Source of the DNA: Octopus vulgaris
Lineage: Eukaryota
Length of the DNA stretch: 64,000 bases
Direction of reading: 5' to 3'
Assembly: GCA_951406725.2 (NCBI GenBank)
Contig: OX597820.1
Span: 24,242,001 to 24,306,000, forward strand
Positions 1 to 64,000 of this stretch are shown piece by piece. Every line of letters begins with the position of its first letter. Position 1 is the stretch's first letter. The notes beneath the pieces are model-generated. The model saw only the letters and a program-made list of their open reading frames with translations, searched no databases and was not told the DNA's origin. Position numbers and translations under genes: made by a program.

Positions 1-11
1 CATTTGCTTAC

Positions 12-60
12 TTATGTAACGAAGTTGCTTGTTAGAAAGTATGAATGACTCCATATTAAA
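12..60 (-). CDS. Candidate small coding exon (FNMESFILSNKQLRYI)
   Basis: Minus strand reads ttctatacttttgaacAG|49 nt|GTAAGC. Only the phase-0 frame is open, and it is phase-compatible with candidate exon 8895-9099. Confidence 0.33.
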
Positions 61-467
61 CTGTTCAAAAGTATAGAATTTCAAGTTTTGCTAATCAACC
101 AAACGCGTACATATATATGCTTGCATCCTACCCACTACTCAATACATATATGGAGACATATGTGCGTTTGTATGTGTGTGTGTATTTGTGTGTGCGTCTA
201 TGCAGAATCGTGTCGAGCAGACCATATCCCCCTACACATTATGAAAGTGAGGAAAGAAATAAATTACTAAAGAGAGTTAAGAAAATAAAAGTAGCACACA
301 TGCACACACACACGCACGCACACACACACACACACGCACTCACACAAAGGCACACGCACATACGCGTATATATATCTTCGGTAATATTCAAAATATAAGG
401 TAAACTATTCACTCACTCTGTCATGTAATAGATACGCACATACAGATATACAAACTATTAAATATGC

Positions 468-516
468 ATCTATCTATCTGTCTGTCTGTCTGTGTACCTG
501 CCTGTCTGCCTGTTTC

Positions 517-559
<43 letters not shown>

Positions 560-572
560 CTCTATCTCTCTC

Positions 573-622
<50 letters not shown>

Positions 623-623
623 A

Positions 624-705
<82 letters not shown>

Positions 706-745
706 TTATCTATCTATCTACCTGTGTATCTATCTAACTATCTAT
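468..745. repeat. (TCTA)n/(TCTG)n microsatellite
   Basis: Direct tetranucleotide repeat; one of dozens of (TA)n, (CA)n, (TACA)n, (TCTA)n, (GA)n and (TAA)n tracts in the window. Confidence 0.97.
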
Positions 746-1504
746 TATGTAAGACATGTAAGACGTTTATGGTACGATTTTCATTCGTTTATGTTACTTA
801 TACTGAAATCTTCTGTAGTATTAATCAAAAGCTGCTGGAGATCTGTTTGAATTCTCAGCACTTCTATCCAACGATATGAATTTTATACCAACTCAACAGA
901 AGACAAATTACTCTGTATCGTCGCGTTTCTCTCGTTAGAAATATCAGTCAAATTTCCCTTAAATGACACCCTGTCATCTTCAAAATGCAAGTACACATTA
1001 TATAACAGTAGATACGTAATGTCCAAGAAAAAGATGAAGTCTGCATGATTAGAATATATCTGATCCTATTTGCATTCAGGCCTTGCTTGGTACTATATAA
1101 GGACATCAATGTTTGAATATATATTTTTGGTGTTGTTGTTTAGCAACATATCAAAAACTTAGATGTCGTGAACATCCGATCGTTTCTTTCAAATATAGTG
1201 TATTTGGGCCCACGAATCTAATGTATACTTCCGTTGTAAAGGTCGCGTGTTTTAATTTCTGGGCGTAAAAGTAGTTCTTATGAGATATGGACAACATGAG
1301 TCATTGATTGAGACATCTATGTCTACATGTGTGTCGCCATCATTAAGCGAGGTACCGTTATTAAAAAATAATGTCGGATTATTTTTGCAGGAGAATGAAT
1401 ATCGCTGCTATTTTTGGCAGGTCATGTGCAAGCTTAGAAGTGGTCCAGATACTTGTGCGTTTCCAAATATATCAACGCATGTATAAATATACTCTTTTTT
1501 AAAA

Positions 1505-1723
1505 TTCTTTCACTTGTTTCAGTCATCAGACTGCGGCCATGCTGGAGCACCGCTTTTAGTCGAACAAATCGACCCCAGGACTTATTCTTTGTAAGCCTAG
1601 TACTTATTCTATCGGTTTCTTTTGCCGAACCGCTAAATTACGGGGACGTAAACACGCCAGCATCGGTTGTCAAGCGATGTTGGGGAGGGGGGGACAAACA
1701 CAGACACACAAACACACACACAC

Positions 1724-1790
<67 letters not shown>

Positions 1791-1920
1791 TAAGACGGGC
1801 TTATTTCAGTTTCCGTCTACCAAATCCACTCACAAGGTTTTGGTTGGCCCGAGTCTATATTAGAAGACACTTGCTCAAGGTGTCACGCCGTGGGACTGAA
1901 CCCGGAACCGTGTGGTTGGT
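1505..1920 (-). mobile_element. tRNA-derived SINE family B (CORE-like, internal TA/TG microsatellite)
   Basis: Matches other copies (30503-30908, 51127-51592, 61107-61525): B-box GGTTCAGTCCC, CCTTG(G/A)GCAAGTGTCTTCT core and GACTGAAACAAGT tail. Confidence 0.9.
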
Positions 1921-3316
1921 ATGTGTATACATTGTTGTTATTAATCTCCTTGACAGCCTTCACTGAGTGAATCCAATCCAATGTGTTCAAGCCATAGCCA
2001 TTCTGTTATTTTTGTATACCAGAGACTGCATAATGAATGGTATCCTTTATTTGAATACAACTCTATGTAATTTAAGGGAGACTTGGTTGCTATTTCTAGC
2101 AATTTGGTGGATATGTACACATATGTATTTGAACTGGATGGTTCATAATCATTTATTCTAGTAATGTTGCTTCTCTCTTGGCTTCATCCTTTTCTTTTTT
2201 GAGGTATCTGGAAGGGGCAGTGTGCATGATTTTTGCAGGATCTTCTACCGGTGAGATTCATGCCATTAACGTACCTCGAACCTTTGAAATTCTACATAAT
2301 TTCGTGATGAGTCCCATAGAATCTCGGACCGACCAGTACTTTGTGGGTGAATTTGGTAGTCGAAATCTGTATGGAAGCCTGTTGCACCCCCACACACATA
2401 AATTCACAGAATGAGATAAAAAATCAAAGGCTGTGAATAGTTTTCAGAACATTTTTCTTTTTTATAAAAATCTGTGTGTGTGCGTGCATCTGTGTGTGTG
2501 TGTTTATGTATGTGCATGTCCCTCTTTGTCCTCACATCGCTTTAGAACCGATCTTGATATGCTTACTTCTCTGTAAATTAGTCGTTCGACAGAAAATATA
2601 AAAAACTAACGAAATAAGTATCAGACTTGTATGAAAAGTTTAAGTACTTGAGTTCACGATTCCTTTGACTAAATTCTTCAAGGTGAGGCCACAACCTGGC
2701 CGCAGTCCAATGATTGAATTAAGTAAACGAAAAAACAAACACAAAACAAAAACAAAAATAAAAGCAAAACAAAACATAAAACAAACAAAACAAACAAACC
2801 AAACAAGCAAGCCAATGAATAAGTTACTATAAACGAAAAATAAAAGACACTAAAGAAACAGTAGACATTACGATATTAATTAATTAGGTTTCTAAGTTTG
2901 GCTCTTAACATTTTTGAAAATAACAAAAACAAAAACAAACTTCAAAGCAGGAAATCTTACATAAGATTAACCAATCATTTAATGACAAATGTTTAAGCTT
3001 TTTGGCATGTTAGATTCGTTAATATCGTAACTGTTCATTCTCGTTTATTCTACCTTTATCTTTTAAACAGTAAACTGAGTTTAAAACCTTGAATTTTATT
3101 TTATGATCTTCGTAAAAGATTGACTGACGTTACGTGCAGTGAATTACCATCGGAATGTTTCGTTAGACGAGAGAGAGTTAATGCTTGACAGTAAACTGGC
3201 AGCTAGCAGACGTTAATGCAAGCATAAACCTATCAGCATTGCCTCTTTCTCTTTCCTCTTGTGAATGTTTGTGTGTGTGTGAGTGTGCACGTATGTGTAA
3301 GTGTGTGCGTGCACGT

Positions 3317-3370
<54 letters not shown>

Positions 3371-3442
3371 CTATATATATATATACTTTATTTGTTCCAC
3401 GTCCTCGCGTTGCTGTGTTTTTTTGTGTTTTCTTGTTTGGAT

Positions 3443-3495
<53 letters not shown>

Positions 3496-3955
3496 GGAGA
3501 GAGAGAGTGAGAGAAAGAGAGAGAGAGATAGAGAGAGATGGAGAGAGTGAGTGAGAGAATCAACAGGTAAAGATTCAGAGATGCGCAATATAGGATACAC
3601 GCAGTAGTACTCAAATGATTTGAAATTACACACCGAAGTCTTTATCTAGAACTATACCCGAAGGATAAAGAGTGCATATAAGAGGAATATAGGTGAACTG
3701 ATGTGTAGATAGTGATGCAAATAAACACGCTTAGACTAGGTGTATAAAATATTCCAGAAACAGCTATTGGGCCTGAAATATCACACCCTCTTCCATTAGT
3801 TTTCTGTACTTTTTGCTTTCATTGTAAATTCGTTCTGCAAAATGTATATATATATATAAGCTTAAACACGAGTGTTCATCTTTTGGATATTTTCAGTCTT
3901 TGTTATGTCTCTATATATACCCTCATATGTATATATGTTTCCATCTGTATATATG

Positions 3956-4000
<45 letters not shown>

Positions 4001-4030
4001 CATCAAGCCCAAACGTGTTTTATGCAGCAC

Positions 4031-4075
<45 letters not shown>

Positions 4076-4207
4076 ATGTGTGTGTATGTATATATATATA
4101 TATGTATATATAAATATTATATATATATATTTATATATGTTTATATAAATATAAACACACACACACACACACCCACACCCACACACACACACACACATAT
4201 ATATATG

Positions 4208-4246
<39 letters not shown>

Positions 4247-4385
4247 ACGGGGGAGTAATAAGTGCAAAACAATGTGGAAAAATAGTACTCGAATACCAAA
4301 AGTAGAGCAATATGCTTTTATTGAAGCTGCAAAATTATCATGAAGCAGTTACTCAGAGATTCATGTTCCTGTGTAAAGTATAAAA

Positions 4386-4441
<56 letters not shown>

Positions 4442-4739
4442 GCATCCACACATACGTATCTGTGCATGTAGACCGGGTTATAATGCGTGGTACATCCTCA
4501 TGAAGCACACCTGTATATTCCAGTGCTCCAAAATTGCATGTAGATCTTTGAGACATGCATAAGAATGAAAAATACTGGAAAATAGTTATTTTTACAGAGT
4601 AATCACACACACGCACACACACGCACACACACGCACACACACGCACACACACGCACACACACGCACACACACGCACACGAATTGAGCCAAATCTTAGAGC
4701 ATGTCTTGGGAAGCACACACATACACACACACACAATAT

Positions 4740-5146
4740 TATTTCTTATTTCTTTATTGCCACAAGTGGCTAAACAAGGACAGACAAAGGGATTAGGTCG
4801 GTTACCTCGACCCCAGAGCGTAACTAGTACTTAATTTATCAACCCTGAAAGGATGAAAAGCAAAGTCTACCCCGGCGGAATTTGAACTCAGAACGTAAAC
4901 GCAGACGAAATACCTATTTCTTTACTACCCACAAGGGGCTAAACACAGAGGGGACAAACAAGGACAGACAAACGAATTAAGTCGATTATATCGACCCCAG
5001 TGCGTAACTGGTACTTACTTAATCGACCCCGAAAGGATGAAAGGCAAAGTCGACCTCGACGGAATTTGAACTCAGAACGTAGCGACAGACGAAATACTGC
5101 TTAGCATTTCGCTAGGCGTGCTAACGATTCTGCCAGTTTGATGCCT
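4740..5146 (-). mobile_element. tRNA-derived SINE family A, tandem dimer
   Basis: Two head-to-tail units with B-box GAGTTCAAATTCC and central GCCTTTCATCCTTTCGGGGTCGAT..AAGTACCAG domain; tail ..GTGGGTAGTAAAGAAATA. Confidence 0.9.
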
Positions 5147-5386
5147 TTTTATTTCTTGCCTTTTTTTCGACTGCCGCCATGCTACTGGCACAGTCTTCAA
5201 GGTTTCAGCTGATCATATTCATATCAAACTCAGTAATTATTCCGGTTTAGTAATATTATAGCGATCTTATGGAAGATATTGGGCCTTGATCAAGAACATG
5301 GGTTTTTAACTTGTGTAAACACCAACTCACCCACACAGATTCACATACACTTAATTTTAGCTAGCGTACATACCGATTCAGACAGG

Positions 5387-5462
<76 letters not shown>

Positions 5463-5630
5463 CTTTCGCAAGCGCGTGCACACACATATGCACATACATG
5501 CACACACACTCTCGCGTGCCTTTTATCCTTCCGGAGTCGTTAAACTGATATATCTGTCAGTTACGACTAACCTTCAACACTAGCATTTGTGTCTAAATTA
5601 GGAACCAAAGCCGTTGTTTTTGCTGTTATG

Positions 5631-5811
5631 CTTCTTCTTCTTCTTCTTCTTCTTCTTCTTCTTCTTCTTCTTCTTCTTCTTCTTCTTCTTCTTCTTCTTC
5701 TTCTTCTTCTTCTTCTTCTTCTTCTTCTTCTTCTTCTTCTTCTTCTTCTTCTTCTTCTTCTTCTTCTTCTTCTTCTTCTTCTTCTTCTTCTTCTTCTTCT
5801 TCTTCTTCTTC
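5631..5811. repeat. (CTT)60 / (GAA)60 trinucleotide tract
   Basis: Uninterrupted CTT repeat. Confidence 0.98.
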
Positions 5812-6093
5812 GGATAATAATAATCGAAACTGATTCAGTACATGGGTAATTATCTTATTTCGTATATTTTCATTTGTCTTGTTTAATGCTTTGGTTTTGT
5901 GCTGAGTTTTATGTGAGAACACACTCTTTGTGGGGAATGGCGATTTGACGTCTATATCTAGCATGTTGACTGTCCACTTTTCGTGTTCAATCCTCAATTG
6001 GTATATATAAATATTTTAATCTTCGGATTCTTTTTAATATGCTAGACCACTGTTTTTAATTGACTAATATCAATTTCTACCCTTAATTAATTT

Positions 6094-6140
<47 letters not shown>

Positions 6141-6539
6141 CCATAAGATTAAGATGTACTAGATATGAATATGCACATATATAATCACGTGACTTCATAT
6201 CTTCTCTCCACGTTATTGGTTTCAAATTTTGGCACAATGCCAGCAATTTCGGGGGAGGGGTTAAATCGATAACATCAATTCCGACAGGTACCTACTTTAT
6301 TGACCCAGAATGGATGAAAAGCAAAGTCGACCTTGGCAGAAATCGAACTCAGAACGTAAAGGCGGACAATGTGCTGCTGGACAAATTCCGCCAGCGTGTC
6401 GCCCTTCACATAATTTAGTTTCAGTATGGACGAAATCATGCCTATATGCTTGCATTAATATGTGTACTCAGCATTATACAATAGAATCATATATTCACAA
6501 GTAATGTAAATAAAGAAATCTAGTCCATTAGATCACCGG

Positions 6540-6577
<38 letters not shown>

Positions 6578-7411
6578 GCGTATGAAACATATGTCAAATA
6601 AAAACCTCCCATAAAGTACTATTTCTTCTTTTAGTAACACAAACGAGCACATCGATAAAGATAGGTACAAATGTAAGTCTATATTCTAGGGGAAAAAAGC
6701 TGTCCTCCATAGATATTGTCTTTCTCATTGATTTTGAAAAAAAATGCTCACGTTTTGCGAAGCAGCTGACCTCTATAACTGAACATATATCTCCTTTCTG
6801 TCCGAGACAACTGTCAAATCTATTTTATGCGCTTTTGGCAGGAAATTTGATGGAAATATTCTTATAAATTTTGTCTTTCTTTTTTAATTATTTGATCTGA
6901 ATTCTTCCTATTATGTTGGAGCTGGTTTCTAACGAAGAAACGAAGCCCCACCACTAGAACCTGGATAGCAAATTATATAAGCATTCCGTATAGAACATAT
7001 TTTTAACACTTTCAGTCCTTGAATACGGTTTAGCGGGTGTGACTTCGTTTGACTATATTCACGTAATATTTAAAGTGGTCAGATTGTTTTGTGTTTACGG
7101 TTCGTTAATTTGCAGAAAATTCGTTATTTTCAACCGTAAGCACAAAGATGTATGGTTACCCGCACAAAGATGTATGGCTACCCACACAAAGATGGCTACC
7201 CACACAAACCCGTTTTGGTGACATCCAAAGGTATAGTCAAACGAGATCGCGTCCGCTAAAGTGATGTCGGTCTTAAGCTTGAAGGAAGGAGCAAGAGCGT
7301 TGGGTGTCGGAACAGTAACTCAGCTCTGTAAAAATCAGGAATCGCTTCCGAAACGGCAGGAGAAATTCACGAAATTAGATCGACATGAGGAGGAAGGCGA
7401 TAGACAAATAC

Positions 7412-7450
7412 CCCTGATGACGGCCCGATGAAAGCCGGAAGGAAGATAGG
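7412..7450 (+). ncRNA. Hammerhead-ribozyme-like motif (imperfect)
   Basis: CC-CTGATGA-CGGC[loop]GCCG-GAA(G)...ATA-GG. Stem II is perfect, but A15.1 and stem III are not intact. Confidence 0.3.
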
Positions 7451-7892
7451 ACCTCGAATAGCCCTATGGTTTGTGAAAAGCTTCATGTTCTGAGGACGAT
7501 CTAAACTTAAAGCTTAAGCTAAAAATCGTGCTCGTGTGTTCAAAGGGATAGAGTTTTAATAATAGATCCTTATGAGCTGGTCACTTGCTTTACCAAGTCT
7601 TTCGAGATTGCCATTAAGTCACACTAAAATAGCTTAGTACACCGCTAGTTATCCTTTGTTTTATCTTTTACTTCTTTTCACGCTGGATCACCACCTTAAA
7701 GAGTTTAGTCGAAGAAATCAGTCTCAGTATTTATGTTTGGTTTTTAAAGTTTGGCACAGTTTCTTCGCTGAACCGCTAAGTTACGGGGACGCAAACACAT
7801 ACCGGTGAGTGGTGGAAAACGTAAACACAAAGACACACACACACACACACACAGAAACACAAACACACGCACGCACGCGTGAGCATAAGCAC

Positions 7893-7972
<80 letters not shown>

Positions 7973-8021
7973 CTCTCTCTTCCCCCCTCTCTCTCTCTCC
8001 CCTCTCTCTCCCTCTCTCTAT

Positions 8022-8630
8022 CTATGGGACGAGTCGGTTTATCAATCGAGTCTATCGTGAATATTATCGCACCTCCTTTCTTGAAACGGGAAGGAAGAGC
8101 CATTTTCAACGTATTTGTGGCTATGGCGAAAGAATGTGTATGGTGGACGCGTCTGAAAGGTCTAGAGACAAACACTTTCAGCTCTGGTCAATCTCTCATC
8201 AACTTCTTCAAGTATCACTTGAAAAGGAAAGTGAGAGTAGAGAGGCAAGTTTTGTCTAGCGAATGTTTCAAAAAAAGATAGGTGAATGTAGCAAGGATGG
8301 CACATGTGAATGTCAGAGCCACTTTGAGCATAATCCTATGAACCGAAAAAAGAGAGTCACTTACTGTCATGTGATTTTTGCATGACATTATTGCCCAATT
8401 TACCGTGGTCTTTACTGTAGGCTTTTCTTTCCACATATAAACCAAATCTGGTTTCCATTTTTACATTGACATTTCTATGATACATGATCCCTATTGATCG
8501 TCTTTTTTTCTTTGTTCCACGATCCCTTTTGATCGAAATTCGACCCAATTTTTTTTCTCTTCTTCTTCCCCAAAATAAAAGCTCTAGTTTGTATTTTGTC
8601 CCCTGTGTGGTCAATAAAGAAACATATCTA
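8022..8630 (+). mobile_element. 5'-truncated Tx1/L1-clade LINE (ORF2 C-terminus + 3' UTR)
   Basis: ORF 8024-8281 with ..AMAKECVWWTRLKG..FKKR pattern typical of L1/Tx1 ORF2 ends. Ends GTGTGGTCAATAAAGAAACA followed by TCTA repeat; second copy at 53085-53291. Confidence 0.7.
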
Positions 8631-8894
8631 TCTAACTATCTATATACATTTATACACGAAAGTGTTCCACATAGTTTTCACTAACCTAATTTGCCCACCC
8701 CCAAGGCTTTGATAGATTCGTTACTGAACTAGAAGACACCGAAAGTGCCACGCAATGGTACTGAACGCGAATCCACTGGTTACAAAGAGAACCTCTAAGC
8801 CACATAGCCACGAAAGATCGAAGTGGAGACAGGTTACGTTCCCACGGTGGTTGAGCACGGGTCAATAGGTCTTAAGAAGCGAGCGAAATCTTAC

Positions 8895-9099
8895 ATGAAA
8901 GGCGACGGATCCGTTTTCGGAAGATAACCAATAATTATATGTATAGATGTGAATTTTTTTTATCGTCGTAGAGAAGTTGTCTGTTTCGAAGTCTTTGTTA
9001 TCTGTTAATATTCTCTTACTGGTTTTGGAAGAAATATCTATATTGCCGGGCCGTTGAACTCTAAAACTGTACTCAATTATTCTTTTCAGACCCAAGCAA
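8895..9099 (-). CDS. Candidate coding exon, loosely TGF-beta-propeptide-like (CLGLKRIIEYSFRVQRPGNI..ETDNFSTTIKKIHIYT..SVAFH)
   Basis: Non-repetitive 68-codon open frame bounded by gatttAG (alternative ttttAG giving start 9060) and GTAAGA donor. Family similarity judged by eye only. Confidence 0.4.
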
Positions 9100-9897
9100 C
9101 TAAATCATATCTATTGTATTTTGCTCTTATTCATGAATGCAAATATGCATTAATATATGTATATACGGAAGTATAGATATCTGTATGAGGGTATCTAGCT
9201 GTCTATTTATCTCCATACATATATACCTATGTTCGTTTATCTATGTTCAATTTACTTGCAATAATACTTATAGTATGTACGTATTTACCCCGCATACAGA
9301 CATAGAACAGGCAACGACATACATCTATTAATATAAATGACATATATTTATTCATAAAACGAAAAATAATTTCCTAGGTCTCTTAGAGTCATTTATTATT
9401 TATAACTACTACATTTTAACAGAACTCAAGAAAATCGATTAAGTTTTCCCAGCAAATAGATTAGACAGTCAATTGTTTTCGGTGAAACTGATCTCGAAAT
9501 GAATTTTACACACGAAATAATAGAATATTTATATCGTATCATTTACTGGGACAATTTTTTGTTAGTGTCAGAAGAAAATGCTGAAAAAATAATTGGTATT
9601 TACGAGATCTTTAGTGACACTAAAAATTAAAACAAGTACAATATCTAAACTGGTCAGATAGTCTAAAGAGAGAGGAGAGTGTGTGTGTGTGTGGGTTTGT
9701 ATATATATATATATATATAGATACATATATAGGTATGTATGTATGCATGTATGCATGCATCTATTATGTATGAATGCATGTATGTGTGTGTGTATACATA
9801 TGCATGTATTTGTATACGTTTACATACATATATACATATACGAATGCATAGAAATGCATGTTTATGTGTATGTTTGTATATATATTATATATATATA

Positions 9898-10145
9898 TGA
9901 TAAAAATGGTAAGACAACAAAAGAAAGGGACCTCGATATTATGTAAATAGACGAATTTATCTGTTTGTGACAATTATTCGGTAGCCATGATAAAAATCCG
10001 AGTTTCGGATGCCGAGGTAGAAATCCACGCCGCCATTTCTTCAGGTATCCGGCCATCGGAAAAATGTCTTGTAAAAGAAAGCTTTCCATCTCATGCGCAT
10101 TTTTATCATGGCTGCCGAATAATTGTCACATTTTACATTTACAGA
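9898..10145 (-). mobile_element. Penelope-like element terminal remnant with inverted repeat and degenerate hammerhead
   Basis: About 32-bp inverted arms (9966.. and ..10130) enclose minus-strand CTGAAGA...CATCCGAAACTCGG. Homologous to 23305-23480; flanked by (TA)n. Confidence 0.65.
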
Positions 10146-10191
<46 letters not shown>

Positions 10192-11184
10192 GAATGTATA
10201 TCAATATATATATATACAGATTCGCATACTCATATATATGTATATGCAGACACACACGCACACATAACACATACATTCATGCATACATACATACATACAT
10301 GCATACATACATACATAATACATACTTACATATGTACGTACGTACATACATACATACATACACACATACATACATACATGCATACATACATACATACATA
10401 CTTACATACATACATACATACATATATACATACATATATATACTCTGGTCAGGGGTGTAACCAACTTCAATATACGCCCTGTGTTCAAATTCCGCCGAGA
10501 TTGACTTTGCCTTCCATCCTTTTGGTTGCGTGCTGGGATCGATCTAATCGACTGGCCCCCTCCACCAAATTCTCGGGCCTTGTGCCTAGAGTAGAAAGGA
10601 ATATACACCACTGAATAACTAAAAGGAGAGGGAAAAATCAATGGCGGTGGCTCTACATGGCTTCCTTGGCTGCTAGAAATAGCAGGCGAATCTCTCTTAA
10701 ATTACTGCATGAATTGTTTGGATTGGATGGTTTACTTCTAGATACGAAATATTCGAGAGGATTCAGGGTAGCCATGGATGGAATACATTTGATTAAAATA
10801 GACAGGGCAAACAACATCAAAAACATACAATTAAATGGGCCCTCGAGTGAATCAGGGAACTCCACAGGTCCCTGAATATCGAGATTAATCAAGGTTTAAT
10901 GCATGTTATCTCTCGTTTATTACTCATGATAATGTATGACGCTAAGAAAGTAATTCTCATCTTCAGTTAATCAAGGTTCCCCACTTATGACATTTACGCT
11001 TTTCTTTTATTTCTCTTACCACACAGGCGTGGCTGTGTGGCATGAAATTTGCTTTCCAATCACTTGGTTCCGGGTTCAGTCCCACTGCGTGACATCTTGG
11101 GCAGGTGTCTTTTTCTATAGCCTCGGGCCGAACAAAGCTTTGTGAATGGTTCGGTAGACTGAAAGAAATCCGTCGTATATTGTA

Positions 11185-11311
<127 letters not shown>

Positions 11312-12479
11312 GTATCCATTTACCTATCTTGTATCTTTGAGATTTCTACGATGTAACTGTTCATTTTTAGAATGACTTTGTAGTTTAGATGTGACAGGTT
11401 TGATCTAGCTGGTTTCAACATAAAATAGGTAGAATATTTGGGCCTGATATGGCCAGTTTAAATGCTAAAGGGTGTCTCACTCGCTTGCACTAACCCAGAT
11501 TTTCTTAATCTCTGCTCCATTGCTAAATATTCGTTGGATCTAAGTTAGGTGATTCCGTTCTTTTACTCTTTTATTTGTTTCACTCATTAAACTGTAGCCA
11601 TGCTGGGGCACCACCTTGAGGTTTTAGTCGAATAAATCGATCCCAGTAATTATATTTTAAGCCTAGATGTTTCTGTAACTATTTTCACAAGGAAAGCCTA
11701 GTGAGGAAGAGGCCAGTTTTGCCGCCAACGATCCTACCATGCAATAAATTATACCGGACTACATTTTACCTGTAGCACACGCGAGCAAGCAGACATATGT
11801 TGGAATTATACCATATTTAAAAACGCAAGGAGTTCCCTGTTTTCGCCGAACAAATTGAACCACCGATAAAATACATAGCGGTATTTAGTTGCACCTTTTT
11901 ATATCCGGAATTCAAATCCCGCTGAAAACTTTGCCTTTCATTCTTTCAAAAGGTGATAAAAATGTATGACGTCAATCGGCCGCTGTATCACGTCAATCGG
12001 TCACGTCAATCGGCCACTCTAGCCTTCAAATATATGACCATGTACGTAATATAGAAATTAATATAGCGTTTGTTACTGCTGTATTGAAATATTTGGTAAT
12101 CAATCTCTCTTCTTTTATATTGTTGAATTGGAAAATTGTTAGAATCATTAGGGCGTCTGACTAAATGTTTTGTGGTATTTAGTTACGACCCTTTACATAC
12201 CGAGTTCAAATCACGCCAAGGTCAATCTGCTGCTCATCGTTAGTACCAGTCAAATACTAGGTTCAATATCAGTGATTGTACCCTCCCTCAAAATGTCTGG
12301 CTTTGTGATTATGTAAAATAAAAATATTGCCGTGTATACCTTGGTTAACCTTGATCAAACAGAATTATGACCATCTCGTCATTACCCAGTATATCTTCTA
12401 TTTAAAGCAATAGGCCATGATTCTGAGGGATGGTTTCACTGCTATTTTTAGCAGGGCGGAACCAACACACTCCTTGTCT

Positions 12480-12788
12480 CTGTCATTCAAAACCCAAAGT
12501 AACTTTTGTGGTTATAAGACTTTCCTTTTACATGTTGTTATTAATAGCAGTATTTTCCGCAGACCGTACATACTTCTCAGGAGCGCTAGTTTTCTGAGAT
12601 TTACATATGCAAGATTTACTTGGCAGCGATTCGATTTTCTTTGTGTCACGCTTCACTACCCGCAACGCTGCAATAACTACAGGGACTGTTCTTATGTTCA
12701 TGTTCCGCTTCATTGATATTTCTATTTCCAGGGTTTTATATTTGAAAGATTTTTCGATCTCTTCTACTGCATCGCTGCTGTTGTATGT

Positions 12789-12790
<2 letters not shown>
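12480..12790 (-). mobile_element. RLE-type (R4/Dong-like) LINE 3' fragment, degenerate
   Basis: Translation EKSFKYKTLEIEI..TVPVVIAAL..QK/LALL..LRKIL matches the restriction-like endonuclease C-terminus pattern. Confidence 0.65.
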
Positions 12791-12841
<51 letters not shown>

Positions 12842-13218
12842 GCACATACATATATATATATAAAATATGGATATCTTACATAACAGTATTAGTAGTCCGC
12901 AAGGCTTCTATTTCCGTACATAATACACACATGTATACATAATCACATACAGGCATATACACATACATACATACATAGAAATACATACACGCTCTCACAC
13001 ATGCTTGCGCGCGCACACACGCTTCCATACATGCGCACAAATATAAACATGGCCAGCAGGCAAAATCGTTAGAGGGTTTTGAGTGTTTATAGTCTTAGTT
13101 CAAACTCCGCCGTCATCCAATCGGGGCGATGAAATAAAGTACCAGCTGCGTACTGAGGTGGTTGATTGCAATGACTGGCCTTATGCCTAAATCAGAAGTC
13201 ACACACACACGCACACAC

Positions 13219-13308
<90 letters not shown>

Positions 13309-13381
13309 ATTCACAAGACGAAGACAGGTGGTGTAGACATCAAACAGATGTATTAGTATAACGCCCGGGAAGTGAAAACGT

Positions 13382-13417
13382 CTATAACATTTCGAGCCTA
13401 CGCTCTTCCACAGAAAG
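13382..13417 (-). ncRNA. Minimal hammerhead variant (core CUGUGGA) in PLE-type terminus
   Basis: CTTT-CTGTGGA-A-GAGC[GTAG]GCTC-GAAA-TG-TT-ATAG. Confidence 0.5.
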
Positions 13418-13590
13418 GAACACCGAAAGAAACAAGGAGAGCTAGGGAGGAGCATATAGGCGCGCAAGTGTGCTTGCGCGTTTCCAGAGGTAGTTGTGAA
13501 GAGTAGAAAATGACACGAGTGCAGACAACAGTTTCAATTCTCGAAAATTCTCACATATTTGCAATTGCATTCATCATTTGATTCAGTCGT

Positions 13591-13652
13591 GTTCAATGCA
13601 CCGGTTCTCGTCCGATCACCGAAGTTACGCAGCGTCGAACCTAGTTAGTATT
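13591..13652 (+). pseudogene. 5S rRNA fragment (approx. nt 18-79)
   Basis: CACCGGTTCTCGTCCGATCACCGAAGTTAcGCAGCGTCGA..GTTAGTA matches invertebrate 5S rRNA; both ends are missing. Confidence 0.85.
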
Positions 13653-13884
13653 CACACACACACATGTATATGTATATATATATATATAGGTTCATGTTGT
13701 GTCATACATAGCTTACGCTAGTCTGTGAGCAGTAACAATCAATCAGGCATTCAGTTTTCTCGCCGTCTTTCAGGGTTGGAATCAGATGATATAACTATTG
13801 TTTCTACCAATCATATTCATCCATTCTTTTGGGGGTATTTGATCGTGTGACTGCTTCAGCAGGCCTGACGCCGCCGCTGCCATC

Positions 13885-14101
13885 ACGACCACGACCACGA
13901 TACGACCACGATACGACCACGACCACGATACGACCACGACCACGATACGACCACGACCACGATACGACCACGACCACGATACGACCACGACCACGATACG
14001 ACCACGACCACGATACGACCACGACCACCACGACCACCACCACGACCACCACCACGACCACCACGACCACCACCACGACCACCACGACCACCACCACCAC
14101 G
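13885..14101. repeat. Compound ACG/ACC/GATAC satellite
   Basis: Units such as ACGACCACGACCACGAT grading into (ACC)n/(ACG)n. Confidence 0.9.
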
Positions 14102-14423
14102 ATGAGCACATTTCGATTTCTTCCATTCAAAGGAGATTTCGACCTAATATTTACATGCAATTATTTATAGCTTTATCTACTTCGAGTTTAACCTTTAAAA
14201 GCAAATAAATAATTATCTCACGAACGAATGGCGATAAATGTAACAAATTGCTTGACCTTTCAGCGCTCAGCTCAGTGTTATCTATCAACAACACTTGCAG
14301 ATATCCTAACAAGCAATAACAGCTAATAGTTCAACTGATAATGTCAGAGAACAAGGACTACAATTTGCCAGGAAATTAATCACCGTATCAGTGATTCCGA
14401 GTATCAACTAATTAGGTGTATTA

Positions 14424-14850
14424 AGGCGGCGAGCTGGCAGAATCGTTAGCACACCGAGTAAGATGCTTAGGTCCGTCTTTACGTTCTGAGTTCAAATTCG
14501 GCCAGAGTGGACTTGGTCTTTCATCCTTTCGGAGCCAATAAAATAAATACCAGTTGAACACTGGGGTCGATGAAATCGACTTAACCCCCACTTCTCAAAT
14601 AACTGGCCTTGTGTCAATATTTGAAACCAATATTATTATTACTATTAAGGCAGCGAGCTGGCAGAGGCGTTAACACGTCGGGCGAAAAGCTTAGCGGCAT
14701 TTCGTCCGTCTTCATGTTCTGAGTTCAAATTCCGCCGAGGTCGACTTTGCCCTTCATCATTTCGAGGTCGATTAAATAAGTACCAGTGGAGAGTTTGGGT
14801 CGATGTAATCGACATATCCCCACCCCCGAAATTGCTGGCCTTGTGCCAAC
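14424..14850 (+). mobile_element. Two tandem SINE family A copies (tail variant GGCCTTGTGCCAA..GAAACCA)
   Basis: GGCGGCGAGCTGGCAGAA head at 14424 and about 14649, each with B-box and central domain. Confidence 0.88.
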
Positions 14851-15608
14851 CTCTCTAAGTGTCGACCTGTGAGTCGGAGAGAAGGAACTGGAGAGGGTAC
14901 TTGCTCCTGGGGTTTCAGGGAAATCTCGGACAGTGAGGTTCCTCGATTATCCCTAGAAGCGTTCCTGTATTAGGAGTGCCACATCTCAATCATCCCGCCT
15001 CTTTTTTTTTTTACCTTTGTATGGTATGCATATGTCCCTTCTTTTCCAGTGTATACCGTGTATACTTTATTTTATTATATTTTTTAAATTATTTTATTAT
15101 TATATATAGACCCCCATCTTTATGTCTGTCTCTGTATTGTCCCACCCCCATCCTTCGTCCCCGTAACTTAGCGGTTCGGCAAAAGAGAACGATAGGATAA
15201 GTACTAGGCTTGCAAAGAATAAGTCCTGGGGTCGATTTGCTCGACTAAAGGTGGTGCTCCAACATGACCACAGTCAAATGACTGAAACAAGTAAAAGAGT
15301 ATACCTTATGGTAACATATTTTTAAGATGGAATGACGTCATTGTTATTTAGCACCTCTCATTAAGGTCAGTTCTGTTTGAGCAAATTTTTTTTTGACCAA
15401 AGGCGTTCTATTTGTGACCGTTACTTGCAAATCAAGAATACCATTAGCAGTTTTAAAGTGTTTCATTTAAAGCGATGAGTTGTTATTTGTAGGTCATTTG
15501 GTTGCAGATATTTCTTGCTGGTGGTCGAACTATACTGAAAACTTTTTTGCATGCAATAATTTTACACGCTTTAAATAGAAAAGTGTGAGCCAGAAAATTT
15601 TATTCATT

Positions 15609-15643
15609 TCATACTGCTGTGTGATCGATACTACATTGCCGGT
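15609..15643 (-). CDS. Candidate exon 3 of the 15.6-16.0 kb spliced cluster
   Basis: tatatAG acceptor. One frame gives HRQCSIDHTAV* followed by AATAAA; another frame stays open (..MNKIFWLTLFYLK..). Frame is unresolved. Confidence 0.25.
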
Positions 15644-15690
15644 CTATATATATATATACTATATATATCTTAGTACATGTCAGCACTAAA

Positions 15691-15733
<43 letters not shown>

Positions 15734-15787
15734 AACACGCGCGCGCACACACACACACACATGCACCTCCTCACTCCCCCAACTCAC

Positions 15788-15842
15788 GTCCCCACGCACG
15801 GCCATAAACCTTCTTAAACATGCAATGAACTGCAGTAGGGGA
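15788..15842 (-). CDS. Candidate exon (55 nt)
   Basis: gtttttcAG|...|GTGAGT; separated from the next exon by an 86-nt GT-AG intron. Confidence 0.45.
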
Positions 15843-15928
15843 CTGAAAAACCCCTTGCCAGACGGCAATTTTGCCACGTTCCTCTAACGTCAATCGGCGA
15901 CCCACAGGCAAGGGAGAGATATACTTAC

Positions 15929-15987
15929 AAAAACTGCAAAATCGAAGATGTCAAATGCTGATGGCCTCATGTCTCCCTGAAGGATAC
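15929..15987 (-). CDS. Candidate exon (59 nt; GILQGDMRPSAFDIFDFAVF or 5' UTR)
   Basis: Very strong acceptor cactttcttttttctatttcgcttcAG and donor GTAAGT. Confidence 0.5.
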
Positions 15988-16029
15988 CTGAAGCGAAATA
16001 GAAAAAAGAAAGTGTATAGTGACTTTTGG

Positions 16030-16381
16030 GACACCATGTATGGGCAAGTGTCTTCTACTATAGCCTCGGGCCGACCAATGCCTTGTGAGTGGATTTGGTA
16101 GACGGAAACTGAAAGGAGCCCGTCGTATATATGTATATATATGTATGTATGTGTATGCGTATGTATTTGTGTGTCTGTGTTTGTCCCCCCCAACATCACT
16201 TGACAACCGATGCTGGTGTGTTTACGTCCCCGTAATTTATCGGTTCGGCAAAAGAGACCGATAGAATAAGTACTAGGCTTACGAAGAATAAATCCTGGGG
16301 TCGATTTGCTCGACTAAAAAAAAAGGTGGCGCTGCAGCATGGCCACAGTCAAATGACTGAAATAAGTAAAAGAGTAAAAGA

Positions 16382-16383
<2 letters not shown>
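16030..16383 (+). mobile_element. SINE family B, 5'-truncated
   Basis: High similarity to other family B copies; tail GTAAAAGAGTAAAAGAG. Confidence 0.9.
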
Positions 16384-16422
<39 letters not shown>

Positions 16423-16554
16423 TGTATGTATGTTTATTCAAGCAAAACAAATGATACGACGCTCCTCCTAATCTCACCTCACACCTCAGAGCCCATTCAG
16501 AAAGCTCATTTCAATTGATAACATAGTCAATAAAATATATCAATTTTTTTCGAT

Positions 16555-16672
16555 GATTTGATTGGGCTCTCAGAGCGCAAGAGCTAATTGGCTGAGTCTG
16601 TTGGATGTGACGCGAATTAAAAGACAACATTTATTTCGACTCGACCACAGAATCGAAATGTAATGACGCCGA
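16555..16672 (-). promoter_or_regulatory. Possible promoter (two CCAAT boxes, two TGACG half-sites)
   Basis: ATTGG at about 16561 and 16587, TGACGC at about 16608 and 16664, in unique CpG-containing sequence upstream of the minus-strand exon cluster. Confidence 0.22.
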
Positions 16673-16985
16673 CATTCATAAAATCTATTGCAACATTTAC
16701 CGCCACAAAACATCGACTGGTGCAAGGTACTGTTATTGTAAAGGCAGTAAGCTGGTAGAGTCATTAGCATGCCGGACAAAATGCTTAGCGACAGTTCTCC
16801 TGGTTTTGCGTTCTCAGTTCAAATTCTGTTAAAATCGATTTTGCCTTTCATCCTTTTGAGATCGATAAGATAAGTATCCGTTGAGTATAAGACTTAATGC
16901 AACTGGATGTCATTATGCTACGAAATTTCGTGTCTTGTGCCTATTATAGATGGAAACAAATATTATTGCTGTTGTTGCTGATGTT

Positions 16986-17363
16986 GCTGTTGCTGTTGAG
17001 CGAACGGTCTTCGTCCCAGAGCTCACAAGATGGGAGAAGTCCGAAACGTAGTCCTTTGCTATTCGTAAGACCCGCAGAAGAGAATGCAGGTCAACCCTCG
17101 ACACCGAGAGCATCGACGGATGGATGAATGAGGATCCAGGCTCAGCGGTTGCGTAGGAAGTCGGGGACAAAAAACAGGAAGAAAGAGTGAGAGAAAGTTG
17201 GGGCGAAAGAGTACAACAAGGGTCGCCACCACCCCCTGCCGGAGCCTCGTGGAGCTTTAGGTGTTTTCGCTCAATAAACACACACAACGCCCGGTCTGGG
17301 AATCGAAACCGCGATCCTCCGACTGCGAGTCCGCTGCCCTAACCACTGGGCCATTGCGCCTCC
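16986..17363 (-). mobile_element. Full-length tRNA-derived SINE family C with 13-bp TSD
   Basis: Head GGCGCAATGGCCCAGTGGTTAGGGCAGCGGACTCGCAGTC..GGTTTCGATTCC with (CAA/CAG)n tail. TSD TGTTGCTGATGTT at 16973-16985 and 17364-17376. Confidence 0.9.
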
Positions 17364-18267
17364 TGTTGCTGATGTTCAGCCCATGGTCAGTTTTGACCAA
17401 GCAGAATTACAATCAAAATAGGTTCCAGACGTGACAATCTCATACTATTTTCAGACTTACTAAACTTAGGACTACATTATCATTTGAGACAGTATTGTGT
17501 GATTTGAGAGATATTTGACCCACTTTCACCAAAGGTCACCGTGCAGTTCATTTGTTAATTCGAAGAGAGACTGGGATTTGATGGTGATTCAGCTATCACT
17601 TCCAGCTAACGATCAGCTATGTAGAGGATCTCTCAATAAGTCAGTGGCTGAATATAAATTTGAGGGAGATATAGCTTCTATTTCTAGCAGGTTAAGCGAC
17701 CACATAAAAGCTTTCTTGTTGCCGGGTGCTGTTAGTTCAGAACACGAAGGAAGCCATGTTAATCCATTTTACATCCTTATTAATCCGCAAGAGAATAAAT
17801 CTATTATATTTCCGTATACGAGAGATATTAGACAAAACTAGGAAAAAAAAGTATATCTGTCATTTAAGTAGAATCACGTTCTTTAAACATTCATGGCTTT
17901 CTCTAAGGAAGAAAAACAGCATAAAATAAGTGTTCTTCAGAATATAAAGAGTTTCGTAATGGCTATTGGTAAATAATTATTAGAATAAAATAAAAATAAA
18001 AACAATATCCCCGGATATTATAACTCTTTATGCGTTAAGATAAGATGAATGCCTATGTCTTATTAAAATAATTACAGGAATAGCAAGTATACGTACAAAA
18101 AGTCCCAGACATATAATTATACAGGAAAAGTGATCCAGTGACGATAGTAAAATATACATACATACATATATATGTAAACACACACATATCTATATCTATC
18201 TAACAATCTAACTATATATATATACATTTATCTATCTGTATATATGTATAAACACACACACACATAT

Positions 18268-18762
18268 CTATTTCTTTATTGCCTACGAGGGGCTAAACAT
18301 AGAGGGGACAAACAAAAGCAGACAAACGGATTAATTCGATTACATCGACCTCAGTGCGTAACTGGTACTCATTTAATCGACCCCGAAAGGATGAAAGGCA
18401 AAATCGACCTCAACGGAATTTGAACTCATTTCATCTGAGTCTAAATTCCGCCGAGGTCGACTTTGCCTTTCACCATTTCGGGGTCGATTAAATAAGTACC
18501 AGTTACGCGCTGGGGTCGATATAATCGACTTAATCCGTTTGTCTGTCCTTGTTTGTCCTCTCTGTGTTTAACACCTTATGGGTAGTAAAGAAATAGGTAT
18601 TTTGCCTGTCTTTACGTTCTGAGTTCAAATTCCGCCGAGGTCGACTTTGCCTTTCATCCTTTCGAGGTCGATAAATTAAGTACCAGCTGCGTACTGGGGT
18701 CGATATAATCGACTGGCCTTTCTTCCTCAAAATTTCGGGCCTTGTACCTAGAGTAGAAAAGT
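18268..18762. mobile_element. Inverted pair of 5'-truncated SINE A copies plus a tandem third unit
   Basis: 18268-18428 (-) and 18436-18596 (+) are reverse complements; a further unit runs to about 18762. Confidence 0.88.
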
Positions 18763-19399
18763 ATATATAAGTATATATATATACACACACAAACATACAT
18801 ATACGACAGAGTTCTTTTTTTCAGTTTCCGTCAAAGAAATCCGCCTTGGCCGACTCGCGGTTATACTGAAAGATACTCGCTCAAGGCGCTGTGCAGTGGG
18901 ACTGAATCCAGAACCATGTGGTTGGGAAGCGAACTCCTTACCACACAGCCAATGAAAATATTTTATTATCTCATTGGTATTATTCTTAGTATCTATATTA
19001 TTTACCGTTTGAAAAATTCATAAAATTGCTTCCTTTCTCAAAACAGAATTTAAGAAATATCTTGGAAAACGTCCATAAAAATGCCCAAGGCTAAAGATAA
19101 CAGATGTTGTGTGAGAATGTTTTAATATTTATTGATCCTAGTATTACTATCTTCTGGAATGTGCTTACGAGTAACGTTTTATGCAGTCACCCAGAGTCTT
19201 CATGGAAGTAGTTGTATATCAGTTCAATTGCGCCAGTTACAAATAGAATGATGGACACATCCTTAAATGTCAGAATATTTTCAACTCAACAGTTAAGCCA
19301 ATAGCTTATCAGCTCACTTCTGCACATTATAGTCATCTGCTCCTTCCAAGTGGATAATTAACATGCTGTTGTGATTTTTGTCAGCGAAATTATTATGCG

Positions 19400-19900
19400 C
19401 TATCAAATAATTTGTGTATATATACTAAAGGTGTATATGTTATACTCCGGAAAACCATAATCCGGTTGTTTTCATCTATTCAGATAAGTATCACCATAGA
19501 TTTGACAATGTATAGTTTTGTTGCTTCATTGATACATAACTACCGGCAAATATAATTAAGGAAGGTCAAGCTGACAGGGCTGAAAATTGAATCTTACTAA
19601 TATAGTTATAACTACCATCTCTCGTTCACTAATAAGATATCTGTCGCTAGGTATATATTCAGGCCAACATTTTCACGGATATTTTTAACAGACAAGGACA
19701 CGTTGCGAGTTTAACCATATTTATACTGTGGATTTAACTAATGAAAAATCTGTGAACTCGGTTCCTCTCCATTTTATTCTTTTGGAAGATTCTGATTCTG
19801 ATACGATTTATGCAGGAACTTACACGTTGGTTGGAAACACCAGATTTACTTTCAAATGGGTTAACTATCAATATCTTAATTTTTGTCTTGCATGTTATTG
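19400..19900 (+). pseudogene. Possible highly decayed hAT-type transposase
   Basis: Frameshifted fragments KTIIRLF.., TDKDTLRV/LTIFI.., FILLEDSDSDTIY..ELTRWLE resemble the hAT DDE-core region; judged by eye only. Confidence 0.28.
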
Positions 19901-20034
19901 CATTGTAGTTGAATCTTGCTTCGTAACCACCAAGTACCGGTTTCAGTCTCATTCCGCGGCACCTTGGGGAAGTGCTTTCTTATAACCTCGGCCGACTGAA
20001 GTCTTGTGGGGGAAATTTGGTATTTGTGTAAGGG

Positions 20035-20111
<77 letters not shown>

Positions 20112-20907
20112 GTATGTGTGTGCGTATCTGTGTTTATCTCTCACCTTTTAACAACCGGTGTTGCTTTGTATACGTCACCATAATTTAACGTTTCGACAAA
20201 GGAGTTCAACACACTAAATGCTAGATTCATAGAATAAATAATGAGGTCGATTTGTTGCAAAAAACCCTTCAACATGGTGCCCCAACATGATCGCTGTCCA
20301 ATGCCTAAAACATACAAAACAAAATTTAAATGTGTATGTCTTTCGAATGTTCTAGAAATTGGGCGATTGTTATAACATCAATTTTAAATGTAAGGCATTT
20401 TGTTAATTAGGTAATTTAATTGATATTTCCTGGGTATAAACTTTGTTTGCATGTACGTATGTACGTACATACGTATGTATGTATGTATGTATGTATGTAT
20501 GTATGTATGTATGTATGTATGTATGTATGTATGTATGAATGTATGTATGCATGTATGTATGTATGTATATATATATATATAAGTATATAATTTGTACATA
20601 AGTGTCTGTAAATGTAAGCATGTAGGCAAGCACGTTTATATGTGTGAAATATATATATATATATAAAATAAAAGAAGGAAAATGTACACAGTTAACGTAG
20701 TTTAGTATATTTAATACCTATATTTCATAAGTGGAAGAGTATTGTGTCTATCGATATATATATATATATGGTATAATTTTATTATATCATTGTTATTTCA
20801 TTGTTGAATTGATAACAGGTGGTTCTTCTAAAATTCGGAGCACTAGGCCACTTGGTGTAGAATAGATATACTATTAAATTAGTATCTAATTCTCTCACCC
20901 TTATTAA

Positions 20908-20958
<51 letters not shown>

Positions 20959-20999
20959 TAAATTATGTATATACGTGTGGATGCATGCATGTATGTACA

Positions 21000-21069
<70 letters not shown>

Positions 21070-21125
21070 AGTGGGTATACACTTAACTTACATCGTATCT
21101 TTGTATATATGTACGTACCCAAGTA

Positions 21126-21191
<66 letters not shown>

Positions 21192-21236
21192 CATATATAT
21201 GTGTATTTGCATATATTTCTGCATGTAGCCCTGCGT

Positions 21237-21293
21237 ATGTGTTTGTATGTATATCTGTATAGTTTGTGTACTGTGATGTTTATCTATGTGCTT

Positions 21294-21362
<69 letters not shown>

Positions 21363-21745
21363 CATATATATATATATGCGTGTTTGTGTGTGTGTAAATA
21401 TATGTATGTATGTATGCATGTATGTTTGTATGTATGTATGCGTCTGTGTATACTGTGAAGTGTAATCATTCATTTCAAAGATTTAACTATCCAGATTTAA
21501 GTTTTAATTAGAATTATCACTTTGTTTCAATTCTGTTCCTATGAAAACTTACAAGACGTGTCAGCTGCAAAAATTCCTGTGCTTCATTGTAAAATGAGAA
21601 ACATACGTACATACATACATACAAAAGATACACACACGCTCACACACGTATATACAATCGATACATGTGTTTGTATGTATATCTGTATAGTTTGTGTACT
21701 GAGATGTTTATCTATGTGCTTGGATATATATATATATATACATAC
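21237..21745 (+). repeat. About 70-bp direct duplication (about 21237-21305 and 21666-21735)
   Basis: TGTGTTTGTATGTATATCTGTATAGTTTGTGTACTG.GATGTTTATCTATGTGCTTGGATATA occurs twice. Confidence 0.8.
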
Positions 21746-22306
21746 CATCATCGTCATACATACATACATACATACTTGTATATGTATATGTATATGTGTA
21801 TATATATATATGTATGTATTTACATATATACATACATGCATACAAAGCACACACTCAGTCACGCATACATATGTTATGTTTAATCGTCTATCATTTACTT
21901 ATGTCAATAATTGGACTCCGGCCATACAGGGGCACCACCTTGAAGGGTTTTAATCGAACGACTCAATCTCAATGCTTATTTTCTTCAGTCTGATGCGTAT
22001 TCTATCGTTTGTTTCCTCTTTTTGCTGATCCACTAAGTTACGGGGACGCAAACAAACCACTCTCAGTTGTCAAGCAGTGGTGGGGCAAACACAAAATTAC
22101 TCACACACACACACACACACATGCATTCATATATACATACATACATGCGTACAGACGTATGTACGTACGTACGTACGTACGTTCACACACACACACACAC
22201 ATACACACAAATTGTTACCAATCCAAAGAAGTCGCAGTATAGAAGAAATAAATGAATTTGCAGATGCAGAAAATAAATGAAGATTTTTAAAAAATTGATA
22301 TATATA

Positions 22307-22600
22307 TACTAACCGGTTTCACAATAGCAGATTTTCAAAAGTAATTGTAATGAGGAAAGTGAAGATGTTTCACAAATAGTATCTCTTCGGGCTATTGTAC
22401 TAAGAGTCGTTTGTTTTTATAAAGGGAACGTGGCCCAGATCTGTATCAGTTAAAGCACAAATTGATTGGATGACAATGGTCACGGGGTATAGTAAGGAAT
22501 TTTCGGACAGTATTCCACAACATCCGTGTACTAAGGTCATATGACCGTTGTACAGGACGGGCACGTCGAAACTTTAGTCCAGTAGATATGTCATGTGACA
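22307..22600 (-). mobile_element. Decayed Penelope-like 3' end with degenerate U3-A8 hammerhead (22307-22343)
   Basis: ACTT-TTGAAAA..GAAACCGGTT; upstream frameshifted remnants TCPSC..LSTRM..EEILFVKH resemble a GIY-YIG end. Confidence 0.35.
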
Positions 22601-22865
22601 GCTGCATCAGCTATGAACGTGGAAGTCGCATCCAAATTTAGGACTGTTTCAGTCTCCGCCTACCAAATTCACTCGCAATAATAAATAATGCGGTTTTTCC
22701 AACTGCATGAACTAAGAGTCGAAAGAAGGAGGTCGGGATAAACTACCTGTATCAACTTGTGAATGAGAAAATATCATAGGTTAAACATGAACTGTTTATC
22801 TTAATTTTGAAAAATAAAGTATAAAAACCAATTCAATTATGGGATGACCCACTATATGAATACAC

Positions 22866-23196
<331 letters not shown>

Positions 23197-23304
23197 TTTA
23201 TAATTTTAACCTTTAAAGGTATTTTAATATGCTGCCACTTTTGATGAAATATTTTCTGAAGAAAATATTATTGGCAGTAGTAGTATAGTAGTATATATAT
23301 ATTG

Positions 23305-24000
23305 ATAAAAACGGTAAGACAACAAAAGAAAGAAAGAGACCTTGATATTATGTAAGTAGAGGAATTTATCTGTAAATGTAATATGTGACAATTATTCGAT
23401 AGCCATGATAAAACTCCGAGTTTCGGATGCCAACGTGGAAATCCACGCCGCCATCATTTCAGTTATCCGGTCAACGGGAAAATGCTATGAAAAATGACCG
23501 TTATACAAAGGGAAATTACTGTGTGATTGACCGTTATTAAGACAAAAGAGCTATTCGAATGACTGCTAAGTGGAGGGAGTAAAGTAAGGGGGTAAAAAGA
23601 TCATAGTATTCACGTAAGCGCGCCTGTTCATACCTAAACATGTGCGCCCGCACACCCACGTTCGTGCGCTTAAAGGTGTACATTCATCCACCCTCACTTG
23701 AAAACGTACACATCCTTACTCTCATTCTTCGCCAAATGTATATGCATATACACCTCACCCTACACGCGCACCATAAAGGTACAAGCACAAGGAAAAACAG
23801 GGTTAAGGGTAACAATACAGAAAAAAGATTCCATATACACGTCTATATACGCACAGGGAAAATGCAGGGTGGAAGGTATAATACAGAAAAAAATATGTGT
23901 AAAAATATATAAGCAATAGACCGATAAACCAATATCTCTATAAATATGTAAGAAATATATGTATAAAAAATATAAATAAAATAAAAAATATATAAATGCT
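23305..24000 (-). mobile_element. Penelope-like terminal remnant with degenerate hammerhead (23407-23467)
   Basis: Homologous to 9898-10145. GATAA-CTGAA(-)ATGATG..CATCC-GAAACTCGGAGTT-TTATC has stems I and III intact. Confidence 0.6.
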
Positions 24001-25079
24001 AAGCGGTATTTCATCAGCCGCTACGTTCTGAGTTCAAATTCCGCAGAGGTCGACTTTGCCTTTCATCCTTTCGGGGTCGATTTAATAAGTACCAGTTACG
24101 CACTGGGGTCGATGTAATCGACTTAATCCGTTTGTCTGTCCTTGTTTGTCCCCTCTGTGTTTAGCTCCTTGTGGGTAGTAAAGAAATATATATATATATG
24201 TATATGTATATGTGTATACAAGAAATGTCGATTTGACGGAGTGAGCTAATGTATAGCATATACAGTTGATCACTATAAACAAATCATTTAATCCTTTGTG
24301 CAGGTCATTCGGCACAAAAGCTGAACACTCATGTATCGTCTTCGACGGGAAAGTCCAACATATACCCACATATATAATACATAGATGCATAGACGTATAT
24401 TTATTAGATAATGTAGTCCTAGGCTTACCGTAGCTTAAAAATAAACGAATGACTAAAATAGTTAGGAATATTACTGCTTGAAAGCTTTGATCATAGGTTT
24501 AATGAGTGAGATCTGACTTGGGGGCTAACACCAACTACAACAACAACAGCAACAGCAGCAGCAGTAACAACAACAACAACAACACTAATAGCAACATCAG
24601 CTTCATCAGCTGACAGATATTTAGTAGAGACAAAAGTATCACCCCAGGATGTATTACATTTGTTTCGGCGGTTTCGAACACAGCAAATAGAAGAAAACAT
24701 TGAAGCCGTAACATTTTCTACTCGATTATCGCCATCAATATAAATTAATATCAGAAGACTTGTAGATGAATCGATTCTCAATGATTAGATTACTGATCAA
24801 TATTCGCTGACAGTGCTCACACGAAAATCACTTTTAATGAATTCGTATTAGGATACAAAAAAAAATTAATGTAAAAACAATTTCTTTGATGTAACGAAAT
24901 TGCGATAAGAGAAGAAATGTTGCAATTGTCTTTCGTCTAAGACGTGAAGTGCAGACGGTATTATACTTAAGATGCTAAATCCCCCGTTACCAAATAATCG
25001 TACAGATCCATTATTCAGAATTCTAATCGTTTTAGACGTCTAAAAGAATGGTAAGAATATGATTAACAAATATATGTAT

Positions 25080-25130
<51 letters not shown>

Positions 25131-25141
25131 TATATATATAT

Positions 25142-25174
<33 letters not shown>

Positions 25175-25278
25175 TATATATACATACATACATACACACA
25201 CACACATATATATATATATATACATACATACATACATACATACAGATATATATATATTTATATATATATATATTTATA

Positions 25279-25312
<34 letters not shown>

Positions 25313-25324
25313 CATATATATATA

Positions 25325-25712
25325 TTACTTGTTTCAGTTATTTGACTGCGGTCATGCTGGTGCACCGTCTTTAGTCGAGCAAATCGACCACAGGACTTAT
25401 TCTTTGGAAGCATTGTGCTTATTCTATCGGTCTCTTTTACCGAACTGCTATGTTACGGGGACGTAAACACACCACCATCGGTTGTCAAACGATGCTGGGA
25501 GACAAACACAGACACATAAACATACACTCACGCATACTTATATATTTATATACATATATACGACGGGCTTCTTTCAGTTTCAGTCTACCAAATCCACTGA
25601 CAAGGCTTTGGTCGGCCCGAGGATATAGTAGAAGACTCTTGCCCGAGGTGTCACGCAGTGGGACTGAACCCGGAACCATGTAGTTGGTAAGCAAGCTACT
25701 TACCACACAGCC
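25325..25712 (-). mobile_element. SINE family B
   Basis: Near full-length copy. Confidence 0.9.
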
Positions 25713-25964
25713 TATATATATATATATATACACGTTTATATATTCGTTTTGCAAGATTCTTCATGTGAATTCGTGTGTTGAAACAGATATTGTAGTATTT
25801 GGGGATGGTCATGTTGCCAGTTTAGCCAATGAAAACACATTTCGGCCAACCGTTGTTGCTGTTGTATTCGATGTTTTTCTCTGTTTTTGTATTTGCATTT
25901 GTGGCTTGTGCTCGTGTGTTCGTTTTTGCCACTGTTGCTGTTGTTGTTGTTGGTGTTGCTGCAG

Positions 25965-26047
<83 letters not shown>

Positions 26048-26130
26048 CAAAAGTGAAGTTGTAAGGTACCGCACGAGGGGAAATATATATGAAAGAAGGT
26101 TTAAAAAAGCAATTTTAAAGATGTTTATTC

Positions 26131-26172
26131 ACTTGACCAGTTTCACTTTTTTAGAAAAAGATTGTCAAAAGT
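26131..26172 (-). ncRNA. Minimal type I hammerhead ribozyme, U3-A8 core variant
   Basis: ACTT-TTGACAA-T-CTTTTT[CTA]AAAAAG-T-GAAA-CTGG-TC-AAGT: 4-bp stem I, 6-bp stem II, near-palindromic stem III, GUC triplet. Confidence 0.65.
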
Positions 26173-26421
26173 AAAATGTAAAGCTTTGTAAAAAGTTTGT
26201 TGTGTTAAGTACTGGGTGTCACAAAATATTAAAATACATATATACATTCTTTGATAATAATTAGAAAATGTTAAAAAAGTTTACAAGGAAATATCTTTAG
26301 AAAATATTAAACAAAAAGTTCAATAAAAATATTAGGAGTCCATTAAAAATCATGTTTGTTTGGAAGTATCAATATACATATACAGAAAACTATTAGGAGT
26401 TCAAAAAAGTCATATTTGGTA

Positions 26422-26480
<59 letters not shown>

Positions 26481-26481
<1 letters not shown>

Positions 26482-26974
26482 TAGCAGTATCGCCCGGCGT
26501 TGCTCGGGTTTGTTTCGACCCGCAAGAATTGGAATTTTGCATTATGTAGCTTGTTATTCTTTTCAAGTGAACATTTTTCTGGTTGAAATACACCGTAAAG
26601 TAGCGACACACCAGTCAAAACATCGTAAAAAATAGGGATTTTCATAGAAAAAAGCACCTTTTTGATGTAAATAATTTTTGGTGTCAACATGGTCCGATTT
26701 GAATTTTATCTTCTACGGAAAGAAGAGCAACTCTTCTTCTATCATACTCTCAATTTTGGTCAAATTGCGCCGCAGGGTCTCGGAGGAGATAGTGTTAGTT
26801 GAAGGTTACCAAACCTGGCGCACACATACACATACATACATACACCTCCCCCCCACACACACATGTATGTATGTATGGATGTATGTATGTATATATGTAC
26901 ATCTGTCCACTTCTTGCCATATTTTTATCCTTCACTTCCTACACACACACACACATTCACTCACACACACACAT

Positions 26975-27030
<56 letters not shown>

Positions 27031-27555
27031 ACACACACCTTCTTAGCTTACAATTTCTTTCTTTCAACAATTGACAACTGAAGTACGCTCGCAAATTAAT
27101 ACTACCAAAACTTAGCGATAGAAAGTAAATTAAAAACCAATTTTAATTTATAAAATATAGAATGGAATGTACTTCGAAAAATCATAGGTAAATTCCAATT
27201 GAAGAAATTGTGTGAGGAATTGAAGAAATCGTTATGCATTTATTTGTTTCTGTTTCCTGTGTATTTTTTTGAGTAGTGGTTGAAGGTACACTTGCAAAGA
27301 GAAAGTAGGAGAAAGTGTGGTAATAGAAGGAGTGAAGCAGTTGAAATTAGAGAGGCAAATCATAAAATATTTAGTTTTCTCGAATTTTTGCTTAATTGGG
27401 GGTCAAATTGAAAAAAACTTTATATGCCATGACCCAATCGAATCTACTTCGAAAAATCATATGTAAATTCCAATTGAAGAAATTCTATATTGTACAATTG
27501 TATTAAAAACAAACTATGTCAGAGGCAGAGGAAATCTGCCTTTTATCATAAGAGA
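26481..27555 (-). mobile_element. Non-autonomous Helitron
   Basis: 5' TC (A|TCTCTTATGATAAAAG) and 3' hairpin CCCGAGCAACGCCGGG followed by CTAG|T; inserted next to (TA)n. Confidence 0.82.
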
Positions 27556-27589
27556 TATACACACAGAAGGATACATATTTAGAAGTTTA

Positions 27590-27658
27590 CAAAGAATTTG
27601 AGATGAACTCACCTGTTTCAGCATTGCTAAAACAAGTCAGTTCATCTCAAATTCTTTG
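27590..27658. repeat. 69-nt near-perfect hairpin
   Basis: CAAAGAATTTGAGATGAACT..AGTTCATCTCAAATTCTTTG is a perfect 20-bp outer stem; the inner part is also largely self-complementary. Confidence 0.9.
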
Positions 27659-28885
27659 CCATCCATCCATTTACCATCTCTCACTTTCGTTCTTTCTTTC
27701 TTTCTTTCTTTCTTTTTTTCTTTCTTTCTTTCTTTCTTTCTTTGTCTGTCTGTCTATGTATGTATGTATGTATGTATGTATGTATGTATGTATGTATGTA
27801 TGTATGTATACATGCATGCATGCATGCATGCATGTATGTATGCATGCATGCATGTATGTATGTATGTATGTATGTATGTATGTATGTATTTATCTATCTA
27901 TCTATCTGAACATCTGTGCATCTATCCCTCCAATTGTCTATCACCTGTTACTATCTAACACTACATGTGTGTGTGTGTAGGTATGCGTAAGTGTCTTTCA
28001 ATATGTGTTGAACGTATATACTTTTAAACGTAGCTTTCTTCTAAACACACACACACAGACACTCTATTTGTAGTTACGAACAAAATAAGTGTACTTATTC
28101 CACACAAACAGAGTGCAATATATATTAGGCTATAGTGCTTACGGTCAACGCCAACTCTTTACGGCTTCAAGTTTTTTACTATGGGAGTAATGCTTTACTG
28201 CTGCTCTAATCATAAAAGTAGCCAAAAGTGATCTTTGCACTATAGTTACACTTAGTCACCAATATGATTAGTGTTACGGTGCGACAATGCTTCTTTTGCA
28301 CGAAGCCGGATATCAATGGAAAGTTAGCGACGACTCTCTCTCCGTCTCCCTCCTCTCGCTCACTCTGTATATATATATATATATGCAATACCAAAAACAT
28401 ATATGATATATGATATATGTTATATGATGTATAAAACATGTAACATACAAATAAATATCTTTAAACATAAAACCATCCGAATTTCTGAGTACTTCATTTC
28501 TTCTAATATAAAATACCTGTACATCATCTCCAAACCTTCTAATATATATTACAATTAATGAGAGGAATGACCACTAAAGGGTATTCCTATACGCTAGAGA
28601 TAGACGTCAAATCGCCTTACCACAGAGTCTAGAACTATACCTTTTCTGTTTTAAAACACATGAAAAATTATTTTTGAGTGTTTTTTATGGGGTTGGAACT
28701 GATTAATTATTTTTTAGTTAATTTCAATGGGGAAACTTGATTTGTAAAACGAGTAAATCGTAAGACGAGCTCGGTCATGAAACAAATTAAACTCGTACTG
28801 CGAGGTATCACATCATTTTATTGAAAAAATAAAAACCTAAAAAAAAAAAATTGTGTATGTTGATGACGGTGAACTTACCGGACTT

Positions 28886-29170
28886 GGACGTATGGCTTAG
28901 TGGTTTTTGTGCTGTACTTATGATCGCGAGTTCATGATTTCGATTCCCACACGGGGTTGTGCGTTGCGTCCTTGAGCAAAACATTTCAATTTAAGTTGCT
29001 CTGTACAAGAGTATGGTTGTGCACCTGTACAGGTAGTATCGATTTGACGTAGGGAGTGAACTTATATTCAACACAAACATTTGATTACTATAGACGAATC
29101 ATCTGCGTGGTTGTTCGGCAAGAAAAAGTCGAAACCTCATACCCCGTCCAACGACGGGAGAGTCCATGAT
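28886..29170 (+). mobile_element. Degenerate tRNA-derived CORE-like SINE (family D)
   Basis: TGGCTTAGTGGTT A-box, TTCGATTCC B-box and GTCCTTGAGCAA core. Confidence 0.6.
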
Positions 29171-29486
29171 GTTTGCATGCATATTTGCATGTGTGAATAT
29201 GTGTACGTGTTATTTTTGTTGTTGTTGCTGCTGTTGTTGTTGTAGCAGCTGTTTTGTCCCCAGGTCATCTCCGATCGACGGGATAGATATTCGTTTAAGA
29301 GGTATTTAGGGTTAAAGTCTATGATACAAATCTGCCCTCTTCGATGCGAGTTGAATGAACTTTGAGGAAGATGTAGCTACTATTTCTAACAGATCAATCA
29401 CCTTTTGATAAGGAGTGCTCATATAACGCAATGATCAATCTCACAGATTCTTCCTCGATGTTTCGACCTGTGTCAGCTGCGTGCGT

Positions 29487-29533
<47 letters not shown>

Positions 29534-29893
29534 TGCGAGTGTTTCTGTGTTTCTGTGTGTTTGTGCGTGTGCATGCATGCATGTGCACGTCTCTGCATAC
29601 ATATGTTCCTGTATGTATTCATGCAAGCGTGTATGTATGTATGAATGTATGTAGTGTATATATGTATGCAAATATATATATATATATATAAATATATGTT
29701 TGTGTGTGTGTGTGTACGTGTGTATGTTTATGTATGTGCGTGCTTAAAGTTCATGACATTAAACGAACATGTCTTCTAAAATTGGTTACCAATCAGCAAA
29801 TGACATTCAAGAGATGAAAAAAACTTTTAAAAAGCCATATATATATATATATATGAATATAAATGCATACATACATGCATACATACATACATA

Positions 29894-29980
<87 letters not shown>

Positions 29981-30502
29981 GCTATTTTTGTTTTAGTTAA
30001 TATTGAACAGTTAAATGTCAGTGACATAACCCTTCTTATCAATATGCTTACAAGAACCACTATAATGGACCAATAAGCATATATAATAGCATTTATGTTT
30101 ATATTCTATTCGTGTACGGGTGTCGATACGCGCATCAGAGCATCAATTTTGTTGGCGTTGTTGATGTTGTTTTGCTTTAAGAGCAGCATTTCACCAGTTC
30201 CTTTTTCTAGACAATAGCGTAATTTTGAGTGAAATTTAGCTGCTATATCTAGCAAGTATTTAATTTGGGCCACCCTTCAATGATTTGTTCTTCGTGTTTT
30301 TGTGGTTGTTGTCGTTATCGTTGCGTAACTCCAAGCGTTTTAGTTACGGTCATTCTGTTTATGTTTTTCTCTTTCTGCTCGGGCATCGTCTGAACACTCA
30401 GAAACGTGTCTTTACGTTTTTAAGACGGTAGAATGTAATTCGAGGAAAATTTAGCTGCAATATCTACCTGGTCGAGTAACCACGTTGAACTCTTTCTCAA
30501 TA

Positions 30503-30908
30503 GGTGCAGGAGTGGCTGTGTGGTAAGTAGCTTGCTTATCAACCACATGGTTCCAGGTTCATACCCACTGCGTGGCATCTTGGGCAAGTGTCTTCAACTA
30601 TAGCCTCTGGCCGACAAAAGCCTTGTGAGCAGATTTGGTAGACGGAAACTGAAAGAAGCCCGTCGTATATATATATGTATGTGTGTGTATAAGTTTGTGT
30701 GTCTTTGCTTGTACCCCAACATCGCTTGACAACCGATGGTGGTATGTTTACGTCCCCGTAACCTAGCGGTTCGGCAAAAGAGACCGATGGAATAAGTACT
30801 AGGCTTCCAAAGAATGAGTTCTGGGGTCGATTTGCTCGACTAAATGTGGTGCTCCAGCATGGCCGCAGTCAAATGACTGAAACAAGTAGAAGAGTAAAAG
30901 AGTAAAAT
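30503..30908 (+). mobile_element. SINE family B, full length
   Basis: GGTGCAGGAGTGGCTGTGTGGTAAG head through GAGTAAAAGAGTAAAA tail. Confidence 0.92.
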
Positions 30909-31967
30909 AATGTCTCTTGTTTTTGCTGTTGTTTATCAGCAAATCAACCTCTGTTCGAACGGACAGATGATCAAAAGCGCTCCAGCTGTGGCCATCCCAT
31001 TTGTTTTTCTTCAGATATGGTGTACATATAAGAACTTTAAACAATATGTCCTAAATTTTCTAAGATAAAAGAGTTTAATTTAAGGGAAAATTTGCTCCTA
31101 TTTTTAAACGACCAATCAATAGTATAGATTCACCTTTCTTGGCTGCCTCAAAATGTGTGCTGCTTTTACTTAGCCCTTGGTCAGGCCTGACTGAGCAGAT
31201 CTATGAACTAATAAGCTGCAGTTGTGGTCATACGAATTTTATCTAGGACACATTTTTTCTCTGTCCATATCATCCATTTTGAATCGCTCTCTATTTAGAC
31301 GGTCATGCGTGATTTGAAAGAGGTTTAGCTGCTGTTTCTAGCAGTCAGTTCCTGTCAACTCGGATACATGAATTTGTTCGTTTGTTTGTTTATGTGTGTG
31401 TACTTTGTCGCTTGCTTTCTGTGCACCTCTGTATGTGCATCTCCATGCGTTTATGCGTGTGTGTGTGTGTGTGCGCGCTAGTGCGTGTATGTGTGTTTGT
31501 ACTTGGACATGTGTGCATATGTATGCCTGTATCAACAACAGCCACATAAGTGCAAAATACAAAACGAACTTAATGGAACCGCATAGTCCAGCGTTTATAT
31601 AAATTTCAAAGTTTATGACAGATTAACTCTCAAATCCTGTACGAGCAACATGCTACATACATACATACATACATACATACATACATACATACATACATAC
31701 ATAAATACATAAATACATACATACATACATACGTACGTACAATCATGCATACATGCATACATACATATATGCAAGTATGCATACATACATATACACACAT
31801 TTATATATGTAGGAAAGGCATGTACGAAGTACTTACGTATGTATGTTTGTATGTATGTAAGTATGCGTGCTTGTATGCATGTATAGATACATGTATGTAT
31901 ACATACATGCATATATATTTGCATTTACATATACAAATAAAACATATGCACATTATATATATATATT

Positions 31968-32935
31968 TCTTTATATATATAAAACTGAGAATGTGTGTGT
32001 GTCTGTCTGTCTGTGTGTTTCCCTAAAACTTGAGAACTACTCAACCAATTTCATTCAAATTTTACTTAGGGTCCGGGGAGTGTCATCGGCAAATTTATTT
32101 TTTAACTTTTTGCCTAGGGCGAGCCCTCAGCAATATCATATCTTCTCCACTACGATTCCTTAAAACTTGAGAACTACACAACCAATTCCATTCAAATTTT
32201 ATACATGCCTTACTGAGGGTCCATGTAGTTTCATCTTCAACTTCTTGCCTAGAGCGAGCCCATAGCAATATCATATCTTCTCCACTATTTCAGTATTATT
32301 TGTTAAAAGTGAACCAAAAACGTTTATCTATTTTATTATACTTTCACTTTAACAATAAAAGTAATAATAACAATTGAATTATATGTGGTAAGTAATAATT
32401 AAAATCAAACTAAAGTATAATATAATCGTAACATAACAAAAGTAAAAATAGCAATTGGTATAAAATTGCATCAATGACTTGAACTTGGATAAGTGGTTTC
32501 ACATGAATGGGAATAAATTAAAAATAAAATTAGCGTGCAGAAATGGAATAGTCCAGATGGATAATAAAAAATTAAATTAAAGAAAAGACTATTGTCTGTA
32601 AAGTATACAATGTAGAGAAAAAAGATTTGAACACATAGAGGAAAGCACCATCGAAAAGTGTGTTGGTGCGACTATGAAAGGTATCTAATCAGAGGCGGTA
32701 AATTCGCCACAGTAGAAGCAAGATTCGAGTCAACGGAGCGTGCAAGGGAGTACTCGACTCGAACTTGCAAATTGGAAACATTTTATTTTTACCTTTACAT
32801 CTGGGACGTAGGACGTCCCGGAAAAAAATCTAAAATGCCCCCCCACCAGAAGTAGAGGTAGGCTGGATTGTAGCCACACTTCTATACAAGAGGGAGGACA
32901 AGATACAATTGATCGAAATTACAAGAGACGGGCTA
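31968..32935 (+). mobile_element. Helitron-like element with internal about 135-bp tandem duplication; 3' end uncertain
   Basis: TCTTTATATATATAAAACTGAG + (TG/TCTG)n start is typical of Helitron 5' ends; TAAAACTTGAGAACTAC.. is repeated at about 32024 and 32161. Confidence 0.55.
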
Positions 32936-33306
32936 ACAATTCCAATCTGTTATATATTTTGAGTATTGTTATCACTAGCGATATCAAAATATAACTTTGT
33001 ATTTTGTATTTTATGTGTAGATGTATATATATAGATATACATGTAATATGTACACATATATATACACATATATATATGCACTAGCTATGGGCTCCGTGTG
33101 AGCAGTCATCTAAAAGTTTTGTTCATCTTGATGCTGACATAAGTTCCTTGTTTTTCCTGATGAGAAGGCGGCATAATGCACCCCTTATTCCTTCGAAATT
33201 AGGAAATGCAGCCTTCGAAACATATTTCGAGAATAAAGGAATTTTGTTAATTCGTCGTTCAACTCCATTCTTTCATTTATATATATATATATATATACAT
33301 ATATAT

Positions 33307-33730
33307 ACAACTTATAAACAAGGGCAAAAGAAACTAGACACATCATCCATAACCATATAATTCATCACTATAAGCACACGTATCGAAAAAAGCCGACAGA
33401 ATTTTCTAAAAAATTCCGTTATTACCATATCGGACCCGATTTCAGAGTTAATTCATAAGAACCTTCTCTTCGTCAGTAATAAATGCGACAAAGAAATAAA
33501 TGAAATACTTATACCCATGGAAGAAGCAAACACTAAGTCATGAGCACAATTAAGTACCCCCGATTTCTGTCGGCTTTCTTCGAGATACGTGCTTATAGTG
33601 ATGAATTATATGGTTATGGACGATGTGTCTAGTTTCAGCACATTTGGCATTGAGAAATGTTTTTCTTTTGCCCTTGTTTATAAGTTGTTTATAAATTTAA
33701 CCTTTAAAGGTATTTTTAATATGCTGGCTA
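33307..33730 (-). mobile_element. PLE-type inverted-repeat element enclosing a hammerhead (about 33421-33482)
   Basis: About 95-bp inverted arms. Inside on the minus strand: TTATTA-CTGACGA-AGAG[18 nt]CTCT-GAAATCGGGTCCGATA-TGGTAA. Confidence 0.72.
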
Positions 33731-33769
33731 TTGAAAAAAAATGTTTTCGAAAATTTTATCCTATATTAG

Positions 33770-33826
<57 letters not shown>

Positions 33827-34280
33827 TGTGTGTGTGTGTGTGTATATGTTGTGCCCCCAACATCGCTTGACAACCGATAGTGGTGTGTTTGCGTCCCCGT
33901 AACTTAGCGATTCGGCAAACGAGAACCGATAGAATAAGTTCTAGGCTTACAAAGAATAAGTCGTGGGGTCGATTTGCTCGACTGAAGGCGGTGCTCCAGC
34001 ATGGCCGCAGTTCAATGACTGAAACAAGTAAAAAAAAAAAAAATATATATATGTATGTATGTATATATACACACACATGTATATATTAAATATGTGTAAA
34101 CAAAACCTCATATACAGGTGCACACACTCAGACACAGATATATCAGGTACTACCGAGATATTCACCCATTAAGTTAAGACCTAAGAAGTTTTCATCATCT
34201 TAATTGCTCAACTTAATATATAACAAAGTATGTCATGATATTATAACACACACACACACACACACACACATACACACATG

Positions 34281-34325
<45 letters not shown>

Positions 34326-34356
34326 ATGATGTATGTGCAACGAAATTATAGTATAA

Positions 34357-35149
34357 CTAGCAGCATAGCCCGGCGTTGCCCGGGTATGTAAGAGCCCCTA
34401 GTAGGCAACGACTAATCCCAATCTAGTCCTTTCCCTCTAGGAAACGAAGGCGCATGTGTAGGTTGCAATGTCTTCTCTTCACTCGAATACTTCTGTGTAT
34501 ACGAATGTTCCTAGCTGTCCCTTTGGGCGATAAAAAGGTCGAGTTGTGTTCCCTAGACGGTTTGTGTTTAATACACAAATCGGTTTGCTATGTGTGCAAC
34601 ATATGATTTAATTAACCGATTTTTTCCAGTAATAAAGTATCCTATTGAAATAAAAAGAGCCATATAGCTCCTTGGAGCAGATATGATGCTCGCTGTGAAT
34701 TAAAAAAAAATTCCTGCTAATTTGTGAAAGATATTGTCGAAAAGATGTCATCTTGAATTTGAACGCGATTTCCCAAAATGGCATGATTTTATCGATTTTT
34801 TTCTGATGGTAAGGTATTGCATGGAAAACTAACATCAGAATTAAGTTTCTTAGGGTAACATTAAGCTTCACCATGAGTTTGGTGAAAATCGATTGCAAGT
34901 TGCGAAAACTACAACAGAAAATGTGTTGCATATAAAAAGATTCTCGACCCCATGTCGAATTTATCGATTTTATTTAGAACTGGGGGAACTTTTAAAAAGT
35001 TTCGCTGCGTTAGTTTTGAATTATGACATTGGGCTATGTGTGTGTCAAGTTTCATCAGAATCGGTTGAAAGCCGTGGCCAGGGTGAGGGTACAACCTGAC
35101 AGACACACAGACACACAGACAGACAAACTGCCGTTTATATATAGAGAGA
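34357..35149 (-). mobile_element. Non-autonomous Helitron
   Basis: 5' A|TCTCTCTATATATAAACGGC and 3' CCCGGGCAACGCCGGG hairpin followed by CTAG|T. Confidence 0.82.
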
Positions 35150-36234
35150 TTATATACACGCATGCATTCATACATCTATAGATTTTGCACTCGCATACAT
35201 ACACTGACACAGGCATATATAAATATACATAGAATAAATACTTTAAAAAATTCATAAATATATATAATTATGCGTATATGTAAATATATATACGCATGCA
35301 AATACATTCATATATTACACATATCCAAAGTCATACATATAAAGAAATGTGCATACGCATACACATACATATACATGCACACATCGATAGACACATATAA
35401 ATATACACATAAATATATGTATACATCCGTACATACATACACATATACGTATACGTGTACACACGTTCATACACACACATATGTATAAACACACAGAGTG
35501 TATATAAAGCATCTTTATTGAACCAAATTGTTTTATTCACTCTTTTATTCCTCTCCTTAAATTTGAAGTATTTCTGTTAAGAATCTATTTTGAGAGAAAA
35601 ACCATTGATCAAATTGTCTTTCTATGTGTTTCATAACCAGCCTAATATTATGTTTCTTCCCCAAATAGTACAACATATTCACTTCTTTCTATTGTTCCCA
35701 ACTTAATAGGAAGTTATTAATGCATAAAACAAAACTAAATTTAGTTTTGTATGTATTTCCAATTCAGCACAAATTGAACTTTCTTTTATAATTCCTGGCT
35801 TGGTCAGAGGCAGAGGTTTCGTAATCATAACTATTTTGTAGGGCCAATGAAAATAGTGAAGGGAAAGAGAAGAGCTATCGCATTTTTTCGCATACAAGTC
35901 GAAATTTTTAGACTAAAATTAGCATCAATAAAAATAGTAGGTCGACTTATACACTAAAACAACTTTGGATGAACGAAATTTCATGCGAAATGCAGTAGGA
36001 TTTAAAAAGATAGTGACACTGAATGTTTACACTACGTACTTGCACTATAATACTACATCGACTTGTATGCCAGGAAATATAATAGTTCTAGACTGGTTAC
36101 TTGGTCCGAAAGTTTGCAACGGAGTAGATATTGCCTATGTTATCTAAAGGCCTGTTGGTGGTGTTAAATCGGATGACTAATTGAGACTAGCCTTCTTCGT
36201 GTTTTCCGTGGAAGAACTCGTCCAAGACTACTGA

Positions 36235-36537
36235 CATATCAACGACGTGGGTTCCAGTTGATCCGCTCAACAGAACAGCCGGCTCGTGACAATGTGCAAG
36301 TGGCTGAGCACTCCACAGACACGAGTACCCTTAACGTAATTCTCGGGGAGATTCAGCGTTGCACAGAACATGACAAGGCCAACTCTTTGAATTACTGATA
36401 CTACTCATTTTTGGCTGCTGAGTGGACTAGAACAACGTGTATTGAGTATCTTGCTCAAGGACATGACGCATCGTCAGGAGTCGAACTCATCACGTCTTAG
36501 TCGTGAGCCGATTACCCTAACCACCAAGCCACGCGAC
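36235..36537 (-). mobile_element. tRNA-derived CORE-like SINE (family D)
   Basis: TGGCTTGGTGGTTAGGG A-box, GAGTTCGACTCC B-box and GTCCTTGAGCAAGATACT core. Confidence 0.75.
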
Positions 36538-36579
36538 TTTACACTGACTTATCACGTCAGTGCAAAAATATATAATTTG

Positions 36580-37240
36580 TACTTCGAGAACGAAAGTGGT
36601 TGTGGGGGGTGGTTAGTCAATCATATAGACCCCAGTACCTGACTGGTACTTAATTAATCGACCCCGAAAAGATAAAAAGCAAAGTAGACCTCGACGGAAT
36701 TTGAACTCAAAACGTAGCGACAGGTGAAATGCCACTAAGTATTTCGTCCAGTGCGCTAACATTTCTTATTTCTTTACTGTCCACAAGGGGCCACACACCA
36801 AGGGGACAAACAAGGACAGACACACGGATTAAGTCGATTACATCGACTCCAGTGCGTAACTGGTACTTAATTTACCGACCTCGAAAGGATGAAAGGCAAA
36901 GTCGACCTCGGCGGATTTGAACTCAGAACGTAGCGGCAGATGAAATAACGCTAAGCATTTCGCCCGGCGTGCTAACGTTTCGGCCAGCTTGCCGCCTTAA
37001 CTGGTGTTAAAATAAGAGAAGACATGAAAGCGGAGATCTGGCAGAATCGTTATCACGCCGGACAAAATGCTTAGCGGCATTTCGTCCGTCTTTACGTTCT
37101 GAGTTCAAATTCCGCTGCAGTCGACTTTGTCTTTCATCTTTTCAAGGTTGATAAAATAAGTTCTGTATGAATACTGGGGTCGAAGTAATCGACATATCCC
37201 TCCCTTGAAACTGCTGGCCTTGTGTCAAAATTTGAAATAA
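36580..37240. mobile_element. SINE A dimer (-, 36580-36997) head-to-head with SINE A (+, 37030-37240)
   Basis: Family A motifs in opposite orientations about 30 bp apart. Confidence 0.88.
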
Positions 37241-37693
37241 AACTAATAGAAAATATCTACGCAAGAAAGCCGCAGAGTGTGATCGAACCCACGAACAAAG
37301 GTGCTGATTCAGCATACTTCTTAACAGCATCACCATGCATGTTGTAAAAAACAGCAATACATTTCAAATTTACTGTAGCGTCAATACTTACGCATGAAAA
37401 ACGATTTTAAGAAAAGAAGATTAGGCGATAGACTAATCAATACCAGCTGTTTCATACGCGAGACACTACGTTAATTTAAATGTAAAAATAAAGTTGACCT
37501 GACTAACCGGAACACCTGTTGAAGAGATATTTCTTCGCTTTCTTTTTATATCGCAAGATTTCAAATGCTGCTGGAGGTTGTGGTGGAGCGATTGTCTGTT
37601 ATATTTTGTTTACACGTAGCTCAAGCGAAAAAATCTCGATCAGCCTGTTATTTCTTCTCTTTTTTTCCCTATCGTTTTCGTTTCTTCCATATA

Positions 37694-37929
37694 CAGTAAA
37701 CCCTCGCCATATCGCGGTTTGCCTATCGCGGTTCACATATCGCGGTTTATTGTTTAAGCTTACGTTGATATCTCCGTGGTGTTGTTTCGTATTTATAATA
37801 AAATAGATATATACAAATTATAAAAATAATAAAAAAGATATACAGTACAGTACTGTTTCTACTTTGCAGATTTTCATCTATCGCGGTGTGTTTTCGAACG
37901 TAACACCCGCGATAATCGAGGGATTACTG
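37694..37929. mobile_element. Tc1/mariner-pogo (Tigger-like) MITE
   Basis: TA|CAGTAAACCCTCG ... CGAGGGATTACTG|TA: terminal inverted repeats, TA TSD and internal ATCGCGG subrepeats. Confidence 0.85.
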
Positions 37930-37937
37930 TACATACT

Positions 37938-38167
37938 TCTTTCTACTTTAAGTACAAAGCCTGAAATGTTGCGTGTGTGTTGGGGATGGGGAGAGAATAG
38001 TCGATTACATCGACCCCAGTGTTTCACTGGTACTTAATTTATCGACCCTGAAAGGATGAAAGGTAAAGTCGACCTCGGCGGAATTCGAACTCAGAACGTT
38101 AGCAGTAGATGAAATAGCGCTAAGCATTTCACCCGGCGTGCTAACGACTCTGCCAGATCACCGCCTT
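37938..38167 (-). mobile_element. SINE family A
   Basis: Full head and central domain. Confidence 0.88.
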
Positions 38168-38507
38168 GGATTAATGTAGATAATAGCGAAGGCGTATGGC
38201 TAAGTGGTTAAATTACTGGACTTACTATTACAAGGTCGTAGTTAAGATTCGTGGATCGATTTGCACGTTGTCTCCTTGAGGAAGGGACTTAATTTCACGT
38301 AGAGAATGAATACTAGTCTAGTGTTAACGCAGCTCTCTCCCTTCTCTTGATACACTCGGGTTGTTCCGCTGAGTCGAGATGTTCTATGTTTACTCACGGC
38401 GCTGTAGGTAAAAACGATAAGCGAAAGTACAGTGACGTGTCACCAAGTTATACTCTCTTACGAATTGTGGTTGTAGTTCAGATTAATATAACTTTGATAA
38501 CATTGAT

Positions 38508-39047
38508 CATCATCATTGTTCGACCGTGGTCGAGACAATGGAATTTACCATGCTACGCCAGACTTCACGGTCCATCATGGTATTACGGAGGTCCTGTTGC
38601 TGGATGCCTGTATCCCTGGAGATTACATCAGGGTAGGAGAGTGTGCGCCCTCTGGTATTGCGAGTAGATGGCTTCCAGAGGAGAAGAGTAGAAATTACTT
38701 CTTTTTCAGCTCTACAACAATGTCCAGCAAACTGGACTCTCCTACCTTTCACAAGAGATGACACAGGTGGTAGTTTCTCATATATTTGCATTTTGGTTGG
38801 ATGGTGCTTCCACGAGAGATTTTGAGCTCTCATAAGGAGGCGAGTGTAGGTTCCATCCAACCGCCTCTCAAGCTTCTTTGATAACGTCCAGGTTTCTGAG
38901 CCATATAGTAGAATTTGTTCAACTGTGGCTTTGAAGATTTCAAGTTTGAAGTCTCTACTTAGATTTGATGACCAGATCTTATGCATATCATTACGGGCTG
39001 ACCAGGCCATACCCTTTCTATGGCCTGGTCAGCCTGTAATGACATGC
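38508..39047 (-). mobile_element. 5'-truncated RTE-clade LINE (RT C-terminal ORF 38513-39010) with TSD
   Basis: LLYGSETWTL..FAGHCCR..DREVWR motifs and (TGA)n tail. TSD ATAACATTGAT at 38497-38507 and 39048-39058. Confidence 0.92.
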
Positions 39048-39058
39048 ATAACATTGAT

Positions 39059-39551
39059 AGGTTTCGGCAAGTATAGGCCCAGGCCATGTCTAACTCAATA
39101 GCACCACATGGTGAAGTCTTTTATTCATATATGGGGCACTATAGCCCACTCTAGCAAAGAGTTATTATGGTTGGAGACATATCCGAGTGTAGGAGGTTGG
39201 TCCCGGATTTTTTGAAGAAATTTGTCCAGTGAACATTTGAATTCTATGGGATCCGTTTCCATTTTGGCATATTTTGGTATGGACCGGTTGAGGTAATGTA
39301 ATTGTGACGTAATGTTGTTATGTGTACGGAGTTCGATTTTCGTAGTGGGCAGATAGCACGGGAGCCAAGTCTTGGATGGATTTTAAAATTGATGCCAACA
39401 GCATTTGTGCAATATTGATGGAAAATTTTCCACATAACACAAATGATGTAGCGCTACTGGTGGCATTGGAGAGAGTAGAGATCGAGGTTTTTAGGCGACC
39501 CCAATAATCAATGCCTCTCATGCCGTCTATCTTTCTTGTCATTGACCTCAT
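39059..39551 (-). mobile_element. CR1-group LINE 3' fragment (frameshifted)
   Basis: RSMTRKIDG..YWGRLK/LYSLQR..MWKI..HPRLG..GP and FKCSLDKFLQKIRDQP..GY..NSL motifs. Confidence 0.8.
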
Positions 39552-40320
39552 TTGCTGCCGTTTGAAACTTCGCTTGCGCAGTGAATTTGAAAAATTATAA
39601 TATATAATAAGACACGTGTTATTCTTTCTCTTAATTATGTTAGTGTTTTGGCGTAGGCATTGATGAGAACATCGCCTAGCAAATTATTTTATTTGCTAAT
39701 TAGAGTTTGAAATCTAGGTATGGCTGTAAAAAACAAGGTAAACTTTTTTTTATTTTTCATTCCCTCTGAAATTGTTCTTAAATTTGGTTTTGGGCGTTTT
39801 GACTGCTCCTTCTAGCGTGTAACATTTGCCTATTAAGGATCGCCTTTTTTTTGTTTAAATATACACTAATTTTATATGAAAAATATGTTGTCTATTGACT
39901 TTTTATACATGCTAGGCCACTGCTAGTGAAATTTCTAAAATTTTGGCTATATATAAGATTTTACTAATTTCGGAAGTTTATTCGGCATTTTTCCTTTGCT
40001 GCCGATTGAAACTGCGCTTGAGCGGTGAATTTGAAAAATTATAATATATAATAAGACACGTGTTATTCTGTCTCTAAATTATATGGTTAGTATTTTGGCG
40101 TAGCATTTGATGAGAACCTCACCTAGCAAATTATTTTATTTGCTAATTAGAGTTCGAAATCTAGGTATGGCTGTAAAAATAAGGTAACATTTTTATTTTT
40201 CATTCTCTTCGAAATTGCTCTTAAATTTGGTTTTGGACGTTTTGACTGCTCTTTCTAGCGTGTAAGGCTGCATGTTAAGGATCGCCTTTCTTGTGTGTTT
40301 AAATGTACACTAATTTATAT
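39551..40320 (+). repeat. Tandem duplication, about 444-bp unit (about 1.7 copies)
   Basis: TTTGCTGCCG.TTGAAACT.CGCTTG.GC.GTGAATTTGAAAAATTATAAT.. at 39551 and about 39995. Confidence 0.9.
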
Positions 40321-40486
40321 GGAATATATATATATATACGACAAGCTTCTTTCAGTTTTCGCCTACCAAATACACTTACAAGACTTTGGTCGGTCCGAGG
40401 CTATAGTAGACGACACTTGACCAAGGTGTCGCGCAGTGGGACTGAACCTAGAAGCAAGCTTCTTATCACCCACCCACGCCTCCGCT

Positions 40487-40553
<67 letters not shown>

Positions 40554-40701
40554 TTTTAGGGAATAAAAATTTCGGCATAACAAAGGTTCAAATTATTCTC
40601 AATGAAGAAATGTATTTTGATTTAGAGATAGCAAGCCCCTACATCTCACCGAATAAAAAGAATTTTTATTTTTATTTTAAATACCTACTATTTTATTCCT
40701 T

Positions 40702-40796
40702 GGCAACATGTGTTTCATGAGGTACATCCTCGGGTTCCTAAACCACTCCGTGTTTCCCTGGAACCCCTCTCAAAATGCCACCCCAATCATCAGGCC
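40702..40796 (-). ncRNA. Type I hammerhead ribozyme with canonical core and extended stem-loop II
   Basis: GGC-CTGATGA-T-TGGGG[..GGGTTCC..GGAACCC..]CCTCA-T-GAAA-CACATG-TT-GCC. Confidence 0.65.
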
Positions 40797-41839
40797 CTTA
40801 TATAACTTTATCAACATTCAATACAATAAACTATATTTTAACCTTTTAAAACCCTTAAGTATGTGTAAAATAGGTATGTTTAAATTATATATATATAAGC
40901 GTATTTGCAGAGCTGTTACACCGCCAGGTAGATTTCTTCCTGCTGTTTTATCTTTGAATTCAAATAATACCAAAGTCAACTTTGCTTTGTCATCCTTCCG
41001 GAGGCGGTAAAGTGCCAGTGAAGTAGCGGGTTCAATCCTCTGTCTCCCTTCATTTTTTTTATTATAACCTTATTCTCCATCCCTGTCGGTTGTTTCATAC
41101 CTGAGGAGGGTCGAGAGAGACTACGTCCAACATCGTTCTCACAGAAATGAAGGAAGAGGTGCTGTCATTGATTTCCCATGTGTATGTATTGTGTTTTGAA
41201 GGTTACTTACGACAGTAAATCAAGCCACGCCAATCTAAATAAATTATCATCAATGGTAATAGATTCAATTACTGGGTAATCAATAACTGTCGTATCTGAT
41301 CAATTTCACATCTCTTGACATTTTGACAAATATCGATTCAATTAGAACTGTAACGATTTCTACTTCAATATATGTCAGCAATTTTCGAGTCGTTGTAATT
41401 CACACAAAGTCAACACAGTCTCTCTGTGTGTCTGTCTCTGTCTCTGTCTCTGTCTGTCTATCCTATCTCTCTCCCCCCTCTCTCTCTTATACACACTTCT
41501 CACACAGACACATATACTCATGCACACACATATACACATATGTTTACACGTTTTGGATTACAAACGAAAAATCTGTACTCTTATGTAATAGAGAGATTTA
41601 TACTTTAAACGTGCTTCTTCATAAACTTTGTGAATAACCGAACGTGTGACTCGGGGTAGCAGCGAAACGAATATTCAGTAAACATTGGTAAAATAATTAC
41701 CAGACTTAAGAAGATAAGTACTGAGATCGATATATCGAATAGACTGGGATACTCTTAAAGGCGATGTCCTAGCATCACCACAACATACTGAATAGAAGAA
41801 GTAAAGATAAAAAAAAATAAGGTGCATATATTCTTTTAA

Positions 41840-42220
41840 TCTTTTATTCTTTTACTTATTTCACCGCCTTTAGTCAAACAAAACGACCCCAGGACTTATT
41901 CTTTGTAAGCCTAGTACTTATTCTATAAATCTCTTTTGCCGAACTGCTAATTTAAGGGGACGTAAACACACCAGCATCGGTTGTCAAGCGATGGTGGGGA
42001 GGGGGACAAACACAGACACACGCACACACACACATACACACACACACACATAGACACACACACATATATATACGACGGGTTTCTTTCAGTTTCCGTCTAC
42101 CAAATCCATTCGAAAAAGCTTTGGTTGGCCCGAGGCCATAGTAGGTGTCATGCATTGGGACTGAATCCGGAACCATGTGGTTGGGAAGCAAACTTCTTAC
42201 CAGTCAGCCACTCCTGTGCC
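41840..42220 (-). mobile_element. SINE family B
   Basis: Family B motifs with internal (CA)n. Confidence 0.85.
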
Positions 42221-42512
42221 TATATTAAGGGACATATTATTTTAAAGAACATTAACAAGAGAAACACTTTCACTTTTTGTGGTTGCACTCAAAACGGAGC
42301 GTCTATGCGTACTGTCTCTATTCTTGCTGTTGAATGTGTTATTATGTTAAATTTTCCTTTTGGAGTTTTATTTTTAATTTTGTGTAATTTTTTTACGTGT
42401 TTATTAGTATGCTGTTTTTTTACTACTTGTTTTCTATTCTTTTTTGCCATAATAGAATAAAGTAAAAAAAAAAAAAAAGAGCGCGATGCGATTGCAATAG
42501 ATGTTTTATTGG

Positions 42513-42555
42513 TTGAACGATATTTCGACAGCTAACCTGTCTTTGTCAAGTTCAA
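42513..42555 (-). ncRNA. Minimal type I hammerhead ribozyme, U3-A8 core variant
   Basis: TTGAAC-TTGACAA-A-GACAG[GTTAG]CTGTC-GAAA-T-ATC-GTTCAA: perfect 6-bp stem I, 5-bp stem II, palindromic AUAU stem III, AUC triplet. Confidence 0.72.
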
Positions 42556-42589
42556 AATGAAAAGTGATACACAGAAATTCATAATTATA

Positions 42590-43155
42590 TTGGGTTGTCC
42601 GGGAAGTTCATGTCGATTTTTAAAGGAAAGAAAAAGGTCAATAAATACTTGCCATTACATTTTTAATCAACCAAATATGAACCATGTTGTTGCACAATGC
42701 GTCTCCATCTTTCCTTTAACTTGAAAATACTCTCTTCCCAGAAGTGAGGTGGTTTCATGGCAAAGAATTCATCAAGGTATCTTTTTACGTCATCCAAGGA
42801 ATTGAAATTTTTACCATTAAGACTATTCTGCAGAGACCTGAATAAGTGGAAATCCGAAGGAGCAATATCTGGTGAATATTGAGGGTGGGGTAACACATCC
42901 CAGCCGAGCTGCAGCAATTTTTGTCTGGTTCCCAATGCATTAAGTGCTGAAAAGGAACTTTCTTATCTTCCATTTTAAAGGGTTACAAAATTAAAACCAG
43001 TTATAGGAACATAAACCTTCTTCCACGAAAAGATAACTTAAACTGTGCTCTAAATGGAGGTGTAGTCAAATCCTATTTTATGAACTCAACCATGTTCTAA
43101 AATAAGTCGAAATGTAAGCTACTATAAATCGGCACGAACTTTCCGGACAACCCAA
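42590..43155 (-). mobile_element. Internally deleted mariner transposon (transposase C-terminus 42663-42935)
   Basis: About 30-bp TIRs TTGGGTTGTCCGG.AAGTTC.TG.CGATTT with TA TSDs; HPQYSPDIAPSDFHLF motif. Confidence 0.95.
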
Positions 43156-43811
43156 TAGAAATTCAAATCCAAAATTTGAACGAGGCAACCAGCGTTTCCC
43201 CACATTGATGGAATGACATCATCAGTCTTCAATTTCCAAGTTTACAACTGGCAAAAAGAAAAAGAAAGAAACAAACGAAAAACAGAAAAGAAGAAAGAAA
43301 AGGAAAAAGAATATTTAATCAAACAGCTTTGTGCAAATATGATGAAATTCCACTGTCATTTTATTCATCCTCTAGGGCGTAATGTTAATTACTCATAAAC
43401 ATATATCTGTGGTATTTTGAGCAGTGAAAGTGTAGCAGATTCAGAATATTGTCTGAAAATATGCACTTTCAAGTCTTTTCAAAATTGCAGCCGTTTGATG
43501 TAAAACGTTCGACAAATCCTGTCGAATTACTGTTATTGTGACTGACGTCATATCTGCGTCTATTGAATTTTTTGTTTAATTGTTCTGTTATACAAGCAAC
43601 ATAAATTGTATGACTTCATTAAACAAAAGATTCCTTTTACTCTCTGCCTTTATTTCTCTTTTTCTCTATCACATGACTTTGTAAATGATCAACCTGGTGT
43701 GTTTAATTTTAATGACCTACCAATGTATACAGTGCGTTTCTCTGCCCTAAGTGTAAGAAAGCAACTCGGCAAGAGATGGAAAGAAGATAATAATGAAAAT
43801 TATAATAATAA

Positions 43812-44324
43812 TACAGTACCAGGCAGTGGCACTCATGGCTTCTGATCTTAACTGATTGGAAGTGTTATCACGTAAATTATTTTGTCTTGGTATAAAAGAT
43901 GGGCTACAGCAAATATTCTGCTCAATAACACATATTTGCTTGTCAGTTGTTTGACCATAACCAGTTGAGCATGCCCTTTGGTGGCATGCGGTATGTACAT
44001 CTCTGATTACGAGCAGAAGTAGTGAGGGAGCAAAGCTAGCGGTGTTGAGTGGAATTCTTTGGGGGTTTGAATAATTCACCTTTGGAAACATGGGTGTTTC
44101 GTTCAACATCCTCAAACAACCCCTATTCAAGGACCCTTTGAGCGGAATGTGCTACTCGACCTGAAGAAAATTCTATCTAGGCTCCACCTGTTTATGTCGC
44201 GCACATATGTTTGTGATGCACGTATCTGGAGTACCCTTATCAGATGGGTAGTTATGATAAGTATACTGGGCTTCGTATATTTTACTCCAGTGTCACTTTG
44301 ATGGTATGCACTGCTCTCTAAGTC

Positions 44325-44325
<1 letters not shown>
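43812..44325 (+). mobile_element. About 520-550-bp repeat inserted in (TAA)n (copy 1); probable non-autonomous or 3' UTR of a TAA-targeting retroelement
   Basis: Similar to 44706-45263; both are bounded by (TAA)n. A short end fragment lies inverted at about 46115-46141. Confidence 0.75.
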
Positions 44326-44418
<93 letters not shown>

Positions 44419-44454
44419 GTAATAATAATAATGATGATGATGATGATGATGATA

Positions 44455-44630
44455 GGAATCAATAAGGGCAGCAATAAGGATGGAGCACTTTCAGAAAGCA
44501 GCATTGCTTGGAACCGCTCGAATACTCCGGATGGTGCTCGAAAAGTAAAGTGTTACTTTAGTTCACTGGTAGTGAACAGCTGACACTGTAATACATCTCC
44601 AGCGCTAGAAGCTGTACAAAGGAAAGAAAA
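44455..44630 (+). mobile_element. R4/Dong-like RLE LINE extreme 3' fragment
   Basis: EHFQKAALLGTARILRMVLEK* followed by a short UTR, within (TAA/TGA)n. Confidence 0.75.
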
Positions 44631-44662
44631 TAACGATAATAATGATAATGATGATGATAATA

Positions 44663-44705
<43 letters not shown>

Positions 44706-44707
<2 letters not shown>

Positions 44708-45261
44708 GCCCTGATGCAGTACCAGGCAGAGGCCCTCATGGCTTCTGATCTTAACTGATTAGAAGTGTTATCATGTACATTGTTTTGTCTTGGTATAAAA
44801 GATGGGCTACAGCAAATATTCTGCTCAATAGCACAGATTTGCTTGTCAGTTGTGTGACCTTAACCAGTTGAGCATGTCCCTTAGTGGCTGACGATATGTG
44901 CATCTCTGATCACGAGCAGAAGCAGTGGGGGAGCATCATAGCCATGTGTTGAGAGGAATTCTTTGGGGTTTGAATAATTCACCTCTGGAAACATGGCTGT
45001 TTCGTTTAACATCCTTAAACAATCCTTATTCAGGGACCTTTTGAGCAGGATGGGCTACTCGACCTGAAGAAAATTCTAACTGGGCCCCACCTGCAAGGTC
45101 ATGTGCTGTTTGTCTTGATATGAGATCACCATGTTGCGCACATATGTTTGTGATGCATGTGCCTGGTGTACCCTTATCAGACGGGTGGTCAAGATGGGTA
45201 TACTGGGCTTCGTATATTTTACCCCAGTGTCACTTTGATGGCATGCAATGCTCTCTCACTC

Positions 45262-45263
<2 letters not shown>
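44706..45263 (+). mobile_element. Same TAA-embedded repeat (copy 2)
   Basis: See 43812-44325. Confidence 0.75.
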
Positions 45264-45301
<38 letters not shown>

Positions 45302-45360
45302 GATGATGATAATAATTCCAGTTCACGTTATTCGAATTGAAACTCGTTTGCTTATAAATA

Positions 45361-45388
45361 TTTCTGTTTTCTTTCTTTTTAGGTGAGT
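45361..45388 (+). other. Candidate recursive splice site (Yn-AG|GTGAGT)
   Basis: TTTCTGTTTTCTTTCTTTTTAG directly followed by GTGAGT. Confidence 0.3.
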
Positions 45389-46139
45389 ATAGAAGCTTTG
45401 AATCAATTTCACTGGAGTTATTCTTTATATTATCTTCATGGACAGAAGTGTGAGTAAAAAAAGTTATCTCTCATAATTGTCATTGTGTGTGTGTGTGTGT
45501 TTGTGTTATGTGTAAATGTAGTTTCGACATTCATTGTTCCTAACAACATATGAGGGAAGATAAGCAAAAGCTAGTCGATAAAATCTTTTGCATTTGAGGC
45601 ATAGTTGCAAAACACTCCAGCATATACCCACTCACAAATTCATGCATTCACATGCACGCGCACAAGCAAGCACAAGCACAAACCCGTGTATATGGCTGTA
45701 TACATGTCTTTTGGTCTTTAGGCAGGATATTTGTCGTACTGTCATTTATATTATTATATTATATTTTATTTTGCAAGATAATTGATGTGAAAAAAATATG
45801 TGTTGAAACAGACGTTGCATCTTTGGCGGGTCATTTTGCCAACAAGAAACACAAGCACTGATTATATTCCACTTCCTTTTATTATTATTATTATTATTAT
45901 TATTTTTCTTCTTCTTTCAAATTTGCTTCTATTTCTTGCCGGGTGTCTTCCCGACTCCTAGGGCAAAGAAACTCATAGTATACATTTATTATTATCATTA
46001 TTATTATTATTATCATTATTATTATTATTATTATTATTATCATTATTATCATTATTATCATTATTATCATTATTATTATTGTCATTATCATTATTATCAT
46101 TATTATCATTATTATTGAGTGAGAGAGCAGTTCATGCCA

Positions 46140-46210
<71 letters not shown>

Positions 46211-46279
46211 GTTATTATTATTATTATTATGAAAGCCTCTCGAATAGTTCTTAATTACCAGTTATTCTTTACTTGAAAG

Positions 46280-47010
46280 CAAGCAATAACAAATCACCAA
46301 AATGTTTCAAGTAGTGCCTTCTCCTGTGACTCAAAGAGACAATACTCTCTTTAGAATGCTAGCTGTACCTAACAATGCTGCCTTCTGGACCACATCGAGC
46401 TTGACAGCAGCTCCAATATTCTTACAATTCTTTAACCGCTCCTAATGCTCCAATTACCACCGGTATCACCATTATTTTCCTCATGCTCCATAACTTTTCT
46501 ATCTCGTCCCGCAGTGGCTGGTGTTTCTCAATCTTTTCTATTCCCTTACATTTCACCCTCGAATCACCAGGGATTGTAACATCTATTATCTTTACTTCTT
46601 TATCATCTTTATGGATGAGCACAACATCTAGTCGGCTCGCCTCTATGACTTAGTCACAGTGCATGTTAAAATCCCAAAGTATGGTTGCCTCCTCATTTTT
46701 TGTGACCTCTTCTGGAGTGTGCCTATACCATCTTTTTTCTGTTGCTATTCCAGAGTGTTGGCATAGCTTCCTGTGTATATAGGTCCCACGTCTATTGTGT
46801 CTGTGAATATATTTCTTCTTAACCAGGACTGGGCAGCCAGAGGCAATATGATTTATTGTTTCTTCTTTTCATTTTGTGTTTTTGGTGATTTCTGGTGGGA
46901 AGGCTTTGATCTTGGGCTGCAAATAAAAATCCTCCAGTCTCTTCTTTGGGTCTTGATATTCTCAGCCATTGCTGGGGTTTTCTTTGTCTCTTTCTTAATA
47001 CTTTATTATT
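46280..47010 (-). mobile_element. R4/Dong-like RLE LINE fragment
   Basis: ETGGFLFAAQDQSLPTRN, IIDVTIPGD..EKIEK..LW..IPVVIGALG and QKAALLGTASIL motifs. Confidence 0.85.
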
Positions 47011-47741
47011 ATGACTCTTCTTCTTCTTCTTCTTCTTCTTCTTCTTCTTCTTCTTCTTCTTCTTCTTCTTCTTCTTCTTCTTCTTCTTCTTCTTCTTCTT
47101 CTTCAATTAGCTAATAAATTAACGGATTAACTCATCGATTGCATGATTAATCTTTCGATAAATCGATCAGTCAGTGAATTAGAGTTTGTCAGGGTCCTTT
47201 CGTCCCTACTTGTGATCTTCTCAATGACATGCTCTCGTCATGTCAAGCTTTTGTTTCACTAACAAAAAGCTTTTCAATCTGTAACATTGTTGAGATCAAG
47301 AATAGTCGCAAGAAAGCTCTGACAAAGCAACTGGTTGATGGAAATAATCGAACGATTAATCAAAAATTCGCTAAGTTAGTCCAATAATTGATTAACTGCT
47401 TAACTATTAATAACGGTTTCACATTTTGGCACAAAGACAGCAATTTTTGGTGTTCGGGCCAGTCAATTACACCAACCGGTGTTCAGCTGGTACTTATTTT
47501 ATAGACTCCGAAAGGATGAAAGGAAAAATCGACCTCGTACGAAATGTCGCTAAGCAGTTTATCCGGCGTTAGCTTGCCGCTGTATAGTCGACTATACTAT
47601 TAATAATAGAAAGAAGTGAATAGAAATAGAACCAGTGCGCGTGTTTCGTCTTGGAAAAAATGATCCCACTCTGTTACAATAATCTCTGTTTCACTACAAA
47701 TCTGAACATCAAAAGAATCAGCTTGCAAATCGAATATAAAA

Positions 47742-47806
<65 letters not shown>

Positions 47807-47895
47807 TGAGAGATTCAGTTGAATATGGTACTTAAGTTAAAGGCACCAGAATTTAGTATGGCATTATCCATGCAATTCAAAATGGGGTGATTACA

Positions 47896-48022
47896 ATCAA
47901 AATAAGCAACAAGGATATCCAGATGTAAATTGATGTAATATTTGCACATTCTTCAATTAAATGGAGTCGCACGAAACGATCGTACTACATTACCTCTGGA
48001 TATCCTTGTTACTTATTTTGAT
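47896..48022. mobile_element. PLE-type inverted terminus with 3' half of a hammerhead
   Basis: About 33-bp arms ATCAAAATAAG.AACAAGGATATCCAGA / TCTGGATATCCTTGTT.CTTATTTTGAT; GAAACGATCGTA at 47973-47984. Confidence 0.6.
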
Positions 48023-48026
48023 ATAT

Positions 48027-48096
<70 letters not shown>

Positions 48097-48660
48097 ATAT
48101 GTGTGTGTATATGTATACATATTATAGTTGGTTTCATAAAAATATTTTATAAACTATCGAGAGAACGTGAAATAAATCTTTTTAGAATAGTATATCTCCA
48201 AGTACACACATGAAGCTGTAAATATCAGCATGCAAATATTTGGTTGAAAAATGCTTTTAGATAGAAAATGCTGAAGGCAGCATTTTGATGCAAAATATCG
48301 AAAGGCAGCCATCGACCTTTTCCATCCAAAAGAACACGCTAGTGTAAAACGTATTCAATGAAAACTAGCGTAAAAATATGTTAGCCTAAATTATGCGGTG
48401 AGGAAAAATATCAATGAAAATCAAAAATATTGGTTTCAAATTATGGCATAAGCCCAACAAACTCAGAGGAATTAGTAAGCAGATTACATAGATCCCAATG
48501 CTCAACTGGTACTTGTTTTATCGATCCTAAAGGACGAATGGCAAAGTCAACCTCACTGGAATTTGAACTCAGGTGAACACGGAGGAAATGCCGCTAAGCA
48601 TTGAAGGTTTCCATGAAAGTCTAGAAATACTTTTTACGTCATTAGATTATTTCTTTTCAA

Positions 48661-48961
48661 ACGAACATTGGAGACAACTCAAGGAAGGTAAAAGCTCATC
48701 GATTCTGTACCAACACGCCGAACAGGAACACGGGGGATCAATCAATAACATAGAAATTAAAATATTGTCCACACATAGAACAGATGCAACAATTAGACAA
48801 ATTACAGAAGCTACACACATAATAGAAAATAAACCTAGCCTGAATAGAAAACTAGAATGGAGCACTAACACACACCACAACATATGACGATAGAGGATCC
48901 TGAAAACATAATAAACACACAGATAAATAAACTAATAGAAATAAATAAATATGTATATGTG

Positions 48962-49058
<97 letters not shown>

Positions 49059-49500
49059 TTTTATTAAAAATTTTTTTTTTTTAAATATTTTTTTTTCGAT
49101 TCGATTTATTATTATTATTACTAGTATTGTTGTTATACATACATACATACATACAAGCATATGTAATGATAATAATAAGTGGATGTAAACACATGAACAA
49201 AATAAGAATAAACAAACACAACAAAAACAAAATACAAATTACATGAACATATATAAACAGCAGATACAAATATTACAGGCATCCCCCCCAAATACATACA
49301 CTAAATAAACATAGACGCACATAGAGATATAAGCATGCGCAAATGAAGACATACAATAGAAATACAAAATGGCTGACGGTTAGTAAGGAGAGACACAAAT
49401 AAGAAAGAAGAAAACAAAGGACCATTGATGCGGTCACAGGAGTGTGACGAAAGAACTCTGGCCGAAATAAGATTAAGATTAATGTAAAAAATAAATAACA
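48661..49500 (+). mobile_element. Penelope-like element 3' fragment: GIY-YIG C-terminus (to 48887) plus UTR and hammerhead-like motif (49420-49463)
   Basis: EHWRQLKEGKSSSILYQHAEQEHGG..IKIL..RQITEATHI..KPSLNRKLEW; CCA-TTGATGC-G-GTCACA[GGAG]TGTGAC-GAAAGAACTC-TGG. Confidence 0.8.
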
Positions 49501-49577
49501 CTGAAGCAAAATAACACCAAATATATAGTGCGTGTGTTTTTATTGGCTAAACTGGCAATATGACCATTCCGAAATAT

Positions 49578-49643
<66 letters not shown>

Positions 49644-51126
49644 TATACGTGTACTTTATGATTCTCCTGTCACATCTTTGGCAATTAAAAGGAAGGTTAT
49701 GCTTCACTGATGAAGTCGATATATGTACAGTGCTTTCTCCTGTGATTCCTGAAAACGTATAAAGGAATAGTATTAATTGATATTGTGTTATTTCCTCACC
49801 GCGTAATTATTTTAAGTTCTATTCTAAATACTTACTGTATTAAATATATCAGCACAAATATAGCCATTCTAAAACTAGAAGCTAATGGGCAATGATTATT
49901 CAGAAAATACTCCAAAAATAATGTCTAGAGAAATCCTATAAAGACTAAAAACCATGATTTCCAATATACTTTTATTTCTCAGGAAAAAGAAAAAAGAAAA
50001 AAATCCTATCAAAATAGGAATTTAGATTTTTATATATATTTTTTATCCGTTCTTATTTTCGTTTACTCAATTCCCTTTTGCTCTTCATTTCTTTCCTCTC
50101 TTTACTGCGTTTTTCTATTACTGGTTTTCTTACCCTTTTCACGTATCTTTATTATTAAATTTGTTTCAATTTTCGTATCCCAAATTCCATCAAATCTTTA
50201 AATATTACTTTTTCCTTTAAGGCCAAACTGGAATTATAAGTAAGCCACTTGACAGTCATGTCTTAAGGCAGGATATTTAACGTGCTGTCATTTTTATTCG
50301 AGAGTAATTTTTCATATAGTTTAGGAAGATGAATTCTACAGTAAGGAGCTTTTATTTCGATTTAAAAATCTCATCATTGCACAATCAAATTTAGAGAAAA
50401 TGTTTCAGACACCATCCGCATGAAAAACAGCATGTAATAGTGTTAACATATTCAATGCAAGGGAGCATTTAAAATATCTAACTATAAATAATTATGAGAT
50501 GAGGAAAAGCGTTTATAATCAATGTATAAAATCTTGTATATATATGTATATATATTTATTTATTGGGACACTCCCATAACTTTTGCTGCAAGCAAAATGA
50601 AGGTTATCTTTCATTGATGAGATCATAATGTGACCGATATATGTCTAGAGTCGTCTACCGTACTTGCTGGAGGAATATATAAGGAATATTAGTTTCAAAT
50701 TCTGTCACAAGGCCAGAAATTCAAGAACTGGGGCGAAATCGGTTACATCGACTCCAGTGATGAACTGATACTTATTTTATGGACCCCGAAAGGATGAAAG
50801 GCAAAGTAGACCTCGCGGCATTTGAACTCAGAATCTAAGCTCACAAGAAATATCGCTAAGCATTTTTCCCGACACAGTAACGATACTGCCAGCGCGCCGC
50901 CTTGGATATAAAGAATATTGATAAGTGATTATCATTTCCTGCGTACATATTTATGTTTTGCTAGATTTTTAATGCCTTTGGAATTAAACATAACTGTATT
51001 AAAACTAACGCTCAATGAACCTTCTTTATATTTGTTTCATTTACCTGTCCCAAAGGATTAGTTGATATGACCTTATGGATAGATACACTTAGTGAACTGC
51101 AAACTGGTTTTAAACAAAAAGTTATT

Positions 51127-51592
<466 letters not shown>

Positions 51593-51859
51593 ATCCTTAA
51601 ATGAGACTCTTTTCTTTGAACTTTGGCCTCTCTTATATCTCTGACATTAGGCAACATTAAATCTAACCAAATCACCAATTACTTGTGAAAGGGTCACATT
51701 CTAGAACATAAATTATTGTTCTGTAGAACACCTGTTCATACTTCCCTAAAAATATGCAACATATATATTGGTAATGAGAGCAGCAGCATCGGTATTGTAA
51801 TGGAATATCTGAGTAGTCACATGAAAAACAAGGCATAAATCTACAGCAACATAGTTTAA

Positions 51860-53070
51860 AGAAAGAACACCGAACAAGAGCACAGAGTCAATGTAATAAC
51901 GATATAATGGAAGGAAAGAAGGAGGTTTTAAGATTTCGGACAGATATCATTTGTCAAGAAAAGAAGTTGCGGAAGAATAAAGAAGAAAATGAACAGAATG
52001 TGAAGCGAAATAATGATGTCGATGTCGATGTCAGTGAGACGACAGGTGAATTGGTAGAACAGTAATAGGCAAAATGTTATTTTGTAAGAAGCACGAGAAC
52101 TTAAAGAGATATGCGAGATAAACGTGGGAAGATTTGACCGAATCTGTGCGTGTGCGTGTGTGTGCGTGTGATGAAGTAGATGTCGAGTGTATGGGTCGGT
52201 GTGAATGCGTGTGTATGTTTGCTGGAAAATAGTTGTGTGAATATGTGGATGTGGTATCCTGATATGTGGACGGACCCGGTAACATTAATTGATTCACTGG
52301 CCTCGACTGACGTTTATCCCACCAGGTGCCTGACTAAGAGATTTCAATTCAATTCTCTGACCCTTTAGTAGGTTGTGCTACTGCGCCATGCTCCTTTTCG
52401 ATCTCCCCAAACGATTAATACTCCCAAATCGTTTTCAGGTTGAATTTACTGCCCTCCCGTAGAATCGCCATGAACAAGGCATTATCGTTTAATCAACCAA
52501 CAAAAGTGGCAGTGTTGTACTCTGGTACTATGACTTAGTAATATTGAAGCGCTTTGTCGACTTCTCAATCCTCTATTGTATCATAAATTATCCTCTGATT
52601 ATTTCCTCCGAAATCAACACACGCCAATTCATCTTCCCACCTCTCCTACTACCATTCGACCAACTTCGTTCTTCGTATACCGCATACTGTTTTATCTGCT
52701 TGGTCCTCAACAATCCATTAGGCCAATATACCCAGTCTCCTCATTAATTCCGCCTGCACTGTCCCACCGAACTCATTACAACACACAATACATGTTCACA
52801 TATACATGTTCACAGTAAACCTTTCCAAGCTTATCTCGTTTATCTCACTTAGCTTATGCTCGACCTGCTGAAAACAACCGTTGTTCCATACTTAGATTCT
52901 GCTGTTCAACATATTCCTTACTAACAATATTGTTTTCCATTTCTTCTTTGTATTCTTTTCTTGACAAATTACAGCCGTCCGAAACGTTGAATTATTCACA
53001 TTTCCTTTCATAACAGCATAATTATATTGCCTTTGTATACTTGTTCATTGTTATGCCTTTACTTTGTTTT
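51860..53070. mobile_element. Old PLE remnant: diverged about 130-bp inverted termini, each with a U3-A8 hammerhead relic
   Basis: 51860-51990 is similar to the reverse complement of 52935-53065; both contain TTTTC-TTGACAA-A..GTCC-GAAA. Confidence 0.55.
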
Positions 53071-53084
53071 TCTCAAGATAAATA

Positions 53085-53291
53085 TATAGAAAGATATGTT
53101 TCTTTATTAGCCACACAGGACTGGACACAGACGGGACAAATTACAAAGTAGAGCTTTTCTTTTTGGGGAGAGAAGAAAATGGAGTGGGGTAGGTTTTCGA
53201 TCAAAAGGGATCGTAGAAAAGAAAAAAAAAAGACGAAAGAAAAAAAGAAAAGAAAAAACGACCAATAGGGATCGTGTATCACAGAAATGTC
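53085..53291 (-). mobile_element. Tx1-like LINE 3' UTR fragment beside (GATA)n
   Basis: Homologous to about 8460-8630. Confidence 0.7.
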
Positions 53292-53353
<62 letters not shown>

Positions 53354-54040
53354 TGACCAAACGAACGTCTTACTCTTCTCCAAACAGAAGTATTTGCTTC
53401 CAGCATTATTTTCTGGTATTCAAACTGAAAAGTAATCCTATGCTCTTAGCTGTCTCTCTTTTCCATCTACCTGTCCACTTGGTTCTTTGTAATGCTACTT
53501 AATGTCAGTGACTTGAGGTAACACACCATTGATAGCGTTCTCTTGTTTTCTAATTTCTACTAATTTACACATTGAAACATTGCGTCTGAAGTTTATCTGT
53601 CAATGCGTCTGTACTGAAGTATTAGGCTTTCTTACTTCTGTACAAGGTTAATGTTTCGTAATGTAAGTTAGCCGGTGGTGTGGGAGATAAAGCGGTCTAT
53701 TGACTGTTTCTTATTTTATTTATGAACCTTTGAGTGGTGAAGGGCAAAGATTAATTTCGGTAGGTTGAAATGATAGAATTGAAGGAGCCGCAGAGTAACA
53801 TGTATTACGAAATTGTTTTATATTTCTTTTTTCTCTTTTTCCATTCGTCGTTGGAGTTCATATGGATTCTGATATAAGTTTTGGCTTCTATAATTTCCAC
53901 TGAAATAACTCCACGTTTTATAATGAAGCTAATATAACCGAAGTTAATGGCCACACACAACAAAATTTTTTCTGTTACTTTAAAAAAAACAGTAGGATGT
54001 CGACAAGCGAACCACTCACCCAACTAGAAGTAACTGCAAA

Positions 54041-54460
54041 GGCGGCGAGCTGGCAGAAACGTTAGCACGCCGGGCGAAATTCTTAGCAGTATTTCGTCTG
54101 CTGTTACGTTCTGAGTTCAAATTCCGCCGAGGTCGACTTTGCCTTTCATCCTTTCGGAGTCGATAAAATAAGTACCAGATACGCACTGGGGTTGATATAA
54201 TCGATTTAATCCGTGTGTCTGTCCTTGTTTGTCCTCTCTGTGTTCAGCCCCTTGTGGGTAGTAAAGAAATAGGTATTTCGTCCATCTTTACGTTCTGAGT
54301 TCAAATTCCACCGTGGTCTACTTTGCCTTTCTTACTTTCGGGGTCGATAAATTAAGTACCAGTTACGCACTGGGGTCGATGTAATCAACTTAATGTCCTT
54401 GTTTGTCTGTCCTTGTTTTTCTCCTCTATGTTTAACCCCTTGTGGGTAATAAAGAAACAG
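54041..54460 (+). mobile_element. SINE family A tandem dimer
   Basis: Full head unit followed by a second unit beginning at GGTATTTCG. Confidence 0.92.
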
Positions 54461-55140
54461 GTATGTATATACGATAGAGAAATTGGTACCTCCATTTCTG
54501 AGTTTGAAATTTCGTTAAAGTCATTCATGGCTTAATAACCTCGGAGGGCATATAAAACAACAAAATAAGAACCCAGCAAACAGACTGCAGACCGATCTAG
54601 TATACTAAAAGTTCGCCCAACGAAAATGTCTCATGTACCAAAGGAACAAAAGCAAAAGGTCTCCAGAGACTCATTATGGCAATCAAAACTCAAACATGGT
54701 TTTCTGTTGCATTTTGGGATAACTTGAATATTCATATAATCAGTTTTAATTTCCGTTTTGGTTTTTTTTTTTTCCATTGTTTCGTTTGAGAGTATCATAA
54801 TAGTGGTGGAGGTGGCAATGTTGTTGATCTCATGACCTATATTACGATTGAACCGAAATTATTAACCATGATGCCACGCAAGTTAGAGAATTCATTATAA
54901 AAGATGGGTGAAATGTTATAAACTCTTTGATGTTACTGCTTAAGGGAATTAGAATTATTTTGACAGTACAAAATGGTACATACAAGCATGTATTGACAAC
55001 TGCACACGTATGCATACATACATACATATATACATACATACATATATACATACATACATACATACATACATACGTATATACATACATGCATACAAACATA
55101 TATATATTTATAGATACATGCATATATTCATACATACACA

Positions 55141-55229
<89 letters not shown>

Positions 55230-55271
55230 GTCTGTCTGTCTGTCTGTCTGCATGCCTGTGTCTCTGCATGC

Positions 55272-55309
<38 letters not shown>

Positions 55310-55314
55310 GGTTG

Positions 55315-55375
<61 letters not shown>

Positions 55376-55817
55376 TTATCTACATACAAAAAAAAACCAT
55401 ACACTCGCATACATATGAACTGATACATATACAAAACCGATCACATGTATACATAGACGAGGTGATAAACAATCACCCCACTCCTAGTAGCAAAGCTAAA
55501 TAAATAAAAAAAATTCCATCTATTCTCTGACATATTAAAAAACGCTTTTAAAAACATGGGCGGCTTACTGGCGACGTTCATGATATTTACTATTTTATAG
55601 CATGCACCCACAAACATACACGCACACAGGCACAGACACACACATACATACATACACAATACACACACACACGCGTTTTCTATTTTGATTTTTTTTTCAG
55701 TTGGTTTCAGTTATGACATCCAATATGAGTGTTTTCCTCAGAAGCGAGCCAGCAGGCTGGTGTCCATCGTTGCCTTTATTTTAGACTGAATCACATTCTC
55801 TCATTTTCGATCCCACA

Positions 55818-56104
<287 letters not shown>

Positions 56105-56566
56105 CACCCCACCTCTCTCTCTGTTTCCTGCTATTAAAAGAATTCTTCAAAGAATAAATAACAAACAAATCACAACTTCAACTTTTCTCATTCTACTTTG
56201 CTAAGAGTGCTTTCATGTCGTGCGCAAATATAATGATGCACTTTAGATTTTATACCACGGACTTATATCAAACTGGGTTTAAATATCAAATACGCATGTA
56301 TTTTGATATATCCCTCCCAAAAACAACACAAAACAAAACAAATTGTTATATTTATCAAATTTTTACTTTTTGTGTTAAAGATAAACACTTGTTTGCTTCA
56401 CACACTCTAGTCGAGTGAATTGCTGGAATACACACACACAAACACACACAAACACACACAACACACACATATACATATAAAAGATGGAGGTGAAAATAGC
56501 ACAGAAGTAAATCATTTCAATTTAAGAAGGAATTTAATAAAATGATTTTAAAACTAAATAAAGAAA

Positions 56567-56602
56567 ATATTACCGGTTTCAATGATAAATCTCATCAAAT
56601 AT
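56567..56602 (-). ncRNA. Degenerate minimal hammerhead
   Basis: ATAT-TTGATGA-G..T-GAAA-CCGG-TA-ATAT; palindromic ACCGGT stem III, weak stem II. Confidence 0.45.
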
Positions 56603-57142
56603 CAGTAAAAAATTATAAAAATTTGAAGTAAAAACTGTCTGGGGGTCAAAAACATGTCTGGATATTTTCGTTGCAGTCTTCTTTAAATATAGTTTGGTAT
56701 AGAGATCAAGATGTTGGAGAGAAAGATAGGGAATGTAGTTGTCTATTGTCTAAAAGAAATCGTTGTGGGTTCTGGCCAAAGGAGTGGCTTAAAAACATTC
56801 ATTGAATGAGTTTTATGTCCATCTGTAGATATATACATTTGCATAAACAGATATATACATTTGCATAAATAATGTTTATCGTCACATCAATATGGTTATT
56901 CAATGTTACTAACCATTTTAGCCCCAGGCAGATCTTCCGCCTGCTGATTATAAACATTACTTGTCGTGTAGTTACTATTTTCATCTCTTATTGAGCTTTT
57001 CTAACTAGCTACCTTACATTCATACATTTCCACATACATTGATGCATACATACACACATACATACATACATACATACATACATACATACATACATACATA
57101 CATACATACATACACGCATACACGCATACATACATACATACA

Positions 57143-57211
<69 letters not shown>

Positions 57212-57314
57212 ACGTATGGAGAAAGAGAGATAGATAGATAAAGAGAGAGATATGGAAGGAAAAAAAGAGAGAGAAACAGGGTGGGTGAGAGAGACAGAGG
57301 AAGAGAGAGAGAGG

Positions 57315-57345
<31 letters not shown>

Positions 57346-57543
57346 CGAGACAGAGAAAGAGAGAAGGTGGGATTGTATCGTAGTGTAAAACTCTTGTTAA
57401 ACCAAGACTTCGATGTCATTTACAAGTGAAAGCGGAGGCGATTTTAATTTACTTTCGTCGTTAATACACTTGAGAAAAGTATGGATGCCTCAACTACCTA
57501 TAATCGTTGTAATCATCGAATTTTCCTGTTGAGTAAAGCTCAC

Positions 57544-57762
57544 ACTTGTTTGTTATTACGGTTGTTGTTGCTGTGGAATCTAATGTTATCCGTCATCGAT
57601 TTCCTATATGCTACGTTGATAGCTAATCGACCGAACAGGTATGAGCCGTAAATTCCGTACTCTGGATCTCCTGGCATAGGACAGTACTGAGGTCTCTCAA
57701 ATGCATATTTGTTAGGGTCACATGGTTCCGGTTTCATACACTCGTCTTCGTTTTTTGTTTTT
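57544..57762 (-). CDS. Candidate coding exon (KTKNEDECMKPEPCDPNKYAFERPQYCPMPGDPEYGIYGSYLFGRLAINVAY..)
   Basis: Complex non-repetitive 72-codon frame with atttatAG acceptor and possible GTGAGC donor (or stop at 57540); product not recognised. Confidence 0.42.
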
Positions 57763-58092
57763 CTATAAATTTCAACAATATATATATATATATATATATA
57801 TAATTATTATTATTTGAGGGAATAAAATCCAAACTTACAAGGAAAAAGAATTCAATTTAGAAATACTACATCAAATTCCACACAATAGATTAAATATATA
57901 AAAAAATATTAGAAAAAAAAACACCTTTTATCAATTCAAAATGAATAATTAAATTACACCATCTAGAAAATTACATATAATAGAAAAGTTAAAATTAAAA
58001 TAACAATAAAAAGTAAAGATTAAGTAAATTACAAAAATAATAAAAATGTATATAATAGGTAGGAAACATATATATATATATATATATATATA

Positions 58093-58157
<65 letters not shown>

Positions 58158-58447
58158 TACATATACATGCGTCCCTCCCTCCACACGCATATATGTATAT
58201 GAGTTTTAGTCTATTGTCAGATGATGAAGTGTCAACGTGTGTTGAGAAGGCGGGTCGTACACTGCGCGTCTGTGTTCAGTGCAAGAGTCCACGGGTGGAA
58301 GAAGGGATGATGACAGCTAGTGGTTATATCCTTGTTCGGGAGGTGAGGATATTAGAGAAATATCATATATGCGCATACATACATACATACATACATACAT
58401 ACATACATACATACATACATACATACATACATACATACATACATACA

Positions 58448-58966
58448 AGAGAAACTGTGTACAATCCTGGAAATCAGCTGTACACAGGATGTAAACATAA
58501 AGCTAAAGATGAGGTAAAAAGAGAACATCTACGCTGAGCTATTGAGGAATCTACAGCTACTCTATCCAGATTACAAGTTCAGGTATATACTTGTAATTAT
58601 TGTGGCACTGGGATATTGTAACACACTGCCTAAATGCGAATCTCGGGAAATTAGGCTTCTCAAAACAGCAAAGGAGAAAGTTGATTCGAAGACTACAGAT
58701 CTAAGCCATCACTGGAACTGTAAAAATCTGTAAAACTTTCCAGAAGTTTATCATTTAAGTATATATGAGCATGTCTAAGGATGCAAATATATGCATAAAA
58801 CAAACATACAAATCTGTACATATAAGAAAGTAAAGAAATAAATACATACATACATGCAAAAATACCTTGTTAATGTTGGAATTCCATTGAAGGAGATTTG
58901 GATTTAGGTTAGAAACCGGCTCTTTCTCTCTATTGGCAAGAAATCTTGAAATAAAAATGAATAATG
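58448..58966 (+). mobile_element. RLE-type LINE 3' fragment embedded in (ACAT)n
   Basis: LRNLQLLYPDYKFRYILVIIVALGY..ITGTVKICKTF plus 3' UTR; (ACAT)n on both sides. Confidence 0.78.
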
Positions 58967-59077
58967 ACATACATACATACATACATACATACATACATAC
59001 ATACATACATACATACATACATACATACATACATACATACATACACAGAACGTTACTTATTAAGTTATAAAGCTCGT

Positions 59078-59140
59078 TTTCACTCGCACTTGTTTCGCTT
59101 GACATCCTGTTCGATCTGTGGAATAAGCCTTCGGGTGAAA
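59078..59140 (-). ncRNA. Decayed hammerhead-like relic
   Basis: TTTCAC-CCGAAG-GCTT..AAGC-GAAACAAGTGCGA-GTGAAA; stems I and II pair but the core is damaged. Confidence 0.3.
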
Positions 59141-59674
59141 CTTTAAGTCTCAATGAAAAGCAATTTTATTATAAAGCTAAGACGACTTATAATATTGCAT
59201 TCCTCCTCAATAAATGTTCCGTTATATTTCTTAAAATTCTAATATACATATAACATCAATCCCCAACTAAATGTTTACTCATACATATATATGCATATAC
59301 ATTTGAATGCACACAGACATATACTTACATGAATATTCATATACATATATATATATATATATATTACATCTATACGCTCGTACACGCATGTATCCTATGT
59401 ATATGTACCGGTGTACAGAACATATTTATGCATTATTCACACGCACTAAGGCAGCGAGCTGACAGAGATGTTAGCACGCTGGGCGAAATGTTTAGCGGTG
59501 TTTCCTTTGTCTTTACGTTCTGAGTTCAAATTCCGCCGAGGTCGACTTTTTTCGGGGTCAATAAATTAAGTACCAGTTACTTACTGAGGTCGTTTTAATT
59601 GACTGGACCCCTACCGCCAAATTTCGGGCCTTGTGCCAAGAGTAGAATAGACTATTCTAGACTATAAACACATA

Positions 59675-59707
<33 letters not shown>

Positions 59708-59748
59708 GCATACACGCAACGTTATATACAGGTATACTTATCTCTTTC

Positions 59749-59826
<78 letters not shown>

Positions 59827-59881
59827 CTGTACATGTACGCATATGCACATACACACACACACACATGAACACATACATACG

Positions 59882-59914
<33 letters not shown>

Positions 59915-60037
59915 ATGTATACATTTCCTTCAAGGTTCAAGGTGCAAATGCACACATCCTCAATCACATATGCCTTGTTGCATAAATATCATTTACAGTG
60001 AGTGTGTGTGTGTGTGTTTGTGTAAGAGAGGGAGAGA

Positions 60038-60075
<38 letters not shown>

Positions 60076-60364
60076 ATGCAGATATATAAATATATAAATA
60101 TTTCTGCATTGCTACATTTAATCACACATAAGCATTTGTGCATCACTGCACATACATACGAGTTTCTGCATTGAAGCAGTTGAGACATAAACAACCACTG
60201 CCGCAATTCTGCATGTGTGCATGGATAACAAATGCAGAATCGCATCAAGGTTACTGGTGCACAAGTGAATAGCGAATATATACATGCAGCGAATACATGT
60301 AGACAGAGAAGCAAACAAAAGCGTTTATATAAATGCGAGGTAGTCACCCCATCACTGTCTATAT

Positions 60365-60396
60365 CGCCACCACCACCTCCACCACCACCGCCGCTG

Positions 60397-60455
<59 letters not shown>

Positions 60456-60470
60456 GCTACTGCTGCTGCA

Positions 60471-60526
<56 letters not shown>

Positions 60527-60573
60527 CACCGCCACCAGTACTACTACTACTAGTACTACTACTACTAGTGCTG

Positions 60574-60610
<37 letters not shown>

Positions 60611-60612
60611 CA
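60365..60612. repeat. (CTA)n/(CCA)n compound microsatellite
   Basis: Direct trinucleotide repeats. Confidence 0.95.
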
Positions 60613-60653
60613 CAAGGGCAACATCTACAACTATCACCTCAACCAGAGTGATG

Positions 60654-60890
60654 ATTTCTTATTTCTTTACTACCCACAAGGGGCTAAACACAGAAGGGAC
60701 AAACAAGGACAGACAAACGGATTAAGTCGATTATATCGACCGCAGTAAGTAACTGGTACTTAATTTATCCACCCCGAAAGGATGAAAGTCAAAGTCGACC
60801 TCGGCGGAATTTGAACTCAGAACGTAATAGCAGACGAAATACGGCTACGCATTTCGCCCGGCGTGCTAACGTTTCTGCCAGCTCACCGCC
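60654..60890 (-). mobile_element. SINE family A, full length
   Basis: Head, central domain and Tx1-like tail present. Confidence 0.92.
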
Positions 60891-61106
60891 AGAATGATCA
60901 TTTCTCACACAGATGACCGCAGTTATTTGTAGGAGCGGGAGAGTAAGGGATACAGTTGATTCTCTCGACGTCAATGTCTGATTGGCATTTTGTTGATTTC
61001 ATAGTTGACTGCTCTCAGAATATTAAAGGTTGAGTTAGATTCTAGTAGGACTTGAAATCAGAACCTAAAGAGAGATAGTGCAAATAAATTGCCCCAAAGT
61101 TTTCTT

Positions 61107-61283
61107 GGAGTGGCTGTGTGGTAAGTAACTTGCTTACTAACCACATGGTTCCGGGTTCAGTCCCACTGCGTGGCACCTTGAGAAAGTGTCTTCTTCTATA
61201 GCCTCGGGCCGACCAAAGCCTTGTGAGTGGATTTGGTAGACGGAAACTGAAAGAAGCCCGTCGTATGTATGTATGTATGTATG

Positions 61284-61324
<41 letters not shown>

Positions 61325-61525
61325 ATGCGTGTGTATATGTTTGTGTGTCTTTGTTTGTCCCACCAACATCGCTTGACAACCGATGCTGGTGTGTTTACGT
61401 CCCCGTAACTTAGCGGTTCGGCAAAAGAGGACGATAGAATAAGTCCTGGGGTTGATTTGCTCGACTAAAGGTGGTGCTCCAGCATGGCCACAATCAAATG
61501 ACTGAAACAAGTAAAAGAGTAAAAA
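61107..61525 (+). mobile_element. SINE family B
   Basis: Near full-length copy. Confidence 0.92.
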
Positions 61526-61649
61526 AGAGAGAGAGAGAGCTCAAACATTGCAATAGATGAAATAGGTTCAAAACCCCATGAACTTTTCAATATCGAGTCG
61601 AAAAGCATAGAGATCTATTAAGTTAGTCAAAGAACACTGATTATTTTTA

Positions 61650-61950
61650 TTTATTTATTTATTCAATTACTTGTTGGGTCTGGAGGAAAAGGCTTTGCGC
61701 ATGGTCATTGCAGGCCCTCCGAGAGGGGAGGAGATTGATGCGGTTAATGTTCCGTTGAATCTGTTGCAAGTCGGCACCATGAGAAAACACATGAGCAAGG
61801 CGGAGATTCCAGAGGGAACAACGTCCCGGGAAGGAAGGAATGGGAGTAATGGTTAGTAGTGGGACTGAAGAGTAGGTGTTGTATATAAGAGTGATGATAC
61901 GAAGAGACTTGTGCATTGGGAGCATACGAATAGCGGAACAAGGGCAGGCA
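61650..61950 (-). mobile_element. CR1/L2-group LINE extreme 3' fragment
   Basis: SFPGRCSLWNL..VFSHGADLQQIQRNINRINL resembles the SFF.R...WN.LP..F...L..FK end; (AAAT)n tail. Confidence 0.65.
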
Positions 61951-62098
61951 ACTTTGATAAAATAGAGATCATTAGACTAGCAGTAGAAGAAGCAAAATGA
62001 GAACACACACCTATGCACACTTATGGAACAAAGACTGGGTACTTGCCTAAACTCTGGCAGATAACACATAGGTAAATCGCGGTCTCAAACTCACTCAC

Positions 62099-62176
62099 CA
62101 AAAGAATAAGTGCAAAAAGGAAAGGCAACAGTAGCAACAATGAATGCAGTCCCACCTGTAGACGTGGTAGTTGTAG
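62099..62176 (-). CDS. Candidate 78-nt symmetric exon (hydrophobic in all three open frames)
   Basis: ttctttttcaaatttcAG|78 nt|GTGAGT consensus sites. Confidence 0.45.
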
Positions 62177-62369
62177 CTGAAATTTGAAAAAGAATAAATA
62201 TAGGAATAGAGATGGATGTGTGGATAAGAAATTTGATTCGTAATCTGTAGGTAATCATCTGTTTGATCCAATAGCAGGTACCTTTCACAAATGTTCTCTG
62301 AATGTTGTCTCGCGTTGACCAATACGATGTCGATAGAATTTCGTGGACAGAAACTGCAAAATTGCATCG

Positions 62370-62444
<75 letters not shown>

Positions 62445-62731
62445 GCCTTTCTGTCTGTCTGTCTGTCTGTCTGTCTGCCTGTCTGTCTACATTGCGTGTG
62501 CGCGATCGCGTGTAAGTATATCTCTCTATGCGTGTAACGTTATATTTCACGAACTCTACATATTCTTTCTTCTATTTGAAAAGAGGAAACTTTTCCCGAA
62601 ATATTATAAGATCTTAAAACAAACTATGTAAGGCAATACATTATCACTTTCTGTACGTTTTTTTTTCACTGACATCACCATACATATGTTGTCTAACCTC
62701 TCACCTGCATTGTTCAGGTGGATAACAACAC

Positions 62732-62768
<37 letters not shown>

Positions 62769-62912
62769 GCTCTCTCGCTCTATATATGTGTGTATGAGTG
62801 TGTGTGTGTACGCACATAAGTTACATACACAGTGACATAATACATGCTCATATATATTTGTATATATATATATATATTTATATATGTATGTATATGTATA
62901 TATACACACTCA

Positions 62913-62966
<54 letters not shown>

Positions 62967-63755
62967 AGGAAAGAGCTCTTTTATAGCCCAAAATAACAGC
63001 AATTTGGAGGAAAACATAAATATATCGTGTATTCTTTGCAAATAAATAGCATTGAAATCTTCTGAATTGTTGATTTCCTAGTCTAACTGTTACGCATTTC
63101 TGATATATATATATATGAATACATAGATATATATACTTCTACGTCTATATATATGTATATACGAACACAGACACTCATATATGTTTAGAAAGTGCGTGTG
63201 TGTGTAATATTGTTCATATCTATTCGAAGTCAGTCATGTGAACAAATTTACAGATGCTTTCTCTGATGCACCAGTGCACACTTGAGCAATTTAGACAAAC
63301 ATGCACAGATGCATAATGAAAGACTGTGCACATACGGTCGATTCACCTGCAAGAAATAACATGCTATAGTTGTTTCAATATAAAATAAAATGTTATGGAA
63401 TAACGTAAAATATAACGGATGTAAAACGGAAATAATGTAGACAGTTCAGGCATGGATGAAGAAAAAGACGATATAGTCGCGACTGGAGCATGTTAATCGT
63501 AAGCTATTCAACCAGTACTGACCCGAGACAGACACCACTACCACTACCACCGTCGACATTACCATCATTCACACTACTAACACCGCCCCACCGTATCGCC
63601 AATATACCATCACAACCACCACCACCACTATCACAACTACCAGCACTGCCATTACTATCACTTCCAATAATACAAATGCCATTACGACGATGACAGCGAA
63701 AATAAATGTTTTACATAGACATACACATTCATGAACACTCAAGCATATATATGTA

Positions 63756-63801
<46 letters not shown>

Positions 63802-63899
63802 TGTATATACCTATATACGCACACATACATATCAATATATATATGTATGCATATATTTGTATACATATGTTTGTATATATGTATATATATATACATGTA

Positions 63900-63968
<69 letters not shown>

Positions 63969-64000
63969 GCACATGCAAACACCTGCTTGCTGACATAGAT

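What the first reader, a model, noticed from the sequence alone, without database searches (positions are those of the whole stretch)
42513..42555. Intact mini-hammerhead with compensatory U3-A8 catalytic-core pair
The core reads UUGACAA instead of CUGANGA. Both partners of the established C3-G8 tertiary Watson-Crick pair have changed together (U3-A8), while stems I (6 bp) and II (5 bp) are perfect. Stem III is the loopless palindrome AUAU, which can only form in a dimer. Standard CUGANGA searches would miss it. The double change points to selection for function rather than decay (inference).
Basis: partly seen in the sequence, partly recalled or inferred. Interest (0 to 1): 0.75.

Follow-up and report, generated by a model that had tools for sequence, protein, structure and literature searches.

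The report
Known hammerhead variant in dead retrotransposon
This 43-base motif has the layout of a minimal self-cutting RNA (hammerhead) and sits at the end of a broken Penelope-type jumping gene; its U-A core pair is a published variant shared by hundreds of copies, this lone copy is likely inert, and older copies in the genome likely record the steps by which the pair changed.

Summary
The motif is real (0 hits in 9.6 Mb of shuffles). It lies 3' of the GIY-YIG remnant of a truncated Penelope-like element (PLE) that a mariner insertion later split. U3-A8 is inherited from the source element (88 of 100 listed copies). It is not new: PMC4209133 reports it in about 1,300 Schistosoma PLE hammerheads, and this scan noted it before (18 notes, at least 6 genomes, this one included). 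This copy's subfamily mostly reads UCGACAA, so its U4 is likely CpG decay. Copies decay neutrally, and this one has no partner in the window, so selection acted on source elements, not on this locus. The added value is a dated series of subfamilies: C3-G8, then U3·G8, then U3-A8 with C4, then U3-A8 with U4. Stems and catalytic bases stay nearly fixed while loop II drifts. That U3·G8 is the direct intermediate is compatible with the data but not proven. Cleavage was not tested. New member of a known kind; interest 0.3.

The parts
42513..42555 (-). Type-I minimal hammerhead motif: stem I 6 bp, core with U3-A8, extra A at 9.1, stem II 5 bp, loopless AUAU palindrome, AUC triplet (predicted cut between 42519 and 42518)
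   Evidence: Sequence and fold; descriptor against shuffles
42542..42549 (-). Core positions 3-9 plus extra A. U3 (42549) and A8 (42544) are family-wide; U4 (42548) is likely a CpG change from the subfamily's C4
42477..42589 (-). 3' piece of the Penelope-like element copy (end of the 3' untranslated region / pseudo-LTR holding the hammerhead); ends about 40 nt after the cut site, against a T run
   Evidence: About 90% identity to the best family copies
42590..43155 (-). Mariner-type DNA transposon remnant inserted into the element; terminal inverted repeats, TA duplicated at 42588-42589 and 43156-43157; transposase C-terminal remnant at 42663-42959
   Evidence: Sequence; phmmer to Mos1 transposase E 4.7e-23; no Pfam hit
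43158..43620 (-). Upstream piece of the same element: rest of the 3' untranslated region, family stop codon position at 43317-43315, frameshifted GIY-YIG endonuclease remnant (43606-43374); 5'-truncated near 43620
   Evidence: tblastn with an open relative, E 8e-16 and 4e-8; that relative hits Pfam GIY-YIG above cut-off; DNA matches at 80-85%

Best explanation
The motif is the minimal hammerhead carried in the terminal repeat of a Penelope-like retrotransposon family, its U3-A8 pair is shared by most copies, and it likely worked as a slow, dimer- or protein-assisted self-cutting RNA in the source elements but is likely inert at this locus. [quoted passage not shown] Inferred: two hammerheads in one tandem transcript pair through AUAU to form stem III and cut after C17; U3-A8 replaces C3-G8; purifying selection acted on the replicating source elements, which passed through C3-G8, U3·G8 and U3-A8 states while position 4 switched between C and U. 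This copy is a truncated, mariner-split, roughly 6%-diverged relic whose U4 likely arose by CpG deamination after insertion.
For: PLE identity: Pfam GIY-YIG on L042, RVT_1 on L109 E 9e-9, DKG-type motif and Cys-containing linker in translations. Tandem layout: same-strand upstream hammerhead in 2 of 20 long loci, ATG 114 nt past the cut site in both. Two 3'-end classes at +50-59 (43 of 111) and +90 or more (59 of 111) match the PLE tail (PMC8557442, PMC11167929). Covariation; 3-8 states by flank-defined group a1 CG 14 of 20, a2 CG 23 and UG 10 of 35, b0 UA 18 of 19, b UA 44 of 46, c UA 23 of 28. Ladder tree built without hammerhead and CpG columns; divergence falls a1 0.226, a2C 0.134, a2U 0.113, b0 0.091, b 0.077, c 0.051. 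Over six steps between group majorities: loop II 9 changes in 30 site-steps, 3' paired/core half 5 in 114 (Fisher p 0.0002; against flank rate 0.10, p 0.018), none in G5, A6, A9, G12, A13, A14, A15.1, U16.1. CpG origin of U4: same-loop copies TCG 11, TCA 3, TTG 4 incl. this one, other 2, of 20; TCG 50, TTG 18, TCA 21 of 100.
Against: No cleavage was measured. The nearest-neighbour energy of the hammerhead dimer (-18.8) is worse than two monomers (2 x -11.3) and than an unrelated cofold (-26.8 kcal/mol). C4 is reported to lower activity considerably (PMC3088659), yet subfamily b amplified with it. Insertions were copied from RNA not cut at this site, and in the anole PLE cleavage was not needed for insertion in vitro and no reads ended at the cut site (PMC11167929). 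The 5' stems of most a-group copies were fixed by my search patterns, so only the 3' half is a fair conservation test there. Groups are cuts of a ladder with modest support, and majorities at CpG sites are ambiguous. The youngest subfamily has U4 as its source state (97 of 100 listed), so U4 here could come from such a source, though this copy is 6.5% from group b and 14.7% from group c.
Confidence: 0.72

Rival explanations
1. The source elements kept the fold for a non-catalytic reason (a protein-binding or template-positioning structure), and cleavage was lost or negligible from the U3·G8 or C4 stage on.
For: C4, U3·G8 and G10.1·U11.1 states all amplified. Insertions derive from uncut RNA. 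The dimer is not favoured in energy. Catalytic mutants of the anole PLE hammerhead still insert in vitro (PMC11167929). PMC4209133 itself leaves non-cleavage functions open.
Against: The 3-8 pair was restored to Watson-Crick and has no known role outside catalysis (established knowledge). All unpaired catalytic bases are unchanged across six steps while loop II changed 9 times. Fixed CpG changes in the motif go only in the tolerated direction (U4, U11.1), never to A5 or A12.
Confidence: 0.2
2. This particular copy is a host-selected, working ribozyme.
For: All conserved positions are intact here, and U4 matches the canonical core.
Against: 10 of 46 sampled subfamily copies are equally intact. 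U4 is the expected CpG product. The element is truncated and split by a mariner. There is no second hammerhead in 64 kb.
Confidence: 0.04
3. The conservation reflects protein-coding constraint (ORF overlapping the motif, as in the anole PLE) or chance likeness to a hammerhead.
For: Changes at 4, 11.1 and the first loop base fall at third positions of one frame; in the anole element the ORF starts inside the hammerhead (PMC11167929).
Against: In tandem copies the ATG lies 114 nt downstream of the cut site. Each of the three frames through the motif has a stop in at least some group majorities (read from the rows). Chance: 0 hits in 9.6 Mb.
Confidence: 0.03

Closest known systems
Minimal type-I hammerheads (min-HHR) of metazoan Penelope-like elements, U3-A8 variant of Schistosoma mansoni Cercyon elements (Cervera and De la Pena 2014, PMC4209133)
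   Same: No stem III, palindromic 15.2-16.2, extra nucleotide between 9 and 10.1, G10.1-C11.1, position in the terminal repeat, mostly solitary or inverted copies, U3-A8 core (about 1,300 hits; the supplement lists UUGAUAAA and UUGAAAAA cores, and a CUGAAGAA relative in S. japonicum).
   Different: Different host and element family; stem I 6 bp and stem II 5 bp; subfamily b carries C4; a dated series including a U3·G8 subfamily is resolved here.
Natural U3-A8 and U4C hammerhead variants (Perreault et al. 2011, PMC3088659)
   Same: C3-G8 covaries to U3-A8 in several natural ribozymes and is active in vitro; U4C occurs in a viroid and is tolerated in vivo.
   Different: Those have a full stem III; the passages I read do not describe U3, C4 and A8 together.
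Hammerhead of the anole Poseidon element PAc (PMC11167929)
   Same: PLE hammerhead upstream of two reverse-transcription start sites that define the tail; depends on the 3-8 pair; uncut RNA is the insertion template.
   Different: C3-G8 core; ORF starts inside the hammerhead there and 114 nt past the cut site here; PAc is Penelope/Poseidon clade, whereas this family has a Cys-containing RT-EN linker.
Neptune/Nematis-type EN+ PLEs (PMC8557442)
   Same: RT plus C-terminal GIY-YIG, Zn-finger-like linker, microsatellite targets, tail, inverted 5' copies.
   Different: Linker spacing is C-x11-CxxC in the majority, not CX2-5CxxC; an N-terminal Ulp1/C48-like stretch and a 2A-like motif precede the RT; clade not placed by a tree.

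Membership tests
PLE minimal hammerhead (PMC4209133) | Catalytic boxes with a Watson-Crick 3-8 pair, G5 A6 A9, G12 A13 A14, A15.1-U16.1, H17 | tested here: met
   U3-A8 and all listed bases present
PLE minimal hammerhead (PMC4209133) | Stems I and II; G10.1-C11.1; extra base between 9 and 10.1 | tested here: met
   6 bp and 5 bp; extra A at 42542
PLE minimal hammerhead (PMC4209133) | No stem III; palindromic 15.2-16.2 | tested here: met
   AUAU at 42523-42520; unchanged in all group majorities
PLE minimal hammerhead (PMC4209133) | Located in the terminal repeat of a PLE | tested here: met
   GIY-YIG remnant upstream; upstream and downstream copies in L255 and L269
PLE minimal hammerhead (PMC4209133) | Self-cleavage as a dimer | not testable with these tools
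   Only folding energies, which do not favour the dimer and ignore tertiary contacts
Rfam hammerhead families | Match to a covariance model | tested here: not met
   No hammerhead model among 7 hits at E<=10; none among the 150 of 346 hits listed for the window
EN+ Penelope-like element | RT with PLE motifs followed by C-terminal GIY-YIG | tested here: met
EN+ Penelope-like element | Partial tandems, inverted 5' copies, optional 3' tail, microsatellite targets | tested here: met
   25 of 26 two-motif loci are opposite-strand; two end classes; 85 of 111 ends are followed by a trinucleotide repeat; tandem copies
Neptune/Nematis clade | CX2-5CxxC linker and RT phylogeny | tested here: inconclusive
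   CxxC present with a further Cys 11 residues upstream; no reference RTs on hand for a tree

The most novel reading that the evidence does not exclude
The dated copies of this one family record a ribozyme core changing in replicating elements step by step, C3-G8 to a U3·G8 wobble to U3-A8, with position 4 switching between C and U more than once. PLE hammerheads would then tolerate cores that cripple canonical hammerheads, probably because the element's protein assists folding, and each natural stage can be assayed as a short RNA.
Probability: 0.4. Interest if true: 0.55.

Novelty: new member of a known kind. Interest (0 to 1): 0.3.

Why it matters
The motif itself adds a host and a family to a published variant. 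What could matter is the series. PMC4209133 left open why PLE hammerheads vary so much within a genome and whether they cut. Here the variation resolves into successive source elements in which loop II drifts, stems and catalytic bases hold, and the 3-8 pair is swapped, apparently through a wobble. That turns the open question into a small set of natural RNAs to assay.

Tried and rejected
Rfam scans: only microsatellite-driven miRNA hits among the 150 of 346 listed for the window, nothing relevant locally. No tRNA. A protein search with an a-type GIY-YIG returned mostly the younger subfamilies, so it gave no unbiased a-type set. Expression: no RNA holder listed. Contigs of four runs laid on the locus mostly pile up other family copies; they show C4 in part of the depth and list no other letter at positions 3 or 8, but they do not give the orthologous locus in another species. 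An alternative helix hiding the core in UCGA copies was considered; the predicted fold stays hammerhead-like in all 7 group majorities. The pooled TG/CA skew inside versus outside the motif is confounded by sites where TG is the source state; only the restricted a2C comparison (30:7 against 32:24, p 0.024) is used. U3·G8 copies are not closer to group b0 than C3-G8 copies at diagnostic columns (44 of 294 against 88 of 585), so direct ancestry is not shown. Pfam and PDB sequence searches did not name the protease-like stretch. Lunse et al. 2017 on dimeric PLE hammerheads is not held; it may already describe C4 or U3·G8 variants. An earlier-findings look-up by sequence returned nothing.

Full report
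OBSERVATION. On the minus strand, 42555..42513 has a 6-bp stem I, the core U3 U4 G5 A6 C7 A8 A9, an extra A (42542), a 5-bp stem II opening with G10.1-C11.1, G12 A13 A14, the loopless palindrome AUAU and C17 at 42519. Rfam does not detect it.

CONTEXT. The motif lies in a dispersed repeat: 43 matches from 40 scored of 1,829 candidates, and at least 520 plus 63 exact pattern matches. Upstream, across a 566-bp mariner remnant with a TA duplication (Mos1 E 4.7e-23), lie the rest of the 3' untranslated region and a frameshifted GIY-YIG remnant. Relatives carry an open GIY-YIG domain (Pfam) and an RT (RVT_1). In 2 of 20 long loci a same-strand upstream hammerhead and tail run into the ORF, with the ATG 114 nt past the cut site; their downstream hammerheads lie about 5.0 and 3.9 kb on (with places). 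Of 111 younger copies measured, 43 end 50-59 nt and 59 end 90 nt or more past the cut site, the PLE tail pattern. This is an EN+ Penelope-like element. The window copy is 5'-truncated, split and solitary. Earlier notes of this scan call the genome an octopus; I did not test that.

THE FAMILY CORE. Counts from pattern listings are my hand counts of the rows shown. With the core left free and b-type flanks (100 of 102 listed): U3-A8 88, U3-G8 4, U3-U8 1, C3-G8 3, C3-A8 2, A3 2. Positions 3-5 read TCG 50, TTG 18, TCA 21, TTA 2, other 9. Near-equal TTG and TCA is the mark of CpG decay from a C4 source. Copies with this copy's loop type give TCG 11, TCA 3, TTG 4 (this one included), other 2, of 20. 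The next older loop type gives TTG 8, TCG 7, TCA 6, other 3, of 24. Relatives chosen by the upstream piece alone also mostly read UCGACAA. So U3-A8 is inherited and U4 is likely a later change. Copies lose G5 (7 of 46) and G12 (11 of 46) freely; 10 of 46 remain intact, in a sample partly chosen for hammerhead likeness. Intactness here is therefore no sign of selection on this locus.

A DATED SERIES. With G8 fixed there are 63 matches: C3 39, U3 19, other 5; 2 of the C3 rows have unrelated flanks. With A8 fixed, 95 of the first 100 of 520 have U3. Trees built without hammerhead and CpG columns (113 of 199 rows; 142 of 185 rows; short or gapped rows dropped) form a ladder. Assigning 179 of 196 distinct copies to groups by flanks gives: a1, C3-G8 with C4 likely (4-5 reads CG 6, TG 10, CA 2 of 20); a2, C3-G8 23 and U3 12 (10 with G8); b0, b, b2 and c0, U3-A8 with C4 (c0 mixed); c, U3-A8 with U4. 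Leave-one-out divergence falls 0.226, 0.134 (a2 C3), 0.113 (a2 U3), 0.091, 0.077, 0.069, 0.051. The window copy is nearest b (6.5%; c 14.7%; a2 20.1%). In the youngest loop type U4 is the source state (97 of 100 listed of 160; no TCA) and U11.1 follows (87 of 100), so the core seen in the window did also replicate, in a later subfamily.

THE WOBBLE STAGE. With a-type loops and a free core, 7 of 17 a-type rows have U3 (22 rows, 5 b-type set aside) against a 10% background C-to-T rate (p 0.0008). U3 goes with the undecayed loop (6 of 7 against 1 of 10, p 0.004). U3 copies keep 19 of 27 flank CpGs against 11 of 52 for C3 copies. They therefore come from a separate, probably later source with U3·G8. 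Against reading it as the direct ancestor of b: these copies share no more b0 states than C3 copies do (44 of 294 against 88 of 585), their non-CpG divergence does not differ significantly from C3 copies (p 0.17), their CpG retention is as high as in b and c, and CpG retention may also depend on local methylation (inference). The path C-G, U·G, U-A is compatible with the data, not proven.

SELECTION ON SOURCE ELEMENTS. Across six steps between group majorities the flanks change at 0.10 per site-step, loop II at 9 of 30, and the 3' paired/core half at 5 of 114, all five keeping pairing or an H17 and four of them at CpG-ambiguous sites (Fisher p 0.0002; binomial against flanks p 0.018). G5, A6, A9, G12, A13, A14, A15.1 and U16.1 never change. 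The 5' stems of most a-group copies were fixed by my patterns and are not counted. Coding constraint is excluded by the ATG position and by stops.

MECHANISM. Shown: anatomy, placement, covariation, tail. From the literature: min-HHRs cut weakly and only as dimers or with an extended stem III (PMC4209133); the anole PLE hammerhead needs the 3-8 pair and the element's protein, and uncut RNA is the main insertion template (PMC11167929); U3-A8 is active and U4C is impaired but tolerated in a viroid (PMC3088659). Inferred: in tandem transcripts two motifs pair through AUAU and cut after C17 slowly, likely with protein help. The dimer is not favoured by nearest-neighbour energy (-18.8 against 2 x -11.3), which fits weak activity but also the structure-only rival.

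WHAT IS KNOWN. U3-A8 in PLE minimal hammerheads, the extra base and the palindrome are all in PMC4209133 (read: parts 1 and 2 of 4; passages of supplement file 2, file 1 not searched). Other papers: PMC3088659 (passages and section 8); PMC8557442 (passages); PMC11167929, PMC6765202, PMC7151607, PMC6155905, PMC4640811, PMC3212892 (passages); bioRxiv 2026.07.22.740005 (one passage; supplements closed); bioRxiv 2026.09.24.754024 (search listing only). Lunse et al. 2017 was seen only as a reference. Searches for a stepwise G-U path in retroelement ribozymes, for C4 variants and for octopus PLE hammerheads found no such report in the held library, which lacks most subscription papers. The scan itself holds 18 notes on this kind in at least 6 genomes, including this genome and a U3-C4-A8 core elsewhere. 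Hammerhead numbering, the DKG and mariner motif names and the CpG-decay reasoning are recalled knowledge.

VERDICT. A real motif and a new member of a known kind, likely inert at this locus. Interest 0.3, resting on the dated series rather than on the U3-A8 pair.

Noticed in passing
L269:1215-1712 (+); L253-L272: The family's ORF holds a Ulp1/Peptidase_C48-like stretch (His, Asp, Gln and Cys motifs) upstream of the RT: Atlas feature score 0.97, 28 of 30 hits with that family (39% of members in the top cluster); no Pfam or PDB sequence hit. Present in 20 of 20 long loci, which were selected by a query overlapping it, and with RT-side sequence in 19. Ulp1-like domains are reported for NeSL, Utopia and Crypton; one search and passages of three papers showed none for PLEs.
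   Followed up: partly
L269:647-859 (+); L253, L254, L255: The ORF begins with a hydrophobic stretch ending in a 2A-like motif (SVEPNPGP in 3 of the 4 loci where it was recovered). It has Ser where the D(V/I)ExNPGP consensus has Asp, so ribosome skipping is uncertain.
   Followed up: partly
window 42590-43155: 566-bp mariner remnant with inverted repeats and TA duplication; its family is far more abundant than the PLE in the four runs laid.
   Followed up: partly
window 38513-39028 (-), 46422-46868 (-), 45026-45266: Fragments that look like other non-LTR retrotransposons (RT C-terminus; restriction-like endonuclease region), judged by eye.
   Followed up: no
family-wide: Position 4 appears to switch C, U, C, U along the series, and the youngest subfamily fixed a G10.1·U11.1 wobble after U4.
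   Followed up: partly
window, many sites such as 4772-5147, 36596-37204, 54036-54464: A different, very abundant short repeat, often in inverted pairs, matches the flanks of family loci; not identified.
   Followed up: no
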